Shown: piece after piece, positions 1 to 64,000 of the stretch
How positions within the stretch are numbered: the stretch's first letter is position 1
Layout of the letters: the number at the start of each line of letters is the position of its first letter
From: Candidatus Pacearchaeota archaeon
Lineage (GTDB): Archaea; Nanobdellota; Nanobdellia; Pacearchaeales; GW2011-AR1
Assembly: GCA_018304105.1 (NCBI GenBank)
Contig: JAGVWX010000019.1
Location: forward strand, 65,411-129,410
Length of the DNA: 64,000 nucleotides
Direction: 5' to 3'
Made by a program: the position numbers and the translations under genes
Notes under the pieces: model-generated
What the model saw: the letters and a program-made list of their open reading frames with translations, nothing else
The model's database searches: none
Told to the model about the DNA's origin: nothing

Positions 1-730
1 TAAAAAGGACGAATCTGCCGTAATTGTTAGATGTCATGTGCTCAACGAAATCGAGAAGGCCGAACGCGCTTTTTTTGTTGTAGATATATTTTGGCTCGTA
101 TTTTTTTGTAAAGAGGTAAGCGGCGATTGCTCTGCCTAAGAAAGCTATTGCGAAGATTATGGTGAATCCTATGAAAATTTCACTGTTTTGGAAATGCTTT
201 AGGATGAACCCAGAGGTTAGAAGACTGATTAGGACGACTCCGGTTATTATTTCGTTTCTTCTTGAGAAGTATCTGCCGTTTTCTGAACTCAAAATGTCTT
301 TCATCCATGAGCTCCAGGCTGGGCTGCCGATTGCGCCGGCAAGAGCTATCAATGTGTAAATCGCTATTACTAAGAGAGAGGCATTTAGCGTGGTTAAAAT
401 GTTTGCAAAGTAGAGCCAGCCGACGAGGATAAGCGGGAGCCACATTAACGCTTGAAATATTGCGCTCATTATCATTATCTTCTTTCTAGAGACTTTTTTT
501 ATTAGGCTTAATGTGCCAAGTTGTGCAAAGTTGCCGAGAAGACTTGGAAGAGAAGTTAGGAGTGCAATTTGAGCGTTTGTTGCGCCGACAGCAAGAGCAT
601 ATGGTGTTATGTAACGGAAGCCAAAACCGTCCATCAAACTAGTGAACGAACCTTCCTTTACACTTATTTTTCTAGCTTGCTCTTTTTTTTGTTCTTCTGT
701 CAGAACTTCCGAAGCATCCCCTTTTTGCAT
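1..730 (-). CDS. MFS-type transporter, N-terminal 243 codons (gene continues past left edge)
   Basis: Not in ORF track (no stop in window). I checked all minus-frame triplets 2..730: open, ATG at 730. MQKGDASE...SFTSLMDGFGFRYITPYALAVGATNAQIALLTSLPSLLGNFAQL then repeated hydrophobic helices. Confidence 0.65.
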   Translation of the reverse strand, partial: MQKGDASEVLTEEQKKEQARKISVKEGSFTSLMDGFGFRYITPYALAVGATNAQIALLTSLPSLLGNFAQLGTLSLIKKVSRKKIMIMSAIFQALMWLPLILVGWLYFANILTTLNASLLVIAIYTLIALAGAIGSPAWSSWMKDILSSENGRYFSRRNEIITGVVLISLLTSGFILKHFQNSEIFIGFTIIFAIAFLGRAIAAYLFTKKYEPKYIYNKKSAFGLLDFVEHMTSNNYGRFVLF

Positions 731-776
731 GAATTAACGAGGACTTTTGGATTTTAAATCCTTTCTACATGATTGA

Positions 777-901
777 CTTTGTTGAAAATTTGTTTGTGAA
801 TTGTTTGCTACTCGTCCACCCCGCCGCCAAAAAGTTATCATCCAACCCCACCGACCGACTTGTGAATGGGACTAAGGTCGTTTATTTGACTTTTTCAACT
901 G
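777..901 (+). repeat. GC-core modular intergenic element, copy a
   Basis: Left arm ctttgttgaaaa (777-788), core ccaccccgcc (816-825), ccgaccgacttgtgaa, tttatttgactttttcaac (to 901); collinear with 40017-40236. Confidence 0.7.
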
Positions 902-1585
902 AACTCGATTATTTAATTTTCTTTTTTTCATTAGCCTGAACAGGACGTATAATATGAAAAGAAGGTATGCGATGCCGACCCAGACGAACAGGGCAAGGAG
1001 GAATGAATTTTCTTTTATGATGTCAGAGCCGAGGTAGGTCTGGGAAAAGACAAGAGGAGCGAGACCGAGGGTTGTGGCAATAACAAAACGGGAAAGCCGC
1101 ATTCTGCTTAAGCCGGCGAGGTAACTAATAAGGTCTGTTGACGTTAATGGATTAATTCTTAAGATGAATATTCCGAACGGGCCGTACTTTTCAGTTATGC
1201 GGCCAAACCGCTGACTGTTTTTTATTCCAATTTTCTTTTTTATGTAATTTTTGCCAATTGTTCTGGCAAGCATGAACGCAATAATCGCACCGACTATGTT
1301 TCCTGTAAGTATGACAACGCCTCCGAAAAATCCGCCGAGAACCAACCCCGCAGCGACGTAAAGTATCAATGGGGGAATTGGCGCGGCAATTACTTCAACC
1401 ACGACAAGAATGAAAAGCACGACCGCAGCCCAACTGCCGAGCGATTGGATGTCTTCAACTATCGAGCTAATATCGTTGGTAACAATATGATAAATTATGC
1501 CTTTGTTGATGTAAGAAAAGTATGACGCAATGGCTACCAATGCCACAGTCAGAATGAATAGTGTGAGAATTATTTTCTTTTTCAT
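872..1585 (-). CDS. TVP38/TMEM64 (DedA-superfamily) membrane protein
   Basis: 237 aa, multi-TM, VIAAPIPPLILYVAAGLVLGGFFGG and RINPLTSTDLISYLAGLSRM motifs typical of SNARE-associated/DedA family. Confidence 0.7.
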   Translation of the reverse strand: MKKKIILTLFILTVALVAIASYFSYINKGIIYHIVTNDISSIVEDIQSLGSWAAVVLFILVVVEVIAAPIPPLILYVAAGLVLGGFFGGVVILTGNIVGAIIAFMLARTIGKNYIKKKIGIKNSQRFGRITEKYGPFGIFILRINPLTSTDLISYLAGLSRMRLSRFVIATTLGLAPLVFSQTYLGSDIIKENSFLLALFVWVGIAYLLFILYVLFRLMKKRKLNNRVQLKKSNKRP

Positions 1586-1859
1586 CTGATGTTAACACAA
1601 GGAAGATTTATATTGTTTTGCAGTTAACTCTGTTTATGATTTTTCAAGATAGCTTCAATTTTTAGAGAATAAATATTATAATGAATTTATGATTGAGATG
1701 CAATGAAAAGTTTTAGCTGAGATTTAATTTTATAATTATCTTGATACTGAAAACTTCTGAGCTGTTCTTTATTATTTTTTATTTATAAATATTATAACAT
1801 CATCAGAACGTAGTCTTGTGGATTTCTATTTGTCTAAGAGAAAGACTATCGGTCTTAAG

Positions 1860-2795
1860 CTAGTTTTGTCTTACTTTAATTAGATTTTCTTTTAATTGTT
1901 TTGAGATTTCTTTCCATGTTAAGAGGCCGTTTTTTGCCCCTGGAATTTGGATTACGGACTCTGCGTTGAGAGAGCCGAGCTTTATGGCTACTTCAGGGTT
2001 GTTTGTTTTGATTATGCCTGTTACAAAGGCAGATGCGAATGCGTCGCCTGCGCCTGTTCTTTCTGCAACTTTTATCTTTCTTGGCAATGAAGTTAGAATG
2101 CGGGAGCCATCTGAAACTTTGTTTCCTTCTCCGCCGTAAGTTATGCAGACAATTTTTGGGCCTAAAGAATGAAGCCCTTGGAATAAGTCGCCTTCAGGAA
2201 TTAAATCTTTGGCTTCGTCGTTGTTTAAGATTAAGACGTCAACATGGTCGAGAATTTTTTTTATGTAACCAACTCCTTTTTTTGTGAGGTAACTTGAAGG
2301 ATTGTAGATTTTGTTTTTTGAGGCGTAAAGTGCTAGGGCTTTTTGCGTGTCGAGAGAGGTATTGTCTGTTGCCGAGAAGTAGAACCATTTAGTTTTAAGT
2401 TTTTTTAGAGGAACGTCTGAAAGTGAAATGTTGTTTGATTTTTCTTTGTATGTTAGGACTGTTCTGTCGTGTTCTTTACTGTCTAAAATTACTGAGAAAT
2501 CTGTTAAGCCTTGTTCTTGTTTTCCTAAGAATGAGACTTTTTCTTTTTTTAATTCATTAAGGATGAGCTGGGAGTTTTCGTCCTTGCCGATTTTGATGAT
2601 TGTTCCTGTCTTGAGGCCGAGCTTTGAGAAAGAAACGGAAGTGTTTGTGCCTCCGCCGCCGGTTGAGAACTGGAGCTTGTTGATTGCGATTTTTTCGCCA
2701 ACATTATAACACATTTTCTTGTGAACTTCATGGACGTTTGTGTAGACGAATGCGTCAACGACTGCTCCACCGAATGTTATTATGTCGAACTTCAT
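1860..2795 (-). CDS. PfkB-family carbohydrate/nucleoside kinase
   Basis: N-terminal GGGGTNTSVSFSKLG and C-terminal TGAGDAFASAFVTG (PfkB signatures). Confidence 0.85.
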   Translation of the reverse strand: MKFDIITFGGAVVDAFVYTNVHEVHKKMCYNVGEKIAINKLQFSTGGGGTNTSVSFSKLGLKTGTIIKIGKDENSQLILNELKKEKVSFLGKQEQGLTDFSVILDSKEHDRTVLTYKEKSNNISLSDVPLKKLKTKWFYFSATDNTSLDTQKALALYASKNKIYNPSSYLTKKGVGYIKKILDHVDVLILNNDEAKDLIPEGDLFQGLHSLGPKIVCITYGGEGNKVSDGSRILTSLPRKIKVAERTGAGDAFASAFVTGIIKTNNPEVAIKLGSLNAESVIQIPGAKNGLLTWKEISKQLKENLIKVRQN

Positions 2796-2804
2796 ATTGT
2801 TCCC

Positions 2805-3179
2805 TCAAAATATTTGTTGTTTAATCTTGGCTTCATTGACCGCGACGTCTTCACCATAATAATTGAAGCCATTTCGGATGACTCTGTACTTGTCGAATTT
2901 CTCGGAGATTTCTTTTTCATTTAAAATTTCTTTTAAGAAACACGTTATGCATTCATGGTTGTAAATTTTGTATCCTTTTTTTATTGCGAGCGCTTCAAGA
3001 GCAATTCTTACAGAATCATAAAGAAGAGACACTTTAGAAGAAGCTGTATCTTCGTTAATGGCTAATTGTTGGTGAGAAATTAATTTTTTCTTACTTGAAA
3101 TAAGAAGAGATTCTATTTTCTCTTTTTTAGGAATTTTCTCCCTTATAAAACCTCTCTTTTTACATTCTTCCCAATTCAT
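2805..3179 (-). CDS. HEPN-domain protein (partner of upstream nucleotidyltransferase)
   Basis: 124 aa helical protein, 4-nt overlap with MNT gene at 3176-3179; C-terminal YRVIRNGFNYYG HEPN-like region. Confidence 0.6.
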   Translation of the reverse strand: MNWEECKKRGFIREKIPKKEKIESLLISSKKKLISHQQLAINEDTASSKVSLLYDSVRIALEALAIKKGYKIYNHECITCFLKEILNEKEISEKFDKYRVIRNGFNYYGEDVAVNEAKIKQQIF

Positions 3180-3682
3180 CTTAACGTACCTTTTAGTATG
3201 TATCCGTTTGTAATGCCAACCCGCAATTCTTTATTAACCTTTTCTAACGATTCAAAAACGAAAAGTTGTATTTCTTTGCTGAGCGATTTTTCAAAATTTT
3301 TTAAGTCAATTTCTTTCTTGAACTTTGTGAATACCGCAATGTCTATGTCTGAGTTTTCGTTGACTTCGAGATTTATCAAGGAACCGAACAGGACAATTGC
3401 ATCAGAACGTAATTGCTTTTCTAAATAGCTGGTGAGCGATTTTAATTTTTCTTCCCAGTATATTTTTGATAGACTTCTCAAGATTTGGTTTTCTCGGTTT
3501 GCTTGAAAGAGAATGAAGCCGCGCTCTTCTCTCTTTTTTAATAGTCCTTGGGAAGCAAATTTCTTAAGAAGCTTGGAAGCGGTCGGGGGTGTGATCTTGG
3601 CGAGACGAGAGTATTCTCTTACAGAAATTTCTCTATAACAATTTTCAAAAAAAGGTTCAAGGTTGTTAATTATCTCTAACAT
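3176..3682 (-). CDS. Minimal nucleotidyltransferase (MNT) with N-terminal wHTH
   Basis: LFGSLINLEVNENSDIDIAVF = GSx(n)DxD Pol-beta NTase motif; N-terminal HTH (ISVREYSRLAKITPPTASKLLKKF). Confidence 0.75.
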   Translation of the reverse strand: MLEIINNLEPFFENCYREISVREYSRLAKITPPTASKLLKKFASQGLLKKREERGFILFQANRENQILRSLSKIYWEEKLKSLTSYLEKQLRSDAIVLFGSLINLEVNENSDIDIAVFTKFKKEIDLKNFEKSLSKEIQLFVFESLEKVNKELRVGITNGYILKGTLR

Positions 3683-3737
3683 GTGTAAAATATAATTTAC
3701 GGGTGTTTATATATTTTTCTGATTTGGGGGTTTGTTT

Positions 3738-4075
3738 TTATTCTATTGCTGAAAGAGTTTCCTTAAGGTTTCCATCTTCGTAGGCTTTTAGGATTCTCCT
3801 CGCAGATTCTGGAACATCTGAGCCACCGAAAGAGAAGTAATCGTCATGCCTTGGGGCGCCATTGCTGTTGACACATAAAAACCGGTGGTCGCGCTCACAA
3901 CCATGGAGATATAAATGGGGAACTTAGACAGTTGCTCTTTGAACTCTTTTTAATCCATCGAAATAAGGTATTTGCGCATAATATCTTGAAGAATTGTTTG
4001 TCGGGAGTCGTCTTTTACCTTTTTGCTCTTTAATAGTTAAGGAGCGATCAGGGACCTCCGTGAGGTTTATACATT
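3738..4075 (-). pseudogene. Gene remnant without start codon and with an in-frame TAA (3924-3926)
   Basis: Minus frame reads ...RYYAQIPYFDGLKRVQRATV*VPHLYLHGCERDHRFLCVNSNGAPRHDDYFSFGGSDVPESARRILKAYEDGNLKETLSAIE*; no ATG/GTG/TTG start found. Confidence 0.3.
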
Positions 4076-4081
4076 GCCAAA

Positions 4082-4558
4082 CTAGGCGTTTTCGGCAAAT
4101 TGGATAAATCTTTCTGCTGTCCTGATGCCTAATTTGACGTCTTCTTTAGTTATTCTCTTCCATTCATAAAAATCGTACTGACCGAGTTCTTTTAGTTGAA
4201 ATGTTAAATCGAAACCGAAGTCTGAAAGCCTCTTATGAATTTTTACTAATTTTTTGTAAAACTCTCCGCTTATTAGTTTATGGTGTTTTAAGGCAATTAA
4301 AAGGCAAGGATGATTTTTACAGAAAAAGCCTTTATTTTTTAGTAGTAAATAATTTCCTGCGTGAAATATTGAATAATCTGCTTTGATAATCGCCCAATCC
4401 CGACCATTGTTTTCAAATTCTTTCTTTGCTATCCTCAAGTCGTTTTTCGCTTTTCCCAGATGTTTGTTCGCATGTTTTCTTATGTCCTCAATAAATTTAT
4501 GTTTTCTTTCACAGTCTTCATACAATTCTTTTATTTTCTTCTTATTTGAGAGCTTCAT
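4082..4558 (-). CDS. HEPN-domain protein
   Basis: 158 aa helical; ATGA start/stop overlap with pgk (4555-4558), so co-transcribed. Confidence 0.5.
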   Translation of the reverse strand: MKLSNKKKIKELYEDCERKHKFIEDIRKHANKHLGKAKNDLRIAKKEFENNGRDWAIIKADYSIFHAGNYLLLKNKGFFCKNHPCLLIALKHHKLISGEFYKKLVKIHKRLSDFGFDLTFQLKELGQYDFYEWKRITKEDVKLGIRTAERFIQFAENA

Positions 4559-5679
4559 CTTCTCAGAACTTCCAAGCCGGGAAGCTTTTTGCCTGCAACA
4601 TACTCATCTAATGCTCCTCCTGAAAGCGAGATATAACCGAAACGCTTTTTGTTGATTTTTAGTTTTGCTATTGCTGCGGTTGTGTGACCACCGCCGACGA
4701 CGGAGAACGCTTTGCTTGATGCGATTGCTTTGAGGATTGCTTTTGTGCCTTCTTGAAATTGTCTTTCTTCACAGTAACCAGCGACACCTTTCATGAAGAT
4801 TGAACTGGCCTGCTTGATTTTTTTAACGTAAAACTTTTGTGTTTCTGGACCAATGTCAAATATTTCGTATTTGCTTGGAAACTCATTTAAAGAAAGGTCT
4901 TTTCGCTTGCCTTTAACTTTTACAGCAAAGTCTAATGGAGTTTGAATGCCTTTAACTAGGGGTTTTAGAATTGGTACGAACTCTGCTATTTCTTTTTTAA
5001 GGAATTTGTTTTGAGCTCCGAAGTTGTAGCCTTTTGCGATTGTGCATACTTGCCCGAAGATTCCACAAGTTAGGACGTTCTTGCTATTCTTTAGGACGTC
5101 AATGTTCTCTTTTGGCTTTGCTCCTCCTAAGATGAAGAGAGTATCTTTTAGATTAATCTTCTCGAGGCTTTTGATTTCGGATTCCATGACTCTGCCCATT
5201 CCATGAGGAAGGACTTTTGGGAAGCCAGTTACGGAAGTTTGTGCTCTATGGCTGACTGAGAACGCATCGTTTATGTAAATGTCGAATAACGGAGCTAGGG
5301 TTTTTACCAAAGCATTGTTTTCTGTTCCATCGAACTCTTCTTTTAGATTTCTTACGTTGTCAAGCAAGAGGACTTCTCCGGGTTTGAGAGATTTGATTGC
5401 ATTTAACGCAGGTTCTCCGACGATGTCTGGAACGAATTTTGCTTTGATTAATTTAGCATGCTGTTCTAATGATGTAAAATCTTTGTTGCCTGGGCGGCCT
5501 TGATGCGCGAGGATTACAGTTATTGCTTTTTTCTTTTTTAGTTCATCCAAGGTAATTTGGTGAGCTTTCATTCTTTCAGAAAGCTGTGCTTTTCCATCGA
5601 TAATTTCTGTGTTAATGTCTAATCTGAGAAGGACGCGTTTGTTCTTTAGGTTGAAGGATGATAGTGTGGGGATTTTCAT
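4555..5679 (-). CDS. pgk: Phosphoglycerate kinase
   Basis: RLDINT...AHQGRPG...GGGHT..A motifs; 374 aa. Confidence 0.9.
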   Translation of the reverse strand: MKIPTLSSFNLKNKRVLLRLDINTEIIDGKAQLSERMKAHQITLDELKKKKAITVILAHQGRPGNKDFTSLEQHAKLIKAKFVPDIVGEPALNAIKSLKPGEVLLLDNVRNLKEEFDGTENNALVKTLAPLFDIYINDAFSVSHRAQTSVTGFPKVLPHGMGRVMESEIKSLEKINLKDTLFILGGAKPKENIDVLKNSKNVLTCGIFGQVCTIAKGYNFGAQNKFLKKEIAEFVPILKPLVKGIQTPLDFAVKVKGKRKDLSLNEFPSKYEIFDIGPETQKFYVKKIKQASSIFMKGVAGYCEERQFQEGTKAILKAIASSKAFSVVGGGHTTAAIAKLKINKKRFGYISLSGGALDEYVAGKKLPGLEVLRR

Positions 5680-5776
5680 TGTGCCTCTTTTTCTATTTTA
5701 CTTAGGGAAATTAAGGTTTTAATTCTTACGATTATTCTTTAAGATTGCAAAAATTTAATAATTCTTATAATTTAAG

Positions 5777-6301
5777 ATGAATATGAAAAAAGGGTTTTAC
5801 AGCGTTCTTGGAATTTTATTGGTTGTGGCTGGGGCAGTCTTGCTGTTGAATTCTTTTTCAGGCTTGACTGGGTTTGTTGTTCTTGAAGATGTTAATAAGA
5901 ATGTGAGTGGGGTTTTGGGGATTGTTTTGGTTTTGGGTGGAATTGGGGTTTTGATGGCCAGAGCGCACCATAACAGATTTTATAGCGAGATTGCAGCAAG
6001 GATTTATGATGGGCTTGGAACGAGAAATGCATATGGACATAAGACCGAGCAGATATCTGTAACGGAGTCGAGAATTGCAGCACATGGGCCATTTCGCAAG
6101 GGTGATGTTGAGAATGTAATCTCTAAAGAGATAGAATCTGGGAGACTGGTGCTTGATAAATCAAGACAGGCCGTTTCCATTTCTACTAATCCGGAAAGAA
6201 TTGAAGAAATAGTGGATAATTACGGCGGAATGATGAAAGACACGGTTGTGGACAGGCTTAAGGAGCTGGAAGAAAGACGTTTGCCTGCGGGCGTTAGATA
6301 A
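5777..6301 (+). CDS. Membrane-anchored hypothetical protein
   Basis: Two N-terminal TM helices then soluble domain; no recognisable motif. Confidence 0.5.
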   Translation: MNMKKGFYSVLGILLVVAGAVLLLNSFSGLTGFVVLEDVNKNVSGVLGIVLVLGGIGVLMARAHHNRFYSEIAARIYDGLGTRNAYGHKTEQISVTESRIAAHGPFRKGDVENVISKEIESGRLVLDKSRQAVSISTNPERIEEIVDNYGGMMKDTVVDRLKELEERRLPAGVR

Positions 6302-6388
6302 TTGCTTGTAATTTCTAGAACGAAAAATAATAGCTTAAATTGGTAGGGCTCGTTTAAACTTGGTCAACTCCTTTCAGTCGTTGAGGCA

Positions 6389-6423
6389 CTGACGAAGTCA
6401 TTCGCTACGCTCATGAGGCAGCC
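6389..6423 (+). repeat. Hairpin module ctgacgaagtcattcgctacgctcatgaggcagcc
   Basis: Same module type as 40087-40120 and 40121-40155 (GACGARGTCA-hairpin-TGAGGCAGC) with compensatory stem changes. Confidence 0.6.
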
Positions 6424-6521
6424 AGCTCGCAAATTATTGCACGGTCCATTATGCTCATTGGGTTTCTGAGTTATGCAAAGATAATAGCAAAATTGTAGCG
6501 GAGTAGATAATTAGAATGTTA

Positions 6522-7511
6522 TTAAGCCCACTTGCCAACCATTTGGAGCACATCTACAACTCTGCAAGCATAGCCGTATTCATTGTCATACCAAGCGAGG
6601 ACTTTTATTAAATTGCCGTCGGCTTGTGTTGATAGCGAGTCGAACAATGCGGAATTGGGGTTCTTTATTACGTCGCTGGAGACGAGCTCTTCTTCGCTGT
6701 ATTCCAAGATTCCTTTGAGCTCTTTTTCGGATGCTTTTTTGAATGCTGCGTTTACTGAATTGACATCAAATGGTTTTTCTAATTCTGCGACTAGGTCTAC
6801 GAGGCTTCCGACCGGGACTGGGACACGGACTGCAAGGCCATTTACCTTGCCTTCAAGTTCAGGCATGACTGCTGAGACAGCTTCGGCTGCGCCTGTTGAG
6901 GTTGGAATTATATTCAATGCGCCAGCTCTGCCTCTGCGCCTCTTTTTGTGAGACTGATCATGAAGAACCTGGTCGTTTGTGTAAGCGTGGACTGTAGTCA
7001 TCAATGCGCGATTTATTTGGAAGTTGTCGTTTAAGACTTTTAGAACAGGAGTCAAGCAATTTGTTGTGCAGGACGCGACTGAGACTATTTTATGGGTTTT
7101 GTCAAGTTTCTTATGGTTTACGCCAGGAACAATTGTGATGTCCGGGTCTTTTGATGGCGCGGAGATTAAGACGTATTCGGCTCCTGCTTTTAAGTGTTTT
7201 GAAGCGTTTTCTCTGTCTGTGAATGCACCAGTGCTCTCAACAACGACATTCACTTTCAGGGCTTTCCAGTTTATTTTTTCTAATTCTCTTTCAGCAATGA
7301 CTTTTATTTTCTTGCCTGCGACTATTAAGAAATCTTTATCAATTTTTACATCTCTCTCGTATCTTCCGTAGACAGAGTCATGCTTTAGCAAGTAAGCTGC
7401 AGATTCAACACCGTGCGGGTCGTTTACGACTGTCACGTTTAATTTTCTGTCTAAACAAATCTTAAGAACAGCGATTCCAATTCTGCCGAAGCCGTTTATT
7501 GCGATATTCAT
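6522..7511 (-). CDS. gap: Glyceraldehyde-3-phosphate dehydrogenase, class I
   Basis: MNIAINGFGRIG start (ATG 7511; the track start 7556 lies inside a repeat element), active site SCTTNCLTP. Confidence 0.9.
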   Translation of the reverse strand: MNIAINGFGRIGIAVLKICLDRKLNVTVVNDPHGVESAAYLLKHDSVYGRYERDVKIDKDFLIVAGKKIKVIAERELEKINWKALKVNVVVESTGAFTDRENASKHLKAGAEYVLISAPSKDPDITIVPGVNHKKLDKTHKIVSVASCTTNCLTPVLKVLNDNFQINRALMTTVHAYTNDQVLHDQSHKKRRRGRAGALNIIPTSTGAAEAVSAVMPELEGKVNGLAVRVPVPVGSLVDLVAELEKPFDVNSVNAAFKKASEKELKGILEYSEEELVSSDVIKNPNSALFDSLSTQADGNLIKVLAWYDNEYGYACRVVDVLQMVGKWA

Positions 7512-7524
7512 TTTGCCCTTTTTG

Positions 7525-7960
7525 ATTTTTGAAAACTGTTTGCTACTCGCAGCCACGCTCGTGATTTGTCTGCCGGTTTACTCTCGCGTAACTGCTCGCC
7601 CACCCCCCACCCAGGTAGTCTTGATTTGCTGCTGCAAATTAAGTTAGTAATCGCAAACAATTTTATTTGTACATGTTTATATTCCAGAGAAGATTTAAAG
7701 GTTGCGGTTGTTACGATTTTATTGAAAATATTTTTTGGCAGGTTTAGGATTCCCACAAGGATTTCACTTTCAGTGAAAAACCCTACTCCGCAGCCACGCA
7801 TCTTAATAGTTTAATTACTGGTGATACGTAACTGCTCGCTCGCAGCCACGCTCGTAATTATTGACAAATTACTCTCGCGTAACACGCTCGCCCTTGCCAC
7901 CACTCCTACTTTCCCCCAAATCAAAATAGTAAACCTGCAATTAGACTTTTTCAACAAAAC
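7525..7960 (+). repeat. Expanded GC-core intergenic element with internal duplication
   Basis: ctcgcagccacgctcgt at 7546 and 7839; ttactctcgcgtaac..ctcgccc at 7578 and 7869; cccaccccccaccc core; ends ttagactttttcaacaaaa (7941-7958). Confidence 0.65.
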
Positions 7961-7966
7961 CAGTTG

Positions 7967-9547
7967 TTATTTCTTTGGTTTAGCAGAGTTCTTTTTCTTG
8001 ACTAACAAGAGAACTACTGCCACAACAACTACAATGATAACCAATATTATTATTCCCCAATTTATGCCTCCGCTACTTAAAGGAGATTGCTGAGGTTCGG
8101 GTTGTGTTTCTTCAGGCTGATCTGTTGCTTCGGGAGCAGTTTCTGCTGGAACGGCAGGTGATTGTTCATTAATTGATTTTAGAATCAATGTTGCTGCATT
8201 TCCAGATGTTGTTGACTGGACATAAACGCTTAAATCGTAGTATCCATCAGCATCAAGGTCGTATTTGCCGGTTTCACCTGCACTCAAAGAACCTTTCTGA
8301 GGAGTCGATAAGATTGTAATGGAAACTATGCCTGCGTTGATGCTGTTTATTGTCATGGAATGCCCGCCCTTGATTGGGAGATTGATTTTCCAGTTGCTCC
8401 TTGCTGTTATTTCATATCCTTCGGTAGAAGATAATCTAGTGGCTGCTGCGGTGTATGTTGGGAACCCACTACTCCCGCTTGAAGATTCGGTAGTAGCAGC
8501 AGCAGCGGCTGCTGCCGTGACTGTGAATGCTAGTTTGCTAGAGTTACCTACGTTGTTTGCGTAGTCTGTGCAGTTCACGCTCCAGTTATGCGAACCTACA
8601 GCTATGGATGAGTTGGATGCAGTATTGGTCGCTCCAGTTGAATCAACAACTGCGATAAAGTTTATTACTGAGTTATCGAGGATTAAACTACAGTTTTGGG
8701 CTCCCGTTCCGTCTGTGTCTGTAACATTGAATGAAAAGGTATATGTTGTTGCCGATGACGACACATTTGGTGAAATCAAGGCTACTGTAGGTGCAGTTGT
8801 ATCTACTCTGATTGTTATTGTACTGGCAGTGTTGTTATTGCCTCCTGTGTCGTTAACTGTAGCGTTAAAGTAGTAAACTCCTTGAGCCAATCCCGTGAAA
8901 TTAGCAAATAAAGATTTAGAGTTCGTAGCCAGGACTGAATTGGCGCTGTTGTTTATGAGTGCGCGTGATGAGTTGAAGAGAGATATATTAATCGTGTTTA
9001 TGACTCCGTTGTCTGTTACCGAGACGTTGATGGCAATGTTAGTTCTCGAGATATTTGCATTGCCCGTTTCACCTGGGGCCACATATTGCACTGTAGCTGG
9101 AGCGGTAGTGTCGTTTACAAGAATAGAAATATTGGATGAGAGTGATACTGTAGAGTTTGTAGTGGTTACAGTTATGTTGTAATATCCGGGAGTTGAAGCG
9201 GTTGCGTTAAACCAAAAGCTGTTTAGCGTTAAGTTCAAGACCAAGCTGGTAGTGTTTGCCCAACTTAATGTCTGTCCATTAATGGTTAAAGTTCCAAGTG
9301 CGTCAGTTCCGTTTGTTGATGCTGTTGCGGTAAAGCTAGAAGGCAAGGTAATATTTACTTGGGTAATATTTGCCGCTACCAAAGTATCAGAGTTATTTAT
9401 TGTTATATTATATAGCGTAGAAACATCTTCAACGACATTTTTTGAAGTTGGTGTCACGACGTGTGCAGCCAGAACGAAAAAAATTGATATTATGATAGTT
9501 AGCAATGAGAAAAGCAAATAGAAATTTGTTTTTGTTGAATTAACCAT
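7967..9547 (-). CDS. Cell-surface (S-layer-like) glycoprotein with C-terminal TM anchor
   Basis: Signal/TM at N-terminus, dozens of N-x-S/T sequons, Thr/Ser/Asn-rich, C-terminal TM + KKKNSAKPKK. Confidence 0.7.
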   Translation of the reverse strand: MVNSTKTNFYLLFSLLTIIISIFFVLAAHVVTPTSKNVVEDVSTLYNITINNSDTLVAANITQVNITLPSSFTATASTNGTDALGTLTINGQTLSWANTTSLVLNLTLNSFWFNATASTPGYYNITVTTTNSTVSLSSNISILVNDTTAPATVQYVAPGETGNANISRTNIAINVSVTDNGVINTINISLFNSSRALINNSANSVLATNSKSLFANFTGLAQGVYYFNATVNDTGGNNNTASTITIRVDTTAPTVALISPNVSSSATTYTFSFNVTDTDGTGAQNCSLILDNSVINFIAVVDSTGATNTASNSSIAVGSHNWSVNCTDYANNVGNSSKLAFTVTAAAAAAATTESSSGSSGFPTYTAAATRLSSTEGYEITARSNWKINLPIKGGHSMTINSINAGIVSITILSTPQKGSLSAGETGKYDLDADGYYDLSVYVQSTTSGNAATLILKSINEQSPAVPAETAPEATDQPEETQPEPQQSPLSSGGINWGIIILVIIVVVVAVVLLLVKKKNSAKPKK

Positions 9548-9648
9548 CTTTTCACTCTTTTGTAAATCTTAGTAGTAATAGTATATAAACATTTCTTTTT
9601 TTAACGGTGTTTAAAAAAGTTTATATAATCGGGTTCTTTTTGTCGTTG

Positions 9649-10059
9649 ATGAGCAAATTGATTGTTGTCGGGATAATCGTGCTGGCACTGATAGTTGGGA
9701 TTTTTTATTTTGCTTGGGGTCGTATGGGCGTTGAGGCGAATGCAATTAATTCTCCTGCCTCAGATAGTTCCGATGTGACATTTGTTTTGACTGGAGAAAA
9801 TTTTAAGTTTGTGATGAACGGAGTTGACAATCCAGATTTGGTAGTCAAGCAAGGAGATAGAGTGAAGATTGAATTTGCCAGCGTCGGAGGATTTCACGAT
9901 TGGGTAGTTGACGAGTTTGATGCAGCAACGGGGCGCGTTAATGATGGGGAAACTACGTCGGTGGAATTTATTGCTGACGAGAGAGGAACATTTGAATATT
10001 ATTGCAGCGTCGGGCAGCACAGGACGATGGGAATGAAAGGCAATCTGATTGTCGAGTAA
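9649..10059 (+). CDS. Membrane-anchored blue-copper (cupredoxin/plastocyanin-like) protein
   Basis: GGFHDW ... YYCSVGQHRTMGM = His/Cys/His/Met type-1 Cu ligands; TATA aagtttatataat precedes the ATG at 9649 (track GTG 9607 less likely). Confidence 0.8.
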   Translation: MSKLIVVGIIVLALIVGIFYFAWGRMGVEANAINSPASDSSDVTFVLTGENFKFVMNGVDNPDLVVKQGDRVKIEFASVGGFHDWVVDEFDAATGRVNDGETTSVEFIADERGTFEYYCSVGQHRTMGMKGNLIVE

Positions 10060-10116
10060 ATAATTTTTGAACAACATTTTTATACTCTGTCCTTGTTATT
10101 ATTCTAGAAAAGAGGC

Positions 10117-10947
10117 ATGATGAGAATTTTATCTTTGGATATTGGTGGGACGAACATACGGGGCGCAGTAGTTAACGGTGCGAAAGTGAGCGGTTACTTG
10201 AAGACACCGACGCCAAAGAAACAGAAAGAAACGATTGCAAAGATTTATGAGATTGTTGCGAGTTATGGAAAGTTTGATGTGCTCTGCGTTTCGACTGCGG
10301 GGTTTGAGAGGAATGGGAAGATTGTGAATTCTTTGAATAATGATATGGATGGGACGCCGTTGTCGAAACTTTTGAGGCAAAAGTTTAAGAAAAAAGTCTT
10401 TTTGGGAAATGACGCGAATTGTGCGACGCTGGCGGAGCTGCATTATGGAGTTGGCCGGGGGAAGCGTAATTTTGTTCTGTTGACTTTGGGGAGCGGGATT
10501 GGGGGCGGGGCGGTTTTGGATGGGAAATTGTATCTTGGGAACGGTGGAGCTCTTGAAGTTGGAAGCATGAGAATCCAGGATGAAGAAATTTACGAACATC
10601 TTGCCTCGGGAAAGGCTTCTGTTAGGATTGCGCATGAGATGGGAATGAAAGGAATCACGAGTTTGGAACTTGAGCATAGAGCAGACAAAGGAGACAAGAA
10701 GGCAAAAGAAGTTTATGATAAAATCGGGAGATATCTTGGAATTGGAATGGCTAATCTGGCTTATTTGTTTGACCCTGAGGTTATAATAATAGGGGGGGGA
10801 TTTTCTAGAGTCAAGTATATTTATCCAGCAATGGAGAAAACTCTTAAGGAATTGTACTATCTGGAACCAAAACCGAAAATTGTGAAGGCGAAGTTTGGGG
10901 ATGATGCTGGATTGATAGGGGCGGCTTTGCTGATGAAGATAAAGTAA
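10117..10947 (+). CDS. glk: ROK-family glucokinase
   Basis: LSLDIGGTNIRGAVV, GNDANCATLAE, GSGIGGG motifs. Confidence 0.8.
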   Translation: MMRILSLDIGGTNIRGAVVNGAKVSGYLKTPTPKKQKETIAKIYEIVASYGKFDVLCVSTAGFERNGKIVNSLNNDMDGTPLSKLLRQKFKKKVFLGNDANCATLAELHYGVGRGKRNFVLLTLGSGIGGGAVLDGKLYLGNGGALEVGSMRIQDEEIYEHLASGKASVRIAHEMGMKGITSLELEHRADKGDKKAKEVYDKIGRYLGIGMANLAYLFDPEVIIIGGGFSRVKYIYPAMEKTLKELYYLEPKPKIVKAKFGDDAGLIGAALLMKIK

Positions 10948-11141
10948 GATGAGTTCTGTTGAAGATATTTCTTGGAAGATTTATGATTTGTAGCACTCTA
11001 AAAAATTATTAAACCACCCCACCAAACCGGGAATTGTGAGTTATTAAGCAAGTATGCTGATAACGACTTATTAATTCATTTGACTTTTAATAAAACCAGC
11101 AGCATATAAAAATTATTAAAGGGCTTAATCTCTTCTTTTGA

Positions 11142-11447
11142 ATGGGTAACAATGGAAATGCTTTGCGACGTCTCGTGCTTTCGCGTGAGCAAAAGGATGT
11201 TTTGCGTAGAGTCGCTGTTGAAAAGTTTGGTACAAGGGAAAATTTTGCTCAAGCCTTAGAATCTGCTGCGGGTAGGAGGAGATATGGCAACTTATATTTA
11301 TTCTCAGTTAATTATGAACGTCATTTGCAAGGTCAACCTGTAACAAAAAGATTTGCCCAGATTTATCTTGATGCTCTTGGAGATGATTCGCGACTGGAAT
11401 TTTTGAGGCCAGTGGTTGGTAATGGGGTGAATGGGCTTTCTAATTAA
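11142..11447 (+). CDS. Hypothetical protein (orphan, R/G-rich)
   Basis: 101 aa ORF, composition unlike neighbouring K/I/N-rich genes. Confidence 0.4.
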   Translation: MGNNGNALRRLVLSREQKDVLRRVAVEKFGTRENFAQALESAAGRRRYGNLYLFSVNYERHLQGQPVTKRFAQIYLDALGDDSRLEFLRPVVGNGVNGLSN

Positions 11448-11465
11448 AAAATAGTTTCAATAATT

Positions 11466-11535
11466 TAGAGCGCCGAAGGCGCAATGCCTCGTTCGCCATT
11501 GGCAAACGAAGGCCCGACGCGCTCGGCATCTTTAG
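11466..11535. other. GC-rich nested hairpin
   Basis: gagcgc...gcgctc outer stem enclosing gcctcgttcgcca-tt-ggcaaacgaaggc (about 11 bp with one bulge). Confidence 0.5.
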
Positions 11536-11602
11536 GAAATTGTGAGTGAGAAGTGCGCATAATAATGATTTGGCGAATTATAGAAATTATTAAAAAGGTG
11601 AT

Positions 11603-11950
11603 GTGACTGTTATTTGTGTCATGGATGAAGCGGAAATCGCTCAGAAAATACAACGAGCAGAAGTTGAGGAGCTCTTGACTTTTGCTGCGACAACTCCTTT
11701 GAGGGAAGTGACTCTAACAAGTGTGAGGTCATTGGGATTGGTGCCTTCTTCTGAACCAAGAAATTTACGTCACGTGTATGATGGAAACGGTCATGTTGAT
11801 GAGGCGATGGAAATGGGATTGATTGCACGAGGAGCGCCAGATGGAACATGCGCGTATGTCAGGTCTAAGGACGAATTGGCTAAAGTGTTTGGAGAAAGCG
11901 CACGAGCGGAATCTTTTGCTGTGCAGTATTATGGGATGCCAGGAGGTTAG
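11603..11950 (+). CDS. Hypothetical protein (orphan)
   Basis: 115 aa ORF (GTG; alternative ATG at 11621). Confidence 0.4.
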   Translation: MTVICVMDEAEIAQKIQRAEVEELLTFAATTPLREVTLTSVRSLGLVPSSEPRNLRHVYDGNGHVDEAMEMGLIARGAPDGTCAYVRSKDELAKVFGESARAESFAVQYYGMPGG

Positions 11951-12106
11951 AAAGATTTTGCTTATGAGAAATATTTTGGGCCGGAGATTGTGCCTTGAAC
12001 GACGAAAAAATAGCTTAAGTTTTCTGGATTAATTATTATGACGGATTATGTGTGGTTGGATATTTGATATAGCCGAGCGAAGCGAGGCTGATGAGTGATT
12101 TACAAG

Positions 12107-12742
12107 TTAATACTTCAAAACAAAATCTTTGCCATTGCCGGATTTGTATTGGTCGTGGGCGGCGTCGATAATCTTAATGACTTCGTTGATTTTGTCGGCG
12201 TGGAAAAGAAGTTTTAAGTCGCGTTTGCTAAAGTAGCTGCGCCTTAGCGGTTCATCTCTCAGCCATTCCAGTAAACCAACCCATTGCTCGCCCATGAGGA
12301 TTATTGGGATGTTGTTGACGTTTTTTACCTGGAGAACCTGCCAGACGTAGCATAATTCGAGCAATGTGCCGACGCCGCCGTGGGCGACCACTATCGCATT
12401 TGAAAGAAGCATGAAGTTGTCAAGCCGCTGGGAGAATCTCTTAAATCTTTTTTCTACCTGAACACCCGGATTAAGTTTTTGCTCGTGGGGAAGGAAGATG
12501 TTAAGGCCGAAAGATTTCGCGTTTGTCTTTTTTGAACCTTCGTTATGACCGAGGTTAGCTGCTTCCATTATGCCTGGGCCGCCGCCGGTTATGACATCGA
12601 TGCCGCGCTCGCCGAGCATTTTTGCAAGAGCATGGACCTGCTTGTAAATAGGGTCTTTTCTTTTTATTCGAGAAGAACCAAAAATGCTAACTCTAAATCT
12701 GTTTCTTTTTAATTCTTCTTTGAAGTCGCCTCTTAATTTCAT
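12107..12742 (-). CDS. LOG-family (TIGR00730-type) nucleotide phosphoribohydrolase
   Basis: GGGPGIMEA and AHGGVGTLLEL (PGGxGTxxE-like) motifs. Confidence 0.8.
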   Translation of the reverse strand: MKLRGDFKEELKRNRFRVSIFGSSRIKRKDPIYKQVHALAKMLGERGIDVITGGGPGIMEAANLGHNEGSKKTNAKSFGLNIFLPHEQKLNPGVQVEKRFKRFSQRLDNFMLLSNAIVVAHGGVGTLLELCYVWQVLQVKNVNNIPIILMGEQWVGLLEWLRDEPLRRSYFSKRDLKLLFHADKINEVIKIIDAAHDQYKSGNGKDFVLKY

Positions 12743-12816
12743 AAACTAAATAAGTGGGGAGGGTTTTTAATTTCTTTGATGATAATATTTTTATAGGTAA
12801 CTGCTAGTCTGATTAA

Positions 12817-13110
12817 ATGGACAGTTTTGACTTTTATATTCCAGGAAAGTACAGGGGATGTTCTGTTTCTGTACCGAGAGGAACTAGAGAACCATTTGTT
12901 TTTACTATACCTAGAAACGCTTGGTATCTCACAGTTAATCCTTTGGAAGATGAAGAAGAATTTCTGGGATGTCAAGGTGATTCCGATAGGCAAGAGTTAA
13001 GCTTTTATGATGAAACTCAGTTTCCTGTGGATACTCAAGACGTAGAACATCAAATACTTACTTTTAGGTTAATGCGTTCTTTAGAAGCTTTTTTGGAGAA
13101 AATGTATTAG
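12817..13110 (+). CDS. Hypothetical acidic protein (orphan)
   Basis: 97 aa; TATA tttttatagg about 25 nt upstream of ATG. Confidence 0.45.
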   Translation: MDSFDFYIPGKYRGCSVSVPRGTREPFVFTIPRNAWYLTVNPLEDEEEFLGCQGDSDRQELSFYDETQFPVDTQDVEHQILTFRLMRSLEAFLEKMY

Positions 13111-13117
13111 CGCCGTA

Positions 13118-13756
13118 TTATATTTTGGCGAGACCTTTCAGAAAATCTTCTGCGTTTTTTGGCGAGGCTGTGGCAATTGCGCTTGCGATGAGAACGCCCT
13201 TGCAGCCCAACTTTTTGGCGGCTTTGACGTCCTCAACTTTGTTTATGCCTGCGCCGCACAACGGAATGATTTTTGTTTTCTTGAATAGCTGAGCGAATTT
13301 TTTTACTTCTTCTGTTCGGAATTCAGTTATTGATTTTCCGCTTCCGATTAGCTTAGGGTCTTCGTATGCAATTGCCCAGGGTTTTAATGGGATGAATTTT
13401 TTTGCTTCTTTTATCGAAGGCGCGCAGAGTACGACGCGGAGACCTGCTTTATGCGTTCTTTGAATTGTTTGTTTTAGAATCTTGAAAGGCAGTGGATGTT
13501 CTGAATGATTGAGAAGAGTTCCAGAAGCGCCGACGGATTTGGTTGTTTCAGGAAGGAGGAATCCTGTCGCTCTGCCTTTGATTGCATCAACATGCTGGGC
13601 GAAGACTCGAAGTTTTGTTTTCAAATGAATTTCTTCAATGTCAACTGAAGGAACTGCAACGATTGCATGCGGAAGATGTTTCTCAATTAGTTTTGCCAGC
13701 GTGAGGGCTTTCTTTCCTGCGACGCAGTTTTTGAAGTTTATTATTATCATTAACAA
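13118..13756 (-). CDS. tpiA: Triosephosphate isomerase (archaeal short type)
   Basis: INFKN, LLNHSEH, AYEDPKLIGSG, CGAGI motifs; about 210 aa. Confidence 0.85.
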   Translation of the reverse strand: MLMIIINFKNCVAGKKALTLAKLIEKHLPHAIVAVPSVDIEEIHLKTKLRVFAQHVDAIKGRATGFLLPETTKSVGASGTLLNHSEHPLPFKILKQTIQRTHKAGLRVVLCAPSIKEAKKFIPLKPWAIAYEDPKLIGSGKSITEFRTEEVKKFAQLFKKTKIIPLCGAGINKVEDVKAAKKLGCKGVLIASAIATASPKNAEDFLKGLAKI

Positions 13757-14145
13757 AGCCTTAGGTTTTTAATTCTTGAGAAGTGTTTTTTGTTGTTTGT
13801 TTTCAGTGGACAGCCTTCAATTAGCGCAATAGTTCCGATCAAGATATCTTCGTTTTCTAACGAATCTCCTTCTTTTCGCAATTGGGAATATTGCTGCGCG
13901 GCTTCAATGACTATTTCTTCAGACAGATTAAGAACTATTAAGCGTGATAAAAGTTTTTGAATGCTTCTTATTTTTTCTTCGGGATTTTGCGCTAAATATG
14001 CTCCGATATAAAGTTCAAAAACATTTATGATTGTTGTATAAATTGTTGTGTTCTTTTCTATTTCCTGCATCCAACCAACAATTTCTTTTTTGTTTCTTAA
14101 TATGTCTACCAAGGTATCTGTATCTAGACAGACGGAGCTTTCCAT
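13750..14145 (-). CDS. vapC: PIN-domain toxin (VapC-like)
   Basis: MESSVCLDTDTLVDIL... start at ATG 14145 (track start 14187 overlaps the antitoxin heavily); acidic PIN residues. Confidence 0.7.
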   Translation of the reverse strand: MESSVCLDTDTLVDILRNKKEIVGWMQEIEKNTTIYTTIINVFELYIGAYLAQNPEEKIRSIQKLLSRLIVLNLSEEIVIEAAQQYSQLRKEGDSLENEDILIGTIALIEGCPLKTNNKKHFSRIKNLRLC

Positions 14146-14378
14146 TTTTTCCACCCTCTTTTTATTTCGGTGCGGATTCGTTTCCATTCAGTATCAGACA
14201 TATCCGACCAGGCACCGGCCAAATCAGTTATTTTTTGTTTTTTTTGATGATTTTTTTTAAATTCTTCAAGAGTTTCGTCGAATGAAACAACCTTGCCTTG
14301 TTTTTTCTGCATATCTGCCGCTATGCCAAGCAACCAACGATAATTTTCTTCACTGATTTTGATTGTTTTTGATGCCAT
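14124..14378 (-). CDS. VapB-like antitoxin
   Basis: 84 aa, immediately upstream of and overlapping the PIN gene. Confidence 0.55.
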   Translation of the reverse strand: MASKTIKISEENYRWLLGIAADMQKKQGKVVSFDETLEEFKKNHQKKQKITDLAGAWSDMSDTEWKRIRTEIKRGWKKWKAPSV

Positions 14379-14518
14379 TTCTACTTAGTCACCTAGTGAC
14401 TTTGTGTATATAAATTTTTGGGATTTATAATTTTGTCGGGAATTTTGCAGTTTTTAATAATTTCAAAATAGCAAACTAATAATTAGATTTTTTCAACAGA
14501 GCTCAGTTTTTGATGTTT

Positions 14519-15145
14519 TTATTTATAGTACTGAGGATTTGATTCTCTATCTGCTCTGCCAGAATAAAGACTTTCTCTTCTACCTGTGATTGATGGTTGT
14601 AGAAGACCATACACGTCGTAAGGGTTACTAATATCCTTTAGAATGTCATACATTGTTCTTGTATTTATATTTTGATATTTCATTCCTCCAGCGCTGCCTC
14701 CTCCACCCGAATATGTTTGGGTTTTTCCGGTATCTATTTTTAAGTTTCCTGTTCCAAATATCTTTCCGATTAGTCCAACATCAACAACAATTCCATTCAT
14801 TTGTTCAAAATAAATCGATTTATAATCTGTTCCTATTAAACCAGATTTTATTATAACCCTTTTATTTGTTATAGCATATTCTACAACAAAATTAGAAAAA
14901 AAGTTCCAGAGCAAAAAGAATAAACCAATAGTTAGAATTCCCAAACCAATTAAGAATCCGTTAATTTGTTTTGGTTGCCCATTGGAAGTGTAATTTATAT
15001 TATTCTTAGAAAATAAAAAAGCAGAAGCACCAATAACAATTATTAAACCGATAATTAAACCAGTTATCATTACTTTTCTATTTATCTTGCCTTCCCACTT
15101 CTTTTGTTCGCTTGTTTCTAAAATGTTGTCTATGTGGTGGCTCAT
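14519..15145 (-). CDS. Membrane protein with bacterial PH (bPH_2/DUF304-like) domain
   Basis: Two TM helices then EYAITNKRVIIKSGLIGTDYKSIYFEQMNGIVVD. Confidence 0.6.
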   Translation of the reverse strand: MSHHIDNILETSEQKKWEGKINRKVMITGLIIGLIIVIGASAFLFSKNNINYTSNGQPKQINGFLIGLGILTIGLFFLLWNFFSNFVVEYAITNKRVIIKSGLIGTDYKSIYFEQMNGIVVDVGLIGKIFGTGNLKIDTGKTQTYSGGGGSAGGMKYQNINTRTMYDILKDISNPYDVYGLLQPSITGRRESLYSGRADRESNPQYYK

Positions 15146-15148
15146 TTT

Positions 15149-15745
15149 TTAAAGTTCAGATTCAAAATATCTCCCACTACAATCTACGCCTTCAAGGTCT
15201 TCTGTTGAAAAGTCTCCTTGCTGCCAACCCGTAAGCAAAGTTACGAGTCTTTGCGTTTCAATATTACAAGTTCCGTCTCTTCCTTTTAATTGATTTGCTA
15301 AGTTTTGAGACTCTTGTAATTGTTGGTTAATCTCTGTCTGCGAGGCTCCGCTAGTTTGCATTTGTTGAATTAACTCTTCACTAAACTGCAACTCGACATC
15401 CTCTGTTCTAATGTAAAACAAGCATTTGTCCGATTGGATACCCTTAAGTTCGTAATAGGAAGAAGTGGTTTGTTCAATGCCAAACAAATTTACAGTTCCA
15501 GTAAAAAGAGCCTTTGATTTTTGACAACTTTTTGCTGCGTCTATAAAACAAGCCATGTCTGTTTCGCAATCTTTTATTGTAGAACTTTGTGTTGTTCCTT
15601 GAGTACTTTTGGGATTTGTATTAGTTGAAATTGTTTTCTCCTCGGGTTTCTGAGAATTGTAAAAAACAAAGACCGATAATACAACCAAAATTACCAATAA
15701 CAAGGGCAATATAATCCATAAAAGGCTAAATCCTCGCTTGTTCAT
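15149..15745 (-). CDS. Secreted/anchored hypothetical protein
   Basis: N-terminal KRGFSLLWIILPLLLV hydrophobic segment, Cys-containing soluble domain. Confidence 0.5.
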   Translation of the reverse strand: MNKRGFSLLWIILPLLLVILVVLSVFVFYNSQKPEEKTISTNTNPKSTQGTTQSSTIKDCETDMACFIDAAKSCQKSKALFTGTVNLFGIEQTTSSYYELKGIQSDKCLFYIRTEDVELQFSEELIQQMQTSGASQTEINQQLQESQNLANQLKGRDGTCNIETQRLVTLLTGWQQGDFSTEDLEGVDCSGRYFESEL

Positions 15746-15873
15746 GTTTATATTGATGAAAGAGAGCTTAAAAATGTTTTGTCTAGGCTGATTGGTTATT
15801 AACCATTTTTAGATTTCTAATTTTTTAACGCTGAATTCGCAAGGCTTAAAACAGGCGTTATATTTTATTGAAA

Positions 15874-16677
15874 ATGGGTGAGAAAAATATTGTTGAAGTT
15901 AAGAACTTGGTCAGGAAGTTTAAGGCGTTAGTTGCGGTTGATAACGTTTCGTTTAGTGTCAAAGAGGGCGAGATGTTTGCGTTTCTTGGGCCGAATGGGG
16001 CGGGAAAGACGACGACAATCAGAATGCTGACGACTTTATTGAGCCCTACTTCGGGGAAGATTAGAGTGAATGGTTTTGATCCAACTAAAGATCAGCACGA
16101 TGTAAGGAAATCGTTTGGAATTGTTTTTCAGGACACGAGTCTGGATAATGAGCTCACCGCTTTTGAGAATTTAGATTTTCACGGGAACCTTTACGGAGTC
16201 GAGAAGAATCTTAGGAAGGAAAGAATTGATTATCTGCTGAAGTTTGTCGGGCTTTGGGAAAGGAAAGGCGATTATGTGAAGAATTTTTCAGGGGGAATGA
16301 AGAGAAGGCTTGAAATCGCGCGAGGCTTGATTCATCATCCGAAGCTTTTGTTTCTCGATGAGCCGACTCTTGGGTTGGACCCGCAGACGAGGAATCATAT
16401 GTGGGAATATGTAAAGAAGCTGAATAAGGATGAAAAGATGACTGTGTTTTTCACGACGCATTACATGCAGGAAGCAGAGCAGTACGCGGACAGAATTGCG
16501 ATTATTGACAACGGGAAAATCGTGGAGCAGGGAACTTTGAAAGAGCTGAAAGCAGCAACGAAGACTAAGAATTTGGAGGCGGCGTTTTTGAAAGTCACAG
16601 GAACGACGATAAGAGAAGAGCGCGGAGGCGCTAAGGATAGAATAAGGCTCGCGAGGCGGGCGTGGGGGGACAGATAA
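15874..16677 (+). CDS. ABC transporter ATP-binding protein (ABC-2/DrrA-like)
   Basis: Walker A GPNGAGKTT, signature FSGGMKRRL, Walker B LLFLDEPT. Confidence 0.9.
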   Translation: MGEKNIVEVKNLVRKFKALVAVDNVSFSVKEGEMFAFLGPNGAGKTTTIRMLTTLLSPTSGKIRVNGFDPTKDQHDVRKSFGIVFQDTSLDNELTAFENLDFHGNLYGVEKNLRKERIDYLLKFVGLWERKGDYVKNFSGGMKRRLEIARGLIHHPKLLFLDEPTLGLDPQTRNHMWEYVKKLNKDEKMTVFFTTHYMQEAEQYADRIAIIDNGKIVEQGTLKELKAATKTKNLEAAFLKVTGTTIREERGGAKDRIRLARRAWGDR

Positions 16678-16846
16678 TGGGAAAGGAAAATAAAAATTCG
16701 GAAAAAATAGCTGCAATAATAATCTTTTCAAATTATCATAATGGCTTTCTTGAGCCGAACTGTTATTATTGTGCTGGGTGGGGTGGGGTGAAAATGTTTT
16801 GGAATTTAACCGAAGGTAATTTACAAACTAAGGGGGCGAGTATCTA

Positions 16847-17590
16847 ATGGGTGCGGTTTATGTAATGTGGCTGAGACAGATTAAGAGATACTGGAGGTCG
16901 AGGGGAAGAATGATTGGAATGTTAGGGCAGCCGATTTTGTTTTTGTTTGCTTTGGGTTTTGGACTTGGGCCGATTTTTCAGAAAGCGGGACAAGGCGATT
17001 TTATTGCTTTCTTGTCTCCAGGAATTGTTGCGATGACAGTTTTGTTTGCGGCGATGTTTTCCGGAATTGAAGTAATATGGGACAAGCAGTTTGGGTTTTT
17101 GAAGGAGACGCTCGTTGCTCCGGTTTCAAGGGGAAAGATTATGCTTGGAAGAACTCTCGGGGGCGCGACAGTCGCAATGGCGCAGGGAATAATTGTCTTT
17201 CTGATTACTTTGATAGCAGGGTTTAGGCCTTCTTTGAGTTTGCTTGCGCTGGCATTCTTCTTTACGTTTACAATTGCGTTTTTGTTTACTTCAATAGGAA
17301 TTGCAATTGCTTCGAAACTTGAAGACATGCAGGCATTTCCCATAATTATGAACTTTTTGATTATGCCAATTTTCTTTTTGTCTGGTGCATTGTTTCCGCT
17401 AAATGATGCTCCGAGAGTTTTGGAAATAATCACGAGGTTTAATCCATTGACTTACGGAGTTGATGGGCTAAGGGGCGCTTTGACAGGATTTTCGCAATTA
17501 GGATTTGCGATAGACGGAGGAGTCATGGTTTTTCTAAGCGTTGTTGTTTTTATAATTGGAAGTTATTTGTTTTCTAAGATTGAGATTTGA
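16847..17590 (+). CDS. ABC-2 type transporter permease
   Basis: 247 aa, 6 TM, follows the ATPase gene. Confidence 0.8.
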   Translation: MGAVYVMWLRQIKRYWRSRGRMIGMLGQPILFLFALGFGLGPIFQKAGQGDFIAFLSPGIVAMTVLFAAMFSGIEVIWDKQFGFLKETLVAPVSRGKIMLGRTLGGATVAMAQGIIVFLITLIAGFRPSLSLLALAFFFTFTIAFLFTSIGIAIASKLEDMQAFPIIMNFLIMPIFFLSGALFPLNDAPRVLEIITRFNPLTYGVDGLRGALTGFSQLGFAIDGGVMVFLSVVVFIIGSYLFSKIEI

Positions 17591-17761
17591 TTTTGAAGAA
17601 ATTAGATAGCTTAAATTATTTGGCTCGCTTAATTATCTTACCCCCTAAGGCTTTTTGATGTTGGGAAGAAGGGTTTATGAATGGCCTTTGAAATAATATT
17701 TTAATTTGTTAATTGACAGTAATTTTAGTTCAGATAATTATTTAAACCTGGTAAGATTGAA

Positions 17762-18379
17762 TTGGTTATGGCAAGAAAGGGGTTGAGAGTTGTCTCGGGA
17801 GATGAAGGGGAAATCGGTAAGGAAGAACTTCAGGAATATCAAGAGGCGGCTTCTTCGGCAGTGAGTTCTGTAGAAAGTAAAGAGCAAAGGGCAAATCTTC
17901 AGAAAGTCTTTAATGAACCTGAAACTCTGCATCTTTACAGAGATTTGCGGAGCAATGGTTTTTCTGAGACGGAAGCTGCGGATTTGTTAAAATATGGGGC
18001 GGTTCATTATAATGTGGATGAAGAAGGGAGAAAAAGTATAGCGACTGTGAGGGCTGGCGTGTATCATGCAATCGGGGACGCGGTAAAAAGGGCGGGCGGG
18101 CATGAATCTGCTTTAAGGGCGATGAGAAAGGACGGATATATGAAAGAGCGCGAACATGAAGATTTTAGTGGGAGAATAAAAAGAAGGGTTGAAAATCATT
18201 TAGAGCATCTTGCTCGGGCAGCTGTCTGGCTGTTCATGGCGGTTGGAGCAATTTTGATGCTGGTCTCTGGGTATGCTTTCACTGCGGCTGTTGTCGGGTC
18301 GGCGTTCGAGGTGACTTCTCTTTTTGTTATCGGATTAATTTTGTTTGTTATGGGCATGATTTTGTGGGTTAAGAAATAG
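17762..18379 (+). CDS. Hypothetical protein with C-terminal TM helices (orphan)
   Basis: 205 aa, E/R/A-rich soluble part, two C-terminal TM helices. Confidence 0.45.
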   Translation: MVMARKGLRVVSGDEGEIGKEELQEYQEAASSAVSSVESKEQRANLQKVFNEPETLHLYRDLRSNGFSETEAADLLKYGAVHYNVDEEGRKSIATVRAGVYHAIGDAVKRAGGHESALRAMRKDGYMKEREHEDFSGRIKRRVENHLEHLARAAVWLFMAVGAILMLVSGYAFTAAVVGSAFEVTSLFVIGLILFVMGMILWVKK

Positions 18380-18412
18380 TCTTTCAAATACAATAATATT
18401 TAAAACGTTTTT

Positions 18413-18637
18413 ATGGGTGGGCAAGTTATGGTTGAAGGAGATTCTTTAACACTTTGTCAGTATATTGGACGCTTGGAGTTGCGCGCGCTTGAGCAACGAA
18501 GTCAATATGGTATGTATTCTGTTTTTAGAAGAGCGTTGGATGTTCTTTTCAGGGAGGGTTTGTCACAACAAGATGAGATGCTTGCCAGGAATTATCTTAA
18601 ATCTAGGACGAGACAAGTTAAACCATCTGACCGCTGA
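18413..18637 (+). CDS. Hypothetical small protein (orphan)
   Basis: 74 aa R/Q-rich ORF. Confidence 0.3.
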   Translation: MGGQVMVEGDSLTLCQYIGRLELRALEQRSQYGMYSVFRRALDVLFREGLSQQDEMLARNYLKSRTRQVKPSDR

Positions 18638-18667
18638 ATTGTTTTGACGAGAGACACTGATTGATTT

Positions 18668-19423
18668 TTAGTTCCAGATAATCTTTTTGAGTTTTTTTGT
18701 GAGTTCTAATGGACGATTGCTTTGCCAGATGTTTCTTCCGATGGCAAGACCTGTGCAGCCAGATTTCATTGCTTGTTTTGCTTCGGTAAGAAGAACGGAT
18801 TCTTTTGTTTTTGAGCCGCCGGCGATTACGACTTTTGCTTTGCCTGCTGCTTTGACTGCCCATGCGAGGTCTCTTTGGTCTTTGCCGTTCCAGTGAACCT
18901 TTACCATGTCTGCGCCTATTTCAAGACCAACGCGGCAGGAGTAAGCGAGGAGCTCTTTGTCTGATTTTCCTTTTGTGCCTTTGCCTCTCGGATAAATCCA
19001 GGCAATTACAGGAATGTTTTTTGCATGAGCTTCTCTTTCGATGTTTTCAAACTCTTTCAGCATTTTAGCTTCGTATTCAGAACCAATATAAACAGTGTAG
19101 CCAACTGCTGCTGCTTTCAACTTGAGAGCTTCTTTGACAGAACAAAGCTGCGTGGAAAACGGCTCGCCGTTTCTTAAACTTGTCTTGCCGTTTAACTTAA
19201 CGATTAATGGGATTTTTGATTTTCTTATTTCCTTACGATATTTTTCTGCGATGCCTTTTTGAAATATTACCGCGTTAAATTTTCCTTTTTCTGCGATTTG
19301 AATTATATATTTAGGGTTTACGTTTTTGTCGTTGAAGTCGACTGGACCATGCTCCAATCCCTGGTCGTATGCTAAGTAGAATGCTTTGCCTTTTGTGAGA
19401 ATTTTATTTAAGTTTATTTTCAT
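18668..19423 (-). CDS. fba: Class I fructose-bisphosphate aldolase (DhnA/FbaB type)
   Basis: 251 aa TIM-barrel; VKLNGKTS (Schiff-base Lys region), DMVKVHWNG, LAIGRNIWQ. Confidence 0.75.
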   Translation of the reverse strand: MKINLNKILTKGKAFYLAYDQGLEHGPVDFNDKNVNPKYIIQIAEKGKFNAVIFQKGIAEKYRKEIRKSKIPLIVKLNGKTSLRNGEPFSTQLCSVKEALKLKAAAVGYTVYIGSEYEAKMLKEFENIEREAHAKNIPVIAWIYPRGKGTKGKSDKELLAYSCRVGLEIGADMVKVHWNGKDQRDLAWAVKAAGKAKVVIAGGSKTKESVLLTEAKQAMKSGCTGLAIGRNIWQSNRPLELTKKLKKIIWN

Positions 19424-19671
19424 TTTTTTAATTTGCCTTCTTTTAAGTCGTTAACGAGGTTGATAAAACTTTTTGTTAGGCTTTTGAGTTCTGTTCCGAT
19501 TTGAACCACTTTAACTGTGAGTGTGAAAAGCACAGTTAGGCCGAATACTAATATCGCCTGCTCAAATGTTGGCGAGTTTCCGAAGATATACCAAAAAGCG
19601 ATTATTAGTGATAAGACGAACAAAATCCAAATAATAATTATTTTCCAATCAGAGTTATTTTTGTTTACCAT
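19420..19671 (-). CDS. Small membrane protein
   Basis: 83 aa, 2 TM, 4-nt overlap with the aldolase gene. Confidence 0.45.
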   Translation of the reverse strand: MVNKNNSDWKIIIIWILFVLSLIIAFWYIFGNSPTFEQAILVFGLTVLFTLTVKVVQIGTELKSLTKSFINLVNDLKEGKLKK

Positions 19672-19798
19672 CTTTTATGAGAATAAGTTGGAGAATTATA
19701 TAAATTTGCGCTTTGGTCAATTCTAAAATAGCTTCAATTTTCAGAGATATTAATATCATAACGAATTGGATTTAATTTGAGATGGCCACAATAAGAAT

Positions 19799-20542
19799 TT
19801 AGCTTTTCTTCTTCAACAGAGCGGCGGCCTTTTTATCCAAAAGGATTGTTACGTCGTCGTGATTTTGGAGCGCGGAAGCTGGGCATTTTGTGCTTGCTGG
19901 AGATTCAAGCATTTCTTTTACTGCTTTGGCTTTGTGGTTTCCTGTTGCAATCAAGATAATTTTCTTTGATTCTAAGATTGTTCCGATTCCGATTGTTAAA
20001 GCTCTTTTTGGAGATTTGAATAACGAAAATATTTTTCCAAAGTTTGAAGCTTTTGTTTGGTATGTCAAGATTACTTCTCTTGTGCGGCTGTCGAATGGCG
20101 AGCCGGGCTCGTTGAATGCAATGTGGCCGTTTACGCCGATGCCAAGAAACATCAAATCAATGCCGCCGGCTTTTTTTATTTTCTCTTCGTACTCTTCGCA
20201 TTCTCTTGTAATGTTTATTGCAGAACCTTTGAGAAAGTGAAGGTTTTTTTCTGGAATTTTTCCTCTTTTGAAAAGATTTTTGTTCAGGAAATATTCAAAA
20301 CTGTCCTTTTGCTCGGGACTTAACCCAATGTATTCGTCCAGGTCGAAGATTTTTGTTTTTGAGAAGTTTAGTTTTTTATCTTTGTAAACTCTTACTAACT
20401 CGTTGTAAACAGGGATGACTGTTTTTCCTGTGGGCAGTCCAATAGCAAGATTCGGTTTTTTGTTCAGCTCAGATTCTATCTGTTCTACTGCATATTTGGA
20501 AATTTCAGAAGGGTCTTCGAAAATTATTATTTTCGGTTTCAT
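19799..20542 (-). CDS. nagB: Glucosamine-6-phosphate deaminase / 6-phosphogluconolactonase family
   Basis: GLPTGKT, FDLDEYIGL, LGIGVNGHIAFNEPGS motifs. Confidence 0.8.
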   Translation of the reverse strand: MKPKIIIFEDPSEISKYAVEQIESELNKKPNLAIGLPTGKTVIPVYNELVRVYKDKKLNFSKTKIFDLDEYIGLSPEQKDSFEYFLNKNLFKRGKIPEKNLHFLKGSAINITRECEEYEEKIKKAGGIDLMFLGIGVNGHIAFNEPGSPFDSRTREVILTYQTKASNFGKIFSLFKSPKRALTIGIGTILESKKIILIATGNHKAKAVKEMLESPASTKCPASALQNHDDVTILLDKKAAALLKKKS

Positions 20543-20616
20543 GTTGCTTACCTTGAGTAATAACGAATTCGAGGTTTTTAAGGTTTTGTTAACGAAATAA
20601 TTATAAAACGTTCTTA

Positions 20617-21234
20617 ATGAAAAGAGTTATGACTCGGGAACTGGTAAAAGTTGGAATTGACATTGATGATGTTAAGGCGAAATTTATGGAAACGCTGCAG
20701 GGATGGCATAACCGCAGATATGGCACTAGCCTTGCAAGAGAAAATATTAGAGATTATGACTTTTGGAAAATTTGGGGATGCGATAAGGACGAAGGTTTGA
20801 GGAGGATGCGGGAGTTTTTTCAGAGCGCCGATTTTGAGGCAATCGAGCCGATTGAAGGTTCACAAGAAGGATGCCGCGAACTTGCAAGAGATTTTGATTT
20901 GGTTTCTATTACTTATCGACCAGTAAGTTCGGGGAAACAGACATTGCCCTGGATAAATAATTATTTTCATGGTCTTTTTTCTGCGGTTTATTTTGCAAAT
21001 CTATTTCCTCCTTATGGAACTATAAGAAAAAAAGTTGAAATTTGCAGAGAAGCTGGCGTCAGAGTAATGGTTGATGATTCTGCCGATGTAGCGGAAGAAT
21101 GTTACAGGGCAGGAATAGGCGTTGTCCTTTTGAATACTCCCTGGAATGAAAGCAGGGGTTTACCTTCGGGAATTTGCAGAGCTGACGACTGGAAAGGGGT
21201 TGTGCCGGCTGTTAGGAGATTAGTTAGCCTTTGA
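20617..21234 (+). CDS. HAD-superfamily 5'(3')-deoxyribonucleotidase-like phosphatase
   Basis: GIDIDDV (DxDxV) and MVDDS motifs. Confidence 0.6.
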   Translation: MKRVMTRELVKVGIDIDDVKAKFMETLQGWHNRRYGTSLARENIRDYDFWKIWGCDKDEGLRRMREFFQSADFEAIEPIEGSQEGCRELARDFDLVSITYRPVSSGKQTLPWINNYFHGLFSAVYFANLFPPYGTIRKKVEICREAGVRVMVDDSADVAEECYRAGIGVVLLNTPWNESRGLPSGICRADDWKGVVPAVRRLVSL

Positions 21235-22630
21235 TAACAGCTAACGGTTTTAGTTTGGCGACAATCTTTCCAATTCCTAATTCATCTGAAACTTTGACGA
21301 CTTCATCTACGTCTTTGTAAGCTTGCGGAGCTTCTTCGACGAGGCCGTTCAATGAGCCGGCTTTGATTGAAATGTTTTTTTGCTCGAGGTCTTTTTTTAC
21401 TTCTTCTGGAGTGAGAGTTTCTTTTGCTTTTGTTCTGCTCATGACTCTGCCTGCGCCGTGGGCAGTTGATGCGAATGAAATTTCTCTTGCTTTTTCTGTT
21501 CCCACTAAGACGTACGAAGAAGTTCCCATTGAGCCAGGAATTAAAACTGGCTGGCCGACTTCGCGGTAATCTTCTGGGAGCTCTTTTCTTCCTGGGCCGA
21601 AACTTCTCGTTGCGCCTTTTCTGTGAACGCAGAGAGTTTGCTTTTTGCCTTCGATGGTGAACTCTTCAAACTTTGCGATGTTGTGTGCGACGTCGTAGAC
21701 GATTTCTATTTTTATTTTTTCAAAGAATTTTTTGAAAGATTGCCTGACTTGATCGGTTATGATTTGGCGGTTTGCGAAAGCGAAGTTTGCTGCGGCAGCC
21801 ATCGCGGAAAGATATTCTTTTCCTAACTCGGATTCAATAGGGGCACAGGCGAGTTCTCTGTCTGGAAGGTTTGAAAAGCCATAGACTTTTTCCATTTTCT
21901 GGATGTAGTCTGATGCGGTTTGGTGTCCAAGACCGCGGGAGCCAGTGTGAATTAAGACGACGACTTGGTCTTTTTTGAGACCGAAAACTTTTGCTGTTTT
22001 TTCGTCGATTATAGATTCAACGAACTGGACTTCAATGAAATGATTTCCTGCGCCGATTGTTCCTAATTGGGATTTGCCTCTGGCCTTTGCTCTTTGCGAT
22101 AGTTTTTTTGGCTCTGCGTTTTTTATGCATCCTGAATCTTCCGTATGCAAGAGGTCTTTTTCTGTTGCGTATTTTTTTTCGAGGCACCATTGAGAACCTT
22201 TGAGAAGGACTTCGTCGAGTTCTTTTTCTGAGAGTTTTAGCTCTGAGCCGCGGCCGACGCCGGAAGGAATATTTTTGTCGAGTTCTTTCAAGACTTGCGC
22301 TCTCTTTATTAGGAATTCGTCTTTTGAAAGGTTTGTGCTTAGTAGACGGACGCCGCAATTAATATCATAACCTATTCCTCCTGGAGAGATAATTCCTTTC
22401 TTGAGGTCGAATGCTGCGACGCCACCGACAGGAAATCCATAGCCTTGGTGAGCGTCAGGCATCGCGATGGATTTTTCTACGATTCCAGGAAGGCATGCAA
22501 CATTCTTCACTTGTTCAAGAGTTTTGTCCTGGGAAATCTTTTCAAATAATTTTTGAGATGCGAATACAACTCCTGGAACGAGCATTTTGCCTTCTTTCTC
22601 AATGATTTGGATGTTTTGATTTTCTTGCAT
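21224..22630 (-). CDS. rtcB: RNA 3'-phosphate ligase RtcB
   Basis: 468 aa; PDAHQGYG, GYDINCG, HTGSRGLGHQ, AHGAGR motifs. Confidence 0.95.
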   Translation of the reverse strand: MQENQNIQIIEKEGKMLVPGVVFASQKLFEKISQDKTLEQVKNVACLPGIVEKSIAMPDAHQGYGFPVGGVAAFDLKKGIISPGGIGYDINCGVRLLSTNLSKDEFLIKRAQVLKELDKNIPSGVGRGSELKLSEKELDEVLLKGSQWCLEKKYATEKDLLHTEDSGCIKNAEPKKLSQRAKARGKSQLGTIGAGNHFIEVQFVESIIDEKTAKVFGLKKDQVVVLIHTGSRGLGHQTASDYIQKMEKVYGFSNLPDRELACAPIESELGKEYLSAMAAAANFAFANRQIITDQVRQSFKKFFEKIKIEIVYDVAHNIAKFEEFTIEGKKQTLCVHRKGATRSFGPGRKELPEDYREVGQPVLIPGSMGTSSYVLVGTEKAREISFASTAHGAGRVMSRTKAKETLTPEEVKKDLEQKNISIKAGSLNGLVEEAPQAYKDVDEVVKVSDELGIGKIVAKLKPLAVIKG

Positions 22631-22654
22631 GTTATATGTGAGGAAGAAGAAGTT

Positions 22655-22996
22655 TTAAGGGTTGCGATTGGGAGGACTGCTAACGCGGCGAACAAAAACA
22701 TCTGGAGCTAAATGACAAATCACACGAATGCGAGCGTTTCTTTCTGCATCTTTTTTTACATAAATTTGAATGCCTGTATCAATGTCAACTTCTTCGGAAG
22801 GGCTACTTAATGAATAAGTTACTGGCATCAGGTAATTTCTTCCGCCTTTTTCTAAGGCAAAAATTGCTAGGTAATTTTGATTATGGTTTGCCGTCCCGCA
22901 GAGAGTCATCTTAAATTCTCCTCCGCTATCTCGGATGAACATCAGACTATCTTCTCCCCTTAGAGCATGCGCGCAATATCTTTCTGTCCGGGTCAT
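22655..22996 (-). CDS. Hypothetical protein (orphan)
   Basis: 113 aa, no motif recognised. Confidence 0.4.
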   Translation of the reverse strand: MTRTERYCAHALRGEDSLMFIRDSGGEFKMTLCGTANHNQNYLAIFALEKGGRNYLMPVTYSLSSPSEEVDIDTGIQIYVKKDAERNARIRVICHLAPDVFVRRVSSPPNRNP

Positions 22997-23096
22997 ACAT
23001 CTTTTCTAAGATTGTGGTTTTTTAATGTTTCGGCTGGATTGACTTTTGATAAAAAAAGCATCTAAATGTTTAAAAGTTGGGAGATTTTTTAGGATT

Positions 23097-23594
23097 ATGC
23101 CAAACAAGGGAATAATCTTAAGGCCTAGGTTTGCAATAAAAGGCAGTGCGAGACGAGTTGATATTTTAAGCGGATTCGTAACCCGGATTTACCAGGGCGT
23201 TAATGATTCTGATCGAGTGAGGAGAGAAGGAGGAGATATTTCTTTTAATTATCCTGCCGCCAGTATTTTTGGGATAAACTTCGGATGGTCTTTTCAGTTT
23301 TGGGATCCGCGGCAACTTCCTGAAACTTTGGCCCCGGATTTTGGGAGCACGCGCTGTATTTGTGTTGTAGGCGAGCATTATGGATTTTATTTTTTACCCG
23401 GACCGCAACAACAAATTCAGGATGGAACTAATGTTGTAAGGGGCATACCTGTTTATACTTTTAAGAGGCCAGAAAGCCAGAAAGTCACAGAGGAGGGGTC
23501 GGGGTTGGTCTTTGGGTATAATGCAAGAACTAACGATGCGCAAAGAATTGCAAGAATCGAGGAAGAATTGCGTAAACGTGGCACTATTTTGTAG
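23097..23594 (+). CDS. Hypothetical protein (orphan)
   Basis: ATG 23097 is about 25-30 nt after TATA atgtttaaaagtt; 165 aa, G/R/F-rich. Confidence 0.45.
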   Translation: MPNKGIILRPRFAIKGSARRVDILSGFVTRIYQGVNDSDRVRREGGDISFNYPAASIFGINFGWSFQFWDPRQLPETLAPDFGSTRCICVVGEHYGFYFLPGPQQQIQDGTNVVRGIPVYTFKRPESQKVTEEGSGLVFGYNARTNDAQRIARIEEELRKRGTIL

Positions 23595-23612
23595 GAGTTT
23601 ATTCTTAAGACT

Positions 23613-24023
23613 CTAGACGTCCAGAACCATTTGGGCTTCCCAGATGTGAGACGAATTTTCTTTGAGCTGGATTTCTGAATATGTCGGGGCTTTGATTTCG
23701 TCGAGGCCTTTGTAGTTCTTGGCGTCGTCTCCATAGAATGTTACTTTGAGGTTGTTGCCTAACGCTTGGATTTCTGCTTTTGCTGTGACGAAGTTTTTTG
23801 TGTCTACCAAAGAGATTTGCTCTTCTATTAATCTGTAAAGAAGGTTTTCTTTGTCTAAACCATGAATGTCTGCAGCCACGGCTTTTTTTGGCTTTACTGA
23901 ATTGCCTTTTGCGATGAAAGATGCGACTGCCAGAACAGAGTTCTCAAGAACTTCGTTGAATGTTTTGCCATAAGCTTTGAATTTTGCCTCGGATGTGTGC
24001 GAGAGAAAGATGAATTTTTCCAT
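23613..24023 (-). CDS. Archease (RtcB activator)
   Basis: 136 aa, MEKFIFLSHTSEAKFKAYG start typical of archease. Confidence 0.8.
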   Translation of the reverse strand: MEKFIFLSHTSEAKFKAYGKTFNEVLENSVLAVASFIAKGNSVKPKKAVAADIHGLDKENLLYRLIEEQISLVDTKNFVTAKAEIQALGNNLKVTFYGDDAKNYKGLDEIKAPTYSEIQLKENSSHIWEAQMVLDV

Positions 24024-24074
24024 GCTTAATTAAGAAGTTGGTGATATAAATAATTAGCTAATTCTAATGTCTGA

Positions 24075-24275
24075 TTATTTTGTCTGATTCCAGAATCTTT
24101 TAAGGATAGGATTTAATATTCCTACGATAATAAAAAACATAAATAATCCTATAAGAACATGTAATGTTGAAGGGATATTTAGATTAGCAAGAAGAAAGTA
24201 ATGCACTGTTAAAACTAATGCTACTGTGATAAAAGCAGAGACTCCGTAATATCCGTCATCGTCTTTTTTTGGCAT
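24075..24275 (-). CDS. Small membrane protein
   Basis: 66 aa, 2 TM. Confidence 0.4.
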   Translation of the reverse strand: MPKKDDDGYYGVSAFITVALVLTVHYFLLANLNIPSTLHVLIGLFMFFIIVGILNPILKRFWNQTK

Positions 24276-24346
24276 TTAAATGATAGATTCTAATGATTTA
24301 AATATCTTTCTTAGATTAATTTTATGAGAATTGAACGCTGGTTTTT

Positions 24347-25324
24347 ATGAAAGTGTGTTCCAGAATCTTCCCACAGATTTATAAATTTGCTAGTTTTTTC
24401 TTGGGAATGAGGTTTTTGGATTTCGTGGTTCTGTTCATGCTGTTCGCTTTGCTAGTCGGGGGAATGTATCTGCTGTGGCTGAATTTTCCCTCTGAGCCAA
24501 CGGAGTTTGAGAAATATACTGCAAATTTGTCTTTTGACCTGCCGAGCAAGAGCTCACAGTTTCATCAGAACATGAGATATCCGGACAGGACGATTAGTTA
24601 TTTTATTTCAAAAAATTGCAGTACAAAGAAGACGAGCGATTTTCTCAAAGCAGCGAGTTTTCTTGAGGAGAAGACAATTTTGGATTTCAAGGAGTCGGTT
24701 AAGCCGGATATTTTGATAACTTGTTCGAATGTTGCGCCGGAGCCGAATGAGCAAGGGCATTTTGTTGCGGGAGAGGGAGGACCTTCGGTGATTGTTAACA
24801 CCACGAGGTTTGCGGTCATAATGCTTGGAAGAGTTGGGCTGTACAGGCCGGAGACTTGCGATACGCCGCAGGTTGCGACACATGAAATTTTGCATGCGCT
24901 CGGATTTGACCACAACGACAATTCTTCGAGCATCATGTATCCGATAACAAGCTGTGACCAGGTTTTGGATGATGATATCGTCGAAGAAATTGAAAAACTT
25001 TATTCTGTGCCGTCTGCAGGGGATCTTGTAATTGAAAGTGTGAAGGCAAACAAGACAGGAAGATACTTGGGTTTCGAAATTGTTATAGCAAATTATGGCT
25101 TGAAGGCAATCACTGAATCTAAATTGAAAGTGATGGTAGGAAATTCTGTTGCTAAAGAATTTGAGATGGGAACTTTGGATATCGGTTCCAAAAAAAGCCT
25201 GACTATTACCAATCTGAGAGTTTCCGGCGACACGAGCGAAATTTCTTTAGTTATTGAAACAGAAGAGAATGAAATTGACAAAGAAAATAATTATGCTGAG
25301 ATAAAAGTTGCTAGTGGGAGTTAG
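24347..25324 (+). CDS. Membrane-anchored metzincin (matrixin-like) Zn protease with C-terminal CARDB-like domain
   Basis: HEILHALGFDH (HExxHxxGxxH) + Met-turn SIMYP; the start may be ATG 24407 (MRFLDFVVLF...). Confidence 0.8.
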   Translation: MKVCSRIFPQIYKFASFFLGMRFLDFVVLFMLFALLVGGMYLLWLNFPSEPTEFEKYTANLSFDLPSKSSQFHQNMRYPDRTISYFISKNCSTKKTSDFLKAASFLEEKTILDFKESVKPDILITCSNVAPEPNEQGHFVAGEGGPSVIVNTTRFAVIMLGRVGLYRPETCDTPQVATHEILHALGFDHNDNSSSIMYPITSCDQVLDDDIVEEIEKLYSVPSAGDLVIESVKANKTGRYLGFEIVIANYGLKAITESKLKVMVGNSVAKEFEMGTLDIGSKKSLTITNLRVSGDTSEISLVIETEENEIDKENNYAEIKVASGS

Positions 25325-25539
25325 GATTTGCTGAGACTCCTAAAGAATTCTCAATTGTCCGCAATCCTTGAGGCTGCGGAAATTGTTTTGCAGCTTCGCT
25401 CCGCTCGCTGCTCACATTATCCAATCGTCATTTAATAAAATTGCACATATTCGGTCAAAAGGCCCTCAACGTTTATTTTTTAGTAAAACAAAAACTTAGG
25501 AATCTTTAAATATCAAATTGCCATCATATAATATAAAAG

Positions 25540-26040
25540 ATGGCTGAAAAAGATCAAATTTCGAAGGAGAAGCTGGAGCATACGGGGGTTTTTGACTTTA
25601 AGGCGATGTATTCTTATGCGCATTCGTGGTTTGCCGAGCAGGGATATGGCATAATAGAAGAAAGATATATCGAGAAAGCAAAAGGCGATTCCCGAGACAT
25701 TATGATAGAATGGAAAGCATCTAAGGACTTTTCAGATTATTTCAGGTTCGAATACAAAATCAAGTTTGAAATTGAAGGATTGACTGATGTGGAAGTTGAA
25801 ATTGAAGGGAAGAGAAGACAAATGAACAAGGGCAGAGTTGTAGTTGAAATTACGGCTATTCTTGTGACGGATAAGGACGGGAAGTGGGAAAGCTCGTCGT
25901 TCAGCCGGTTTATGAGAGACGTTTACAACAAGTACATTGTGCCGTCAAGAGTAGAAAGTATGAAGATACTGCTTCTTAGCAAATCTACTGGATTTAAAGA
26001 TGATTTAAAGACGTTTATGAATCTGACAGCGAGACGATGA
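25540..26040 (+). CDS. Hypothetical protein
   Basis: 166 aa soluble ORF, host-like composition. Confidence 0.5.
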   Translation: MAEKDQISKEKLEHTGVFDFKAMYSYAHSWFAEQGYGIIEERYIEKAKGDSRDIMIEWKASKDFSDYFRFEYKIKFEIEGLTDVEVEIEGKRRQMNKGRVVVEITAILVTDKDGKWESSSFSRFMRDVYNKYIVPSRVESMKILLLSKSTGFKDDLKTFMNLTARR

Positions 26041-26215
26041 TTTTTTACGATGCTGATTTAATTTGAAGAGCGTTAAAATAGCTTCAATTTTCAGAAGTAT
26101 TAATATTATAACGCATTAGGTTTAGCTTGAGGGATGAAAGCTGTGGGGCTGAGTTGTGTCTGGGGTATTTTTTGAATATGGAAATTGTTAAAAAGAGATT
26201 GAGATAAAAATTAAT

Positions 26216-26440
26216 ATGGCTTCAGATGTGGCTGCAGGGAGGACTGTGGAAGGAATTGTTGAAAGGGTCAGGTGGATATTTAGATATTTTTACGGTGATG
26301 GAAAAGAAGTAGACTTGGGACCGTATATGACATGGGGGACTGCGCGCGCCGCGAGGGATTATGTTGCAAATTCTGGAACGAGATGTTCTCCGCCAGTTAG
26401 GGTTTCGGAAAGTTATCAACTGAGAAGGGGCGAAGATTAG
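26216..26440 (+). CDS. Hypothetical small protein (orphan)
   Basis: 74 aa R/G/V-rich; lies between the ATAGCTTCAATT motif (26078) and the TTTCAACAAAG motif (26458). Confidence 0.35.
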   Translation: MASDVAAGRTVEGIVERVRWIFRYFYGDGKEVDLGPYMTWGTARAARDYVANSGTRCSPPVRVSESYQLRRGED

Positions 26441-26485
26441 TTGATGTTCTTTAATTTTTTCAACAAAGAAGACAGGATACAAATC

Positions 26486-26493
26486 TTTAAATA
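26486..26493 (+). promoter_or_regulatory. TATA box for 26515 gene
   Basis: tttaaata about 22 nt before the ATG; tttcaacaaag 17 nt further upstream. Confidence 0.5.
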
Positions 26494-26514
26494 ATTCGAG
26501 GAGAGTGAGTAATC

Positions 26515-27891
26515 ATGAAAATTTGGTGTTTACTGCTGTTGATAGGAATTTTTGCAGTTTTTGCATGTTCGACAGTTTTAGCAGAGACGGGACTGGAAGT
26601 TGAAGAAGTCAATAAGGAAAATGTTGTTGTTGCAGAAATTGGGAACTCTGCTTATTATGATTTAAAGATAAATAATCTGGATGGTGAAGACCAGTTCATG
26701 GTTTTTACTTTGGTTGGCGTGCAAATTGAGCCGAGAGACTATTTTAATTTGAGTTCTGGGAATACAACAGTGCCGATAAAAGCTACTATGAGCGAGAAAA
26801 TTCTCCGAGAAAGAAGGGATTTGCTTTTTTTCGAGTATCAAATAAAAGGAATGAACAGAGATATTTTCAAGAGCAAGCTGCTTGTTAATATTGTTTCGGT
26901 GAAAGATATTTTGGAAATTAATTATGGTTCTTTTCATCCAGACAATGATAAGATAGAAGTTTTTGTGAATAATAAGGAAGACGTTCGGCTTGAGAACCTG
27001 ACTTTGGTTCTTGAATCGGTTTTTTTCAGAGAGTCAACTCCTTTTAGTATTGGACCGCATGAAAACAAGACTTTTTTAATTTTGGTTAACAAGGAAGGGA
27101 CAGAAGACCTTGTTGCCGGGCCGTATATTTCGACGACGACTGTTGTGGTGAATGGGAAAGAAGTCAAACTTGAAGGAGTGGTTGATTTTCTTGAGAAAGA
27201 AGGAACTTCTGTTTCAGAGTCAACTGAAGGAATAATAATCAGGACGACTGTGATAAACAAAATAAATAAAGGCAACACTCCGGTTGCTGCAAGCGTGAGC
27301 ATGAAGAAAGACATTTTGTCGAGGCTGTTCACTAGTTTCACGCCAGAGCCGAGCCAGACGACCAGAGACGGTTTTTTTATTGAGTACACTTGGCAGAAAA
27401 ATTTGGCTCCGAGCGAGGAGTTGGCTGTTAAGGCAACCACAAACTATACAATTCCGTTTTTGATATTGGTTTTGATTGTTGCTGTCGGTGGTGTTGCGAG
27501 ATTTTATTATTTAAAGTCTGTTTCGATAAGCAAGAGAGTTTCTCTTGTCAGGACTAAGGGGGGGGAATTCGCGCTGAGAGTTGTATTGAGAGTGAGGGCG
27601 AGAAAGTCTGTGGAGAAACTTCAATTGACCGACTCTTTGCCCGGGATGACTAAGCTCTATGAAAATTTCGGAAAGCAGCCCGACATGATTGAGAAGGACA
27701 GCAGAAGATTGGCATGGAATGTCGGACATTTGGGAAGAGGAGAATCAAGAGTTTATTCTTATGTTATCTACTCAAAGCTGAATGTTGTCGGAAGATTTGA
27801 ACTGCCCCTGGCTCATGCACGATTTGAGAAAGACGGGAAAGTTGGAGAAGCGTATTCTAACAGAGCTTATCTGGCGATGGAGAAGAGCTAG
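26515..27891 (+). CDS. Secreted beta-sandwich-rich protein with a TM segment (DUF11/CARDB-like)
   Basis: Signal peptide, internal TM (IPFLILVLIVAVGGV), C-terminal LTDSLPG...VYSYVIYSK region. Confidence 0.5.
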   Translation: MKIWCLLLLIGIFAVFACSTVLAETGLEVEEVNKENVVVAEIGNSAYYDLKINNLDGEDQFMVFTLVGVQIEPRDYFNLSSGNTTVPIKATMSEKILRERRDLLFFEYQIKGMNRDIFKSKLLVNIVSVKDILEINYGSFHPDNDKIEVFVNNKEDVRLENLTLVLESVFFRESTPFSIGPHENKTFLILVNKEGTEDLVAGPYISTTTVVVNGKEVKLEGVVDFLEKEGTSVSESTEGIIIRTTVINKINKGNTPVAASVSMKKDILSRLFTSFTPEPSQTTRDGFFIEYTWQKNLAPSEELAVKATTNYTIPFLILVLIVAVGGVARFYYLKSVSISKRVSLVRTKGGEFALRVVLRVRARKSVEKLQLTDSLPGMTKLYENFGKQPDMIEKDSRRLAWNVGHLGRGESRVYSYVIYSKLNVVGRFELPLAHARFEKDGKVGEAYSNRAYLAMEKS

Positions 27892-27900
27892 GGTTTCTTA

Positions 27901-28179
27901 TTAACACATATCCCAAAAAGCATCTTCTGCAGATTGAAATATTTCTGGAGCTCTTTCAATATCTCTAGCAAGTTCACCATTTCTGACCAAGCTTCTCCAT
28001 TGTTCTGTGGTAATGTCTTCATATAAACAGATTGCTTCACTTCCATCATTATAGTGAAACGGCTCTTGTCCCAATTCAATATCGTAAAGTCCTCGCTGGT
28101 TTTTTGTTCGAATTATTGAGTATCTTGCTCGACCTTTTATGCATAATAGACCTTTAGTATGTGATACATTTCGGAGCAT
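27901..28179 (-). CDS. Hypothetical protein (orphan)
   Basis: 92 aa. Confidence 0.35.
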   Translation of the reverse strand: MLRNVSHTKGLLCIKGRARYSIIRTKNQRGLYDIELGQEPFHYNDGSEAICLYEDITTEQWRSLVRNGELARDIERAPEIFQSAEDAFWDMC

Positions 28180-28233
28180 AAAATAAATTAGTACATTTGT
28201 TAATAAATCTTTCTAACTTATCTTTTACAAAAT

Positions 28234-30522
28234 TTATCCAGTATACAACGGTCCGGCTTCTAGGCCTGCCTTTACGCGCTTGAGATAATAATCTTCTATT
28301 TTCTTGTAGCGCTGGGCAGTTTCCTGGGAGACTGAAGCCTTGACTCTTTTGAAGGCTTCATCGAAATCATCTTTTGTGACTTCCTTTGCTTCTTTGTTTT
28401 TTCTTAATGCGTTTATCGCGGCTTCTCTTACGAGAGCTTCGATGTCTGCGCCGACGTAACCGTCGGTTTGCTTGACCATGTCCATGATTTTGACATCCTT
28501 TGCTAAAGGCGTATTTTTTGTGTGGACTTTGAAGATTTCTAATCTTGATTCTTCATCCGGAACGTCAGCGAGAATTATTCTGTCGAATCTTCCTGGACGA
28601 AGCAGAGCAGGGTCTAACATATCTGGGCGATTTGTTGCACCGATTATTGTAACGTCTTTCAATCCTTCTAATCCGTCGATTTCTGCGAGCAATTGGTTTA
28701 GAACACGCTCTGTGACTTTTGTTCCTTGTTCAAGCCCGCGCTTTCCGGCTAATGAATCTATTTCGTCGAAGAAGACAACGCAAGGCGCGACTTGCCTTGC
28801 TCTTTCGAAAACTTTTCTTACTCCTTCTTCAGATTTTCCGACCCACATGCTTAGCAAACTTGGGCCTTTGACTTGGATGAAGTTTGCTTCTGATTCTTTA
28901 GCGACGGCTTTTGCGAGGAGAGTCTTGCCTGTTCCAGGAGGGCCGTAAAGCAAGATTCCCTTTGGAGCGCGGATTCCAAGCCGAGCGAATGCTTCGGGAT
29001 GATGAATTGGCCATTCGACCGCTTCTTTAAGTTCTTGTTTTGTTTTTTCCATGCCGCCGATGTCATTCCAGCCGATGTTTGGAGCTTCGACGAAAACTTC
29101 CCTCATGGCGCTTGGCCTGACAACTTTAAGTGCATCTTCAAAATCTTCTAACTTAATTATTGCTTTGTCGAGAACTTCAGGAGGAATTGGCTCTTCTTCT
29201 TCGAGTTTTAATGCGGGAAGCATTTTTCTTAAGACGTTCATTGCAGCTTCTTTTGTAAGAGCAGAAAGATCCGCGCCGACAAAACCATGAGTTCTGGCTG
29301 CGAGATCCTCGAGATTTACGTTTCTTGCGAGAGGCATGTTTCTTGTGTGAATTTTTAAAATATTCAATCGGCCCTTTTTATCCGGGACGGAGATTTCAAT
29401 TTCTCTGTCGAATCTGCCCGGGCGCCTTAACGCGGGATCGAGGGAGTTTACCCTGTTGGTTGCCCCGATGACGATGACTTTTCCCCTGGATTTTAAACCG
29501 TCCATCATTGTAAGCAACTGGGAAACAACTCTTCTTTCAACTTCGCCCTGGACTTCTTCTCTTTTTGGAGCGATTGCGTCGATTTCATCGAAGAAGATAA
29601 TTGACGGCGCGTTTTTTTCAGCGTCTTCGAAGATGTCCCTGATTTTTTTCTCAGACTCTCCGTAGAATTTTGACATGACTTCTGGGCCGTTCAGTAAAAT
29701 GAAATTTGCCTCGGTTTCATTGGCAACTGCTTTTGCCAAAAGAGTTTTACCAGCCCCTGGAGGACCATGAAGAAGAACTCCTTTTGGAGGATCGATTCCA
29801 AGTTTTTGGAAAATTTCAGGATGTTTCAATGGAAGCTCGACCATCTCCCGGATTTTTTTGATTTCTTCTTCCATGCCGCCAACGTCTTCGTATGCAATGT
29901 CCGAAATTAATTCTTCTGAAACTTCGACTGCTTTTGGATTAAGCAGTATTTCTGTGTCTTCGTTGATGAAGCAAGGCTGTGCAGGAACGGTGTTTACTAC
30001 CATGAATCTTATCTGCTGAAAACTGCCAGGAAATCCTTGATTAAAGAGGTCTTGTAAATCACCAAATATATCGGGAAAGTTTTCACCACTCATGTCTCTG
30101 CGCCTTTGGACTCCGCCGAGAGAAATTATGTCTCCTTTCATTAAAGGCCTGCCAAGAAGCCCGTTGCGAAGCATTTCTGGGTCTGCTTGAACTGTGATTC
30201 CCTGCTGAGCTGGGGCGATTGTAACTTTTGCTGCGGGCCTGACTGCTATTTTTCTTACTTCAACTTGTTCGCCTACGCTGACTCTGGCATTTTTTCTGAT
30301 TAAGCCGTCTATTCTGATTATGTTTTCGCCAACGTCTGCAGGATAAGCGCGGTCCACAATCGCAAGAGTTTCTCTTCCGCCCTTGATGAAAATTATATCT
30401 CCTCTTGCGAGACCCATCTCTCTCATTAACTGGGGATCAATTCTGGCTACGCCTTTGTAAACGTCGTCTTGAAGTGATTCTACAACCTTTAGCCTTATTT
30501 GAGGCACATTTTGTTTTACCAT
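28234..30522 (-). CDS. cdc48: Cdc48/VCP-like AAA+ ATPase (N domain + D1 + D2)
   Basis: 762 aa; two Walker [17 protein letters not shown], two Walker B FFDEID, RPGRFDR second-region-of-homology motifs. Confidence 0.95.
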
Positions 30523-30887
30523 TTTTCTCTCCTTTCTTGATTATTAAAAGATAAACTGACCCTGCCGAAATCTTCGAGGCAGAGTTTTACCATATCATTC
30601 ATGCGATAGGACATATTTTTATTCATTTCGTTAATGAAGTCGACAATTTCTTTTGGGATGCTTATTGCATGACTGTTACCAACGACTCTCAATTTGACAT
30701 TATAAGTCTTTTGTTTAAGGCTGTTAAAGCTTTCGAATTTGTGGATGTCTGTTGGGTGGATTATTTTATTTTTGCATTGAGGACATTGAATTGCGCGAAG
30801 CCTGAAACCCTGCTTGAATACCTCGGAAGGCTGCATCTCAACATTGCAGTGTTTACAGAAAATCTTAGCGTCAAATATATCTTGCAT
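30516..30887 (-). CDS. Zn-ribbon + AbrB/SpoVT-like small protein
   Basis: ATG 30887 follows TATA catttatatag; CKHC...CPQC ribbon; VVGNSHAISIPKEIVDF; overlaps the cdc48 start by 7 nt. Confidence 0.55.
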   Translation of the reverse strand: MQDIFDAKIFCKHCNVEMQPSEVFKQGFRLRAIQCPQCKNKIIHPTDIHKFESFNSLKQKTYNVKLRVVGNSHAISIPKEIVDFINEMNKNMSYRMNDMVKLCLEDFGRVSLSFNNQERREKW

Positions 30888-30930
30888 GTGTATACGAGAA
30901 GTGTATACTATATAAATGTTTTGGGAAGTT

Positions 30931-31430
30931 TTATCTACTGGCTCGATAAGCTTCCAGCATTTCAGGAAAGACTTGGTTGTTTGAAACTGCAATGATTCTT
31001 CTAGCGGTTTCATCGGTTGTTACTCCTATTTCATAGCCTAACGCGAGACAAACTGCTTCATCAACTTCTTCGAGGAGGCCAGAAAAAGATATTACATAAG
31101 GCGATTCGCCGGGGATAGGAAACAATACAGCACCGCCATATCTTTCTGTTTGTGCGTCTCTTGTTTGCCAGCTCGAGAATGTTCCTAAAGGGTTTCTGAA
31201 CCATCAGCCATAACTCTGAAAGCTTTTTCCTGAGAGAGACGGAGATATTTATCTGCTTTAATTGAATCTGGAATTTCTCCAGCAGAGATGAGCTCTCTAG
31301 TTCGAAACCAATCTGTTCCTACTGTGAGAACTCCTCCAGCGCGATGCTGCTCCCAATTGGAAGGCAAGGTTCTGGAGAGCGCGACCAGGTGAGATGCAGT
31401 TGAGCGAATCCGTTCCGAGTTCAATATCAT
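30931..31430 (-). pseudogene. Orphan gene split by a frameshift (31185-31430 plus 30931-about 31205)
   Basis: Frame A ends ...MADGSETL*; the overlapping frame reads WFRNPLGTFSSWQTRDAQTERYGGAVLFPIPGESPYV... with no ATG of its own. Confidence 0.45.
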
Positions 31431-31564
31431 TACTTGTCGATGTTGCTTGACTTTTTAAAAATTATTGTGATTTATTCTTTAGTGTTTTTGAGAAAATTAT
31501 CTCGATTTAGAGATAGACTCTGAATATTAGAAATGTTTAAATAGAATTTCAAATCATCAAATTT

Positions 31565-32059
31565 ATGAGAAAAACAATAATTTCAAAAGTTGCAGGTTTT
31601 GCAGGAGGTCTTGCGGCATCTGTGCTTGGAGCAGGCGCAGATGGATGCGATAGAAGTCATCAAACTCCAACTAGTCAACCGAGCGGTTATGCAACTACAA
31701 CTGCGCCTGTTCAAACAGTGAGAGAGGACGATCCGAAAACTTGGCCAGCACATATCGATCCGAATTGGGGGGCTGTAAAATCATATTGGGGTGAAGGAGA
31801 AGTTGAACATTTGGTCGGTGACGTTAGACTTAGGGGCTTTTATGATGATGGCGGCCAGTATGGCGAGGGGCATTGGAGATTCTTATACGCTCGAACCCTT
31901 GATGGTCAGGTGCTGCCGCTTAATTCAAGCACGCAACCTTCTGGAGCAAGGTTGGAACAGTATAAGGCGCTTGAAAGAGAATTCTCTGAAGTCAACGGAT
32001 ACGATTTAAATCGGAGAGTTTACGAAGCGATAGATTCTTTAAGAAATAAGGGACGTTGA
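31565..32059 (+). CDS. Secreted lipoprotein-like hypothetical protein
   Basis: Signal peptide ending LGAGADGC (lipobox-like); G/Y/W-rich. Confidence 0.45.
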   Translation: MRKTIISKVAGFAGGLAASVLGAGADGCDRSHQTPTSQPSGYATTTAPVQTVREDDPKTWPAHIDPNWGAVKSYWGEGEVEHLVGDVRLRGFYDDGGQYGEGHWRFLYARTLDGQVLPLNSSTQPSGARLEQYKALEREFSEVNGYDLNRRVYEAIDSLRNKGR

Positions 32060-32071
32060 TTTTGTAAGAGA

Positions 32072-32878
32072 TTATTTAGCGAAAATTGTAAATCCAAAAT
32101 CTTGAGCTAAGATTGAATTGAGATTCAGTAAATTGTCGCTTGCGCCGATTGAATACATTTTTTTTAGACTGTGCTGTTTTAGTAATTTGTCAAGGTCTGC
32201 TTCGGTGAAACTGCAAACTTTGTTGCAAGCGCTGCCGCAATCAATTCCCTGCTCTCCGGGATCTTGAATTGAATTGCCGCATAAATCTTGGGCGGAACAT
32301 CTGAAGTCTAATGTGGAACAATCGAAATCGCAATTTCCAGTCTTGCCTATTACGCATGCGCCGTCCAAACCACTTGCGGGGCAATCACTCGGGCATGAAA
32401 GGCGGTCTTCGCCGGATTCGCATTTCGTGTTTGAATTACAAAGTCTGTTTGGCAAAATGAAAGAATCCTTTAGGGTGTTATTGTAATAGATTTCTATTTT
32501 TATTACATTCTTTGAAGGGGCAACGAATACAATGTCTTTTGTTTTGTTTTTGATGTCTTCTTCAGGATTAAGCACGGGGACGTAGCCAACGAAAGCGGTT
32601 CCTTGCCTGCCAATGCCTTTCACGACGATAAAATAGGACAAATCGCGTTGGAATGAATTGTCTAAATTAATATCGCTTATTCCGAGGTTTGTCCTTTGGA
32701 AAGTTCTGCCTTGAATGTTCATATTTAATGGGACGTCGTAATAAACTGGATAACCAGAGTATGGCACTGAAGAAACTGTCACATCTGATTTAATGCTTAT
32801 CTTTATGTTTGCGCTTTCGGCAGCACTAGCTAAAGAGATTAAAAGAATTCCGAGCACTAATAGAATTATTTTTTTCAT
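32072..32878 (-). CDS. Secreted protein with Cys-rich C-terminal region (disintegrin-like CGNxxxDxGExGxDCG motif)
   Basis: Start MKKIILLVLGILLISLASA at 32878, ATGA overlap with the upstream gene; CGNSIQDPGEQGIDCGSAC. Confidence 0.65.
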   Translation of the reverse strand: MKKIILLVLGILLISLASAAESANIKISIKSDVTVSSVPYSGYPVYYDVPLNMNIQGRTFQRTNLGISDINLDNSFQRDLSYFIVVKGIGRQGTAFVGYVPVLNPEEDIKNKTKDIVFVAPSKNVIKIEIYYNNTLKDSFILPNRLCNSNTKCESGEDRLSCPSDCPASGLDGACVIGKTGNCDFDCSTLDFRCSAQDLCGNSIQDPGEQGIDCGSACNKVCSFTEADLDKLLKQHSLKKMYSIGASDNLLNLNSILAQDFGFTIFAK

Positions 32879-35634
32879 TTTGGACTCTCCAACTGGCATT
32901 TGTCCCAGTTTGCTGAACGCAGTTGACAGTACGAGCTTCGCGATGTGAGAGTTGGATAGATGTATATTTTGCTGACGCAAGGATTATTTAATTGAGAGTC
33001 GCCCATTATTGATAACGCTACGCAGGTGTTTGCCGTGTACGTGGCGTATCCTGGAAGAGTGTTTGCGTTTGGGTCTGGAGTATTAAAATTTGGATAGTAG
33101 GGCATTCCAGGGCAATTGTAACTTAGGGTCTGATCATTTTTGCAATACTCTGGAAATGGGTTTGGGCAGCCACCACTTTGAGTGGCATTTTGCAATCCCC
33201 ACCTTCCTAAATTATATTCGTCGCACAATGATGCATCAGAATGACCTTTTTCATGGGCAAATGTAGAACTTTTTCTCGCAGTGGCTTGTAAAATATACGC
33301 TTTGTCTATAAGGATTATTGGTGTTTCGGCAACGGAAAAAGAGTTATGAATACCCATAATAGTAACATCCACACTATCCAAGACCTTTATAATTGTCGTC
33401 GCATTCACATTAACTGACGAATTTGTAACTTTCAATTTATTGGGATTAAACAGGTCATTGGGCTTTAACACATCCATGTTAGTCCAGCTTACCTGCCTGT
33501 CTTTGGAAGAGTCAAATGAAATCCAATCGGACAAGTCCATCAAATTCATGGCGATTGATCCGTCTGGATTGGTGGGTTCAAAAGATGGCCCGTCATTTGG
33601 ATCATAAACTATTCTATCGATATAATAAATATTGGGATCGAAAGAATTTGACGCGAAAGCTAAAACTGGTTTTATGTCAGTTTCAAGTGCATGCTGTTTG
33701 GAAGTAAATGTACTGTTCATGAAAATTTGCTTGTCATACCATTGGATTGCTGACAATGTGTCACTAACTTGGTTATAGAACGATACTTGAGCAAATACGT
33801 TTGCGTCTATCTCGGGCGCATCCCAATTTACCGTGGCGGCTGCTCCAAACGGATTGTAAAGAACATTTGGAAAGCTTGGGTCTACTAATTGAAGACTGAA
33901 TGCGGGAAGTTTTCCTGTGACATTTCTTGGAATCCATACGGAGACTCTTTCCGCAACACCGATGGGGTCAGAAAATTGCGCTTTTTGCCTGAAATATATT
34001 GATTTTTCTTGTTTTGGATTGTCCATAAATGGATACGCCGCGCACATTACCCATTTTCCACGCCAGCCAGACGGAACTGTAAATTTCTTTGAACAACTAA
34101 ACTTCTTATGTCTAAGATTTTCCGGCAGTCCTTCGTCTCCAGAAATATATCCTTTGTCTTCGCAAGTTATTCCCCCATCGCCTTCTGATGGCATCAATGG
34201 TTTAGTTACACTTTGAGGTTGAGGCGCCAACCATTCAAATACTGAAGCATAACCGCCGCTTGTAAATCTTCCTTGTATTTCTGGGTTTGAAGTTGAAGGT
34301 TTCACAAAAGGATTTTTATAAAGTTCTTTTACAGTCTGCAAGAAGGATGGATTCTTCTCGGCATAAATCTCAAACCTCACAAATTGCTTGTCAAAACCAG
34401 CATTCCAAAACAAAGGTTCAGCCACAATATCAACATCGCATTGCAATTCAGAACCATCGACTGCTGTAAGAGTTCCAACATAATCTCCATTTTTTTCAAC
34501 TTCCAAAGGATATTGAATTGCGTTTAAGTTGGGGATACTTTCACAGTTCGGTTGATCTAAAGCAGAATAACCATCTCCATTTGAATCGTTATTGCTTTTA
34601 TCACAAACTTCTTTTTTCCCAATCACTTCTCTTTCTAAAAATTTATCATCTATGACACCATTGTCTTTTAATGCCCTTAGATAATCGCCGCTAAAATTAA
34701 TTTTTACATTTGATGCTTGCATTTTGCATCCTTTCCAAACTTGTTTAGATATTTCTCTTGCACGCACATCGTCTGAATTATTAATTCCGTTTTCATCTTT
34801 CCTAATGACTTCCGGCCCATCATAACAATCTCCATTTTCAAATGAGCCGCAAATGTATTTGCTATTGCTATTAGTTCCATATGATTCCGGCAATAACGGC
34901 GGCCCCCATTTGTATTCTTGCTTTTGATGTTGGTCTCCATCTAAATCCGCGCAGCAAGGCACGCCCCAATTATTTACTTTTGTAGTAGTATTTATTGGCC
35001 CTAAGTCTCCTGGCGTTTCTGATTGGGTTTGTGAAGTTTCTTTGATGAAGGAACAAATTGAACTTCTAACAGAACATGGCTGCACAGTTCTCCATTCCGG
35101 AGTATTACCAGCAAGCTGGCCATTTAAAATAGTGAACCATTCATTCTTTGCACATTCTCCTAACGTTCTCACTTCTATGTCTGTTTGAGTTTCGCCATTA
35201 TCGTATAAAATATATGGCGGTCTGCATTTTGCGTCTATGCCCCCATTGCCAAATACAAGCGAACGAATATTATCATCTTCTCCAGGCTGACAGACATCGC
35301 ACTTTGAACTATCTCCAACGTTATTATTATCTATATTTGTCGTTATAAAATATTTGTCAGTTCCAGGAGAACCAGTTGTAATTTCTTTGTTATATGAACA
35401 TTGTGTATAATTAAATGTGTCCGTCTGTCCGGCACTATCACATTTACAGTTTGTTATTTTAACAAAATTTATTCCATTGATACTAACATTGTAATCTTGA
35501 CTGCTAGAATAACATCTTACTGGTGCATTATACTCGAGGTTATCATGCCAAAAATAGCAGTCCTCCGCTTTCACATTCCCAATTAAAAAAATTGCGACGA
35601 ATAAAATTGCCAAAACAAAAACGAATCTTCTCAT
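32875..35634 (-). CDS. Giant secreted Cys-rich protein with C-terminal HExxH...DEY Zn-protease motif
   Basis: 919 aa, signal peptide, >40 Cys, FAHEKGHSDASLCDEY near the C-terminus. Confidence 0.7.
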   Translation of the reverse strand: MRRFVFVLAILFVAIFLIGNVKAEDCYFWHDNLEYNAPVRCYSSSQDYNVSINGINFVKITNCKCDSAGQTDTFNYTQCSYNKEITTGSPGTDKYFITTNIDNNNVGDSSKCDVCQPGEDDNIRSLVFGNGGIDAKCRPPYILYDNGETQTDIEVRTLGECAKNEWFTILNGQLAGNTPEWRTVQPCSVRSSICSFIKETSQTQSETPGDLGPINTTTKVNNWGVPCCADLDGDQHQKQEYKWGPPLLPESYGTNSNSKYICGSFENGDCYDGPEVIRKDENGINNSDDVRAREISKQVWKGCKMQASNVKINFSGDYLRALKDNGVIDDKFLEREVIGKKEVCDKSNNDSNGDGYSALDQPNCESIPNLNAIQYPLEVEKNGDYVGTLTAVDGSELQCDVDIVAEPLFWNAGFDKQFVRFEIYAEKNPSFLQTVKELYKNPFVKPSTSNPEIQGRFTSGGYASVFEWLAPQPQSVTKPLMPSEGDGGITCEDKGYISGDEGLPENLRHKKFSCSKKFTVPSGWRGKWVMCAAYPFMDNPKQEKSIYFRQKAQFSDPIGVAERVSVWIPRNVTGKLPAFSLQLVDPSFPNVLYNPFGAAATVNWDAPEIDANVFAQVSFYNQVSDTLSAIQWYDKQIFMNSTFTSKQHALETDIKPVLAFASNSFDPNIYYIDRIVYDPNDGPSFEPTNPDGSIAMNLMDLSDWISFDSSKDRQVSWTNMDVLKPNDLFNPNKLKVTNSSVNVNATTIIKVLDSVDVTIMGIHNSFSVAETPIILIDKAYILQATARKSSTFAHEKGHSDASLCDEYNLGRWGLQNATQSGGCPNPFPEYCKNDQTLSYNCPGMPYYPNFNTPDPNANTLPGYATYTANTCVALSIMGDSQLNNPCVSKIYIYPTLTSRSSYCQLRSANWDKCQLESPK

Positions 35635-36122
35635 GGTAACGGCTCCGGGCCTATAAATCCAAAAATTGGTTCGGCGATTGTTCCATTCTGCGAGGTTGAG
35701 GGAATTCTCCAGCTTCCTGAAAATCTTGGCAGAGTTGTTACTTGCCTAACAACATAAGTAGCTTTGATTGTGCTGTTTGGTGCTGCGTCGAATGGGGACA
35801 AGAGAACAATTTGAACATGGGTTGAATCGCTTCTGGCGAATGTCTGATAATTTTTGAAATTGGTGAAGCTTATGGAATTTTGGTCAATTACACCACCAGA
35901 AACAGAGTCAGAAATGACTATATCGTCTGTTGCGGCTGTTGGCGTTATAGCTAATGTGACTTTGTAAGAGCCGCCGTCAAATTCAACTGTTCGCGTGACA
36001 GAAAATTGATTTTGTGTTGGAAGTTGAGTTAGACCTTCGCTAAAGAAACCGAATGCTGTGATAATCAAGGTGATAAGCACTACGACAAAGATAAGTCTGA
36101 GCCTGTTGCTGCCTTTCTTCAT
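35631..36122 (-). CDS. Secreted/anchored protein, first gene of three-gene operon
   Basis: 163 aa, N-terminal TM; ATGA overlap with the 919-aa gene. Confidence 0.55.
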   Translation of the reverse strand: MKKGSNRLRLIFVVVLITLIITAFGFFSEGLTQLPTQNQFSVTRTVEFDGGSYKVTLAITPTAATDDIVISDSVSGGVIDQNSISFTNFKNYQTFARSDSTHVQIVLLSPFDAAPNSTIKATYVVRQVTTLPRFSGSWRIPSTSQNGTIAEPIFGFIGPEPLP

Positions 36123-36295
36123 GAAATCTCCATAAGGCTGGGGTTTAAATATTTAATTAGTCTGGAAAATCATTCCGATTTAGGAAAAATTCTAATATTT
36201 TATCGAATACAAGAGTTTAAATGGACACAAGTCTAATATTTACTGGAAAGAAATTTTTGCGAAACGTTTAAAAAAAGGCGGTTCGTGAGGAAAAA

Positions 36296-37036
36296 ATGTT
36301 TTTCGATAGAAAGGATGATAAAAAAATGAGAAAGTGCGAAGAATGTGGGGGTCGTAGTGAAGACAAGTTTAGTTTCTGCCCATTTTGCGGGAATAGTTTT
36401 GTAGATTCGAGAAAAGAGCGAGATGATTTTGGAATGCTCGGGAGAAATGATTTCATGGACAGTGAAGAAGAAACGTCTCCGCAGAATTTTGGGATGATGG
36501 ACAAGCTAGTTAATTCTATGATTAACAGCATGATGAAAAATCTTGACAAACAATTTAAGGATCAGTTTAAGGATATTGAGAGGGACCTTGATAAAACAGA
36601 AGTTAAAACTTTCCCCAATGGAATCCGAATTAAAATTTCCGGGCCATTTGGTGCGACGCAGAGACCGGGAATTAAAGTAAGGCCGAGAAAATCTGTAAGG
36701 GCTGAGAAACGGGAAATTAATGAATCGCAGTTGAAAAAGATGGGAAGCTTGCCTCGAGCCAAGGCGAAAACCTCTATGAAAAGATTTGGAAATAAAGTTG
36801 TTTATGAGCTGTCTACTCCGGGAGTTCTTTCTGCAGAAGATGTTTTTGTTTCAAAGCTTGAGAGCGGTTATGAAATCAAAGCAATCGGCGATAAGAAAAT
36901 TTATGTCAATTCTGTTCCAATTAATTTGCCTTTGAAGAAGTATTCTATTTTGAATAATAAACTGCTTATTGAATTTTTTGCGGAGAATCCGCAGCAGGAA
37001 CTTGATGTTTTTGTTTTTTCAAAAGCCATTGCATGA
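36296..37036 (+). CDS. Zn-ribbon protein with C-terminal Hsp20/ACD-like domain
   Basis: CEECGG...CPFCG; C-terminal VVYELSTPGV...YEIKAIGDKKIYVNSVPINLPL. Confidence 0.45.
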   Translation: MFFDRKDDKKMRKCEECGGRSEDKFSFCPFCGNSFVDSRKERDDFGMLGRNDFMDSEEETSPQNFGMMDKLVNSMINSMMKNLDKQFKDQFKDIERDLDKTEVKTFPNGIRIKISGPFGATQRPGIKVRPRKSVRAEKREINESQLKKMGSLPRAKAKTSMKRFGNKVVYELSTPGVLSAEDVFVSKLESGYEIKAIGDKKIYVNSVPINLPLKKYSILNNKLLIEFFAENPQQELDVFVFSKAIA

Positions 37037-37108
37037 GCAAATACAGCAGAACCGAGATTATAATTCCTGTTGCTATGGGTATTCTCCTAGTGTATAAAAC
37101 AGTTGAAT

Positions 37109-37294
37109 TCATTTTTTCAGTTTCCAAATTTTATAAGGAATAAAAATATAAATAAAAACAATCATCAAACCTGTTATAACTCCAAGGGCATAAGAATCCG
37201 GAAGTAAATCAACGACACTAAAAATTAAAGGAAGCAGTAATGTAAACACGATTAGAAATAATACAATTAACAATACTTTGACATGCGCTTTCAT
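37109..37294 (-). CDS. Small membrane protein
   Basis: 61 aa, 2 TM. Confidence 0.4.
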   Translation of the reverse strand: MKAHVKVLLIVLFLIVFTLLLPLIFSVVDLLPDSYALGVITGLMIVFIYIFIPYKIWKLKK

Positions 37295-37295
37295 T

Positions 37296-37637
37296 TTATG
37301 CGTAAATCTGTTCTGCTGATTCCTGCTCGGCTTCTGGCAGGATATTTCTTTTTGTTAAACTCCAGTCAAGTTTAATTAGATTTTTGACAAAAGGATTTTT
37401 CAGATTGAATTTGTAATAATCAGATTTTCCAATTCTCCTAGTTTTGTAAACAATTCCTACCTTTATGAAATTAGGAAAGAAAACTTTGAGAGAATTATAG
37501 CTCACGTTGCTCTCTCTTGCTATTTCAGTGAGGGGAAAATCAAAAAAATGATTATCTATAAGAAAGTCTAGGACTCTCAATTGAGGCGTATCCCCAAACT
37601 GCTCCAAAAATAAACTTTTATTTTCTTTAGCTTTCAT
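37296..37637 (-). CDS. Winged-helix DNA-binding protein
   Basis: 113 aa; FPLTEIARESNVSYNSLKVFFPNFIKVGIVYKTRRIGKSDYY. Confidence 0.55.
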   Translation of the reverse strand: MKAKENKSLFLEQFGDTPQLRVLDFLIDNHFFDFPLTEIARESNVSYNSLKVFFPNFIKVGIVYKTRRIGKSDYYKFNLKNPFVKNLIKLDWSLTKRNILPEAEQESAEQIYA

Positions 37638-37757
37638 TGTTTAAACTCCCGTCATTACGTATGTAATGACGTGTAATTGTTTATTTAAATGTTTCTCTTA
37701 ATAGGGTTTATCTTTCATTTATGGAAACATTTAAAAGTAAATGGGATTTATAGACTT

Positions 37758-38018
37758 ATGCTGACTGACGAAGAGAAAGCGCAGATAATGTTTAAATTGG
37801 CTCGTAAAGATAATCGGGGTGCTAAGTATGATAGGACAGAACATTTCAAAAGATTTCAGAGTCTTGATAGGGCAATTAAAGAACTTTCTAATTTAGGATG
37901 GCTGCTTGTTCATAAAAAATCTAAGTTTGTTGGCTTGTCTTTAAACACAGAACATAAAAGGGAGATTGTCGAGTTTATCGAGAAGAATATGTCTTATGTG
38001 AAGGGAATGATTAAGTGA
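37758..38018 (+). CDS. Hypothetical small protein
   Basis: ATG 37758 is about 25 nt after TATA catttaaaagtaa. Confidence 0.4.
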   Translation: MLTDEEKAQIMFKLARKDNRGAKYDRTEHFKRFQSLDRAIKELSNLGWLLVHKKSKFVGLSLNTEHKREIVEFIEKNMSYVKGMIK

Positions 38019-38047
38019 TTATCTTAAAAAATTTCTGCTGAGATAAA

Positions 38048-38450
38048 ATGATCCCGCTGGCTTCGAATCAAAGATTCTCGCTCGTTCGTCTGCTTACACA
38101 TCCAAACGAGGGATCTGAAGCCTAAACTTTTTAGAAAAAAGTTTTGGCGCATCAAAAACTATAATTGGATTTGCTTCGCAAATCTTGGTTTCCGTAGGAA
38201 CAAACAGCAGGATTATAATATTTCGCTTTGCTCAATATTATTAATGATCCCGCTAAGCAAAATTGCTTAGCAATTTTCCATTCGTTCGTCTGCTAAAGCA
38301 TCCAAACGAGGGATTTGAAATACAAACCCCTTTAGAAAAGGTGTTTCTATGAGTTCCCCAAACTACAATAGTCCGACAGGCTTGTCGGAAGTTCACAAGT
38401 CGCTCAGCGACTTAGTTGGGATTCTACGAATCCCAATATGATCCCGCTGG
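38048..38450 (-). repeat. Three direct copies of tRNA-Ile 3' terminus (atgatcccgct[gg]) at 38048, 38244, 38438
   Basis: Spacing 196 and 194 bp. The two non-tRNA units share the core tcgttcgtctgct....catccaaacgagggatytgaa (38083-38119, 38281-38320). Region packed with perfect 7-9 bp hairpins. Confidence 0.8.
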
Positions 38451-38513
38451 GATTTGAACCCAGGACCTCCGCCTTATCAGAGCGGCGCTCTAACCAGACT
38501 GAGCTACGGAATC
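38439..38513 (-). tRNA. tRNA-Ile (anticodon GAT)
   Basis: GATTCCG TA GCTC AGTCTGGTTA GAGC G CCGCT CTGATAA GGCGG AGGTC CTGGG TTCAAAT CCCAG CGGGATC A; full cloverleaf, no CCA. Confidence 0.95.
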
Positions 38514-38579
38514 GTTTAGCAAAGTGTGGTTAGCAAGACTCTTTCAAGAGCGCACTTAACCAGACTGAGCTATGGAATC
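38514..38579 (-). other. tRNA-Ile 5'-half-like leader element
   Basis: GATTCCATAGCTCAGTCTGGTTA (22/23 identical to the tRNA 5' end) + AGTGCG CTCT-TGAA-AGAG TCTTGCTAACCACAC TTTGCTAAAC. Confidence 0.85.
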
Positions 38580-38602
38580 ATGTTAATGAAAAAAGATAAG
38601 GC

Positions 38603-38610
38603 TTTTATAA
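38603..38610 (-). promoter_or_regulatory. TATA box (TTTATAAAA on minus strand)
   Basis: 24-31 nt upstream of the first nt of the leader copy (38579). Confidence 0.6.
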
Positions 38611-38630
38611 ACGTTTTCCTAAGGTAAAAA

Positions 38631-39068
38631 ATGGAAAATCGGCAATGGGTTATGAATGTTTTGGTTTTATTGACGGTAATTGAAGTTGTACTTATTGGTT
38701 TTTCATCTTATAAAACTGCCACTTCGACAGAAGGTTTTTGCGTTGTTGGCCAGGCAAATGGGGGATGCGATTCTGTGCAAAGTTCAGTTTATAGCGCTTT
38801 TCTTGGCGTGAAATTAAGTTATATGGGATTATTTTCTTTTTTAGTTTTGCTTGTTGTTTTAATTCGAGATATTAGAAAGAAAAGAATTTCTGATTTGTTT
38901 GTTGGTTTTGCTTTGGTTGGATTTTTGTTCTCTTCGTATCTGATTTACATTCAGCTTTTTGTGCTGAAGCAGATTTGCACGACGTGCATGATGGCTGATG
39001 GAATCGCAATATTAATTTTCTTTGTGAGTTTAATTGCGAGGAAGAAAGCGCCGTTGGTCTATCGGTAA
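38631..39068 (+). CDS. VKOR-family (vitamin K epoxide reductase-like) membrane thiol oxidoreductase
   Basis: 4 TM, loop Cys pair (CVVGQANGGC) and CTTC (CxxC) in a TM helix; last 21 nt overlap tRNA-Gly. Confidence 0.6.
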   Translation: MENRQWVMNVLVLLTVIEVVLIGFSSYKTATSTEGFCVVGQANGGCDSVQSSVYSAFLGVKLSYMGLFSFLVLLVVLIRDIRKKRISDLFVGFALVGFLFSSYLIYIQLFVLKQICTTCMMADGIAILIFFVSLIARKKAPLVYR

Positions 39069-39118
39069 GATTCGAGCTTCCCAAGCTCGCGTGGCGGGTT
39101 CGATTCCCGCACGGCGCA
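39048..39118 (+). tRNA. tRNA-Gly (anticodon CCC)
   Basis: GCGCCGT TG GTCT ATCGGTA AGAT T CGAGC TTCCCAA GCTCG CGTG GCGGG TTCGATT CCCGC ACGGCGC A. Confidence 0.9.
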
Positions 39119-39140
39119 TCCCAAAATTTAAATAGTTGTT

Positions 39141-39434
39141 ATGCATGAAGTTCATATGGTAAAAGTGGTGAAAAAGGGCGGGAAGAAAGAGGCGTTCGTT
39201 CCTAAGAAAATAAGGACTTCTGTTCAAATGGCTGCGAAAGAAGCGGGAATGGCTCCGAGACAGATTGGGGATTTGATAGAAGATGTGGCTGAGCCCGTGA
39301 TTAAACTTTATAGCAAGAGAAGAGTTGTTAAGACTGCGGATTTGAGAAGGTCGCTTCTTGGAAGGCTTGACAGAAAGGCGAAGAAAGTTTCTGCGGCTTG
39401 GAGAAGGCATGAACGGAAGAGAAAGAAGAAATAA
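39141..39434 (+). CDS. ATP-cone domain protein
   Basis: VVKKGGKKEAFVPKKIRTSVQMAAKEAG ... ATP-cone pattern, basic tail. Confidence 0.6.
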   Translation: MHEVHMVKVVKKGGKKEAFVPKKIRTSVQMAAKEAGMAPRQIGDLIEDVAEPVIKLYSKRRVVKTADLRRSLLGRLDRKAKKVSAAWRRHERKRKKK

Positions 39435-39553
39435 TTTGTTAGGTAAAAATGCCGAGTTTATATATCTGGGAATTTTTGGACCGTAATCTAAATTGTATTT
39501 ATCTTTCAACAGAAATGAATTACCTAAAAGATTAAATATGATTTTCTCTTGAT

Positions 39554-40000
39554 GTGATGATGAATAAAAAAGGGATGAGCATGATTGTTGTAGGTGTTTT
39601 GGTATTTTTTCTGGCCGTTATTTTGGCGATGGTCATTTATTGGAATATGAAGCAGGCGGTTCTTTATTTGGCCCCAGAGCCGGATGTCGATTGCTACGGG
39701 CTGGATTTTAATGCAAGTATTGTTCGCGGGCCTGGAGTGGATTATTTTGAAGTTGCCAATTTAGGGAATTTGCAAATTGTGGGATTTTATATAAAGCGTT
39801 TTGGAGATGGGGAGTTGTATACTTATGAAGAGATTGCTAAAATAATAGGGTCTGGAAAAGAAGATAGAATTGTATTGGAAAAAGATTATGGGCCTGGAAA
39901 ATATCTAATTGTTCCGAGAGTCGAGGGAGAGGATTTAGATGGACAGACATATCTTAGACCGTGCAAGGAAATTTATGGCTTGGGGATAGACCTTGAATAG
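39554..40000 (+). CDS. Secreted protein with pilin-like N-terminus
   Basis: MMNKKGMSMIVVGVLVFFLAVILAMV. Confidence 0.45.
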   Translation: MMMNKKGMSMIVVGVLVFFLAVILAMVIYWNMKQAVLYLAPEPDVDCYGLDFNASIVRGPGVDYFEVANLGNLQIVGFYIKRFGDGELYTYEEIAKIIGSGKEDRIVLEKDYGPGKYLIVPRVEGEDLDGQTYLRPCKEIYGLGIDLE

Positions 40001-40016
40001 AATTGTGGAGTTAAAT

Positions 40017-40236
40017 TTTGTTGAAAATCTTTTCTGGCAGTTTGTTATTTGCCCGCCACCCCGCCAATAATTATCATACCACCACACTGACGAGGTCATT
40101 CACTTCGTTCATGAGGCAGCAAGAGACGAGGTCAATGCTTACGCATTGAGGCAGCCGACCGACTTGTGAACAGATTCTTTTTACAGATAAATATAATGTT
40201 TTGTTAAATCGTATTTATTTGACTTTTTCAACAGAG
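40017..40236 (+). repeat. GC-core modular intergenic element, copy b (with two inserted hairpin modules)
   Basis: tttgttgaaaa (40017) ... ccaccccgcc (40056) ... modules 40087-40120 and 40121-40155 ... ccgaccgacttgtgaa ... tttatttgactttttcaacagag (to 40236). Confidence 0.75.
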
Positions 40237-40282
40237 CCTGTGAGTTAGAAAAATTTATAAATCTCCTGAATTGAGAAGTACC

Positions 40283-40774
40283 ATGAAAAAGATTTTTTTG
40301 ATTGGAGCGGCCATTGTTGTGCTGTTAGCGGTAATCTCTTTTGGGGGTTACGCGGTTGGGCATTTCATTTCTAATGGAATTGATGAAACCGAGTATGACT
40401 CGTTAGTGCAGGAAAAGTCGGTCCTGGAAGGCAAGGTCACCGAGTTGACTACCTTAAGTTCTGATGTGAGCCAGCAGATGGTTTCTTTGAGGTCAGAGAA
40501 CAATAAATTGAAAAATCAGTTGCAGCAGCTGCAGGATGACATAGATAATTCTCAAGACGAATGCAACGATTTACAGAATGAGAAAGATGATTTTGAAACT
40601 GAAATAGAAGACCTTGAAACTGAAATAAGCGACCTGGAGCAAGAAATAGAAGATGCCAATGAAGATGAGGTTCAGGATTTGGAAGACGAACTTCAGGAAA
40701 AGCAGGATGATTTAGACCAGCTAAATGAAGATCTTGACGATAATGAAAATGAGTTGGACGATTTGAATTGCTAG
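40283..40774 (+). CDS. Membrane-anchored, extremely acidic coiled-coil protein
   Basis: MKKIFLIGAAIVV TM, then heptad-like DLETEIEDLETEISDLEQEIED repeats. Confidence 0.55.
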   Translation: MKKIFLIGAAIVVLLAVISFGGYAVGHFISNGIDETEYDSLVQEKSVLEGKVTELTTLSSDVSQQMVSLRSENNKLKNQLQQLQDDIDNSQDECNDLQNEKDDFETEIEDLETEISDLEQEIEDANEDEVQDLEDELQEKQDDLDQLNEDLDDNENELDDLNC

Positions 40775-40898
40775 ACTTTTAGTTGCCTGTCGATGTTTTT
40801 TTCTGTTGTATTTTTAGCGTGTTAAAAATAGCTTAAATTTGCACGAATGCTAATTAATAACCGAAGGAACCCGAAGAGAGGACAGTATTTTGACTGGC

Positions 40899-41068
40899 CC
40901 ATAAGATTTAGAATGAATCATTATAGTCCATAGGAATCTGAATGAATCATTATAGTCCATAGGAATCTGAATGAATCATTATAGTCCATAGGAATCTGAA
41001 TGAATCATTTGAATGAATCATTATAGTCCATAGGAATCTGAATGAATCATCATAATCCATAAGATTCT
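40899..41068. repeat. Tandem array of 29-bp unit gaatgaatcattatagtccataggaatct
   Basis: Perfect units at 40911, 40940, 40969, 41011; 12-nt partial at 40998; degenerate units at 40899 and 41040-41068, the latter encoding the last codons and stop of the wHTH gene. Confidence 0.9.
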
Positions 41069-41319
41069 GAAAGAATTATAATCTTGTTGTATTCCTGGAG
41101 AAATTCTTCGCCTTTTTTTGTGATTATAAAATATTTTTTGCCGGCTTCCTCTTTTGATTCCATGAGTTTGTTGTTTATGAGTTCCTCTAGGTAAGGCTTG
41201 ATGCTGTTATTGGAAAGATTTGCTTTGTATATCAGATGAGTTATCTTCGCCTGCTTACCTTTCTTTAGAACTTCTAGGAGGTCTTTGATTACCTCTAACT
41301 TGGTTCTTTTCTTTGCCAT
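41050..41319 (-). CDS. Small winged-helix DNA-binding protein
   Basis: 89 aa; KITHLIYKANLSNNSIKPYLEELINNKLMES...KYFIITKKGEEFL. Confidence 0.6.
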   Translation of the reverse strand: MAKKRTKLEVIKDLLEVLKKGKQAKITHLIYKANLSNNSIKPYLEELINNKLMESKEEAGKKYFIITKKGEEFLQEYNKIIILSESYGL

Positions 41320-41986
41320 TTTTTATTTTCGTGTGATTAACGAGAAGGATTAGGAAGCCGATGAAGACGAAAATTTCTCCGAGCAAGTAAACGAAGACGT
41401 GCAAGCCGTAAAATAAGTCAATGGCGTGACTAATAAGAATGAAAAGGAAGGCGAGGTAAACTTTGTAGCTGTTCTGCGAGTTTGTTCTTTTGTAATTCTT
41501 GTAGAAAAATATTGTAAGGGCTGTGAGGATAACTATTAGTGTAATGTGAAAAATGAAGTTGAAATAAATGCTGAATAAGACAGTGATGACAGCGAAGTAA
41601 GAATAGAGAACTATGTCTTCTTTCTTGTTTGTCCTCGTGGTAATCAGAAACAGGATTAAGAATCCGACTAGGAGAAATATTTTATAAAACGTGAAACCGA
41701 AAAAGTTGATAAGCTGCATTTCCTGAAGTTCACGCGTTATTGAAATTATAAAATTAGCGCGCTCGAAGATAACTTCGTGGACTATCGTTAGGTTTGCGAT
41801 TATTTTTGAGAGGAATGCAATGCCGATGGACAAAAATGCCCATGAAAAGAATTTGTAATTTTTTTCGTTGATTAGCTTGTAAACCCTGCTACTTTGGTAT
41901 GCGATGAGAAATGCGACAAGCGCTATAAGAAAATCCAAGGCGGAATCTATTCCGTAAAAAGAGCCGAGGGAAAAGTTGAGAGCCAT
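41255..41986 (-). CDS. Polytopic membrane protein
   Basis: 243 aa, about 7 TM; 3' end overlaps the wHTH gene by 65 nt. Confidence 0.55.
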   Translation of the reverse strand: MALNFSLGSFYGIDSALDFLIALVAFLIAYQSSRVYKLINEKNYKFFSWAFLSIGIAFLSKIIANLTIVHEVIFERANFIISITRELQEMQLINFFGFTFYKIFLLVGFLILFLITTRTNKKEDIVLYSYFAVITVLFSIYFNFIFHITLIVILTALTIFFYKNYKRTNSQNSYKVYLAFLFILISHAIDLFYGLHVFVYLLGEIFVFIGFLILLVNHTKIKNGKEKNQVRGNQRPPRSSKER

Positions 41987-42093
41987 GCTAATTTAATCTG
42001 ATTTTCATTTAAAAACTTTGTGAATTTGTATTCTGTATCCTTCCTTCCTATTTGATTTAAATATTCTTTCTTTAATTTTTTGAGGAGGCAATA

Positions 42094-42267
42094 ATGGCGA
42101 ACAAAACACAACAGGTCCTTGAAGAAGACGAATTGAGTCTTTTGAGAAAGCAGACGCTTAGCCAGGAAGAATTGTTCCTGCTGCAATATTTGAAGAACAC
42201 GAACAGAACTGCATCTCGAAGGCTCCAGGAAGTTTACGAATTGGACTTTGATTTATTGGATGAATAA
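42094..42267 (+). CDS. Small acidic protein (57 aa, below track cutoff)
   Basis: Strong RBS gaggagg 7 nt upstream of ATG; MANKTQQVLEEDELSLLRKQTLSQEELFLLQYLKNTNRTASRRLQEVYELDFDLLDE*. Confidence 0.5.
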   Translation: MANKTQQVLEEDELSLLRKQTLSQEELFLLQYLKNTNRTASRRLQEVYELDFDLLDE

Positions 42268-42723
42268 TTTTCTTTTTCTTTTTCGTTCTATTAAAATAGC
42301 CAGATAGTTAATGTGAATGTGGTCATATTAATGAGACCTTACGACATAAGATATCACCCAGCCCAATGCTAAGGGGTTGTGAACTTGCCTATTGCTTGTT
42401 TTAAGTGTGGGCTGCCTTCGGTTTTTCGGTTATTATTGTATGTTACAGACAGATAAAAAATTAGGTGATTAGGTATTTAACGGACCAATTTTAAACAATA
42501 TAATGACGATAAAATATCTGAAAATGTGTCTAGACAACAGAAATGCGAACATTAAAGTAATGAACCTTAAGATAGATATTAATTATCTAAGGTTTATCGA
42601 CGCTATTTGATAATTATTGAAATGAATCTAACAGTCATGTGGGCTTATTTGTATATTACTTAGTCCGTATTTGCACTAATCACCAAAAATTATTTTGGCT
42701 AGTTTGTGAATGGGATTTTTCTT

Positions 42724-42915
42724 TTAATAAACTAATACCGAGATTAGAAGGATTAATCCGATAAGGGCTTCAATCATTCCGATGAACTTTAGGTTGGATT
42801 CTTTCCTGATGAGTTTCTTGATTGCTTTTGTGGTTTGTTTTGGAAGTGTAAGGAAGAGCATTCCTTCTAGAAGCAGAATTGCTGCGAATACAATTACGAG
42901 TGTTTGCCACACCAT
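42724..42915 (-). CDS. Small 2-TM membrane protein (DUF2065-like)
   Basis: 63 aa. Confidence 0.4.
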   Translation of the reverse strand: MVWQTLVIVFAAILLLEGMLFLTLPKQTTKAIKKLIRKESNLKFIGMIEALIGLILLISVLVY

Positions 42916-43033
42916 GTTTTTTGAAAACTTGGGGAATATAAAAATGTTTGCAGATGATAGTGACTTTAATTATTGATTAGAATTTCAACAGAGATGATGA
43001 TAGTTTTAAAAACATCTTTTTCTATTTTTTCCG

Positions 43034-43675
43034 ATGAATGCACCAGAATATCATTCTAACAAACCGAAAAGCAAAAACGTTATTATTAATTTTTGGAGAT
43101 TTTTGCAGGAAGACAGCTGGCAGTCGTGGCTGGTTTCTTTGGTCTTGCTTGTTGTTTTGATTAGGTTTGTTTTTTTTCCGCTACTGAGTTTAGTTACGGG
43201 AAGTTCGCTGCCGTTAGTTGTTATTGAATCATGTTCGATGTATCACGAGTCGAGCTTTGATAGTTGGTGGAATGAGCATTCAGAATGGTACGAAGCAAAC
43301 GGAATAGAAAAAACAGATTTTGAAAAGTTTCCTTTCAGGAACGGCTTGAATAAAGGAGATATTATTTTTGTTTGGGGATATTCGAACTATAAATCTGGAG
43401 ATATTATTATTTTTGAGCCGAATCTGGGGTCGAGCGCGCTGCATCCAATAATTCACAGAGTTGTTGCAGAAGGGCCCTATCAGACTAAGGGAGACCACAA
43501 TTTTGCACAGCTTGTTGGAGGAGATCCGGCAAACTCGCAGAATATTGATGAAACTAATATTGACAAAGAGCAGATAATCGGGAAGTCTGTTTTCAGGATT
43601 CCTTATCTTGGATGGATTAAGCTTGTTTTCTTTGAGCCTTTTAGATTGAGCGGAGATAGGGGATTGTGTAGTTAG
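43034..43675 (+). CDS. Signal peptidase I, archaeal/ER type (S26B)
   Basis: ESCSM (Ser), GDIIIF, IIHRVV (His), KGDHN motifs. Confidence 0.8.
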   Translation: MNAPEYHSNKPKSKNVIINFWRFLQEDSWQSWLVSLVLLVVLIRFVFFPLLSLVTGSSLPLVVIESCSMYHESSFDSWWNEHSEWYEANGIEKTDFEKFPFRNGLNKGDIIFVWGYSNYKSGDIIIFEPNLGSSALHPIIHRVVAEGPYQTKGDHNFAQLVGGDPANSQNIDETNIDKEQIIGKSVFRIPYLGWIKLVFFEPFRLSGDRGLCS

Positions 43676-43716
43676 TTACTTTCAAGTAATACTAAGATTA
43701 TATATAGAAGTGCTGC

Positions 43717-44001
43717 TTGAGTGGTGGAATGGTGTTGGAGTTTAATCCTAACGGCAGCATAAAAATGCCGCAAAGGGGTAGGAAGCTGGTGGTTTCTGAG
43801 AAGGTTGGGAAGAGCGAGGGAGTGGCTGTTGTTAGGGGCAGTAGTGAAGATGAAGTGCATCCCGTGATTGAGATTAAATGCCCGAAATGCAAAAATATGA
43901 AATCTTATTTCTGGACGATGCAAACTCGCGCGAGTGATGAATCAGAGACGAAATTTTACAAGTGCATCAAGTGCAAGCACACTTGGAGAGTTTATAGATA
44001 A
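43717..44001 (+). CDS. TFIIS-type C-terminal Zn-ribbon protein (TFS/RpoM-like paralog)
   Basis: CPKCKNMKSYFWTMQTRASDESETKFYKCIKCKHTWR; no N-terminal Cys ribbon. Confidence 0.75.
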   Translation: MSGGMVLEFNPNGSIKMPQRGRKLVVSEKVGKSEGVAVVRGSSEDEVHPVIEIKCPKCKNMKSYFWTMQTRASDESETKFYKCIKCKHTWRVYR

Positions 44002-44164
44002 TTTTTGGTAAGAAAGAAAAAATAAAAAATCAAATAATCTTATTTGTTTAGAACGAGCTAGTTGAAAGAAACCCTAAGTGGTTTTAACCCGAAGATTGAA
44101 TTTCAACAGCGACAAAAGCGAGTCCGTAATATTTTTCTTTTGAAATAAATAAGCCCACCGCATC

Positions 44165-44725
44165 CTCTGATGTAGTAGCTACTATTCGGTTCTAATTAAA
44201 TTTTACGGGAGGTGAAAATGGAAAAGGAACTGATAGTTAGCAGTGGTGCCGTCGGAGAAAGTAACTTTCACATTCAGCTGACACCAGCTTACCGAAGACC
44301 AATTTTTGAAAATGAGCAAACAGCTGAGTTGACGTTTGGTTACATTCTGGAAAAATTGTCTGAGCTAAAAGTTGTAATTGTCGCTTACAATTATGGGCCA
44401 GATCATTTGCATTTGTTTGTTGCAAATGTGAGATTTGTCAGCGAAGTAGAACTTGTCAGACAAATCAAAGGTTACAGCTCTTTCAAGATGCGAAGGCACT
44501 TTAGTTATCTTTTCGAAGATAAACTTTGGGGAGATAAGTTTTGGAGTGAGGGGCATTTCTATCGCAGCGTCGGTGCTGTGAACAAAGAGACGATGAAGCA
44601 CTACATCGAAGATTGTCAGGACAAGCATTGGGAAAAAATTGAAAGGCCAAAGTTTGTCGACTTATCTCAAAAGAGACTTGTTGATTTTTCGTCCTAAAAC
44701 GCTCGGGGCTTTAGCCCCGAGTAGT
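44165..44725 (+). mobile_element. IS200-like element or domesticated Y1 transposase locus (boundaries approximate)
   Basis: Perfect palindrome tagtagctacta (44173-44184) upstream and hairpin ctcggggc-ttta-gccccgag (44702-44721) downstream of tnpA. Confidence 0.55.
44212..44697 (+). CDS. tnpA: IS200/IS605-family Y1 (HUH) transposase TnpA
   Basis: DHLHLFV (HUH), IKGYSSFKMRRHF, FWSEGHFYRSVG...ETMKHYIE; probable ATG 44218 after RBS gggaggtg. Confidence 0.8.
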   Translation: MKMEKELIVSSGAVGESNFHIQLTPAYRRPIFENEQTAELTFGYILEKLSELKVVIVAYNYGPDHLHLFVANVRFVSEVELVRQIKGYSSFKMRRHFSYLFEDKLWGDKFWSEGHFYRSVGAVNKETMKHYIEDCQDKHWEKIERPKFVDLSQKRLVDFSS

Positions 44726-44968
44726 TTACACTTGTATGTTCATGGTCGTTTTGGTTTTAAATTGACTCCAAATAGAAATTATAATTATTTGGGTATTGAT
44801 GCTATGCTTGGAGTTCGTATGATGGATAATATTGACCCGGCCAAAGATAGTCGCTCTAGTTCTAGATATGGTGCATTTGTAAGTGAGCTCAATGCTGCTT
44901 TGAGTTAGTTATTATCTAAAAGTAGTTACATTCGTAAGGTTTAAAAATAGCTTCTAGTTTTCTTTTCT

Positions 44969-45517
44969 ATGATAAATTGGCACGAAATAGACAGAGAATT
45001 AATTGGAAGGGGCGTTGATGTTAATCGTATTGCTGATGCTTTAGGAAAACCTCTTGAACCAAGAATCAAACCTCTTGTTATGGCTTTGAATTATCGAGGT
45101 TATCATACTTGCGGGTCGTGTGAAGGCCATACTCTTGCCGAAAAAGAAAAAAGAATGGCTGACAAGGTTGCTTCTGGCGAGGCAAAACTTGTTTTTAGAG
45201 CGCCACGCGGTTTAACATACGAAAGGAAAACGCAAGGCGGAATAGTTTATCATGATACTTTTCATGAAAGCCCCTGGGCAGATTTTGATGTAATTAGCGA
45301 ATCGCAAGTAAGAAGATTTACAAGAGCATTGAATATACATAATGAAATTGATGAAGTCCAATGGAGTCATCATTTGTATAATCGTGGTAAAGAAATAAGT
45401 GCGAATCTCGTTAGCCCTGGTGAAGTGGTTCGCATGGAAACAGTCCCGAGATATTCTTTGTCAGTTATGCAAGCAAGTATCCCCCGATTTGCTGAGAATG
45501 TGATTAGGTTTGGTTAG
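44969..45517 (+). CDS. Hypothetical protein (orphan)
   Basis: 182 aa; CGSCEGH motif; converges on and overlaps the GGDEF gene by 4 nt. Confidence 0.45.
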   Translation: MINWHEIDRELIGRGVDVNRIADALGKPLEPRIKPLVMALNYRGYHTCGSCEGHTLAEKEKRMADKVASGEAKLVFRAPRGLTYERKTQGGIVYHDTFHESPWADFDVISESQVRRFTRALNIHNEIDEVQWSHHLYNRGKEISANLVSPGEVVRMETVPRYSLSVMQASIPRFAENVIRFG

Positions 45518-46059
45518 GTAATTTTCACGCAATTTCTTCCAGCCTTTTTTGCCTGATAAAGCGCGGCATCTGCACGCTTTGACATTCTTTCTAAATTGTC
45601 TTTTGGCTTGTATTCTGTGACGCCTAGCGAGATTGTAATCTTATATTTTTTGAGATAGCTTTCTGATAGGACAGATTTTCTCAGGCGCTCTGCGATGAGT
45701 CTTGCTCTTTGAGTTTTTGTGTTTGGAAGCATAATCAAGAATTCTTCGCCTCCAAATCTTGCGACTACGTCGTATTTTCTTACTTGGTGTTGGAGAAGCT
45801 GCGCGAGCTTGAGAAGTATTTTGTCGGCTTGCAAGTGACCGAAAGAGTCGTTTATTTTCTTGAAGAAGTCTATGTCAATAACAATAAGGGAGAGAGGTTT
45901 GCCTCTTCTGGCTTTGTCAAGTTCAAATGAGAAAACGTCTTTGAAGAATGAATGGTTGTATAAGCTGGTTTTCTCGTCGTGGGTTGCGATGTGATAGAGC
46001 TTGCTGACGTCTAAATTAATTTTGTCTAAAAGAGATTTTAAGGACGCTTCTTTTTTCAT
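45514..46059 (-). CDS. Stand-alone GGDEF-domain diguanylate cyclase
   Basis: TSLYNH.F, IDIDFFKKINDSFGH, RKYD (RxxD I-site) five residues before RFGGEEF, ADAALYQAKKAGRN. Confidence 0.85.
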   Translation of the reverse strand: MKKEASLKSLLDKINLDVSKLYHIATHDEKTSLYNHSFFKDVFSFELDKARRGKPLSLIVIDIDFFKKINDSFGHLQADKILLKLAQLLQHQVRKYDVVARFGGEEFLIMLPNTKTQRARLIAERLRKSVLSESYLKKYKITISLGVTEYKPKDNLERMSKRADAALYQAKKAGRNCVKIT

Positions 46060-46103
46060 GGTTTTAATTAGGTAACTTGGTTAATAAGTTTTTGGTAGGT
46101 AAT

Positions 46104-46111
46104 TTTAAAAA
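46104..46111 (+). promoter_or_regulatory. TATA box (TTTTAAAA)
   Basis: 24-31 nt upstream of the first nt of the leader copy (46135). Confidence 0.6.
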
Positions 46112-46134
46112 CACCTTTCTTGTTTTCTAAGTAT

Positions 46135-46212
46135 GGCCCCGTAGCTCAGTCTGGTTAAGTCCGCTCTCGGCAGAGAGTCTTGGAAACCACACCTCGCTAG
46201 GAATGCCATGAA
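46135..46212 (+). other. tRNA-Lys 5'-half-like leader element
   Basis: GGCCCCGTAGCTCAGTCTGGTTA (22/23 identical to the tRNA 5' end) + AGTCCG CTCTC-GGCA-GAGAG TCTTGGAAACCACAC CTCGCTAGGAATGCCATGAA. Confidence 0.85.
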
Positions 46213-46287
46213 GGCCCCGTAGCTCAGCCTGGTTAGAGCACTGGACTCTTAATCCAGGTGTCGCGGGTTCAATTCCCGTCGGGGCCG
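46213..46287 (+). tRNA. tRNA-Lys (anticodon CTT)
   Basis: GGCCCCG TA GCTC AGCCTGGTTA GAGC A CTGGA CTCTTAA TCCAG GTGTC GCGGG TTCAATT CCCGT CGGGGCC G. Confidence 0.95.
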
Positions 46288-46342
46288 TAAACTGAGAATG
46301 GAACGAGAGTTAAAACTTGGGAAGACGTTTTGAGGGAAGTTA

Positions 46343-46726
46343 ATGAAATCAAATCCTAATTTGAGAAAAGAAATAGAAAAGTTCAAAGAATGCGTGATTT
46401 TGGTTGAAGGAAAGAATGACATTAAATCTTTGAAGAGTGCTGGTTTTGAAAAGGTTTATGCGATTCATGTTCCTGGAGTTGGGCTGAGAGAAAGAATTGA
46501 GCAGATTGTTTCGGAAGTTGGAACGAAAGAAACATTTTGTGTTTTGATGGACTTGGACAAATCTGGAAAGAAATTTTATACTTTGATTAAGCCGATTTTG
46601 CAGGAGCTTGGAGTTAGAGTTGATACTAAATTCAGGGGGCTTTTGAGCAGAGAAAATGTGTCGCATCTTGAGGGATTTGGGAAGGTTGTTGAAAGTTTAG
46701 ACAGCAACCTGACCGCTTCTTTGTAA
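46343..46726 (+). CDS. Small Toprim-domain protein
   Basis: VILVEGKNDIKSL (Glu) and LMDLDKSGKKF (DxD). Confidence 0.65.
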   Translation: MKSNPNLRKEIEKFKECVILVEGKNDIKSLKSAGFEKVYAIHVPGVGLRERIEQIVSEVGTKETFCVLMDLDKSGKKFYTLIKPILQELGVRVDTKFRGLLSRENVSHLEGFGKVVESLDSNLTASL

Positions 46727-47023
46727 TTCTTCTATGGGCTGAAGTCTGCGATTTCCGGAGAGAAATAGTGTGTCTGTGGTATAAAATCTAGGATTTGTTG
46801 TTTGTCTTATTTCTGCTAGTAAATTTGGGTTAATGCCTTGTAGTTGTATGGCGTCTGCTTTTGGTCTAACGCCGACGTATTCACCGCCAGGCCCTCGATA
46901 GTCACCGTTACAAACTTGTCTGAAATCTCTTTTTAGCATTAATGCTCTCAACGATTCAGTTTCTTCATCCGAAAACCTTGTCCAACTTCCGTTCTTTGTT
47001 CCTTTAACTAAATAAATAGCCAT
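46697..47023 (-). CDS. Hypothetical protein (orphan)
   Basis: 108 aa R/G-rich. Confidence 0.4.
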   Translation of the reverse strand: MAIYLVKGTKNGSWTRFSDEETESLRALMLKRDFRQVCNGDYRGPGGEYVGVRPKADAIQLQGINPNLLAEIRQTTNPRFYTTDTLFLSGNRRLQPIEELQRSGQVAV

Positions 47024-47101
47024 ATTCTTTTGTAGATTTATTATTTTTAAACCTATTGCTAAGTAAAATAATAAAAACAGAAATAAAAATAACGATTAAA
47101 A

Positions 47102-47368
47102 TTAACCGATTAGTCTTTTGATGTTTTCGATGTTTTCTGCGACTTCAGCGCCTTTTTTTGTAAGCTTTATCAGCTTTATTCTGCCTTTTTTCTCGAAAAC
47201 AACGAGGCCTAATCTTTCTAAGCCTTGCAAGATTTTGACGGCGTGGCTATATGTGCAATCTACCTCTTTTGCAAGAATGCTGCCATACCTGACTCTTGCA
47301 ACTCTCTTTAAGGCGACCAGCATCAAAGCCGGTTTCCTTCGGAAAAAGATATCAAAGTTGTCTTTCAT
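47102..47368 (-). CDS. Small winged-helix transcription regulator
   Basis: 88 aa; SILAKEVDCTYSHAVKILQGLERLGLVVFEKKGRIKLIKLTKKG. Confidence 0.6.
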   Translation of the reverse strand: MKDNFDIFFRRKPALMLVALKRVARVRYGSILAKEVDCTYSHAVKILQGLERLGLVVFEKKGRIKLIKLTKKGAEVAENIENIKRLIG

Positions 47369-47475
47369 TTTACTGTGATTAAAACGTGTTGTTTTAATCT
47401 ATATATTCCACACCATATTTCACTTTTAAATCTTTCTGCTTCTTTGTTATCCAAATCAGTAACAAAAGGGAATTA

Positions 47476-48096
47476 CTACGACGGAATGAGATTTCTTCTT
47501 CTGGCGTTAAATGCTCTGATTTTTAAGAGAAAAAGATTGACTAACAGAATCATAGCGGCTGCCGAGATGAACCATACAAGAATGTAGTAATTTGGGACTA
47601 TGTCAAATGGCAAACAACTTTTGAAAACGCAGTTGATATTCGTTGAAGGGTCTGAAAAGAGTCTTGTTAGGATGAAGAAAACTACAACTTGGGCAAGGCT
47701 TAGAATCCAGAAATCTTTTCTTTTGAATTTAATGAAGTACAAGGAAATAAACGCTATGGGGATTATGAAAAGGTGCTGGACCGTTATGAATTGGGAAAGG
47801 AAAGACCTTGTTGTGAAAACGTAAGTTGATATGCCCCAGAGATTCTTACGGAAAACTAAAAGATAAAGAAAGTCAATTGACCAAAGGATGTATGGGATGA
47901 AGGCAATGTTGAACTGGCTTCCGAGAAGGTAAGAATTTCTGAATAAAATTCCTAAACCAATAAGAAAGAAGATTGTGTATGAAAGCCACAACACGAAAGA
48001 CCAGCCAATGTTCGTGATTGAGTTGTAGAAAGCTAAGAGACTAACGAGTATGTAAAACGTGCCGAAAAAGTTCAGGAAAATGTCTTTGAAATTCAT
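47476..48096 (-). CDS. Polytopic membrane protein
   Basis: 206 aa, 6-7 TM. Confidence 0.55.
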   Translation of the reverse strand: MNFKDIFLNFFGTFYILVSLLAFYNSITNIGWSFVLWLSYTIFFLIGLGILFRNSYLLGSQFNIAFIPYILWSIDFLYLLVFRKNLWGISTYVFTTRSFLSQFITVQHLFIIPIAFISLYFIKFKRKDFWILSLAQVVVFFILTRLFSDPSTNINCVFKSCLPFDIVPNYYILVWFISAAAMILLVNLFLLKIRAFNARRRNLIPS

Positions 48097-48189
48097 GTTC
48101 GTTTACGGAAAGTGAAATATATAAATGAGTGTTGGCCGATTTTTTTAATAGAAACATATTTTTATTAAAGTTGTTTCATTCAAAATAAG

Positions 48190-48504
48190 ATGATTGAATC
48201 CCTTGACGAATTGAAAGAAGCAATTAAACAAAGGCTAAGCAAAATTATTTTCGATTCCCATTTTTACGATAGCATGAAAAAGAGACCTTATTTGAGCGAG
48301 GGTTTAGTTATTTCTATGTTAAAAGAATTTGAAAGATATCTTGGTTTTCAAACGCATGAAGTAAGAGAAAGCATCAGATACAGGGTCGGAATAAGCTTAA
48401 GCAGAAAATATACATTGGTTGTTGTAGTCGAGGTTAACGAAAGTTTAAATATCAAAACATCCTGGAAGACAAGTAGAAAATGGCAAAAGGCAATACAGAA
48501 ATAA
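48190..48504 (+). CDS. DUF4258-like putative toxin
   Basis: 104 aa; paired with and overlapping the downstream DUF2283-like gene. Confidence 0.4.
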   Translation: MIESLDELKEAIKQRLSKIIFDSHFYDSMKKRPYLSEGLVISMLKEFERYLGFQTHEVRESIRYRVGISLSRKYTLVVVVEVNESLNIKTSWKTSRKWQKAIQK

Positions 48505-48833
48505 AATATGACGGAAGCGAAGACATACTTTCATTTTGGAAGGGCGAGCCCTCGCAAGCATCTATTGAAATAGGGGACTTTATAGTAGACATTGGCAGCA
48601 GAGGCTATGTCGTTGGTTTTGAGATAATAAACGCAAGCGAAAACTTAGATGTTAATCCGGAATTTTTAGAGAACATTGAAGAAGCTTCGATGTCAGTTGT
48701 TTACAAACCAAACTATGTTTACATTACATTAAAGGTTAAACTAAAAGGACAAGACAAGGATGTTTCAATTCCTTTAACAGTTGACCTCGGGCACAAAAAA
48801 GTCGAGAAGGAAATGATTGTTTTTAACGGATAG
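48480..48833 (+). CDS. DUF2283-like putative antitoxin
   Basis: YDGSEDILSFWKG...GYVVGFEIINASE pattern. Confidence 0.5.
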   Translation: MAKGNTEIKYDGSEDILSFWKGEPSQASIEIGDFIVDIGSRGYVVGFEIINASENLDVNPEFLENIEEASMSVVYKPNYVYITLKVKLKGQDKDVSIPLTVDLGHKKVEKEMIVFNG

Positions 48834-48886
48834 ATAAAATTAGCTTCGTTGAAAAAATATATTATTGAGTTGTTTTTCTCTTTGGT

Positions 48887-49250
48887 CAAGACGATTTAGA
48901 AAACTTTCTAGCTAAGACAATAATTGATTTTAAGACCAAAAAGTAAAAGACCCAAATAAAAAATGTTGAAAAGTAGATTATTGTAATTTGAGGTTGATAA
49001 ATCGCTTTGAGGTTTATCGAGTTCAAAATCGGATTTAAAATTGGGAGTGTCGGACCGACTAAAAATATGGTGCTGATATAATGGATTTTTGCGAGGGCTG
49101 GATGGGCAAGAGGTCTCTCTGGAATACATATTCCTTCATAAGGAATAATCTTCAGGGTATAGAAAGAAATAGCCCAAGTATCTATGTAGATAATTGATAA
49201 TATCAGTATTATGAGAAACAGCGTTTTCCATTTTATAGTTTCATTGAATT
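48887..49250 (-). CDS. Possible membrane protein lacking a canonical start codon
   Basis: About 120 open codons (..ETIKWKTLFLIILILSIIYIDTWAISFYTL...IIYFSTFFIWVFYFLVLKSIIVLARKFSKSS*) with no ATG/GTG/TTG; the nearby ATG (MKL*) is in the +1 frame. Confidence 0.3.
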
Positions 49251-49362
49251 GTATATCTTTAAAGAATCTTTGATAACTTCAATTTGATTCGAACAAATGA
49301 CTTTTTGACACCAAATCCAAAGCTTTTTAATATTAGATTTTGCTGAATTAGTTGGAGAAAGA

Positions 49363-49962
49363 ATGAGAATACTTGCGGCAAGCGACATTCATGGAGACTC
49401 GAGGAAGTTCAAGAAATTAGCTGAGCAAGCTGAACGGGAGAACGTTGACCTCGTGATTTTGTGCGGGGATAATCTTGGGTGGTTTGAGACGAAGGATGTT
49501 ATTAAGCCGTTTAAGGACAAGAATAAAAGGGTTTTGCTTGTGCCCGGGAATTGGGATTCTTTTGCGGCTATGGATTTTGTGGCACAGGTTTATGGAGTTA
49601 GAAATATTCATGGATACAGCGTAAAGTACGATGGAGTTGGGTTTTTTGGGGCGGGCGGAGCGCCAGGCTCTCCAGGAGAAGGAAAGATAACGGAAACTGA
49701 ATTGATGGATGCATTGGAGAGAGCGCATAAAGGATTGAATGGAATTGAAAAGAAAGTTATGATAACTCACATGCATCCGAAGGGAAGCAAGTCGGAATTT
49801 TCGGGATGGGACGGAAGCGAAGCAGTGAGAAAAGCGATTGAAAAATTCAAGCCGGATGTTTTGCTTCATGGGCATATTCATGAAGCTAGCGGGATGGAAG
49901 AAAGGATTGGAAAGACCAAGGTTATTAATGTTGCCCGTGCGGGGAAAGTGATTGAGATTTAG
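49363..49962 (+). CDS. Calcineurin-like metallophosphoesterase (MJ0936/YfcE type)
   Basis: SDIHGD, CGDN, GNWD, THMHP, GHIHE motifs. Confidence 0.85.
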   Translation: MRILAASDIHGDSRKFKKLAEQAERENVDLVILCGDNLGWFETKDVIKPFKDKNKRVLLVPGNWDSFAAMDFVAQVYGVRNIHGYSVKYDGVGFFGAGGAPGSPGEGKITETELMDALERAHKGLNGIEKKVMITHMHPKGSKSEFSGWDGSEAVRKAIEKFKPDVLLHGHIHEASGMEERIGKTKVINVARAGKVIEI

Positions 49963-50812
49963 CTGCGAGCCACTCCTGGTAACGAATATTCGGTTGATAA
50001 ATTACTTGTGCGGAATTGCTTGGCGGTTGATAATTAACTGAAGGTGTAATCTGTGAAATTTTATGGGCTAAATGAATTGCTGTCGGGTCTTCAACAATTT
50101 CTCTTAATTGCTGTTGCTTGCCATTGAGTTGAAAACTATCTTTAATTTCTCCTGAATCGAGATGTCTTAATAAATCAAAGGCTACGCCGTGGCCGAATCG
50201 CATAATTGCTGCATATTGCTGTGCTGAAGGCATGGCCATAAAGCCAGGGTTTAAAATAGAACATTCTCTTGGCAGTTCTTCAAGAAATAGGTTTCCGAAA
50301 TGCCAATCTGGTGAATCTGTTTTTGGAAATGCTTCTACGACTTTTACTTTTTCTCTGTTATCAAATGGTTTGGCATGAACTGTAGTTATTCTTCCAGCTT
50401 CATCGAAATCCCACCAGAGAATTATTTGCCTGCTGTACATTCTTGAGATTATTAGAGAATCTTTTTCCAAAACGAAATGAACCTTTGTGTTGCCGGACAT
50501 ACCGACATAATCTCTTCTTGGAAGAGTGAAATCCGGAGCGGGGAGTTCTATCTGTGGGGCTCTTGGAAGCTCTACGGCCGATTCTTGTTGTGGTGTCAGC
50601 GATCTTTCTGAAATGTATCCATTTACTGCTCGCTGTAATGCTAGGAAATCTAAAAATAAATTTCCGGCCAGATTAGCGCCTGCAACCTGAAGCTTTCCTT
50701 CGATAATAGATAATCTTGTTCTGAGGGTTTCTGAAGTTTCATGAGCTAGGTCGAGACTTTCTATTTGAGCCATGGCATCTCTTATATCATGCCTTTGTTG
50801 TCTGGTTGGCAT
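49925..50812 (-). CDS. Hypothetical protein (orphan, Q/R-rich)
   Basis: 295 aa; 3' end overlaps the phosphoesterase gene by 38 nt. Confidence 0.45.
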   Translation of the reverse strand: MPTRQQRHDIRDAMAQIESLDLAHETSETLRTRLSIIEGKLQVAGANLAGNLFLDFLALQRAVNGYISERSLTPQQESAVELPRAPQIELPAPDFTLPRRDYVGMSGNTKVHFVLEKDSLIISRMYSRQIILWWDFDEAGRITTVHAKPFDNREKVKVVEAFPKTDSPDWHFGNLFLEELPRECSILNPGFMAMPSAQQYAAIMRFGHGVAFDLLRHLDSGEIKDSFQLNGKQQQLREIVEDPTAIHLAHKISQITPSVNYQPPSNSAQVIYQPNIRYQEWLAAKSQSLSPHGQH

Positions 50813-50855
50813 GAAAAAACTTCTAAATGGATGGTTAAATAGTTTTTGTTAGTGT

Positions 50856-51272
50856 TTATGCCTTAGCCGAAATATCAATCATCCAGGAAATTCCAAATTT
50901 GTCTGTGAACATGCCGAAAGTGTCGCCCCCAAATTCTTTCTTGAGGGGCATGTGGACTTTGCCGTCTTCTGATAGCTTATTGAAAATCTCCGTTAGTTTT
51001 TCTTCGTCTGAACCGAAAATGCTCATCTGGACATTGTTGCCGGGTTTTACCTTGTGGTCTGGGGCGTCGTCGGAAGCCATGAAAGTGAGAGTGTCGTTCA
51101 TTAATGACGCGTGGATGATTTTATCTTCTGTCTCTTTGTGCTTCGACATTTTTGCCTCGCTGTAAGTCTGCATTTTTAGTTCTCCTCCTAAAACAGACTG
51201 ATAGAACTGCATTGCTTCCCGGCAGGTTCCGCCGAAAATTATGTAGGGGTTAAGCGTTGGTTTCATTAACAT
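50856..51272 (-). CDS. VOC/glyoxalase-fold protein (PhnB-like)
   Basis: PYIIFGGTCREAMQFYQSVLGG ... FGDTFGMFTDKFGISWMI. Confidence 0.7.
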   Translation of the reverse strand: MLMKPTLNPYIIFGGTCREAMQFYQSVLGGELKMQTYSEAKMSKHKETEDKIIHASLMNDTLTFMASDDAPDHKVKPGNNVQMSIFGSDEEKLTEIFNKLSEDGKVHMPLKKEFGGDTFGMFTDKFGISWMIDISAKA

Positions 51273-51404
51273 CTGAAGAGCTTGAAGTATTTATATTTTT
51301 GAAAACGTTGTTAATTTAAGCGAAGATAAATTGATATATTAAGTTTATTAAAATCCTCAAACTAGTACTTAAATACTTACATTTCTTACAATTAAGAGGT
51401 TAAA

Positions 51405-51660
51405 ATGCAAGAAGAAATAAAAGACATTAGAACAGTAAAGATAACAAGTAAGGGGCAGATAAGCATTCCTTCAGCAGTTAGAACTATGGCGGGTTTTGAA
51501 GAGGGCGAAAGTAAACGTTATTGCTTATAATGATAGGGTAGAATTAAGACCGATGAAAGATAAATTAAGTGAATCTATGATGTGTTACATAATGTCAGAA
51601 GAAGCTTTGGCAAAAAATTGGGACACTCCCGAAGAGGATGAAGCGTGGAAAGATTTGTGA
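51405..51660 (+). pseudogene. AbrB/SpoVT-type (MazE-like) antitoxin with frameshift
   Basis: MQEEIKDIRTVKITSKGQISIPSAVRTMAGFEEGE.. stops; continues in another frame as AKVNVIAYNDRVELRPMKDK...EEDEAWKDL*. Confidence 0.7.
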
Positions 51661-51977
51661 AAGGAGACATTGTTGTTTTAGAGTTTCCATATACAGATTT
51701 ATCAAAAACTAAGAAAAGACCAAGCCTTATTGTTGCCAATTTGAGAGGAGATAATCTAATTCTTTGTCAAATTACTGGACAACCAAGACCAGACCCAGAT
51801 TTGATAAATCTTAAAAGAGAAGATTTCTAAACTGGTGGTTTGCATAGAGAGAGCTTTATCCTGCCTTCTTTTGTCTTCACAATCCATAAATCAAAAATCA
51901 ATTATTCAGCTGGAAAAATCAAGCAAGAAAAAATAAAAGAAGTTGAAAAGAAACTTTGCGAGATTTTTACAAGATAA
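51645..51977 (+). pseudogene. MazF/PemK-like toxin with in-frame TAA at 51828-51830
   Basis: KGDIVVLEFPYTDLSKTKKRPSLIVA...LKREDF*TGGLHRESFILPSFVFTIHKSKINYSAGKIKQEKIKEVEKKLCEIFTR*. Confidence 0.7.
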
Positions 51978-52250
51978 ATTTTTCGCCGAAAGCGAGACTA
52001 TTTGTGGCGTTAGCCTCTGCAAGCCGACTAGTATATATTTTTGCAGGCATTTCGTTGAACATCGGGCTTAAGGAAAGTTTTGACCCCTCGAAAAAAATCC
52101 CCTCATGAAACAGAGCTGAGAATTTTTTTCAGAGCTGGGGCAAAATTTGGGAAAAATGCGAGCCGAGCATTTTTCCGTTAAATTCCTGTTATGTCTCCCG
52201 ACGACTGGAAGGAGGAGAGCGCAGCGGGGCAAAATCCGAAGGATTTTGAG

Positions 52251-52744
52251 TTCAGAATTCGGGCGTTATCAATATTAACTTTAGAGTAGTAAAATAACCG
52301 AAAGATTTATAAATATACTATTGCTTTTTGTTATTATGAAATCAATTAATAGAACATTAGGGATTGGAGCATTGGTATTAGCTTTGAGTGGTTGTGGAAA
52401 TAACCAATGTGGTAATCAACAAAACAAGAATCAATACCAAACAATTAGGGGTGCTCCAATTAGTGTTGCTGAAAGTTATGCTCGTATGAGTGGCAGTTTG
52501 GCTACAGTTTTAGATGTAGAAGGAAAGCATGTTTTAGCATATACATCTAATGGGAATACCAGAAGCAATGCAGAAGCAACAGCATTAATCCAATCTGAAA
52601 TTTCAGATGGGGATGAAGAACCTATTGAATTAATGGGAAATTATGATGGAAATAGGTTCGTAATCAAGAGAGTTAATGCTAATGGATATCAAGTAGAGTT
52701 CTAAGTAAATCTTTCGGTTTCTATCTTTTAGCCCGAATTCTGAA
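52251..52744. repeat. Perfect 14-bp inverted repeat pair (ttcagaattcgggc / gcccgaattctgaa) flanking a lipoprotein gene
   Basis: 52251-52264 and 52731-52744; second inverted pair gttatgtct (52188-52196) / agacataac (52747-52755). Confidence 0.9.
52336..52704 (+). CDS. Small lipoprotein-like secreted protein
   Basis: MKSINRTLGIGALVLALSGC lipobox. Confidence 0.55.
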   Translation: MKSINRTLGIGALVLALSGCGNNQCGNQQNKNQYQTIRGAPISVAESYARMSGSLATVLDVEGKHVLAYTSNGNTRSNAEATALIQSEISDGDEEPIELMGNYDGNRFVIKRVNANGYQVEF

Positions 52745-52833
52745 TTAGACATAACATAATCATATCAAAACTTTGGTTTGGATATGAACCTTTTGAGGAG
52801 GGTTATCATAACTTTTATAAATTGTGACTGTTT

Positions 52834-52935
52834 ATGTTTTTTACGGATGGTTTGAAGGATGGTTTGATTGAAAAATTGAATAAGGAATTAGAGATACGCA
52901 ATTTTTCGAGAAAGACAGTAAAATCTTATTCGATT
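52834..52935 (+). pseudogene. N-terminal fragment of a tyrosine recombinase/integrase
   Basis: LIEKLNKELEIRNFSRKTVKSYS matches the SAM-like N-terminal domain pattern (ELxxRNYSxxTxKxY); no catalytic domain follows. Confidence 0.5.
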
Positions 52936-53243
52936 TTGTATGCTTCTTTCATTACAGCAACCATTTCGTCAACAACAAGTCCATGGTCAATACCGGTTCC
53001 AGATGCTATATCTACACGAAAAATTGGATAGAAAGAAAGTCTAAATTTTTCTCCTTGTCTTTGTCCATCGTAGACTATGGCCCCATGACATCCATTAAAT
53101 TGTGGTTCTGGTCTGCCTTCAAGAATTCTACCATCTGGACTCACAGCAATTGCATCAAGCGGTATAAAGAGCCCTCCGAAAAGAACCCCCTGGGCAAGGA
53201 TATTTTTCTTTGGCTGTGCCATTGACAGCCATAACAATTGCAT
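52926..53243 (-). CDS. Hypothetical protein (possibly frameshifted; a 58-codon ORF upstream lies in another frame)
   Basis: MAQPKKNILAQGVLFGGLFIPLDAIAVSPDGRILEGRPEPQFNGCHGAIVYDGQ... Confidence 0.35.
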   Translation of the reverse strand: MQLLWLSMAQPKKNILAQGVLFGGLFIPLDAIAVSPDGRILEGRPEPQFNGCHGAIVYDGQRQGEKFRLSFYPIFRVDIASGTGIDHGLVVDEMVAVMKEAYKIE

Positions 53244-53474
53244 GATTAGGTAATAAGAATTCTAATGTGGAAACTTGTCTTCCATCCTGAACAGATGACC
53301 TTCGTTCTCTTACTAGATTGACATCTCCCATAAAATCGAGAAATAGAAACTCTATTTAAACTTTCTGGTGATGACATTATTATTTGTTATGCGCAGATTG
53401 AGTATAATATTTTATGTTCTTCAGATATTCCGAAGTTATATAAGTTTTAAATACCTTTGATTTTTGGTTTGAAT

Positions 53475-55856
53475 ATGGCAGTTGGAGATTTTATTCCTCT
53501 GATGGATGCGAAGCAGACGTTTGAGAAGATTGAGAAAGAAAAGCCTTCGCTAGCGGAGAGAACTACGATTGAGCAGCCGGGGAATTTGGTTCCGGCGGAT
53601 TCGCTTAATGGCGGGGAAAAAGTCAAGAAGAAAATCCAGAGGAAAAAAACCGGAAAGAAAGAGCCGAGCAAGATTGAACGAGCGGGAAAGTATATTTTTA
53701 TCATAACGGAAAAACCGCAGGCGGCGATGAAGATTGCATCGGCTTTGGGGAACGCAAAGAAATACAGCGATGGGGGAGTTTCGTATTATGAAGTTCAACA
53801 CGATGGAAAAGAAATTGTTGTCGCCTCAGCGGTTGGACATCTTTACAATTTAGAGTATAAAGCCGGACAGAAAGGGTGGCCGATTTTCGAGCTTGAATGG
53901 AGACCTTCTTATGAAAGGAAAAACTCAGGGTTTACCAAAAAATATTTCTCATTGCTTAAGAAATTAGCCAAGGGCGCCGGCGATATTTTTGTTGCGACAG
54001 ACTATGACGTTGAAGGAGAAGTTATCGGATGGAATGTCTTGAGATTTATTTGCAATAGAGACACGGCGAAGAGAATGAAATATTCTACGCTGACGAAAGA
54101 TGAACTTGTTGAAAGTTATGAAAAGCCGATGGAGGAACTTGACTGGGGACAGGCGTATGCAGGAGAGACTAGACACATCTTAGACTGGTTGTACGGAATT
54201 AATTTGTCGAGGGCTTTGATGAGCGCGATTAAGACGACTGGAAGTTTCAAACTTCTTTCTATTGGAAGAGTTCAAGGACCTGCGCTGAAAATAATTGTTG
54301 ACAGGGAAAGAGAAATCGAAGCGTTCAAGTCCGAGCCGTTTTGGAATGTCCACGCAATAGTTGACGGTTTTGCTTACAAGCATCCGACAGATATTTTTGA
54401 CGAGAAAGAGCTTGATAAATTTAAAGATATAAAAGAAGGTAATGCTGAGACGAAAGAAAAGGAAGAGAAAGTCCAGCCTGGAGTGCCGTTCGACCTTACC
54501 ACGTTACAGAGAGAAGCTTATAGAGTTCATAGGCTTGGGCCGAGCAGGACATTGCAGATTGCGCAGAAGCTTTATCTTGATGGATTGATTTCTTATCCTA
54601 GAACTTCATCGCAGAAAATTCCTGATTTGATTCAACCTAAAAAAATTCTGAAAGCGCTGGAGAAACATTTTCCTGAGGCGAAAAAAGCGACGAGAAAGAA
54701 ACCGTTTGAAGGAAATAAGTCAGATCCGGCGCACCCTTCAATTTATCCAACTGGAGAATACGGAAAGATGAATGAGGATGATGAGAAACTTTACAATTTG
54801 ATTGCGAGAAGATTCATCGCTGTTTTTTCAAACGATGCGGTTACATTGAACAAGAGAGTTGTTATAAAAGCCAAGGATGATGAGAAGATAACTTTCACCG
54901 CTTCGGGGTTGAAGATTTTGGATAAGGGGTGGACTGCGGTTTATCCTGCGATTTTGGAAGAGAAAGATGTTCCGACGCTGAACGGAAAGGTTAAGATTGA
55001 TGAAATAAAGTTTGAAGAAAAAGAGACGCAGCCGCCAAAGCGCTTTACACCGACTTCGCTTGTAACTATTTTGGAAAAGAAGAATCTTGGAACGAAAGCG
55101 ACGCGTTCTACGATAGTAGATATATTGTTTCAAAGAGGTTATCTCGACGGGAAAAGCATTCAGGCAACTCCGCTTGGAATGAAATTGATTAAAGCGCTTG
55201 AAGATTATTCTTCTATAATTATTGATGAAAATTTGACTCGGACTTTGGAAGATGAAATGGAAACGATTCAATCTGGAAAGAACAGAGTTGAGCTTGAAGC
55301 GATGGAAAAGAAAGTTGTGAAGGAAGCAGAGAAAATAATTGAAGATATTTCTAAGGAGTTCAAGGCGAAGGAGAAAGAAATCGGGAAGGGAATTATGGAA
55401 GGGGTTACTGAGTTGAGGGAGCAGCAGAATGAGCAGAACACTTTGATGAAGTGTCCGAAGTGCGGGAAGGGCGATTTGAGAATTATGTATTCGAGGAAGA
55501 CGCGGAGCCAGTTTGTTGCATGCTCGGCGTATCCTGAATGCAGGAACACCTACAATGTGCCTCCGAATTCTTACATAAAGAAGGCAGACAAGACGTGCCC
55601 TGATTGCGGATTTCCATTATTGATTTCTTTGAAGAAGGGAAAGAGGCCGTGGGAATTTTGCATCAATCCAGAATGTCCAGACAACAAGAAAAGAAGAGAA
55701 GAGTGGGAAAGGAAGAACGGAAGGAAAATAGGACAAGGGGTTGTTGTTGAGGGGGGAAGCGAGGAAGAAAGCAAAGAGAAGATTGGTTCCAGGGTTGTTG
55801 AAGGAGATAGTGAAGAAGGAGAGAAGAAGGAAGAGAGTGATGAAAGCGGGAAATGA
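53475..55856 (+). CDS. topA: Type IA DNA topoisomerase with C-terminal Zn ribbons
   Basis: Toprim YIFIITEKP...DYDVEGE, ISYPRTSS active-site Tyr region, CPKCGKG...CSAYPEC and CPDCG...CINPEC ribbons. Confidence 0.9.
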   Translation: MAVGDFIPLMDAKQTFEKIEKEKPSLAERTTIEQPGNLVPADSLNGGEKVKKKIQRKKTGKKEPSKIERAGKYIFIITEKPQAAMKIASALGNAKKYSDGGVSYYEVQHDGKEIVVASAVGHLYNLEYKAGQKGWPIFELEWRPSYERKNSGFTKKYFSLLKKLAKGAGDIFVATDYDVEGEVIGWNVLRFICNRDTAKRMKYSTLTKDELVESYEKPMEELDWGQAYAGETRHILDWLYGINLSRALMSAIKTTGSFKLLSIGRVQGPALKIIVDREREIEAFKSEPFWNVHAIVDGFAYKHPTDIFDEKELDKFKDIKEGNAETKEKEEKVQPGVPFDLTTLQREAYRVHRLGPSRTLQIAQKLYLDGLISYPRTSSQKIPDLIQPKKILKALEKHFPEAKKATRKKPFEGNKSDPAHPSIYPTGEYGKMNEDDEKLYNLIARRFIAVFSNDAVTLNKRVVIKAKDDEKITFTASGLKILDKGWTAVYPAILEEKDVPTLNGKVKIDEIKFEEKETQPPKRFTPTSLVTILEKKNLGTKATRSTIVDILFQRGYLDGKSIQATPLGMKLIKALEDYSSIIIDENLTRTLEDEMETIQSGKNRVELEAMEKKVVKEAEKIIEDISKEFKAKEKEIGKGIMEGVTELREQQNEQNTLMKCPKCGKGDLRIMYSRKTRSQFVACSAYPECRNTYNVPPNSYIKKADKTCPDCGFPLLISLKKGKRPWEFCINPECPDNKKRREEWERKNGRKIGQGVVVEGGSEEESKEKIGSRVVEGDSEEGEKKEESDESGK

Positions 55857-56800
55857 AGAGAATGGACAGAGTAAAAATTAAACAATTTGAGTCTGCAATA
55901 ACTAATTCTTACAAGAACGGACTTGCGGCTAAAAAAATCATTGAAAGATATCCTATTGGAAATACGACCTTATTTAGAATATTGAAAAGAAATGGAATCG
56001 AGACAAAGCTTTCAATTAATCAATATAAAAATGACGCTGTTTTAAAAAAGTATTGTAAAAATTGTAATAAAATTATCTTGAAGAAATCTAGAGAATCATG
56101 GAAACAGTTTTCTCAAAAAAAGTTTTGTAGCAGAAAATGTTTCAGTTTGGCAAACACAGGCATTAAAACTGGAAGAGTTCCAAGAAGTGCTTTTCAAAAA
56201 GGAAATATTCCTTTTAATAAAGGAAAAAACCATCTTGCAGGTGAGAAAAATCCAAATTGGAAACCTAAGGTAATTCGATATTGTAAGACTTGCGGCAAGA
56301 AAATTGAATTGCATCCCTATCGCGTGAAAAATGTAAAAGCAAATTATTGTTCAACAAGATGCAGTGTTCTATCTCAAGAGATGCCACAGCATAATACTGT
56401 GCCAGAAAGAATTTTTAAGAAACTGTTAATTAACATGGGTTTAAGCGAAGGCAAAGATTTTACACATCAATTTATTTTCAACAATAAATTCAAATGTGAT
56501 TTTGCATTTCCAGATAAAAAGATAATAATTGAAATCTTTGGAGATTATTATCATGCGAATCCCTTAGAACATAGTTATAATCCGGAGACTTTTGTTATGG
56601 CTAATGGCAAAAAACTTTCTCCCTATAGGCAAATTAAAAATATCAAGAATGATAAGGCAAAACAAGCATACATAACTAAATGCGGATGGAAGTTTTTGTT
56701 TTTTTGGGCTAGCGATTTAGAAAAGAATGAAAAAAATGTTATAGAAACAGTTAAACAGAGTTTAGGAACTAACAAGAAAGAAACAGTTGATGAAAGTTAA
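55853..56800 (+). CDS. HTH + NUMOD-like + Vsr/DUF559-fold endonuclease (homing-endonuclease-like)
   Basis: ATGA overlap with topA; IGNTTLFRILKRNGI HTH; GNIPFNKGKNH/GEKNPNWK; C-terminal PERIF..LGL...CDFAFPDKKIIIEIFGDYYH. Confidence 0.55.
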   Translation: MKRMDRVKIKQFESAITNSYKNGLAAKKIIERYPIGNTTLFRILKRNGIETKLSINQYKNDAVLKKYCKNCNKIILKKSRESWKQFSQKKFCSRKCFSLANTGIKTGRVPRSAFQKGNIPFNKGKNHLAGEKNPNWKPKVIRYCKTCGKKIELHPYRVKNVKANYCSTRCSVLSQEMPQHNTVPERIFKKLLINMGLSEGKDFTHQFIFNNKFKCDFAFPDKKIIIEIFGDYYHANPLEHSYNPETFVMANGKKLSPYRQIKNIKNDKAKQAYITKCGWKFLFFWASDLEKNEKNVIETVKQSLGTNKKETVDES

Positions 56801-56830
56801 GTTTATTAACTAAAAATATCTTTGAAAACT

Positions 56831-57052
56831 ATGGAACAAAAACAAGCCACTTTAGAGATGATTTATGAAATGCTGAAGAAGATTGAGATGGAAGTTGAAA
56901 TGATAAATAGTAGACTGAATTGGGAAGGTGAATTTGACGAAGAAGAGAATGCCGAGTTTGCTGAAGGGACGAAGAGAGCATGGGAAGAAATAGACGAAGG
57001 AAAGTATGCGAAATATAATTCTCCTGAAGAATTTTTAGATTCTTTCAAGTAA
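56831..57052 (+). CDS. Antitoxin partner of RelE/ParE-like toxin
   Basis: 73 aa acidic, 1-nt gap to the toxin gene. Confidence 0.5.
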   Translation: MEQKQATLEMIYEMLKKIEMEVEMINSRLNWEGEFDEEENAEFAEGTKRAWEEIDEGKYAKYNSPEEFLDSFK

Positions 57053-57053
57053 A

Positions 57054-57299
57054 ATGCCAAGAATAATAGAAACGGACAGTTTCAAGAAAGTTAAGTCTGG
57101 GCTAGACAAAAGTTTTTTGTTAAGGCTTGAAAAGCTGGTGCAAAAGATTGTTGAAAATCCTGAAATCGGGAAGCCGATGAAATATGAACGCAAAGGGACG
57201 CGGGAAGTTTATCTTAAACCTTTTAGAGTCTCATATTCCTATGAACCTAACCAAGGCACTTTAATTTTTCTGAACGTTTATCATAAGAAGAGGCAATAA
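57054..57299 (+). CDS. RelE/ParE-family toxin
   Basis: 81 aa; ..NPEIGKPMKYERKGTREVYLKPFRVSYSYEPNQGTLIFLNVYHKK. Confidence 0.65.
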   Translation: MPRIIETDSFKKVKSGLDKSFLLRLEKLVQKIVENPEIGKPMKYERKGTREVYLKPFRVSYSYEPNQGTLIFLNVYHKKRQ

Positions 57300-57317
57300 T
57301 TCTTGATTGTATAAGAA

Positions 57318-57812
57318 TTAGCAATTTCCAATTTTCTTTTCGTCAATCTTGCAGGTGCCGAGATAAACTTCTAACTTTTTGTCTAGAGGATTTTGGTTTG
57401 GTGTGAAGTGGTATATCTTTGATGTTCCTTTGTTTAGGACTTCGCAGGCGCTGCCGCAAGTATTTTGAGAGCATGTCCAGGTTTCATCTTCTAGGACGAA
57501 AGATAGTGAGTTGATACTCAATTCTTCTGAACTTCTTTGAATAAGGGCTTCAACTTTGCCTTCCGAGTTAATGCACGCCTTTGTTATCTGAACGGGAAGA
57601 GTTAATCTTGTTGTTAAGTCCAAGCAGTTGTAAGTCGGGGAAGATTGAATGTCTCCGAGAGCTAAGAGGTTCATAACGCTGTAACCAGCGAAGCCAACTG
57701 ATGCGAGGGCTAAGATGATTAGGACGGAAGTTGAGACTATGTCTGACATTGCTCTTTTGTTATTAGCGCAGTTTGCACCCAGCCCTATTCGCAACCTGTC
57801 TCGTAATGACAT
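57318..57812 (-). CDS. Archaeal type IV pilin-like secreted protein (start ambiguous: 57812 or ATG 57749)
   Basis: ..NNKRA MSDIVSTSVLIILALASVGFAGYSV class III signal-like N-terminus. Confidence 0.55.
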   Translation of the reverse strand: MSLRDRLRIGLGANCANNKRAMSDIVSTSVLIILALASVGFAGYSVMNLLALGDIQSSPTYNCLDLTTRLTLPVQITKACINSEGKVEALIQRSSEELSINSLSFVLEDETWTCSQNTCGSACEVLNKGTSKIYHFTPNQNPLDKKLEVYLGTCKIDEKKIGNC

Positions 57813-57935
57813 TATCCTGTCCTCCCGATAATACTCTCGTCAGGTTGCTCACCCGCCCAGAGAGTCATGATTTTCTTCGTGTTGCTCAGAAAATCCTGCA
57901 AATAATTCGCAAACTGCTGATTATCTTGCATTGCT

Positions 57936-58006
57936 CTTTTGTTGAAATTGGACGCTTGGCGTCTTATTTGCTGAACTCGCTCCGCTCGTTGTTCCCCACC
58001 CGCCCC
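57936..58006 (+). repeat. GC-core element, left-half copy
   Basis: cttttgttgaaa, hairpin gacgc-ttg-gcgtc, cgctccgctcg, ccccacccgcccc; explains the spurious ORF 57812..58042. Confidence 0.6.
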
Positions 58007-58118
58007 TAAATTAATATAACGCGAGAATTTATTGTTTGTCATATTATCTTCCTCCGAGTGATTTGCTGAAAATAATTATTAGTGACTTCTGATTGTCTTG
58101 TTTTTATTTGGTATCTTT

Positions 58119-59261
58119 TTAGTTCTTGCATGGAGTGGCTCCTACTTCCGCCAGGGAAGTCTGATACAATGTGTTTCCATCTGCGTTGACTAACTTACAA
58201 GAGTTTTCTTTGCCTGTTGCCGGAATTGTGAACATTATTGGAGTGTCGATTATTTGTGGGACTGCAGTAATCTGGCCGTTAAGTTCCGGATTGTAATCTG
58301 TTGTGAAGAGTATGTCTGAGTGGACAGAGGTTTCTACTACTGTGTTGCCTGATGCGTCCTTGACTTGAAATGTTGAATCGCCGAATGTTCTTGCTCCGTT
58401 TGGACAGCCGGTTTCGAGAGTTGTCACAAAGCCCTTTTCTGTTTGTTCTACGAGGTAATACTGTTGATTTGCGCAGTCTTCAGCTGTTGAAATAGCTTTT
58501 CCGGTGATTGCATTTCCGTCGCTTTTACCGCGATATTGATTTAAGATTTTTTCATTTAGAAGATTTTCATCGAGGCCGCCATAGCGGTTGGCGTTGAGTG
58601 AGCGCATGAAACCGTTTTCAAATTCACGGTAATAATCTGCGTTTGTGCATTCTTTGAAACAGCCATAATTTTCTGTGTTTTCTGGGAATTTTTTGAAGTC
58701 AGAACATTTTTTTTGGCAATTTTCTGATTCTCTTGGGATGCTTGCGCCTGGAGAGCTGTACTCCTCTGCGAAGTTGTCGAAGACATGGGCGAATTCGTGA
58801 GCGAAAACGGTCAAAGGATGATTAATGTTTAAGCTCATAACTCCTTTGAATGCAGAGCTGCGAATCGAACTTGGCTCTTCGCCCAGGACAATAATATAAT
58901 CGTTTGGACAGGCAGAGGCAGCTTTTGTTAATGCAGAAGACTGGCAGAGTATTGCGATGCCTTGATAGATTTCACAAGCTGGACTGAACTGGCCGGGAGT
59001 TATGTAATAAAAGCTGAATTTGTCCTTATGATTGGCGAAAGGCTCGACAGTAAGAATATAATTCGAATATTTCTTTGCCTGTTCTTCTGCTGCAAAAAAA
59101 ACAAGATTTATTCCTCCTGAATTTTCCTGAATGACTTTGCAGGCTATTGAACTATTTGCTGGAGGAGAATTGTTTGCGTTTTTTGCGAGCAACAGCGCGC
59201 TTACGGAAACGATTAATGAGATGGCTATAATTGAAACCAGGAGAACGAACCTTTTCTTCAT
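58119..59261 (-). CDS. Secreted Zn metalloprotease (HExxH...EEY)
   Basis: Signal peptide; FAHEFAHVFDNFAEEY, same spacing as FAHEKGHSDASLCDEY in the 919-aa protein. Confidence 0.7.
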   Translation of the reverse strand: MKKRFVLLVSIIAISLIVSVSALLLAKNANNSPPANSSIACKVIQENSGGINLVFFAAEEQAKKYSNYILTVEPFANHKDKFSFYYITPGQFSPACEIYQGIAILCQSSALTKAASACPNDYIIVLGEEPSSIRSSAFKGVMSLNINHPLTVFAHEFAHVFDNFAEEYSSPGASIPRESENCQKKCSDFKKFPENTENYGCFKECTNADYYREFENGFMRSLNANRYGGLDENLLNEKILNQYRGKSDGNAITGKAISTAEDCANQQYYLVEQTEKGFVTTLETGCPNGARTFGDSTFQVKDASGNTVVETSVHSDILFTTDYNPELNGQITAVPQIIDTPIMFTIPATGKENSCKLVNADGNTLYQTSLAEVGATPCKN

Positions 59262-59312
59262 GGTTATATTAAGACAGAGAAGTTTTAAATATTTGTTTTT
59301 GTCTCTGATACC

Positions 59313-61334
59313 ATGAAAAAAGAGATGGCTTTTTTATTTAGCGTGTGCTTTTTATTTTGCTTAATTGGTTTAATTGAGTTTGCTGCTGCCGACAGTGTGA
59401 CCGGAGAAGTTATTACAGGAGATACTGTAACCGGAAAGGCAACACAAGGAATAGCCAATGCTTCTATTACTATATACGATATCGTTAATTTTACGATTGA
59501 TTCCCCGCAAAATACGACTTATGTATCCAATACGTCTGGAAGCTTTGCACTCAACCTGAATGTAAGCTGGAATATAGGAACGCCAAGCAATTGGAGATTT
59601 ACTCTTGTTGATTTGTGGCTGAATGTGACAATAAATTCCAGCACGGCTTTCACGCCAAATACTACGATTTATTCCCACACAAAATCTCATAACCTTACAG
59701 TAACTGTTGAAAATGAAATAGGGGCGGTTTCTTCAAGGAGTGTTGTATTTTATGTGAATGCTAATAACACAGTTCCAGTCATAGACATTCCGGAAAACGA
59801 ATTGTTTGTCTGTGAAGATAATCCTTTGGATTATTCTTTCAATGTAACTGACGCAGAGGACGGCGGCATAAATGTTGGACTTTCAGATATAGATCCATTT
59901 TTTATCAGCCCGCAATTTTTTACTGGTTATTCTAATGAGACAAATCTTTATTCTACTAAACTGAATGCAAATTTTCTTGGAACCAGAGAATTGACAATTT
60001 CTGCAGCAGACGAAGAATCTTCCGACTCTAAAACATTGAATGTGACTGTGATTGAGACGAATGCTTATCCAGATGTTGAAAACCTGAGCGTTGCGACTGT
60101 CTGGGCGATAGGAGAGAATAATTATTATAATGAGGTCGCAGTTTATGACACGGAATGCAGTTGCAGCCAGAGTTCTGGTAATTTTACTTTCAACCTGACT
60201 TATACAAACGGGTCTGAACCATTCTTTGATATTTCGCAATATGGTATTATGGACTTTGATGCGAATGTATCGCTTCTCGGCCCGAATAATGCGAGTGTCG
60301 TTTACAATCTTAGCTTGTGCGTTACGGACCAAGGACTGAGCGATCCTCATCAGAACATTAGTCTATGTGAGCAAGACGGCTCGAATTTGACAACTTGCAG
60401 AAATTTTAGCATCACGGTAACTATGGAAAACAGAGCGCCAAATATAACTAACTACTATCCTACCTCTTTGCTGTTTACTGCTTCTGGAACCCAGGCATTG
60501 CAGTTCAATGTTTCTGAAGTTGACTTGGACGGCACGCTGCCTGATACTTATTGGTATGTTGACGGAGCATTTGCCGAGTATGATTCAGGTTCGAATTTTG
60601 ATGAATTTATGTATACTTTTGGGTGCGGAGTTTCCGGGCTGCACAATGTTGCTGTTGAGATAACAGACGGAGCGAGTTCTTGCTATGGGGGCGGGAGCTG
60701 CAATGATTCCTTGCAATGGATTGTTTTGGTGGAAGGGGTTGCTTGTTCTGTTTCAGACGCAGGAGGCGGGGGCGGCGGTGGCGGGGGAGGGGGCGGAGCA
60801 AGTTGTGTTGAATCATGGGCCTGTGATTCATGGCAAAATTGTGAGGATGCGGCAGATGCTCTTTCCTCCGGAGGATTGAGCGGAGAAGATTACAGAAAGA
60901 TTACAGAAGGTTGTACAATACAGGGATTGGATGAGAAAACATGCGGATACCAAACGAGGAGATGCATGGACATAAATTCATGCGGGACAAAAGCAACAAT
61001 ACCCTTTAAGATGCAGTCTTGTTATTTTGTTTTGAATCCAAGCTGTTCCGACGGAGTAAAAAATTGTCACGACGAAAGCTGCGAATTTATGGTTGATTGT
61101 GGAGGGTCTTGTGAGCCATGCCCGACTTGTTCTGATGGGAAGCAAAATCAGGCAGAAAATGGGGTTGATTGCGGAGGCCCTTGCCCATACGTATGCCAAA
61201 CGGAAATTCCAGCCCAATCAGCAAGGGTTAAGTTCGTTTACATTTCTATTGCCATTATCCTATTAGCAATTCTTGCGATAAAGATTTATCAAATGATTAA
61301 GTTGAGTAGGATTTTGTCGAAGAGCAAGATGTAA
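59313..61334 (+). CDS. Large surface protein: N-glycosylation-rich, Gly11 run, Cys-rich stalk, C-terminal TM
   Basis: 673 aa; WACDSWQNC, CSDGKQNQAENGVDCGGPC modules; C-terminal TM + basic tail. Confidence 0.7.
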   Translation: MKKEMAFLFSVCFLFCLIGLIEFAAADSVTGEVITGDTVTGKATQGIANASITIYDIVNFTIDSPQNTTYVSNTSGSFALNLNVSWNIGTPSNWRFTLVDLWLNVTINSSTAFTPNTTIYSHTKSHNLTVTVENEIGAVSSRSVVFYVNANNTVPVIDIPENELFVCEDNPLDYSFNVTDAEDGGINVGLSDIDPFFISPQFFTGYSNETNLYSTKLNANFLGTRELTISAADEESSDSKTLNVTVIETNAYPDVENLSVATVWAIGENNYYNEVAVYDTECSCSQSSGNFTFNLTYTNGSEPFFDISQYGIMDFDANVSLLGPNNASVVYNLSLCVTDQGLSDPHQNISLCEQDGSNLTTCRNFSITVTMENRAPNITNYYPTSLLFTASGTQALQFNVSEVDLDGTLPDTYWYVDGAFAEYDSGSNFDEFMYTFGCGVSGLHNVAVEITDGASSCYGGGSCNDSLQWIVLVEGVACSVSDAGGGGGGGGGGGGASCVESWACDSWQNCEDAADALSSGGLSGEDYRKITEGCTIQGLDEKTCGYQTRRCMDINSCGTKATIPFKMQSCYFVLNPSCSDGVKNCHDESCEFMVDCGGSCEPCPTCSDGKQNQAENGVDCGGPCPYVCQTEIPAQSARVKFVYISIAIILLAILAIKIYQMIKLSRILSKSKM

Positions 61335-61373
61335 AATGAAAAGGATTAAAAACTAGTTTAAAGGTTTTTAATT

Positions 61374-61844
61374 ATGGCTGCTCATGGAATTTTGAAGATA
61401 TTGTACGTTCTTTTGATTTTTTCTGTCGGTTTTTTAGTCGGGCAAGTTTGGGATTCATTTTATTACGGGGGCGTTACGGGAAAGGCTGTAGAAGCGCCTT
61501 CTGACTTTGTTGGAAATAATAATATAACTGTTTACGAAGACAGAGTGGTAATTGAAGTTAAAGGGGCGAAGATTAGCACTTATGAATCTACTGGAAGCAT
61601 GCTGCCGACACTTGGAGAGGGTGTGAATGGAATAAGCGTTGCACCAAATTCTCCTGACGAGATAAATGTCGGAGATATTATTAGTTTTAGAAAAGGGGAG
61701 CAATTAATCGTTCATAGAGTTGTGGAAAAAGGAACTGATGCCAACGGGTTGTTCTTTGTTACAAAAGGGGATAATTCTCTGGCAGATGACGGGAAAATAA
61801 GGTTTGAAGAAATCGAAAGGGTTCTTATTGCGCTGGTTTATTGA
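61374..61844 (+). CDS. Signal peptidase I, archaeal/ER (SipW-like) type
   Basis: TGSMLPTL (Ser), GDIISF, IVHRVV (His), KGDNS. Confidence 0.8.
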   Translation: MAAHGILKILYVLLIFSVGFLVGQVWDSFYYGGVTGKAVEAPSDFVGNNNITVYEDRVVIEVKGAKISTYESTGSMLPTLGEGVNGISVAPNSPDEINVGDIISFRKGEQLIVHRVVEKGTDANGLFFVTKGDNSLADDGKIRFEEIERVLIALVY

Positions 61845-61984
61845 TTGAGAATTAATATTCTATTTTTCAGGGACGACTTGTGAATTTATTATTTGTTCAA
61901 CTTTTCAACAAAGCCGGACAAATAATTAACCTTATAAACTATAAGACATTGTTTTCGCTGTAAAAAGAGCCGGTGACTGATAGT

Positions 61985-62908
61985 ATGAGCCTGAGAAAAA
62001 AGAAGGGGATTGTATTTGTTCCGTTGCTAGCTGTGGGCTTTATTCTTTTTGTTTCTTTGGCTTCAGCGGGCAATGTTACGAGGTCTTTTAGTTCTTCAAG
62101 TGTTAGCGCTGGAACTCAAGTAAACGTAAGCTTGATTGTAGATATTGATGAAGGGAATCCTAATGAAAGTTATTATTACATTCAAGAAGAAGTTCCTGCC
62201 GGATGGACTATTTTGGATAACGCAAGCGCTTTAGAGGTAGATGGGCGGAATATTACGTGGGCTTATGGACCGAGCCCCGCCGATACGACTCTTGTTTATG
62301 TTGTTCAGGCGCCTTCATCTTCGGGGAGCTATTCTTTTTATGGAAGTTATGCGATAGGAAGCCCGATTGTTTTTTCAGTTTTGGGGGGGGACACCGTAAG
62401 CGTAGCTTCGAATGGCATTATTGATTCGGGGAATCCCGGCGGGGGTGGTGGCGGAGGGACTCCAAAATTTCAGTGCAATGATAAATTAGACAATGATAAA
62501 GATGGTTTGATAGATTATCCTAATGACCCACAATGCAATTCCACTGCAGATAACAGCGAATTTTCGTTTGAACAACCTGTTGGGCCGTCGGGGTGCGAAG
62601 AACAATGGACTTGCGCAGATTGGGGCGCATGCAATGAAGAGAATGTAAAAGTTAGAACTTGTACGGAAGAGAACGCATGCGGGACAGAAATATTTAAGCC
62701 ACAGACTGAAGGCCTTTGCGAGTCGCCGACTATGCTTCTTGTCGGGGGCGTAAGATTGGACATAATTTTTGCAGTAGTGGTTATAGTTTTGTCTCTTGCA
62801 ACAGCTATTATTGGCTTAACTTTCTGGATTAAAGGAAGAGATGCGCGAAATGAAATGCTTGAAAAGAGAAAAGCGCTGATGAATGCAGTTAGAGAAAATG
62901 TTGTTTAA
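61985..62908 (+). CDS. Surface protein with Gly7 run, CxDxxDNDxDG metal-binding-like motif, WxCxxWxxC module, C-terminal TM
   Basis: CNDKLDNDKDGLIDYPNDPQC; CEEQWTCADWGAC; TM IFAVVVIVLSLATAIIGL. Confidence 0.7.
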   Translation: MSLRKKKGIVFVPLLAVGFILFVSLASAGNVTRSFSSSSVSAGTQVNVSLIVDIDEGNPNESYYYIQEEVPAGWTILDNASALEVDGRNITWAYGPSPADTTLVYVVQAPSSSGSYSFYGSYAIGSPIVFSVLGGDTVSVASNGIIDSGNPGGGGGGGTPKFQCNDKLDNDKDGLIDYPNDPQCNSTADNSEFSFEQPVGPSGCEEQWTCADWGACNEENVKVRTCTEENACGTEIFKPQTEGLCESPTMLLVGGVRLDIIFAVVVIVLSLATAIIGLTFWIKGRDARNEMLEKRKALMNAVRENVV

Positions 62909-62922
62909 GCTTTGGTGACATC

Positions 62923-63081
62923 ATGGTAAAATTAAAATTTGGAACAAACTTTGCGATATTCATTTTATTTTTTGGTGTTGCGGTTGTAGAAACGGTACAA
63001 ACTAAGAATTGGATTAAAGTAAGCTTTTGGATAGCCATATCGCTTGTGTTTCTTTTAGCGGATAACTTTAAGGGGAAGTAA
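62923..63081 (+). CDS. Small 2-TM membrane protein (52 aa, below track cutoff)
   Basis: MVKLKFGTNFAIFILFFGVAVVETVQTKNWIKVSFWIAISLVFLLADNFKGK*. Confidence 0.35.
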   Translation: MVKLKFGTNFAIFILFFGVAVVETVQTKNWIKVSFWIAISLVFLLADNFKGK

Positions 63082-63297
63082 ACTAGTGTGATTATACAAT
63101 AGTCACACCAAAAATAGCTAAATTAATTGTAATAACGACGACAAATAATAAATCTTTATTAGATTCTATTTGTAATCTGAATTACTGTTTACGAATATTC
63201 TAAAACTTATGCCCGTATAAATTCAAGATGTTAACTCAAAATTTAGCTAATTTCCAAGAGCCTCTTTGTGGCTGGGACGATATGCTCATACTTTTAA

Positions 63298-64000
63298 TCA
63301 AGCGACTGGCTTTTTCTTAATTACTTTTACAGCGACGTTCTTCCCAAATCTTGCAAGATTCATGCTTTTCCTAATCAGAAGCTCATAAATCGCAAAGAAC
63401 GCGAGAATCGAGCCCGCGATTGCCGAGAAAATAATTGCATAATCCTTAATTTTGTTTATGGTCGGAACAGGCCTTGCTGTGTCTGTTTTGTTTTTCTGAT
63501 AATTATACTCTTCTTCTGCCAGCCTTAGGTTTGAGATTGCGCCGTTTAGGTTTTTGCTAAAGACGCTTGTTTCAGCATCTCTCAAAAACTTCTTCAGATC
63601 GTCTAATTTTATGCTTGAAACATCATAGTCTTGGTCTTTTTTCTCAGATATTTCTAATTCTAACGAAGCATATTCTGTTTTTAATTCTTCGATTTGCTGA
63701 GAAATGTTCTCTAGTTTTTTCTGTTCTTCTTCTGCATTGCTTAACACTCTTTCATTCGGGTCTGTTACTGTTATATTTTTGTAGAATATTTTTCTGTCTA
63801 TTCTTAACGTTAACGTTATGTTCCCGCTTTCTCTCAGGTTTCCATAGGCAATTATGTAAGACCTTTCTCCAGGTGAAAGCGAATCTATTGGAACGATGTC
63901 ATAACTTGAGAATCCTCTTCCTGAAACGAGTGCGATTATATTATTTATTGTTTCATTTCCTTCATTCTTTATTTGTATGCTGAATTGCACGTCTCCAACT
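63298..64000 (-). CDS. Coiled-coil protein with C-terminal TM anchor (5' end probably beyond right edge)
   Basis: Frame still open at 64000; beta-rich N part, EEQKKLENISQQIEELKTEYASLELEISEK coiled coil, TM AIIFSAIAGSILAFFAIYELL. Confidence 0.55.
   Translation of the reverse strand, partial: VGDVQFSIQIKNEGNETINNIIALVSGRGFSSYDIVPIDSLSPGERSYIIAYGNLRESGNITLTLRIDRKIFYKNITVTDPNERVLSNAEEEQKKLENISQQIEELKTEYASLELEISEKKDQDYDVSSIKLDDLKKFLRDAETSVFSKNLNGAISNLRLAEEEYNYQKNKTDTARPVPTINKIKDYAIIFSAIAGSILAFFAIYELLIRKSMNLARFGKNVAVKVIKKKPVA

Follow-up and report, generated by a model that had tools for sequence, protein, structure and literature searches.

The window, a 64-kb stretch of DNA from a groundwater archaeon of the Pacearchaeota (DPANN) with a G+C content of about 39%, has an archaeal gene content (CDC48, topoisomerase I, RtcB, PGK, GAPDH, TIM and aIF among others) and many ORFans. 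Two of its genes, at 25540–26040 and 26515–27891, are separated by a spacer of 474 nt that carries a conserved promoter, ACAAATCTTTAAATAATTC, at its right end. Between the orthologues of these genes, the spacer measures 58–61 nt in the closest relatives, L085 and L087, and 135 nt in L001. A lineage-specific insertion of about 405 nt occupies positions 26041–26449 (+ strand) and comprises a so-called A1 element, 60 nt that terminate in T6 and an orphan ORF at 26216–26440. The A1 element, 58 nt in length (26074–26131, + strand), is the copy singled out by the first-pass annotation and includes, at 26078–26089, the short motif AAAATAGCTTMAATT, which we have termed the A-box (position-weight score, 26.9).

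A short box recurs in the gene spacers on one strand

The A-box occurs in the window in six exact and five near copies. The exact core, ATAGCTTMAATT, starts at 1649, 6330, 17606, 19728, 26078 and 40828, always on the + strand, against 0.03 occurrences expected by chance, and six copies were not reached in any of 100 shuffles. The bare 12-mer with up to two mismatches was found 24 times where 26.5 occurrences were expected; because this is the chance level, membership was judged by the wider motif aAAAATAGCTTcAATTtTcag, the best definition of the box, in which the information spans positions −3 to +16. Near copies were called by a position-weight scan, which gave 11 copies on the + strand of the window, at 1649, 6330, 11451, 12010, 16707, 17606, 19728, 26078, 40828, 44947 and 63114; three of these (16707, 44947 and 63114) are good members, at 17–24 bits. 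No copy on the minus strand reached 16 bits, in agreement with the lack of reverse-complement copies originally noted, and the weak minus-strand matches at 2872 and 55348 both lie within genes and are at chance level. The first-pass annotation had listed 12 copies, 10 of which stand; the other two, at 42294 (AAAATAGCCAGAT) and 48839 (ATTAGCTTCGTT), score below 13 bits and were rejected. The copy at 11451 (AAAAATAGTTTCAATA) was absent from that list; it scored 18.2 before joining the training set and 22.3 afterwards.

All A-box copies are intergenic, coding DNA having none, and the core is conserved far better amongst them than the flanks. The 8-mer AAAATAGC occurs on the + strand in nine spacers and on the minus strand in none; this 8-mer, the TATA box and TTTCAACA are the three that occur in the greatest number of intergenic regions of the window.

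The region was extended with public contigs of the same population (148 kb and 188 kb), joined by exact-protein look-ups, to cover 149 kb, from −67.1 kb to +81.7 kb in window coordinates. Matches to a ThyX orthologue included none with the signature of this population. The extension added copies at −47591, 67697, 67760 and 71075, each of them on the + strand; a possible one-mismatch copy near −51.4 kb, also on the + strand, is doubtful. Over the 149 kb, the strand count is 15 on + and 0 on − (two-sided coin-flip P ~6e-5), by which the recurring co-oriented motif reported from the window proves to be real and the evidence for it stronger than before. The density is about one A-box per 9 kb and the spread is patchy: from −67 to +1.6 kb, there is only the copy at −47591 plus the doubtful one near −51.4 kb.

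Orientation is independent of the neighbouring genes

The neighbours of the scattered copies include the genes for PGK, GAPDH, RtcB, CDC48 and S6e. Nine copies stand downstream of the stop of a + strand ORF, as had been observed, at a distance of 4–60 nt. The variant AAAAATAGTTTCAATA (11447–11466, + strand) is found 4 nt past the stop of ORF 11142–11447, the variant ATAGCTGCAATA (16703–16722, + strand; score, 23.2) lies between genes for an ABC ATPase and an ABC permease, and the weak variant AAAAATAGCTAAATTA (63110–63128, + strand; score, 16.9–17.0) is situated 33 nt past a 52-aa ORF called in L088. The copies at 1649 and 19728 do lie between minus-strand genes, as first described. Altogether, six copies at five loci (−47591, 1649, 19728, 67697/67760 and 71075) follow the start of a minus-strand gene, and at eight loci the A-box faces the 3′ end of one.

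The first-pass annotation had allowed that the orientation might merely track the strand of the flanking genes. The finding survives this check, for the left neighbour is on the + strand at nine loci and on the minus strand at five, and the right neighbour on the + strand at six and on the minus strand at eight. With neighbours on mixed strands on either side, the A-box therefore does not track transcription. Its place within the spacer is more regular: at 13 of 14 loci, the A-box occupies the left edge (P ~0.001; mean relative position, 0.27), 3–63 nt from the left neighbour (147 nt at −47591) and with 71–427 nt of spacer to its right. The extra DNA of a spacer has the A-box at its left end.

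The + strand is rich in G and T throughout, and all 15 copies are on this G/T-rich strand. GC skew is positive over all of the 149 kb reached, without reversal and whatever the orientation of the genes, which are nearly balanced by strand (64 on + and 58 on − in 110 kb). The skew falls to about zero in one place only, an island of low GC at about −67 to −59 kb that carries R-M and Fic genes.

Kinship of the copies

The first-pass annotation had described an element of about 55 nt shared by three copies. This element is 58 nt long in two of them, 19724–19781 (+ strand, between two minus-strand genes; A-box at 19728–19739) and 26074–26131, which are identical at 50 of 58 positions (86%; E 1e-14); the third is a partial, A1-type copy (1645–1705, + strand, likewise between two minus-strand genes; A-box with exact core at 1649–1660), with 86% identity to the copy at 19728 over 43 nt. 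The copy at 12010 (12006–12062, + strand; A-box at 12010–12021; score, 24.2) had been called a diverged relative, and rightly so: it has one mismatch in the box and an extended similarity to the copy at 26078 (71% identity over 68 nt, E 1e-5). Partial relatives of the 58-nt A1 unit are found at 1649, 12010, 67760 and 71075. The exact copy at 40828 (40820–40854, + strand; A-box at 40828–40839) shows 73–77% identity over 30–45 nt with those at 26078, 19728 and 12010. About 50 nt further on is a tandem array (40879–41082) with a period of 29 nt and some six to seven units, TGAATGAATCATTATAGTCCATAGGAATC.

Other copies are continued differently. At 6326–6436 (+ strand), the exact box (6330–6341) is followed by GGCTCGTTT, two hairpin modules (GTCA..TGAGGCA) and GCCAGCTCGCAAATTA. 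The copies at 6330 and −47591 both have, about 25 nt after the A-box, a hairpin module plus GCCAGYTCGCWAATTA, with 87% identity over 46 nt, and the downstream module of 6330 is also 87% identical to 40089–40123. At 17602–17630 (+ strand), the exact box (17606–17617) is followed by GGCTCGCTT and represents what we call subfamily B; GGCTCGYTT after the A-box is common to the copies at 6330, 17606 and 67697. As judged from sequence similarity, the A-box copies are related by descent and fall into subfamilies: A1, the 58-nt unit; A-H, a box with hairpin modules; and B, a box with GGCTCGYTT. The similarity amongst the copies is graded and modular, which argues for copying rather than convergence. 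Most of them have just the box of 16–20 nt in common. When the 58-nt unit was searched in three deep DNA runs, one further A1-like copy was found, on a 3.2-kb contig, from which it follows that the A1 subfamily is small.

Comparison with relatives and insertion status

The A-box was absent from every relative compared, all with 65–80% protein identity (0 copies in ~1.2 Mb); the comparison took in 80 RtcB-anchored loci and the closest relatives, L085 and L087, in which a neighbouring protein has 80% and 75% identity. A scan of JGI metagenome contigs for the bipartite pattern returned one locus of the same population and six chance matches. An origin from a virus or plasmid was considered and rejected, as an 18-mer scan of IMG/VR gave three chance matches alone, none of which extends.

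Synteny with L001, L085, L087 and others is good around 18.6–31 kb. Besides the 26041–26449 insertion, there is one of ~91 nt at 19712–19798, between the stop of gene 19799–20542 and the TATA box of the DeoC operon; the two overlap in L001. In contigs of closer relatives, the end of the gene upstream of the 474-nt spacer is joined directly to position 26450, which is suggestive, these being loose contig ends from low-depth runs. At both loci with a readable ancestral state, the A-box is, on this comparison, inside inserted DNA. Candidates for a target duplication, the 5-nt repeats TGATT and AATTT, were seen by eye and may be due to chance. Presence/absence polymorphism was not observed: four near-clonal deep runs are identical at all copies in 1–20 kb.

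Near the second insertion, an orphan ORF of 83 aa (19420–19671) is slotted between a conserved promoter/5′ end and the start of DeoC, which it overlaps by ATGA; in L001, the promoter directly precedes DeoC. Several differences between assemblies were seen elsewhere. Contigs from two low-depth runs agree with the window as far as 14466 and from 17585 onwards and carry different sequence past either breakpoint, the second of which is situated 21 nt before the A-box at 17606; this suggests that 14466–17585, with two minus-strand genes and an ABC transporter, is a variable island bounded by repeat boxes, the two junctions possibly being on separate contigs. At 2306 and at 2823/2824, the window lacks 9 nt (GGCGAGCTT) and 35 nt (TTTGCGAGCGGAGGC...), respectively, that are present in all public assemblies and in four deep runs, which changes a 140-aa gene to one of 124 aa; this reflects either variation between strains or else an assembly error in the source of the window. 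There are further differences at the strain level: one assembly is without the 828 nt at 3764–4591, which carry a HEPN gene. At 65.7 kb and 66.5 kb (L089 14351 and 15089), two other assemblies diverge fully, and the new sequence begins with CTCTAATAATAAT both times.

Folding, enzyme and promoter searches

Folding of 14 copies from −10 to +120 revealed no shared hairpin (z from −2.5 to +1.6 versus shuffled controls), nor did it reveal the subterminal imperfect hairpins that are a hallmark of IS200/IS605 or the palindromic stem-loop unit of REP/BIME elements. The sole palindrome is an AT-only 8-mer, TATTAATA. The 58-nt unit is not bounded by terminal inverted repeats, and the R″-L″/L′-R′ imperfect inverted repeat of an integron attC site, an array of such sites and an integrase were not found. 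At the gathering threshold, Rfam 15 returned three tRNAs only, and nothing near any copy at E ≤ 5. With Rfam negative and folds no better than shuffles, a structured RNA was rejected; amongst candidates suggested by eye, a C/D-box sRNA has the wrong box spacing, a K-turn and a hammerhead were not sustained, and a fragment of a tRNA D-arm fits the copy at 6330 alone, where ARAGORN found nothing. Pfam scans of the window and the precomputed Pfam lists of the flanking loci contained no transposase, integrase or HUH enzyme; a Y1/HUH transposase (TnpA) was not found within the 149 kb. No copy has the shape of a stem plus T-run terminator, and T-runs, where present, are upstream of the A-box.

In this region, 36 genes carry a TATA box at a distance of 26–36 nt upstream of the ATG; the distance peaks sharply at 29 nt (16 genes; for example, the TATA boxes at 26486, 44940 and 40254 of the window). 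Because the 29-nt spacing is so sharp, transcripts are mostly leaderless. The copy at 44947 belongs to such a canonical promoter, the only one to do so: at 44940–44968 (+ strand), the TATA box TTTAAAAA is fused to the A-box ATAGCTTCTAGT (in its wider form, ATAGCTTC), 29 nt before the ATG of the gene 44969–45517, and the promoter score is 13.3, compared to a median of 11.2 for canonical promoters. The 10th percentile of the 36 canonical promoters is 5.6, which 12 of the 15 copies do not reach, and the reverse strand scores similarly. The spacing in the A1 unit is promoter-like, with CTTCAATT at −26, TATTAATAT at −10 and, around +30, a YA. In seven copies, AGCTT is immediately preceded by (T/A)TTAAAA(A)T. 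Metatranscriptomes of the same studies contained no sequence of this organism.

Other modules of the gene spacers

A second modular element of the spacers consists of TTTGTTGAAAATCT, GTTTGCTACTCG, CCACCCCGCC, an AT box and zero to two hairpin units, followed by CCGACCGACTTGTGAA. Its long copies (777–901, 40017–40236 and 57940, as well as the equivalent positions 68394, −9101, −12825 and −26198) are on the + strand in seven of seven cases, and its short copies (7921–7956 and 14463–14498) are reversed. The hairpin units, of about 27–36 nt, read (CTGACGARG)TCA, a stem-loop and TGAGGCAGCC; all of them are on the + strand (6363–6436 and 40085–40155; equivalent positions 68463–68497 and −47563 to −47518). 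Their inner stems vary yet stay complementary (AAC/GTT, ATGC/GCAT), that is, by compensatory changes, and they have no match in Rfam. Strand bias is not confined to the A-box: it is shared by the units of GTCA, stem-loop and TGAGGCAG (TGAGGCA, 5:0 intergenic), the tail GACTTGTGAA (tail boxes of the GACTTGTGA type, 6:1) and the long form of the T-box (7:2).

In many genes, the 8-mer TTTCAACA starts 21–28 nt ahead of the start of the TATA box, the distance being 28 nt in three of six cases for + strand genes; it occurs at 26458, 39504, 40226, 42983, 44101 and 61903 on the + strand and at 780 on the minus strand; it is also found directly past stop codons, in the reverse sense. Since it occurs on either strand and in L085, it follows the gene and is separate from the A-box. 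As a candidate for the right end of A-box “slots”, it was rejected on the same grounds, being also present at the empty site.

Discussion

We consider it probable that the A-box is a dispersed insertion repeat with an orientation independent of genes. Amongst the readings offered by the first-pass annotation, one end of an oriented insertion is the best fit, given that the A-box is at the left edge in all but one of 14 loci and that both loci open to comparison proved to be insertions. That the motif is, more specifically, the conserved head module of a family of spacer insertions that are short, modular, non-coding and locked to one strand, the family being young and at the level of a species, has about an even chance of being right. 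Against this reading speak the lack of hairpins, terminal inverted repeats and a nearby transposase in the sequences covered, and the lack of polymorphism in a near-clonal population; that most copies have nothing but the box in common also fits site-by-site selection on a functional motif.

Selection on a motif could take several forms. One strand only, irrespective of genes, on the G/T-rich side of a region with unchanging GC skew, a core conserved far above its flanks and a density of about one per 9 kb would be expected of a polar cis-signal of the host, kept on one strand by selection and recognised in one direction by machinery for replication, repair or segregation; a polar signal related to replication or segregation was among the proposals of the first-pass annotation. 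Near-total strand skew along a replichore is indeed the property that KOPS, Chi and Ter motifs have in common with the A-box (for the latter, over the 149 kb reached). However, those motifs are short and are found in coding as well as non-coding DNA, and KOPS and Chi are common to related species, whereas the A-box is exclusively intergenic and confined to a species-level lineage; its absence from all relatives at 65–80% protein identity makes a host signal unlikely, and the homology beyond the core, the copies inside insertions and the patchy distribution add to this. We regard the polar signal as improbable: the strand pattern on which it was built stands, but the motif is lineage-specific, intergenic, descent-related and inserted. 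An operator of a lineage-specific DNA-binding regulator, or another selected double-strand binding site at many spacers, would agree with a linear, conserved motif of 16–20 nt without structure, placed beside promoters or terminators. Sites of a regulator follow the strand of the regulated gene, though, which A-boxes do not, and extended homology and insertion status indicate copying rather than convergence, so that, from the sequences at hand, an operator appears distinctly improbable.

A role in transcription can be envisaged at either end of the gene. The nine copies that stand 4–60 nt past the stop of a + strand ORF might be thought of as terminators or 3′-end processing elements of + strand genes, but at five loci, with six copies, it is the start of a minus-strand gene that lies before the box, minus-strand genes have no counterpart, and a stem-loop with a T-run is lacking, T-runs being upstream of the box; the terminator-like 3′ element put forward at first can be given hardly any credence. 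At the 5′ end, each A-box would be an active rightward archaeal promoter, a portable cassette made up of a BRE-like AAAATAG and a TATA-like CTTMAATT, or of TTAAAAAT just 5′ of the A-box, and would serve to transcribe small non-coding or antisense RNAs or the + strand gene that follows, co-orientation resulting from selection against head-on transcription. The copy at 44947 is integral to a leaderless promoter of the canonical type; when the TATA is taken to be at +4, the A1 unit shows both an AT-rich −10 region and, near +30, a YA; and (T/A)TTAAAA(A)T stands immediately before AGCTT in seven copies. A parallel exists in the class I repeats of the halovirus HF2, which are proven promoters of 58 bp, the length of A1, and are similar in being archaeal, 56–58 nt in size, clustered, co-oriented and intergenic, with a conserved 12-nt box that contains TATA (PMC8707807). 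The HF2 repeats, however, stand before viral genes of the same orientation and have been conserved among related viruses, whereas relatives lack the A-boxes, which face the 3′ end of opposing genes at eight loci and mostly have poor promoter scores (12 of 15 below the 10th percentile, the reverse strand scoring similarly). Furthermore, the downstream + strand genes own a canonical TATA at −29, the downstream T-run is inconsistent, and selection against head-on promoters is not evident because genes are almost evenly divided between the strands. On balance, the cassette as a general explanation seems rather unlikely; a promoter function of the module, which would be compatible with an insertion family since a mobile module can carry a promoter, we hold to be somewhat unlikely.

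Known families of mobile or repetitive DNA resemble the A-box family in part. IS200/IS605 elements and their non-autonomous derivatives (PATEs and MITEs) show a strict orientation bias that is independent of genes, as is that of the A-box over the 149 kb, and that in their case is tied to the replication strand; they lack terminal inverted repeats and an obvious target duplication, and they include small intergenic copies (PMC5027513, PMC3971601). The A-box family differs from them in lacking subterminal hairpins and a conserved target of 4–5 nt on the left flank; no TnpA or TnpB was found near A-boxes, and most copies share the 16–20 nt box only. MITEs of the DDE-transposase type have terminal inverted repeats, which the A-box unit has not, and a target-site duplication of fixed length, for which the sole candidates here are the 5-nt repeats mentioned above. 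REP/BIME elements with RAYT and Rickettsia palindromic elements are likewise short, dispersed, non-coding repeats in a compact genome and in one lineage, but they are palindromic hairpins, whereas the A-box is linear with no fold above shuffled controls, and its strict strand lock is not a hallmark of REP. The BOX elements of Streptococcus pneumoniae (boxA-boxB(n)-boxC) also combine a head box with variable modules in gene spacers, the counterpart here being the hairpin units (GTCA..TGAGGCAG) and the tail; they are of another sequence and from another domain of life, are not strand-locked and have complementary ends. Integron attC sites are co-oriented and bound inserted cassettes, and their orientation is tied to replication, one folded strand being the substrate (PMC5371416); the A-box has no imperfect inverted repeat, array or integrase, and is scattered among housekeeping genes.

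To return to the head module of an insertion family, new copies would arise by a copy-and-insert process that sees a single DNA strand, most likely the lagging-strand template exposed at the replication fork, as in single-strand transposition of the IS200/IS605 type. The lock on orientation would then follow the direction of replication, not of transcription. For IS608 and ISDra2, an orientation bias through single-strand transposition at the fork is established, and by analogy with IS608, the strand lock of the A-box may tentatively be attributed to replication-coupled single-strand insertion (PMC5027513, PMC3971601). The A-box could be kept as the recognition part for a putative mobilising enzyme and/or through its promoter-like layout: if the TATA-like CTTMAATT is placed at −26, the A1 unit has an A-rich BRE-like stretch, the AT-rich −10 (TATTAATAT) and a YA initiator, spaced as in an archaeal promoter. 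A bolder proposal, which we think quite unlikely, is that Pacearchaeota possess a replication-coupled single-strand insertion system without hairpin ends, in which the 16–20 nt box (AAAATAGCTTMAATT) is recognised on the lagging-strand template. Such a system would paste short modules, sometimes with orphan genes (as at 26041–26449), beside gene ends in one polarity. To our knowledge, strand-specific DNA insertion of this kind has not been described for these organisms.

In practice, the A-box can serve as a marker of recent insertions and as a check on contig orientation and assembly in this population. DPANN genomes are tiny, yet in this one, spacers made up of lineage-specific modules take about 23% of the DNA. 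Provided that the modules enter in one polarity only, they record the direction of replication in organisms that cannot be cultured, and one-polarity entry, if true, points to a strand-specific insertion without the usual hairpin or inverted-repeat ends. It could explain orphan genes and new promoter-like sequences slotted beside housekeeping genes; should a single-strand insertion system exist, gene spacers and their orphan genes would be a by-product of replication-linked DNA insertion.

Follow-up and report, generated by a model that had tools for sequence, protein, structure and literature searches.

The locus examined lies within a window of 64,000 nucleotides (the whole stretch of DNA that was analysed) from a Candidatus Pacearchaeota archaeon, a groundwater organism. 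On the minus strand, an intact tRNA-Ile(GAT) gene preceded by a 66-nt leader is followed by two hairpin-rich units, in the order tRNA-Ile, unit 2, unit 1. Each unit consists of a hairpin-chain body of ~120 nt and a copy of tRNA nt 54-73, interrupted between nt 63 and 64 by a nested module of ~50-55 nt (module B, a conserved core hairpin plus a second hairpin). Because module B splits the tRNA copy, only 11-13 nt had seemed to be repeated. The parts of the locus, in the order in which they are read on the minus strand, are:

38604-38611, minus strand: TATA-like box of archaeal type (TTTATAAA), read from the sequence as the putative promoter element of the tRNA-Ile transcription unit
38557-38579, minus strand: copy of tRNA-Ile nt 1-23 (22/23 identical), occupying the position at which the tRNA starts in relatives
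38514-38556, minus strand: remainder of the 66-nt leader, which forms a hairpin
38439-38513, minus strand: tRNA-Ile(GAT), intact, CCA not encoded (ARAGORN; Rfam tRNA, 71.2 bits)
38320-38437, minus strand: body of unit 2, a hairpin chain (hp1 38416-38436, a hairpin at 38397-38413, hpX 38372-38389, and others)
38310-38319, minus strand: copy of tRNA-Ile nt 54-63 (TTCAAATCCC, 10/10), which in L060 continues straight into nt 64-73
38255-38309, minus strand: module B of unit 2, ending in GCTT
38244-38254, minus strand: direct repeat 1 (AGCGGGATCAT), copy of tRNA nt 64-73 plus 1 nt
38120-38243, minus strand: body of unit 1 (hp1 38216-38240; hpX 38168-38184; hpY 38124-38144, with T5 and T6 runs)
38110-38119, minus strand: T-loop-like segment of unit 1 (TTCAGATCCC), 9/10 to tRNA nt 54-63
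38061-38109, minus strand: module B of unit 1 (core hairpin 38082-38109; second hairpin 38065-38077)
38048-38060, minus strand: direct repeat 2 (CCAGCGGGATCAT), copy of tRNA nt 62-73 plus 1 nt
38023-38047, minus strand: ancestral 3' flank (TTTATCTCAGCAG), then a T6 run; compare GCCCAGCA, which follows the tRNA in L015 and the unit in L060

The TATA-like box is kept, together with AGCCTTATCTTTTT, in the relatives L014, L015 and L060, where it lies 23-26 nt ahead of the tRNA itself. The 23-nt copy of the tRNA 5' end at 38557-38579 had been missed in an earlier, sequence-only reading of this DNA. Within the leader part at 38514-38556, which is homologous to the tRNA-Lys leader at 46135-46212, the segment 38517-38533 is complementary to a D-arm segment. 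The core hairpin of module B in unit 2 (38282-38309) is made up of a 7-bp stem, a GA/GA internal loop, a 3-bp stem and a tetraloop, and is followed by the second hairpin at 38259-38277. In the body of unit 1, ATCCTGCTG at 38205-38213 is complementary to the terminal repeat. The T6 run behind the ancestral flank is likely to act as an archaeal terminator, judging from its sequence. No ORF above 47 aa was found in the units. A coding reading was rejected, as the mini-ORFs are at most 47 aa and a plus-strand peptide over the core, VRLL.HPNEG, is broken by a 1-nt indel in L014.

Reality of the repeats and units

The sequence-only reading had placed three copies of the repeat at 38048, 38244 and 38438, and all were located there: ATGATCCCGCTGG is exact at 38048 and 38438 and matches in 11/13 nt at 38244, with spacings of 196 and 194 nt. 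The copy at 38438 was taken to be the real tRNA 3' end, in agreement with the tRNA gene annotated at 38439-38513. The number of copies alone is weak evidence, since three hits to the 13-mer also occurred in 5/100 shuffles, while the 33-nt core had no occurrence in shuffles. Chance is excluded by the regular spacing together with the homologues in other genomes. An identical 620-nt locus was recovered from 13 independently assembled contigs of the same population, with three SNPs in total; these contigs, and homologues at five other loci in four genomes, show that the arrangement is not an assembly artefact. Both units were present in 13/13 contigs, so current mobility is not visible.

Every perfect hairpin listed previously is present. 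The statement that the units share only a core of 37-40 nt was mistaken: units 1 and 2 align at 75% identity over a 64-nt block and at 59% over their full length, with hairpins at matching positions. The start of the core had been described as T-loop-like; the resemblance holds, but it is more than a likeness, because in L060 the same segment is fused directly to nt 64-73, which identifies it as a genuine copy of tRNA nt 54-63. No further repeat or att copy that would bound a larger island was found within the window.

Homologous units and empty sites

Homologous units were found behind tRNA-Lys, tRNA-Thr and tRNA-Ile genes in four other genomes. Their lengths are similar (134-196 nt), and the same ordered set of hairpins recurs at Ile, Lys and Thr genes in the five genomes. 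By comparison of their sequences, the units are members of a family, not described before, of small non-coding inserts that are rich in hairpins and sit at tRNA gene ends of related DPANN archaea. Units lacking a tRNA-derived terminal repeat, or lying away from tRNA genes, had been named in advance as evidence that would count against insertion. All units in the other genomes adjoin tRNA genes; most finish with a copy of the host tRNA's 3' end, but the terminal repeat is missing from a trailer unit in L016 and from two leader copies (in L016 and L021). The repeat follows the host gene: for tRNA-Ile it is AGCGGGATCA in the window and AGCGTGATCA in L060, for tRNA-Lys GTCGGGGCCG and for tRNA-Thr GGTAGAGGCTTA. 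Over all copies it measures 10 to 26 nt and extends 0 to 7 nt beyond the tRNA end. Units with module B have repeats of 10-13 nt, and those of L060 and L064, which have no module B, carry unbroken repeats of 20 and 22 nt that start in the T-loop. Two finer resemblances were set aside. Tracking of the host tRNA by the T-loop copy is only suggestive, as pairing with UUUGA also restricts the positions concerned to purines, and GCCTC ahead of the core in tRNA-Thr leaders, considered as an acceptor-strand copy, is probably a diverged T-loop-like segment instead.

Conservation of the units is far above the host background. A stretch of 56 nt (38310-38365, the end of the unit 2 body plus the T-loop copy) is 100% identical to the L060 unit behind tRNA-Ile, in genomes whose VKOR proteins are identical at 64/141 aa and whose tRNA-Ile genes match at 71/75 nt. 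The central block of unit 1 is ~90% identical to units behind tRNA-Lys (L014) and tRNA-Thr (L021), and unit 1 resembles Lys and Thr units of other genomes more than it resembles unit 2. Across 194 kb of related sequence, units and the module B core occurred beside tRNA genes only. Eight of nine unit copies share the orientation of the tRNA; the one unit fragment that is inverted, behind tRNA-Gly in L060, fits an event at the DNA level. Genome scans yielded little more: a strict pattern was too strict and gave no matches, and a relaxed one gave 42 hits, 38 of which came from a coding motif of bacterial response regulators or from other chance matches in bacteria. Two of three archaeal hits were also due to chance, and only L021 was real.

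Comparison of orthologous loci revealed filled and empty sites. The tRNA-Ile site holds two units in the window, one in L060 and none in L014 or L015, with the promoter and VKOR synteny conserved at the compared loci. Behind tRNA-Lys, a unit is present in L014 and L064 and absent from the window, L059, L060 and L062. By tRNA-Ile acceptor type, the window groups with L015 and L014 groups with L060; set against occupancy, this grouping requires at least two gains or losses. The flank past the last repeat (TTTTATCTCAGCAG in the window, TTATAGCCCAGCAG in L060) matches the sequence that immediately follows the tRNA at the empty site of L015 (TATTTGCCCAGCACG). Filled and empty orthologous sites, with the ancestral flank displaced behind the last repeat, identify the units as insertions. 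Tandem insertion at the tRNA 3' end with att-like direct repeats, proposed earlier with a search for empty sites in relatives as its check, is thus supported by the empty tRNA-Ile sites of L014 and L015 and by the matching flank.

Folding of the units

Both units fold more stably than shuffled sequences (z -7.1 and -5.7), and the sense (tRNA) strand is ~10 kcal/mol more stable than the antisense strand. Hairpins stand at equivalent positions although their sequences differ between the subtypes. In a comparison of three sequences only, 92% of cells were paired in the predicted helices, compared with 19-57% when the partners were slid, and four pairs were changed on both sides, a number reached in 9/500 shuffles. 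Given the compensatory changes in the hairpins and the sense-strand bias, we kept as an alternative a structured RNA made with the tRNA; such an RNA may also be part of the working of an inserted element.

Searches for a known RNA gave only the tRNAs themselves. Rfam 15 over 37600-39200 matched only tRNA, with at most 24 bits otherwise (gathering scores 39-90), and a permissive search (E up to 10) gave no match for the units; membership of a known RNA family was rejected at both thresholds. ARAGORN and Rfam detected no tRNA in the units, and semi-global alignment of the unit body to tRNA nt 1-53 was no better than that of shuffles (z = -1.0, 0.6 and -0.3). Decayed tRNA copies, multi-intron tRNAs and tRNA 3' halves were rejected on this dissimilarity and because a T-arm cannot form. 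A hand check of the folds for bulge-helix-bulge motifs found no pair of 3-nt bulges 4 bp apart at the edges of the leader, units or module B, and joining the pieces gave no tRNA; splicing of this type was also rejected. The core hairpin was judged by eye not to be a C/D box, H/ACA, K-turn or hammerhead element, as its GA/GA internal loop lacks a 3-nt bulge and box motifs are absent.

Origin of the units

The explanation we prefer, which we hold to be about evenly poised between right and wrong, is that the units are tandem copies of an insertion element for tRNA gene 3' ends in a subclade of Nanoarchaeota/Pacearchaeota-type archaea; the element would be small, non-coding and non-autonomous, and the copies would belong to two diverged subtypes. 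The element would enter by att-type site-specific recombination across the segment from the T-loop to just past the tRNA gene 3' end, which would leave the tRNA intact and duplicate its 3' part at the distal end of the insert, giving the direct repeats. A second insertion beside the tRNA would then produce the array tRNA, unit 2, unit 1, and the nested module B of ~50-55 nt, dividing the distal tRNA fragment at nt 63/64, would reduce the visible repeat to 11-13 nt. The tRNA-sense strand is predicted to fold into a hairpin chain in which one stem joins the repeat boundary to an internal segment. This folded single strand, which may be either read-through RNA or ssDNA, would presumably be recognised by an enzyme acting in trans, and the mechanism would be of the recombinase type.

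Among the ~60 window ORFs scanned with Pfam, no integrase, Cas1 or other recombinase was found except an IS200-like Y1 transposase (44212-44697), which lies 6 kb from the units and has ends unrelated to them. Mobilisation by this resident transposase, or an origin as REP-like repeats, was rejected, since the hairpin at its end occurs only once in the window and bears no relation to the units. No larger parent element, with a unit body split around cargo genes, was found in 194 kb of related loci or in viral, phage and plasmid collections. A search for viral or plasmid counterparts, suggested by the sequence-only reading, likewise found none: five unit and leader motifs had no match among IMG/VR viral contigs, and BLAST matches of the locus to phage and plasmid collections were confined to the tRNA part. 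The picture of tandem integration given there stands for the repeats, the empty sites and the tandem order, but not for an integrase or cargo gene, neither of which was found; the units also proved to be composite, with several target tRNAs. As the same unit body is present at Ile, Lys and Thr genes, a single sequence-specific att site cannot account for the family. Compensatory evolution of hairpins is atypical of protein-binding att arms. Together with the variable repeat length (10 to 26 nt), the copies with no terminal repeat and the failure to find an enzyme or parent, it counts against an att-type element.

The main rival of an insertion element is that the units are functional structured RNAs within the tRNA-Ile precursor, and that their presence and absence reflect loss rather than mobility; we consider this unlikely. 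The transcript would run from the 5' copy to the T-runs in or after unit 1, and its tRNA-derived 3' tails, paired with either the 5' copy or an internal segment, would form acceptor-like stems for tRNase Z and the CCA-adding enzyme to cut or mark. There is no separate promoter, a TATA box precedes the 5' copy and unit 1 is followed by a T6 run, as this reading would have it, but the conserved T5 and T6 runs in unit-1-type copies should halt archaeal RNA polymerase before the 3' tail is reached, and in L014 a T5 run directly follows tRNA-Lys, ahead of its unit. A predicted fold of 566 nt pairs AUGAUUCC of the 5' copy with GGGAUCAU at the end of unit 2 and closes unit 1 with AUCCUGCUG/CAGCGGGAU, and tRNA-Ser(CGA) of this genome is predicted to have an outer stem of the same kind; a T-arm, however, cannot form around the T-loop copy, and no Rfam match was obtained with E up to 10. 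The more stable sense strand, the helices kept by compensatory and wobble changes and the very high sequence conservation all favour an RNA. The tRNA's orientation, shared by 8/9 unit copies, is also in its favour, while the one inverted fragment is not. The anatomy of the copies varies (with or without module B), and close relatives lack units at their orthologous tRNA-Ile and tRNA-Lys loci in a pattern that does not follow relatedness; both points count against a precursor RNA.

Larger elements and purely local events were also weighed. It is quite unlikely that the units are what deletion has left of integrated kilobase-sized viruses or plasmids, with the fused att-proximal arms remaining between attL and attR. 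A repeat that begins in the T-loop and ends at or beyond the 3' end is what a tRNA-targeting integrase classically leaves behind, and just beyond unit 1 the window carries ~1 kb of extra small genes absent from L014, L015 and L060, namely two unannotated ORFs (ORF109 and ORF113, the latter with a weak PHROG match) and a small hydrophobic ORF. The same ordered hairpins in units of similar length (134-196 nt), at Ile, Lys and Thr genes of five genomes, are not what independent random deletions would leave, however; moreover, no intact relative was found in the 194 kb of related loci or the viral, phage and plasmid collections, nor any further repeat copy within the window. Tandem duplication or replication template-switching at tRNA ends, with no mobile element involved, is very unlikely as the origin of the units, even though units 1 and 2 could represent a diverged tandem duplication. 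Many tRNA ends in the clade do carry direct-inverted-direct partial copies with spacers of only 31-57 nt (tRNA-Gly in L014 and L061, tRNA-Ser in L015 and L063), and in L063 the tRNA-Ser spacer bears a weak resemblance to the flank behind the second copy (z 2.3; 36/2000 shuffles). Local events leave unexplained the homologous bodies at different tRNAs in different genomes and the 56 identical nt shared by genomes at 45% VKOR identity, and the flank after unit 1 is unlike the start of a unit. Cross-genome homology thus refutes local events as the sole cause of the units; we retain them for the short leader and trailer copies. A further reading, which we regard as quite unlikely, is that a folded strand of ~130-195 nt (RNA or ssDNA) with target-matched segments inserts behind essentially any tRNA gene by structure- or base-pairing-guided recognition, not at a fixed att site, and with the 5' leader copies is an active source of tRNA gene fragments beside complementary sequence in the Nanoarchaeota lineage. 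The target-matched segments would be the terminal repeat and the internal stretch complementary to the T-stem/acceptor boundary.

tRNA genes are classic landing sites of integrating viruses and plasmids, whose known footprints are kilobase-sized and include their own integrase. In archaeal examples such as PYG1 of Pyrococcus yayanosii, 44-bp repeats surround elements of 9-23 kb (PMC9897764). The units resemble such integrase-borne elements in that the tRNA is intact on one side with a copy of its 3' part on the other, the repeat begins inside the T-arm and reaches or passes the 3' end, relatives have empty sites, and copies are stacked in tandem. Host-matched bounding repeats and an empty site with the same flank were found; an integrase inside or beside the units, or a free or larger viral or plasmid form, was not. 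The insert here is 113-185 bp rather than 9-23 kb and contains neither integrase nor other gene, the same body occurs at three tRNA species rather than at one target gene per family, and the insert is a conserved hairpin chain whose distal tRNA fragment is split by a second module.

Cis-mobilisable elements (CIMEs) of streptococcal ICEs are flanked by att sites, have no recombination genes and are built by accretion; they are kilobases long, derive from known ICEs, and have a known integrase and a single target gene. The units are like CIMEs in being non-autonomous, att-bounded and arranged in tandem with three repeat copies, with the recombinase presumably supplied by another element, but no parent or enzyme was found for them and their targets differ. 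MITEs, REPINs and PATEs are likewise small, non-coding, structured, non-autonomous and horizontally shared, and an IS200-type Y1 transposase is present in the window. In contrast to these, however, the units as read from the sequence have no terminal inverted repeats and no target duplication of fixed length (10-26 nt); they are not dispersed but lie only beside tRNA genes, and their hairpins are unrelated to the IS200 ends, whose hairpin occurs once in the window. Casposons have a Cas1 casposase, terminal inverted repeats and a 14-15-bp target duplication. Casposon- or CRISPR-type insertion resembles the present case in inserting by a tRNA 3' end, duplicating the target and forming tandem arrays with shared repeats; the units differ in having no Cas1 among the window ORFs scanned, no terminal inverted repeats, repeats of 10-26 nt and an insert of ~0.2 kb.

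RNAs released from tRNA-containing precursors include mascRNA and the tRNA-linked C/D box sRNAs of Nanoarchaeum, and Nanoarchaeum equitans has split tRNA genes. The units share with the precursor-borne RNAs a structured RNA in one transcription unit with a tRNA and tRNA-like 3' ends, and with split tRNA genes the presence of tRNA fragments beside complementary sequence in a related lineage. Unlike either, they have no C/D or H/ACA boxes and no bulge-helix-bulge (checked by hand), the tRNA is intact, and they are not kept at orthologous loci.

In this family, an integrase-like footprint surrounds gene-less inserts of 113-185 bp that are conserved, modular, built of hairpins and found at several tRNAs in distant genomes. 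If the units are mobile, they would point to machinery able to recognise the ends of tRNA genes generally in DPANN archaea with tiny genomes; as RNAs, they would make up a new class carried on tRNA precursors. Partial self-copies of their own 5' or 3' ends flank 12/19 tRNA genes inspected in the clade, often beside complementary sequence, and bear on the origin of fragmented (split) tRNA genes in Nanoarchaeota. These copies will also confound the annotation of tRNAs and the prediction of att sites in such genomes. Should insertion guided by structure or base pairing prove correct, such fragments and the complementary sequence adjacent to them would be raw material for split tRNA genes.

Architecture of the units behind tRNA-Ile

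The window genome is that of a DPANN archaeon, as judged from its gene content (a CDC48-type AAA ATPase, RtcB and glycolytic enzymes), from a GGDEF protein whose closest homologues are source-labelled Nanoarchaeota or Candidatus Pacearchaeota archaeon, and from proteins identical to its own on groundwater (Rifle) metagenome contigs. Window tRNAs have no encoded CCA. The 3' end of tRNA-Ile recurs twice, with spacings of 194 and 196 nt, delimiting two units:

38439–38513, minus strand: tRNA-Ile(GAT)
38255–38309: module B of unit 2
38244–38254: copy of the last 11 nt of tRNA-Ile
38061–38109: module B of unit 1
38048–38060: copy of the last 13 nt of tRNA-Ile plus one (CCAGCGGGATCAT, tRNA strand)

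Units 1 and 2 have a 64-nt block in common (75% identity), the 33-nt core of which did not occur in shuffled sequences; over their whole length they are 59% identical, with hairpins at corresponding positions. The same 620-nt locus was recovered on 13 independently assembled contigs, with three SNPs in all. These data bear out the repeats and units described in the sequence-only reading. An Rfam search of the region, permissive thresholds included, matched no family except tRNA, and no ORF in the units exceeds 47 aa.

The start of the core, previously called T-loop-like, is copied from the T-loop of the tRNA itself. The decisive case is the unit of the related locus L060, in which TTCAAATCCC is directly joined to AGCGTGATCA, an unbroken copy, 20 nt long, of nt 54–73 of the L060 tRNA. 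Each of the window units has a separate module B inserted between nt 63 and 64 of the tRNA copy. Module B comprises a core hairpin (UCGUUUG-GA-UGC-NNNN-GCA-GA-CGAACGA) and a second hairpin; outside the tetraloop, the former is identical in four copies matching the search pattern (three genomes) and slightly different in the L014 copy. Module B is also found in the L014 and L021 units and, within truncated units, in the long leaders of both tRNA-Thr genes. Repeat length is 10–13 nt with module B, 20–22 nt without it, and 24–26 nt in short spacer-only cases. Unit bodies as decayed tRNA copies were ruled out, there being no similarity to tRNA nt 1–53.

Related units and empty sites

Scanning metagenome and genome collections for patterns and then using protein-anchored retrieval identified unit homologues in four other genomes, at different tRNAs.

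Unit homologues by locus (host tRNA; terminal repeat; repeat spacing)
L021: tRNA-Thr(CGT); GGTAGAGGCTTA; 187 nt
L014: tRNA-Lys; GTCGGGGCCG; 196 nt
L064: tRNA-Lys; 22 nt; 143 nt
L060: tRNA-Ile; 20 nt; 134 nt
L016: tRNA-Thr(GGT); degenerate copy without repeat; not applicable

Across 194 kb of related DNA, the unit and core-hairpin profiles matched only at these tRNA-flanking sites. Window unit 1 resembles unit 2 less than it does the Lys and Thr units found in other genomes. The L060 unit is identical to unit 2 at 56 of 56 nt (the stretch that ends at the repeat boundary). Because the neighbouring VKOR genes of these two hosts are only 45% identical (tRNA-Ile, 95%), such conservation points either to very strong constraint or to a recent horizontal transfer, and away from neutral intergenic DNA.

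The order promoter, tRNA-Ile, VKOR, tRNA-Gly is kept in L014 and L015 (VKOR 62% and 55% identical to the window's), with no unit behind tRNA-Ile in either; L060 has one unit there. The sequence 3' of the last repeat, TTTTATCTCAGCAG in the window and TTATAGCCCAGCAG in L060, matches that directly 3' of tRNA-Ile in L015 (TATTTGCCCAGCACG). The earlier proposal of insertion is supported by these empty sites, the single L060 unit and the matching flank; comparison with the relatives shows the units to be insertions. tRNA-Ile acceptor sequence pairs the window with L015 and L060 with L014, and unit occupancy cuts across this grouping. The tRNA-Lys genes of the window, L059, L060 and L062 are without a unit.

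tRNA-Lys in L014 (17066–17325) is inverted relative to the window (46059–46287), L060 and L064, in which it diverges from the GGDEF gene. The L014 unit sits between tRNA-Lys and the GGDEF gene, and the contig end falls inside that tRNA.

Folding and origin of the units

The window units are predicted to fold far more stably than shuffled sequence (z −7.1 and −5.7). Corresponding hairpins have changed in sequence yet remain paired (GATTTGC/GCAAATC, ATTCAC/GTGAAT, TCCGACA/TGTCGGA, TGGCA/TGCCA), as has the first hairpin of the body (TTGGGATTC/GAATCCCAA versus CTTGGTTC/GAACCAAG). Among three unit-1-type copies, 92% of cells are paired, versus 19–57% with slid partners, and four pairs are altered on both sides, a number reached in 9 of 500 shuffles; these statistics, from three sequences, support conserved helices without establishing them. 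Folds of the tRNA-sense strand exceed those of the antisense strand in stability by ~10 kcal/mol for both window units and 11–18 kcal/mol for the long leaders, and G-U pairs are on the sense strand. In most units, an internal segment is complementary to the inner boundary of the repeat (ATCCUGCUG/CAGCGGGAU in unit 1, UGGGAUUUG/CAAAUCCCA in the L060 unit). The compensatory hairpins, together with the bias towards the sense strand, suggest recognition of a folded single strand, which could be read-through RNA from the tRNA promoter or else single-stranded DNA.

The repeats begin in the T-loop, reach or pass the 3' end and vary in length, a geometry best read as that left by att-type site-specific recombination and not by a fixed target duplication. 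This geometry, the empty and filled sites, and horizontal sharing favour small non-autonomous insertion elements, tandemly stacked and with a nested module B, a reading to which we give an even chance. Geometry and site occupancy agree with the tandem att-type integration first proposed, but no integrase, Cas1 or other recombinase was found among the ~60 window ORFs scanned, the sole candidate being an IS200-like transposase, the ends of which are unrelated to the units. No further tRNA-Ile repeat copy is present within the window, and no unit counterparts were found in the viral, phage and plasmid collections searched. A literature search found no description of such units; the archaeal tRNA fragments already known flank 9–23-kb elements (PMC9897764).

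Co-transcription of the units with the tRNA as a functional RNA, the main rival, is unlikely: occupancy is patchy, units carry internal T5 and T6 runs, their anatomy varies between copies, and L060 has an inverted unit fragment behind tRNA-Gly. That the units are deletion scars of large elements is less probable still, as their repeated, ordered architecture would be left unexplained. Purely local duplication, which cannot explain homology across genomes, is the least probable origin of the units, and may account for short copies at other tRNAs.

Other segments were noted in the window:

44020–44740: IS200-like element region
44212–44697: Y1 transposase gene of this element
44702–44721: its GC-rich end hairpin
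37109–38018, just beyond unit 1: ORF109 (plus), ORF113 (minus) and a 61-aa hydrophobic ORF (minus)
31100–35634: 919-aa protein and neighbours, without Pfam or PHROG match

The IS200-like element, inserted after a TFIIS-type zinc-ribbon gene, is missing from the corresponding site in L014; its end hairpin is single copy in the window, hence no REP-like family. ORF113 has a weak phrog_18520 match, and L014 and L060 have a small ORF (MKSEKEKHDEYILKRL...) in place of the three small ORFs, which may be a foreign-DNA remnant at the same tRNA hotspot. The 31100–35634 block is a variable island: L014 lacks it in the interval from the CDC48 gene to the Zn-ribbon ORF, and strain variant L008 has other genes in place of part of it.

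Partial self-copies at other tRNA genes

In this clade 19 tRNA genes were inspected, and 12 of them have partial copies of their own ends, which bears on the possible origin of split tRNA genes in Nanoarchaeota. The 5' copies lie exactly at the tRNA start position of relatives, and occur also at tRNA-Ser of L015 and L063 (the window's own genome) and tRNA-Lys of L064; 3' copies are found too, often beside an inverted copy.

38557–38579: 5' copy, tRNA-Ile
38514–38579, minus strand: tRNA-Ile leader
46135–46157: 5' copy, tRNA-Lys
46135–46212, plus strand: tRNA-Lys leader
46213–46287, plus strand: tRNA-Lys(CTT)

The first 23 nt of the tRNA-Lys leader copy the 5' end of the tRNA it precedes and lie ~22 nt past a TATA-like box, at the tRNA's own start position in L060. 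Between the Lys and Ile leaders the non-tRNA hairpin part is homologous (GCTCTYG..AGAGTCTTG..AACCACAC..GCTA), and each leader starts with its own tRNA's acceptor strand. L064 has a shorter orthologue of the Lys leader; its tRNA-Lys(CTT) (4327–4423, plus), missed by ARAGORN, has an intron of ~21 nt following the anticodon loop, which the window orthologue lacks.

tRNA-Ser(CGA) (L063:15871–16068, minus), ~5 kb past the window's left end, has a copy of nt 1–14 54 nt upstream; 39 nt downstream, 24 nt of the T-arm and acceptor 3' strand are repeated without mismatch, ahead of T6. In the predicted fold, the first 7 nt of the transcript pair with the last copy. Its spacer has weak similarity to the sequence that follows the copy (z 2.3), so this case may be a local tandem duplication.

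Orthologous tRNA-Gly(CCC) genes have three different trailers:

L014:10487–10569, plus strand: 57 nt and a 26-nt T-arm and acceptor copy
L060:14184–14363, minus strand: 167 nt including the inverted unit fragment, and a 12-nt repeat
L061:12520–12602, minus strand: short inverted and direct copy

tRNA-Gly of the window (39048–39118) and of L015 has no such trailer. Overlap of this gene with the VKOR ORF, at the 3' end of the latter, amounts to ~20 nt (window), ~15 nt (L014, L015) and ~10 nt (L060).

Follow-up and report, generated by a model that had tools for sequence, protein, structure and literature searches.

Duplicated and inverted tRNA 5' ends in the leaders of tRNA genes of Pacearchaeota and related archaea

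The tRNA-Ile(GAT) gene located in the window (the whole stretch of 64,000 nucleotides that was analysed) is preceded by a 66-nt leader which begins with a second, nearly exact copy of the 5' end of this very tRNA, and the question arises whether such a leader is a functional part of the precursor or only a trace of the way in which it was formed. The preliminary description of this locus placed a copy of the first 23 nucleotides of tRNA-Ile, identical at 22 of them, at 38579-38557 of the minus strand, and reported the sequence AGTGCG-CTCT-TGAA-AGAG-TCTTGCTAACCACAC behind it and a TATA element in front of it. Our results agree with all three statements. The minus strand at these positions reads GATTCCATAGCTCAGTCTGGTTA, and the 22/23 match to tRNA-Ile nt 1-23 (38513-38491) leaves a single difference, A for G at position 7; the TATA-like TTTATAAAA occupies 38610-38602 and starts 31 nt before the copy. 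The tRNA-Gly(CCC) gene at 39048 indeed has no such 5' copy, as had been stated, and no match to the 23-nt copy was found in the dinucleotide-shuffled window with up to three mismatches allowed. The tRNA-Ile unit consists of the following elements.

38602..38610, minus strand: TATA-box-like element of the tRNA-Ile unit (read from the sequence; consensus only)
38557..38579, minus strand: sense copy of tRNA-Ile nt 1-23 with A7 for G7 (sequence match), spanning the acceptor 5' strand, U8 A9, the D-stem 5' strand and the D-loop
38532..38556, minus strand: apical part of the leader hairpin (fold), comprising the AGTGCG linker, the stem GCTCT/AGAGT with the loop TGAA, and then CTTGCT
38517..38531, minus strand: antisense arm AACCACACTTTGCTA (fold), predicted to pair with UGGUU, AGU and UAGC of the copy
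38514..38516, minus strand: linker AAC between the hairpin and tRNA +1 (sequence and fold)
38439..38513, minus strand: functional tRNA-Ile(GAT) gene (ARAGORN; Rfam tRNA, 71.2 bits)

A feature absent from the preliminary description is that AACCACAC..GCTA is antisense to TAGC..TGGTT of the copy, which indicates that the leader forms a single long, irregular hairpin with a short linker behind it. A 78-nt leader (46135-46212) precedes the tRNA-Lys(CTT) gene, which starts at 46213 of the plus strand, and begins with GGCCCCGTAGCTCAGTCTGGTTA, identical to the tRNA-Lys 5' end at 22 of 23 positions. The two leaders share AGTSCGCTCT, AGAGTCTTG, AACCACAC and GCTA, and the pattern AGAGTCTTGNNAACCACAC has exactly two matches, one in each of them, with 0.10 expected when up to three mismatches are tolerated. 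The elements of the tRNA-Lys unit are listed below.

46103..46111, plus strand: TATA-box-like element TTTTAAAAA of the tRNA-Lys unit, 32 nt before the copy (read from the sequence)
46135..46157, plus strand: sense copy of tRNA-Lys nt 1-23 (22/23; U16 versus C16 in the tRNA)
46158..46184, plus strand: apical part of the leader hairpin (fold), comprising AGTCCG, the stem CTCTC/GAGAG with the loop GGCA, and then TCTTGGA
46185..46199, plus strand: antisense arm AACCACACCTCGCTA (fold and copy/arm comparison)
46200..46212, plus strand: linker GGAATGCCATGAA (fold), a partial anti-acceptor whose GG..GCC is predicted to pair with GGC.CC of the copy
46213..46287, plus strand: functional tRNA-Lys(CTT) gene (ARAGORN; Rfam tRNA, 70.3 bits)

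Predicted folds of the Ile and Lys leaders both have z = -2.3, and the G27-C47 pair in the apical stem of the former corresponds to C-G in the latter, which is a compensatory change.

The sharing of this architecture by two loci had been taken to argue for a function or a specific mechanism, and the absence of further instances in the clade had been named as the outcome that would refute it. The abundance of further instances supports the argument, as about 60 further loci were found in related archaea. The scan of species-representative genomes gave 73 loci, 55 of them from DPANN archaea, and 7 additional loci were found on metagenome contigs. The set analysed here comprises 55 leaders (53 from scan loci and the two of the window) of 54-84 nt, and its conservation is wide: the leaders come from about 50 species genomes of Woesearchaeota, Pacearchaeota, and other "Nanoarchaeota". 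The further loci could be found only with patterns looser than the exact leader core; exact patterns of the leader core of the window had no match in species-representative genomes or viral contigs and, the two known loci excluded, none in metagenomes. The leader core AAAGTTCTAACGAACAAACCA is nevertheless identical in several species despite linkers and promoter regions that cannot be aligned. The covariance model built from the leaders, an analysis that had been proposed earlier, scored the two leaders of the window at 41.5 and 33.6 bits, and in the rest of the window only the 5' parts of the tRNAs themselves match at that level. Among Rfam families only tRNA reached the gathering score in the window, which is the only level at which the Lys leader was scanned, and at E <= 10 (38300-38700) nothing covers the Ile leader. 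No description of such leaders was found in the literature searched.

The acceptor-specific match reported for the two loci of the window turned out to be a general property. The acceptor copy is identical to the cognate tRNA at 7/7 positions in 46 of 55 leaders, across 16 distinct acceptor sequences, at 6/7 in eight and at 5/7 in one, as compared to a mean of 4.5/7 in the control with non-cognate tRNAs; this figure is unbiased because positions 1-9 were left out of the search pattern. The apical stems vary in sequence, yet stay hairpins in 55/55 leaders. Linkers, in other loci longer and often A/C-rich, remain single-stranded in almost every leader fold, and so an unstructured segment of the kind associated with RNase P is present by the inferred cleavage site. 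At many loci the arm is complementary to the acceptor strand of the copy as well as to its D-region, and many leaders pair the acceptor copy within the leader itself.

The paired positions covary. Since RNAalifold gave no structure on the MAFFT alignment, an explicit structure was supplied for testing the pairs; the covariation score was 0.214 versus 0.131 in shuffles, was reached by none of 500 shuffles, and collapses once the partner columns are shifted. Double changes number 7-17 in the pairs of the apical stem, and the arm variant AACC/GACC tracks the D-loop variant GGTTA/GGTCA (pair 22-57: UA in 45, CG in 8, unpaired in 1). The partner of the antisense arm is the copy and not the tRNA. 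In nine distinct leaders of the window type, position 16 of the copy is always complementary to R of the arm (C-G in six, U-A in three), and at the Lys locus of the window, where copy and tRNA disagree, the A of the arm is complementary to U16 of the copy but not to C16 of the real tRNA. At all nine loci with discordant acceptors, in turn, it is the strand of the tRNA itself that forms 7/7 pairs with the 3' strand, while the copy pairs worse in seven of them (5-6 pairs) and equally well in two. A non-complementary spot opposite D-loop positions 16-17 is common to the families (G>T 48, G>C 14), and this shared mismatch favours common descent over repeated fresh formation. The folds of the sense and antisense strands of the leaders do not differ significantly (means of -20.5 vs. 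-21.0 kcal/mol, Wilcoxon p = 0.35), and C>T substitutions in the arm (28) are hardly more numerous than G>A (19). Given such equal stability of the strands and such near parity, selection at the RNA level cannot be separated from a palindrome kept at the DNA level.

Of the leaders inspected, those with another leader unit or masked sequence in front of them set aside, most have BRE/TATA-like motifs (aaC(C)TTTAAATA, TTTTAAA, TTTATAAA) at a comparable distance. The TATA lies at -31 to -35 from the copy in Lys loci and at -37 to -43 in Ile(TAT) loci, and the latter spacing indicates that transcription does not always start at the first base of the copy. The possibility of an internal promoter in the linker was rejected, as the leaders inspected have no TATA at -24 to -32 of tRNA +1. 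The leader is probably transcribed; its start site is inferred from the TATA consensus alone, and there are no expression data. In tRNAs without the module the TATA lies 31-40 nt from +1, which implies leaders of 0-9 nt, so that a 5' processing activity is needed anyway. According to a published survey, all the archaeal genomes it covered have RNase P protein genes, and HARP, the protein-only form, is missing from every DPANN genome (PMC6380272). Neither genes nor RNA of RNase P turned up in the window or in the 288 kb around 36 related loci, a result that is uninformative at about 8 kb per genome.

Many loci, including that of tRNA-Ile described here, have mirror-image 3' modules that terminate with a duplicate of the 3' end of the tRNA; at most loci the 3' copy is absent. 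The following two were distinguished downstream of tRNA-Ile.

38245..38438, minus strand: 3' module A (sequence comparison), with an anti-T-like hairpin (TTGGGATTC..GAATCCCAA), further hairpins, hairpin L, a T-loop copy TTCAAATCCC at 38319-38310, hairpin K at 38314-38282, and AGCGGGATCA at 38254-38245, which duplicates the 3' acceptor strand of the tRNA together with A73
38049..38244, minus strand: 3' module B, which repeats module A in tandem in a diverged form (sequence comparison), with TTCAGATCCC at 38119-38110, hairpin K identical to that of module A at 38114-38082, and AGCGGGATCA at 38058-38049 followed by TTTT

The Ile 3' modules thus form a tandem pair of units about 195 nt long, both of which have the 3'-terminal 10 nt of the tRNA at their end. 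Hairpin K of the window differs from that of locus L083 by three flipped pairs, i.e., in a compensatory manner. No run of five or more T separates tRNA-Ile from module A, from which we infer that they are likely co-transcribed.

The explanation that we favour, tentatively and without quite regarding it as probable, is that of a conserved, self-sequestering pre-tRNA leader that arose by direct and inverted duplication and is removed by RNase P, its exact role being unknown. The precursor would run from the promoter through the sense copy of nt 1-23, the variable hairpin, the antisense arm, and the single-stranded linker to the real tRNA. The copy and the arm are predicted to form an irregularly paired rod, roughly 15-25 bp long, and, when paired, could not interfere with the downstream tRNA, which would fold normally and would be freed by RNase P at the linker/tRNA junction; this removal, like the role, is inferred. 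The module may have originated by a direct-plus-inverted duplication of the 5' end of the gene. Unequal crossing-over between the direct repeats would then keep the copy similar to the tRNA, as may be seen from tandem arrays of identical or nearly identical 5' leader units (five in L019, two each in L011 and L070). Probably the copy is also under selection, since an arm left without a partner by the decay of the copy would be free to invade the real tRNA. The leader might serve as a self-contained 5' domain of the precursor, providing the primary transcript with a stable and harmless handle. This proposal is weak, as it explains why the copy and the arm need each other but not why the pair exists. 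Ordinary leaders removed by RNase P similarly occupy the stretch between the promoter and +1 and have a single-stranded linker at the cleavage site, often with U at -1, but they are short and unconserved, whereas the leaders described here have 54-84 nt, contain a tRNA copy with its antisense arm and are conserved across species.

An alternative that appears unlikely, though far from negligible, is a by-product at the DNA level without any function of the RNA. Fold-back (template-switch) errors of repair or replication at highly transcribed tRNA genes would make direct-inverted-direct triplets, unequal crossing-over and arm-to-arm gene conversion would keep the copies alike, and the transcribed part would simply be cut off. 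Such an origin is consistent with the direct-inverted-direct layout on both sides of the tRNA, with the tandem arrays of identical or similar units (the three mentioned above and L076, which has three tandem units on the 3' side), with the lack of strand asymmetry in fold energy and G-U content, and with partial tRNA duplications devoid of an antisense arm in a few small-genome bacteria (L009, L077, and L014). It does not readily account, however, for the conservation of the apical hairpin and the arm, including the loop sequence, next to flanks saturated with change, for compensatory changes in apical stems and in hairpin K, or for the mismatch opposite positions 16-17 that the families have in common. 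Moreover, recombination between the 23-nt repeats would precisely delete the module, yet dozens of species retain it at their orthologous Lys and Ile loci. A role other than that of a sequestered leader, namely, as a conformational switch, as an outer processing stem or as a functional small RNA derived from the leader hairpin, which would control or quality-check tRNA maturation, seems to us distinctly unlikely. In a switch, the copy, the arm, the tRNA 5' segment, and the tRNA 3' segment would pair 1:2 and 3:4 or else 2:3 and 1:4, in an attenuator-like manner; the complementarity for both states is present by construction, but an input signal is not evident. In a processing stem, the outer 5' and 3' acceptor copies would close the whole precursor, like the processing stem of rRNA. 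Minimum-energy folds of precursors do close with an outer acceptor helix of 6-7 bp at 10/10 loci with both outer copies (an eleventh, L076, was left out: it is cut at the contig start, and its 5' end there is the tRNA itself), the precursor fold of the window Ile locus has z = -8.1, and no T-run occurs between the tRNA and the 3' module in the Ile loci of the window and L083. On the other hand, this support is a thermodynamic prediction only, and copies of acceptor strands can always pair trivially; A7 of the window is uncompensated in the outer 3' copies, and the stem is at odds with the internal pairing of the acceptor copy in many leaders and with the lack of the 3' copy at most loci. The likeness to trp-type attenuators and rRNA processing stems, in which, respectively, four segments pair alternatively and distant flanks enclose the mature RNA, is an analogy only, as there is no terminator or leader peptide here, and the flanks are copies of the ends of the mature RNA. 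A further conjecture, which we regard as rather doubtful, assumes a nested pseudo-tRNA shell in archaea of the Woesearchaeota/Pacearchaeota type, with end duplicates at the transcript ends and internal duplicates neutralised by antisense arms, which would gate or check maturation or release functional hairpin RNAs. If true, it would represent a precursor logic undescribed in any domain of life.

It is improbable that the repeats are attL/attR cores, i.e., scars or miniature remnants of integrative elements with att-site duplications, like those of decayed cis-mobilisable elements that have accumulated by accretion at tRNA genes. Certainly, tRNA genes are classical integration sites, the Ile 3' modules with their tandem units ending in the tRNA 3' terminus could be read in this way, and a gene of an IS200-like transposase lies 1.5 kb from tRNA-Lys. 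Partial tRNA fragments have been reported in archaea (PMC3218864), and attL/attR partial tRNA duplications resemble the structures described here in direct repeats beside an intact gene and in tandem accretion on the 3' side. However, the repeats enclose no element; the 5' spacers, non-coding and no longer than 43-55 nt, consist of hairpins of the tRNA's own sequence in inverted orientation, and their architecture, with its compensatory changes, is conserved across many species at orthologous loci. The ORFs neighbouring the leaders encode VKOR-family, GGDEF, Toprim-domain, and ATP-cone-domain proteins and the IS200-like transposase, with no integrase among them, and for these reasons att-site duplication was rejected for the 5' leaders. 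Besides, IS200/IS605 elements are not known to make target duplications. Very improbable is the possibility that the outer copy is the true 5' exon, with the rest of the leader and tRNA nt 1-23 as a D-loop intron, or that, as in Nanoarchaeum equitans, transcription initiation sets the 5' end with no involvement of RNase P. The distance of the TATA fits a start at the first base of the copy in the window and in Lys loci, the window encodes tRNA ligase RtcB and archease, and the 3' acceptor strand has the copy as its partner in the minimum-energy fold of the leader with tRNA-Ile. Nanoarchaeum equitans, of a related lineage, is reported to make leaderless tRNAs (PMC3491384, PMC10100707). Its genes, too, have a TATA set for a start at or near a tRNA 5' end sequence; nevertheless, the promoter distance there is fixed and RNase P is lacking, whereas here the spacing varies from -31 to -43, exceeding at some loci (37-43 nt) what a start at the copy would require, and the TATA faces a duplicate, with the real tRNA 54-84 nt further on. 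A canonical bulge-helix-bulge (BHB) in register is impossible, because the end of the intron equals the end of the exon and the 4-bp central helix must therefore be a palindrome. By sequence reasoning AGCU (nt 9-12) is the sole candidate, and the helices that should flank it do not form. The two 3-nt bulges of the Lys leader, which lie 4 bp apart, each 5' of a strand of the central helix, are mirrored relative to the canonical motif and are absent from most leaders. The arm, moreover, covaries with the copy, and at every locus where copy and tRNA disagree the inner strand, which is the conserved one, is fully paired with the 3' strand. A canonical BHB intron or an alternative 5' exon was rejected on account of the palindrome requirement, the mirrored bulges and the conservation of the inner copy.

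Several other candidates were also rejected. BHB introns and split or permuted genes likewise involve tRNA pieces paired with complementary flanks, but the tRNAs described here are contiguous, with full scores of 71.2 and 70.3 bits (68-73 bits in intron-less orthologous tRNAs) and neither a canonical BHB nor an in-register splice. An endonuclease cut at the leader/tRNA junction would need a half motif in which -6 to -3 pair with nt 72-75, and the sequences do not fit. Formation of +1 by RNase Z cutting a tRNA-like leader is contradicted by the lack of an acceptor partner in the Ile leader and by a spacing that is off by at least 1 nt elsewhere. A box C/D guide acting in cis, of the type of the Haloferax tRNA-Trp intron, lacks the C box RUGAUGA and has a variable guide-to-box spacing; CUGA is present in many arms solely as the complement of UCAG within a regular helix. 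The boxes of H/ACA or kink-turn motifs are absent, and the GTT/AAC core order is reversed relative to that of an integron attC-like site.

For annotation, the copies can mislead tRNA finders and pass for pseudogenes or att sites, and the diagnostic variants A7 (Ile) and U16 (Lys) reveal which copy enters the mature tRNA. The tRNA genes of DPANN archaea, which like those of Crenarchaeota are often disrupted, are already known to be unusual, with split genes, many introns, and, in Nanoarchaeum, leaderless genes. If the self-sequestering leader is functional, DPANN archaea would reuse the ends of the tRNA itself, in sense and antisense orientation, as flanking domains in a conserved precursor design. 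This would bear on tRNA maturation in reduced genomes, as well as on the breakage and duplication of tRNA genes, the centre of the fold-back duplication being near the anticodon region, close to the split sites.

Two tRNA genes of the window, both of which score as full tRNAs, are preceded by a leader (the stretch between promoter and tRNA) that starts with a duplicate of the tRNA 5' end, referred to here as the copy:

38439-38513, minus strand: tRNA-Ile(GAT)
38579-38557, minus strand: copy of tRNA-Ile nt 1-23, 22/23 identical (A7 vs. G7 in the tRNA)
46213-46287, plus strand: tRNA-Lys(CTT)
46135-46157, plus strand: copy of tRNA-Lys nt 1-23, 22/23 identical (U16 vs. C16 in the tRNA)

The match at tRNA-Ile, reported in the preliminary description, holds, as only position 7 differs and shuffled versions of the window contain no comparable match to either gene. 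The leaders (66 nt in Ile, 78 nt in Lys) share AGTSCGCTCT, AGAGTCTTG, AACCACAC, and GCTA, and a TATA-like box starts 31 nt (Ile) or 32 nt (Lys) 5' of the copy; all that the preliminary description lists is present, and tRNA-Gly(CCC) at 39048 indeed lacks a 5' copy. What had been overlooked is that the conserved AACCACAC..GCTA segment (the arm) is antisense to the copy, and therefore the whole leader is predicted to fold into one elongated, irregular hairpin capped by a small stem-loop (z = -2.3 for both leaders). In this fold, the arm binds the D-loop copy through AACCA (opposite UGGUU) and U8-A9-G10-C11 through GCUA. The S of AGTSCG pairs with the base following TCTTG; this pair is G-C in Ile but C-G in Lys, which is a compensatory change.

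The hairpin of the Lys leader contains, at 46157-46184, two bulges of 3 nt, AAG and UCU, with exactly 4 bp between them, located on the sides opposite to those of the canonical bulge-helix-bulge. A similar arrangement may exist in one related locus (L082) but is absent from the other leader families inspected. The divergent VKOR-family ORF (38631-39068) lies only 51 nt away from the Ile leader, and its end overlaps the start of tRNA-Gly by 21 nt. At 44212-44697 on the plus strand, 1.5 kb 5' of the tRNA-Lys leader, is an IS200-like Y1 transposase gene (Pfam Y1_Tnp, E = 1.4e-22), and no connection between this gene and the leaders was found. The window, which belongs to a 131-kb JGI metagenome contig, also encodes CDC48, RtcB, and archease, and its tRNA genes are located behind TATA-type promoter motifs, which identifies its organism as archaeal; this organism recurs in many metagenome samples.

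A scan for pairs of D-arm 5' parts 40-70 nt apart in 185,579 species-representative genomes, which covered one D-arm type only and imposed identity of the D region, identified 73 loci, 18 bacterial and 55 archaeal, the latter in Woesearchaeota, Pacearchaeota, "Nanoarchaeota", Diapherotrites, Iainarchaeum, or genomes labelled only "archaeon". Fifty-three leaders from these archaeal loci and the two of the window make up the analysed set of 55 leaders, mostly of tRNA-Lys(CTT or TTT) and tRNA-Ile(GAT or TAT), with lengths of 54-84 nt (median 71). Their common order of parts is a TATA-like box (where the upstream sequence is neither another leader unit nor masked), the copy of tRNA nt 1-23, a hairpin of small size, the arm (e.g., AAACCAYYCUGAG, antisense of CUCAGYCUGGUU), an often A/C-rich linker, and the tRNA. 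In many leaders the arm runs on into an anti-acceptor stretch with many G-U pairs, so that the acceptor copy is also paired. A covariance model made from 54 leaders, with approximate E-values, scores those of the window at 41.5 and 33.6 bits and the bacterial loci at no more than 25 bits. A second scan, of metagenomes, added seven members of the subfamily of the window, defined by AACCACRCYTYGCT. The wider search proposed in the preliminary description has thus brought further instances in archaeal genomes and metagenomes. Exact-pattern scans with the leader core of the window itself gave no match; since the final metagenome scan missed the window's own JGI contig despite two exact pattern matches in the window, negative scan results are weak evidence. 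Among the fetched sequences, the tRNA-Ile locus nearest to that of the window (L022, L083) comes from a Pacearchaeota genome of the same aquifer. The literature searched, which did not include most subscription journals, yielded no description of leaders of this kind.

As the search pattern fixed the D-arm only, positions 1-9 provide an unbiased test of constraint. The acceptor copy agrees with its tRNA at 7/7 positions in 46 of the 55 leaders, at 6/7 in eight, and at 5/7 in one, across 16 different acceptor sequences, while non-cognate tRNAs average 4.5/7. GGUUA or GGUCA in the D-loop tracks AACC or GACC in the arm (U-A in 45 leaders, C-G in 8, unpaired in 1). Pairs of the apical stem, a region in which the MAFFT alignment is rough, show 7-17 double changes, and the covariation score exceeds that of 500/500 shuffles and drops when partner columns are slid. 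Opposite D-loop positions 16-17, U or C replaces G in most arms, and this shared departure from perfect complementarity speaks for common descent and against repeated formation de novo. Several species have the same core AAAGTTCTAACGAACAAACCA even though their linkers and promoter regions are too different to align.

The inner sequence, i.e., the tRNA's own 5' end, is inferred to be the functional one, because at all nine loci where acceptor copy and tRNA differ, the 3' strand finds a 7/7 partner in the strand of the tRNA itself; with the outer copy it would form 5-6 pairs in seven of them and 7 in two. The partner of the arm is the copy and not the tRNA, as position 16 of the copy is complementary to the arm in 9/9 distinct leaders of the window subfamily (C-G in six, U-A in three), and at the Lys locus of the window the arm's A fits U16 of the copy, while the tRNA has C16.

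Many leader-bearing loci also carry a mirror-image module after the tRNA, in which a segment antisense to the T-loop (GGATTTGAAC) is followed by hairpins and by a copy of the last 16-24 nt of the tRNA; at times the downstream flank is repeated too. Two diverged tandem modules of about 195 nt each follow tRNA-Ile of the window:

38438-38245, minus strand: first 3' module
38244-38049, minus strand: second 3' module

Each contains a T-loop copy (TTCAAATCCC or TTCAGATCCC) and the 33-nt hairpin K (ATCCCTCGTTTGGATGnnTnAGCAGACGAACGA), which includes a GA/GA internal loop and has the same sequence in both modules, and ends in AGCGGGATCA, the tRNA 3' acceptor strand plus A73. Rfam gave no match in the part scanned (38300 upward). 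The orthologous Pacearchaeota tRNA-Ile locus has the same 3' layout, and between hairpin K of the window (38282-38314) and that of L083 (~1420-1540) three consecutive pairs are flipped (U-A to A-U, U-A to A-U, and U-G to C-G), which is strong compensatory change for an element whose function is unknown. As neither Ile locus has a T-run between tRNA and module, the modules are probably co-transcribed with the tRNA, although no expression data are available. In minimum-energy folds of whole precursors, which are predictions only, the outer acceptor strands pair in 10/10 loci with both outer copies, and the Ile precursor of the window reaches z = -8.1. At L076 (146-264) there are three 3' units, the repeat unit being a 43-nt spacer together with the final 16 nt of tRNA-Lys; counting the one in the tRNA itself, there are three occurrences of the 16-nt sequence, with a 59-nt period.

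The phenomenon extends beyond the searched D-arm type. In the window's own species, tRNA-Ser(CGA) (L007, 15871-16068, ~5 kb beyond the window start) carries a module with a 14-nt 5'-end copy 54 nt upstream, a short hairpin, and an A-rich linker. An exact 24-nt copy of its T-arm and acceptor 3' end terminates 62 nt downstream, with degenerate similarity reaching further, followed by T6. Degenerate versions occur at tRNA-Glu in some genomes, while Gly(CCC), Met, and some Glu genes have no module and TATA boxes 31-40 nt from +1. On two contigs of one Pacearchaeota genome (L049, L052), the leaders of tRNA-Ile(TAT), which has a 46-nt intron, and tRNA-Ile(GAT) agree in 70 of 71 nt, in contrast to the diverged 3' modules, a pattern that points to joint duplication of leader and gene or to gene conversion between the leaders. 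Long introns (15-101 nt) are present in many leader-bearing genes (L013, L017, L018, L019, L029, L036-L038, L049-L051, and others), several of which ARAGORN mislabels (tRNA-Stop, Ser, Thr, Ala), and automated tRNA annotation is therefore unreliable in this lineage. In a Saccharibacteria, a Patescibacteria, and an actinobacterial locus (L009, L077, L014), tRNA-Ile is flanked by 27-39-nt 5'-end and 39-40-nt 3'-end copies without a clear antisense arm, which may reflect the same duplication process in a simpler form.

Five tandem 63-nt leader units of two sequence variants separate promoter and tRNA-Lys in L019 (4818-5131), and two units each occupy this position in L011 (5668-5808) and L070 (885-1013); unequal crossing-over between direct repeats is therefore active, and alone it would be enough to maintain the similarity of copy and tRNA. 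The L019 variants alternate, and one of them breaks the apical stem. Such arrays, together with the absence of strand asymmetry, fit a neutral palindrome kept by recombination, but the conserved loops and compensatory changes do not fit this explanation. Integration scars would loosely account for the 3' tandem modules but not for the 43-55-nt hairpin spacers on the 5' side. A conformational switch or an outer processing stem remains possible. An exon/intron reading was rejected on bulge-helix-bulge geometry, register, and the identity of the conserved copy.

In the absence of expression data, we favour a conserved, self-sequestering pre-tRNA leader. Transcription would begin either with the copy or a few bases 5' of it; the copy would form a rod with the arm, leaving the linker single-stranded and the real tRNA free to fold; and RNase P would cut at tRNA +1. 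The cleavage step is supported by a survey in which all archaeal genomes examined had genes for RNase P proteins and no DPANN genome had protein-only HARP (PMC6380272), the RNase P status of this organism resting on literature; in addition, tRNAs without the module have promoters at varying distances, which implies the existence of a 5' processing activity. A direct-plus-inverted duplication of the gene end, with its centre near the anticodon region, best accounts for the origin of the leader; after the copy, similarity of the Ile leader of the window to the D-stem and anticodon-stem strand of its tRNA is still visible (AGTGC-GCTCT vs. GAGCGCCGCTCT). While the role of the rod is not established and the retention of the pair over its deletion is not explained, the matching of copy and arm is explicable: the two must stay matched because each would neutralise the other.
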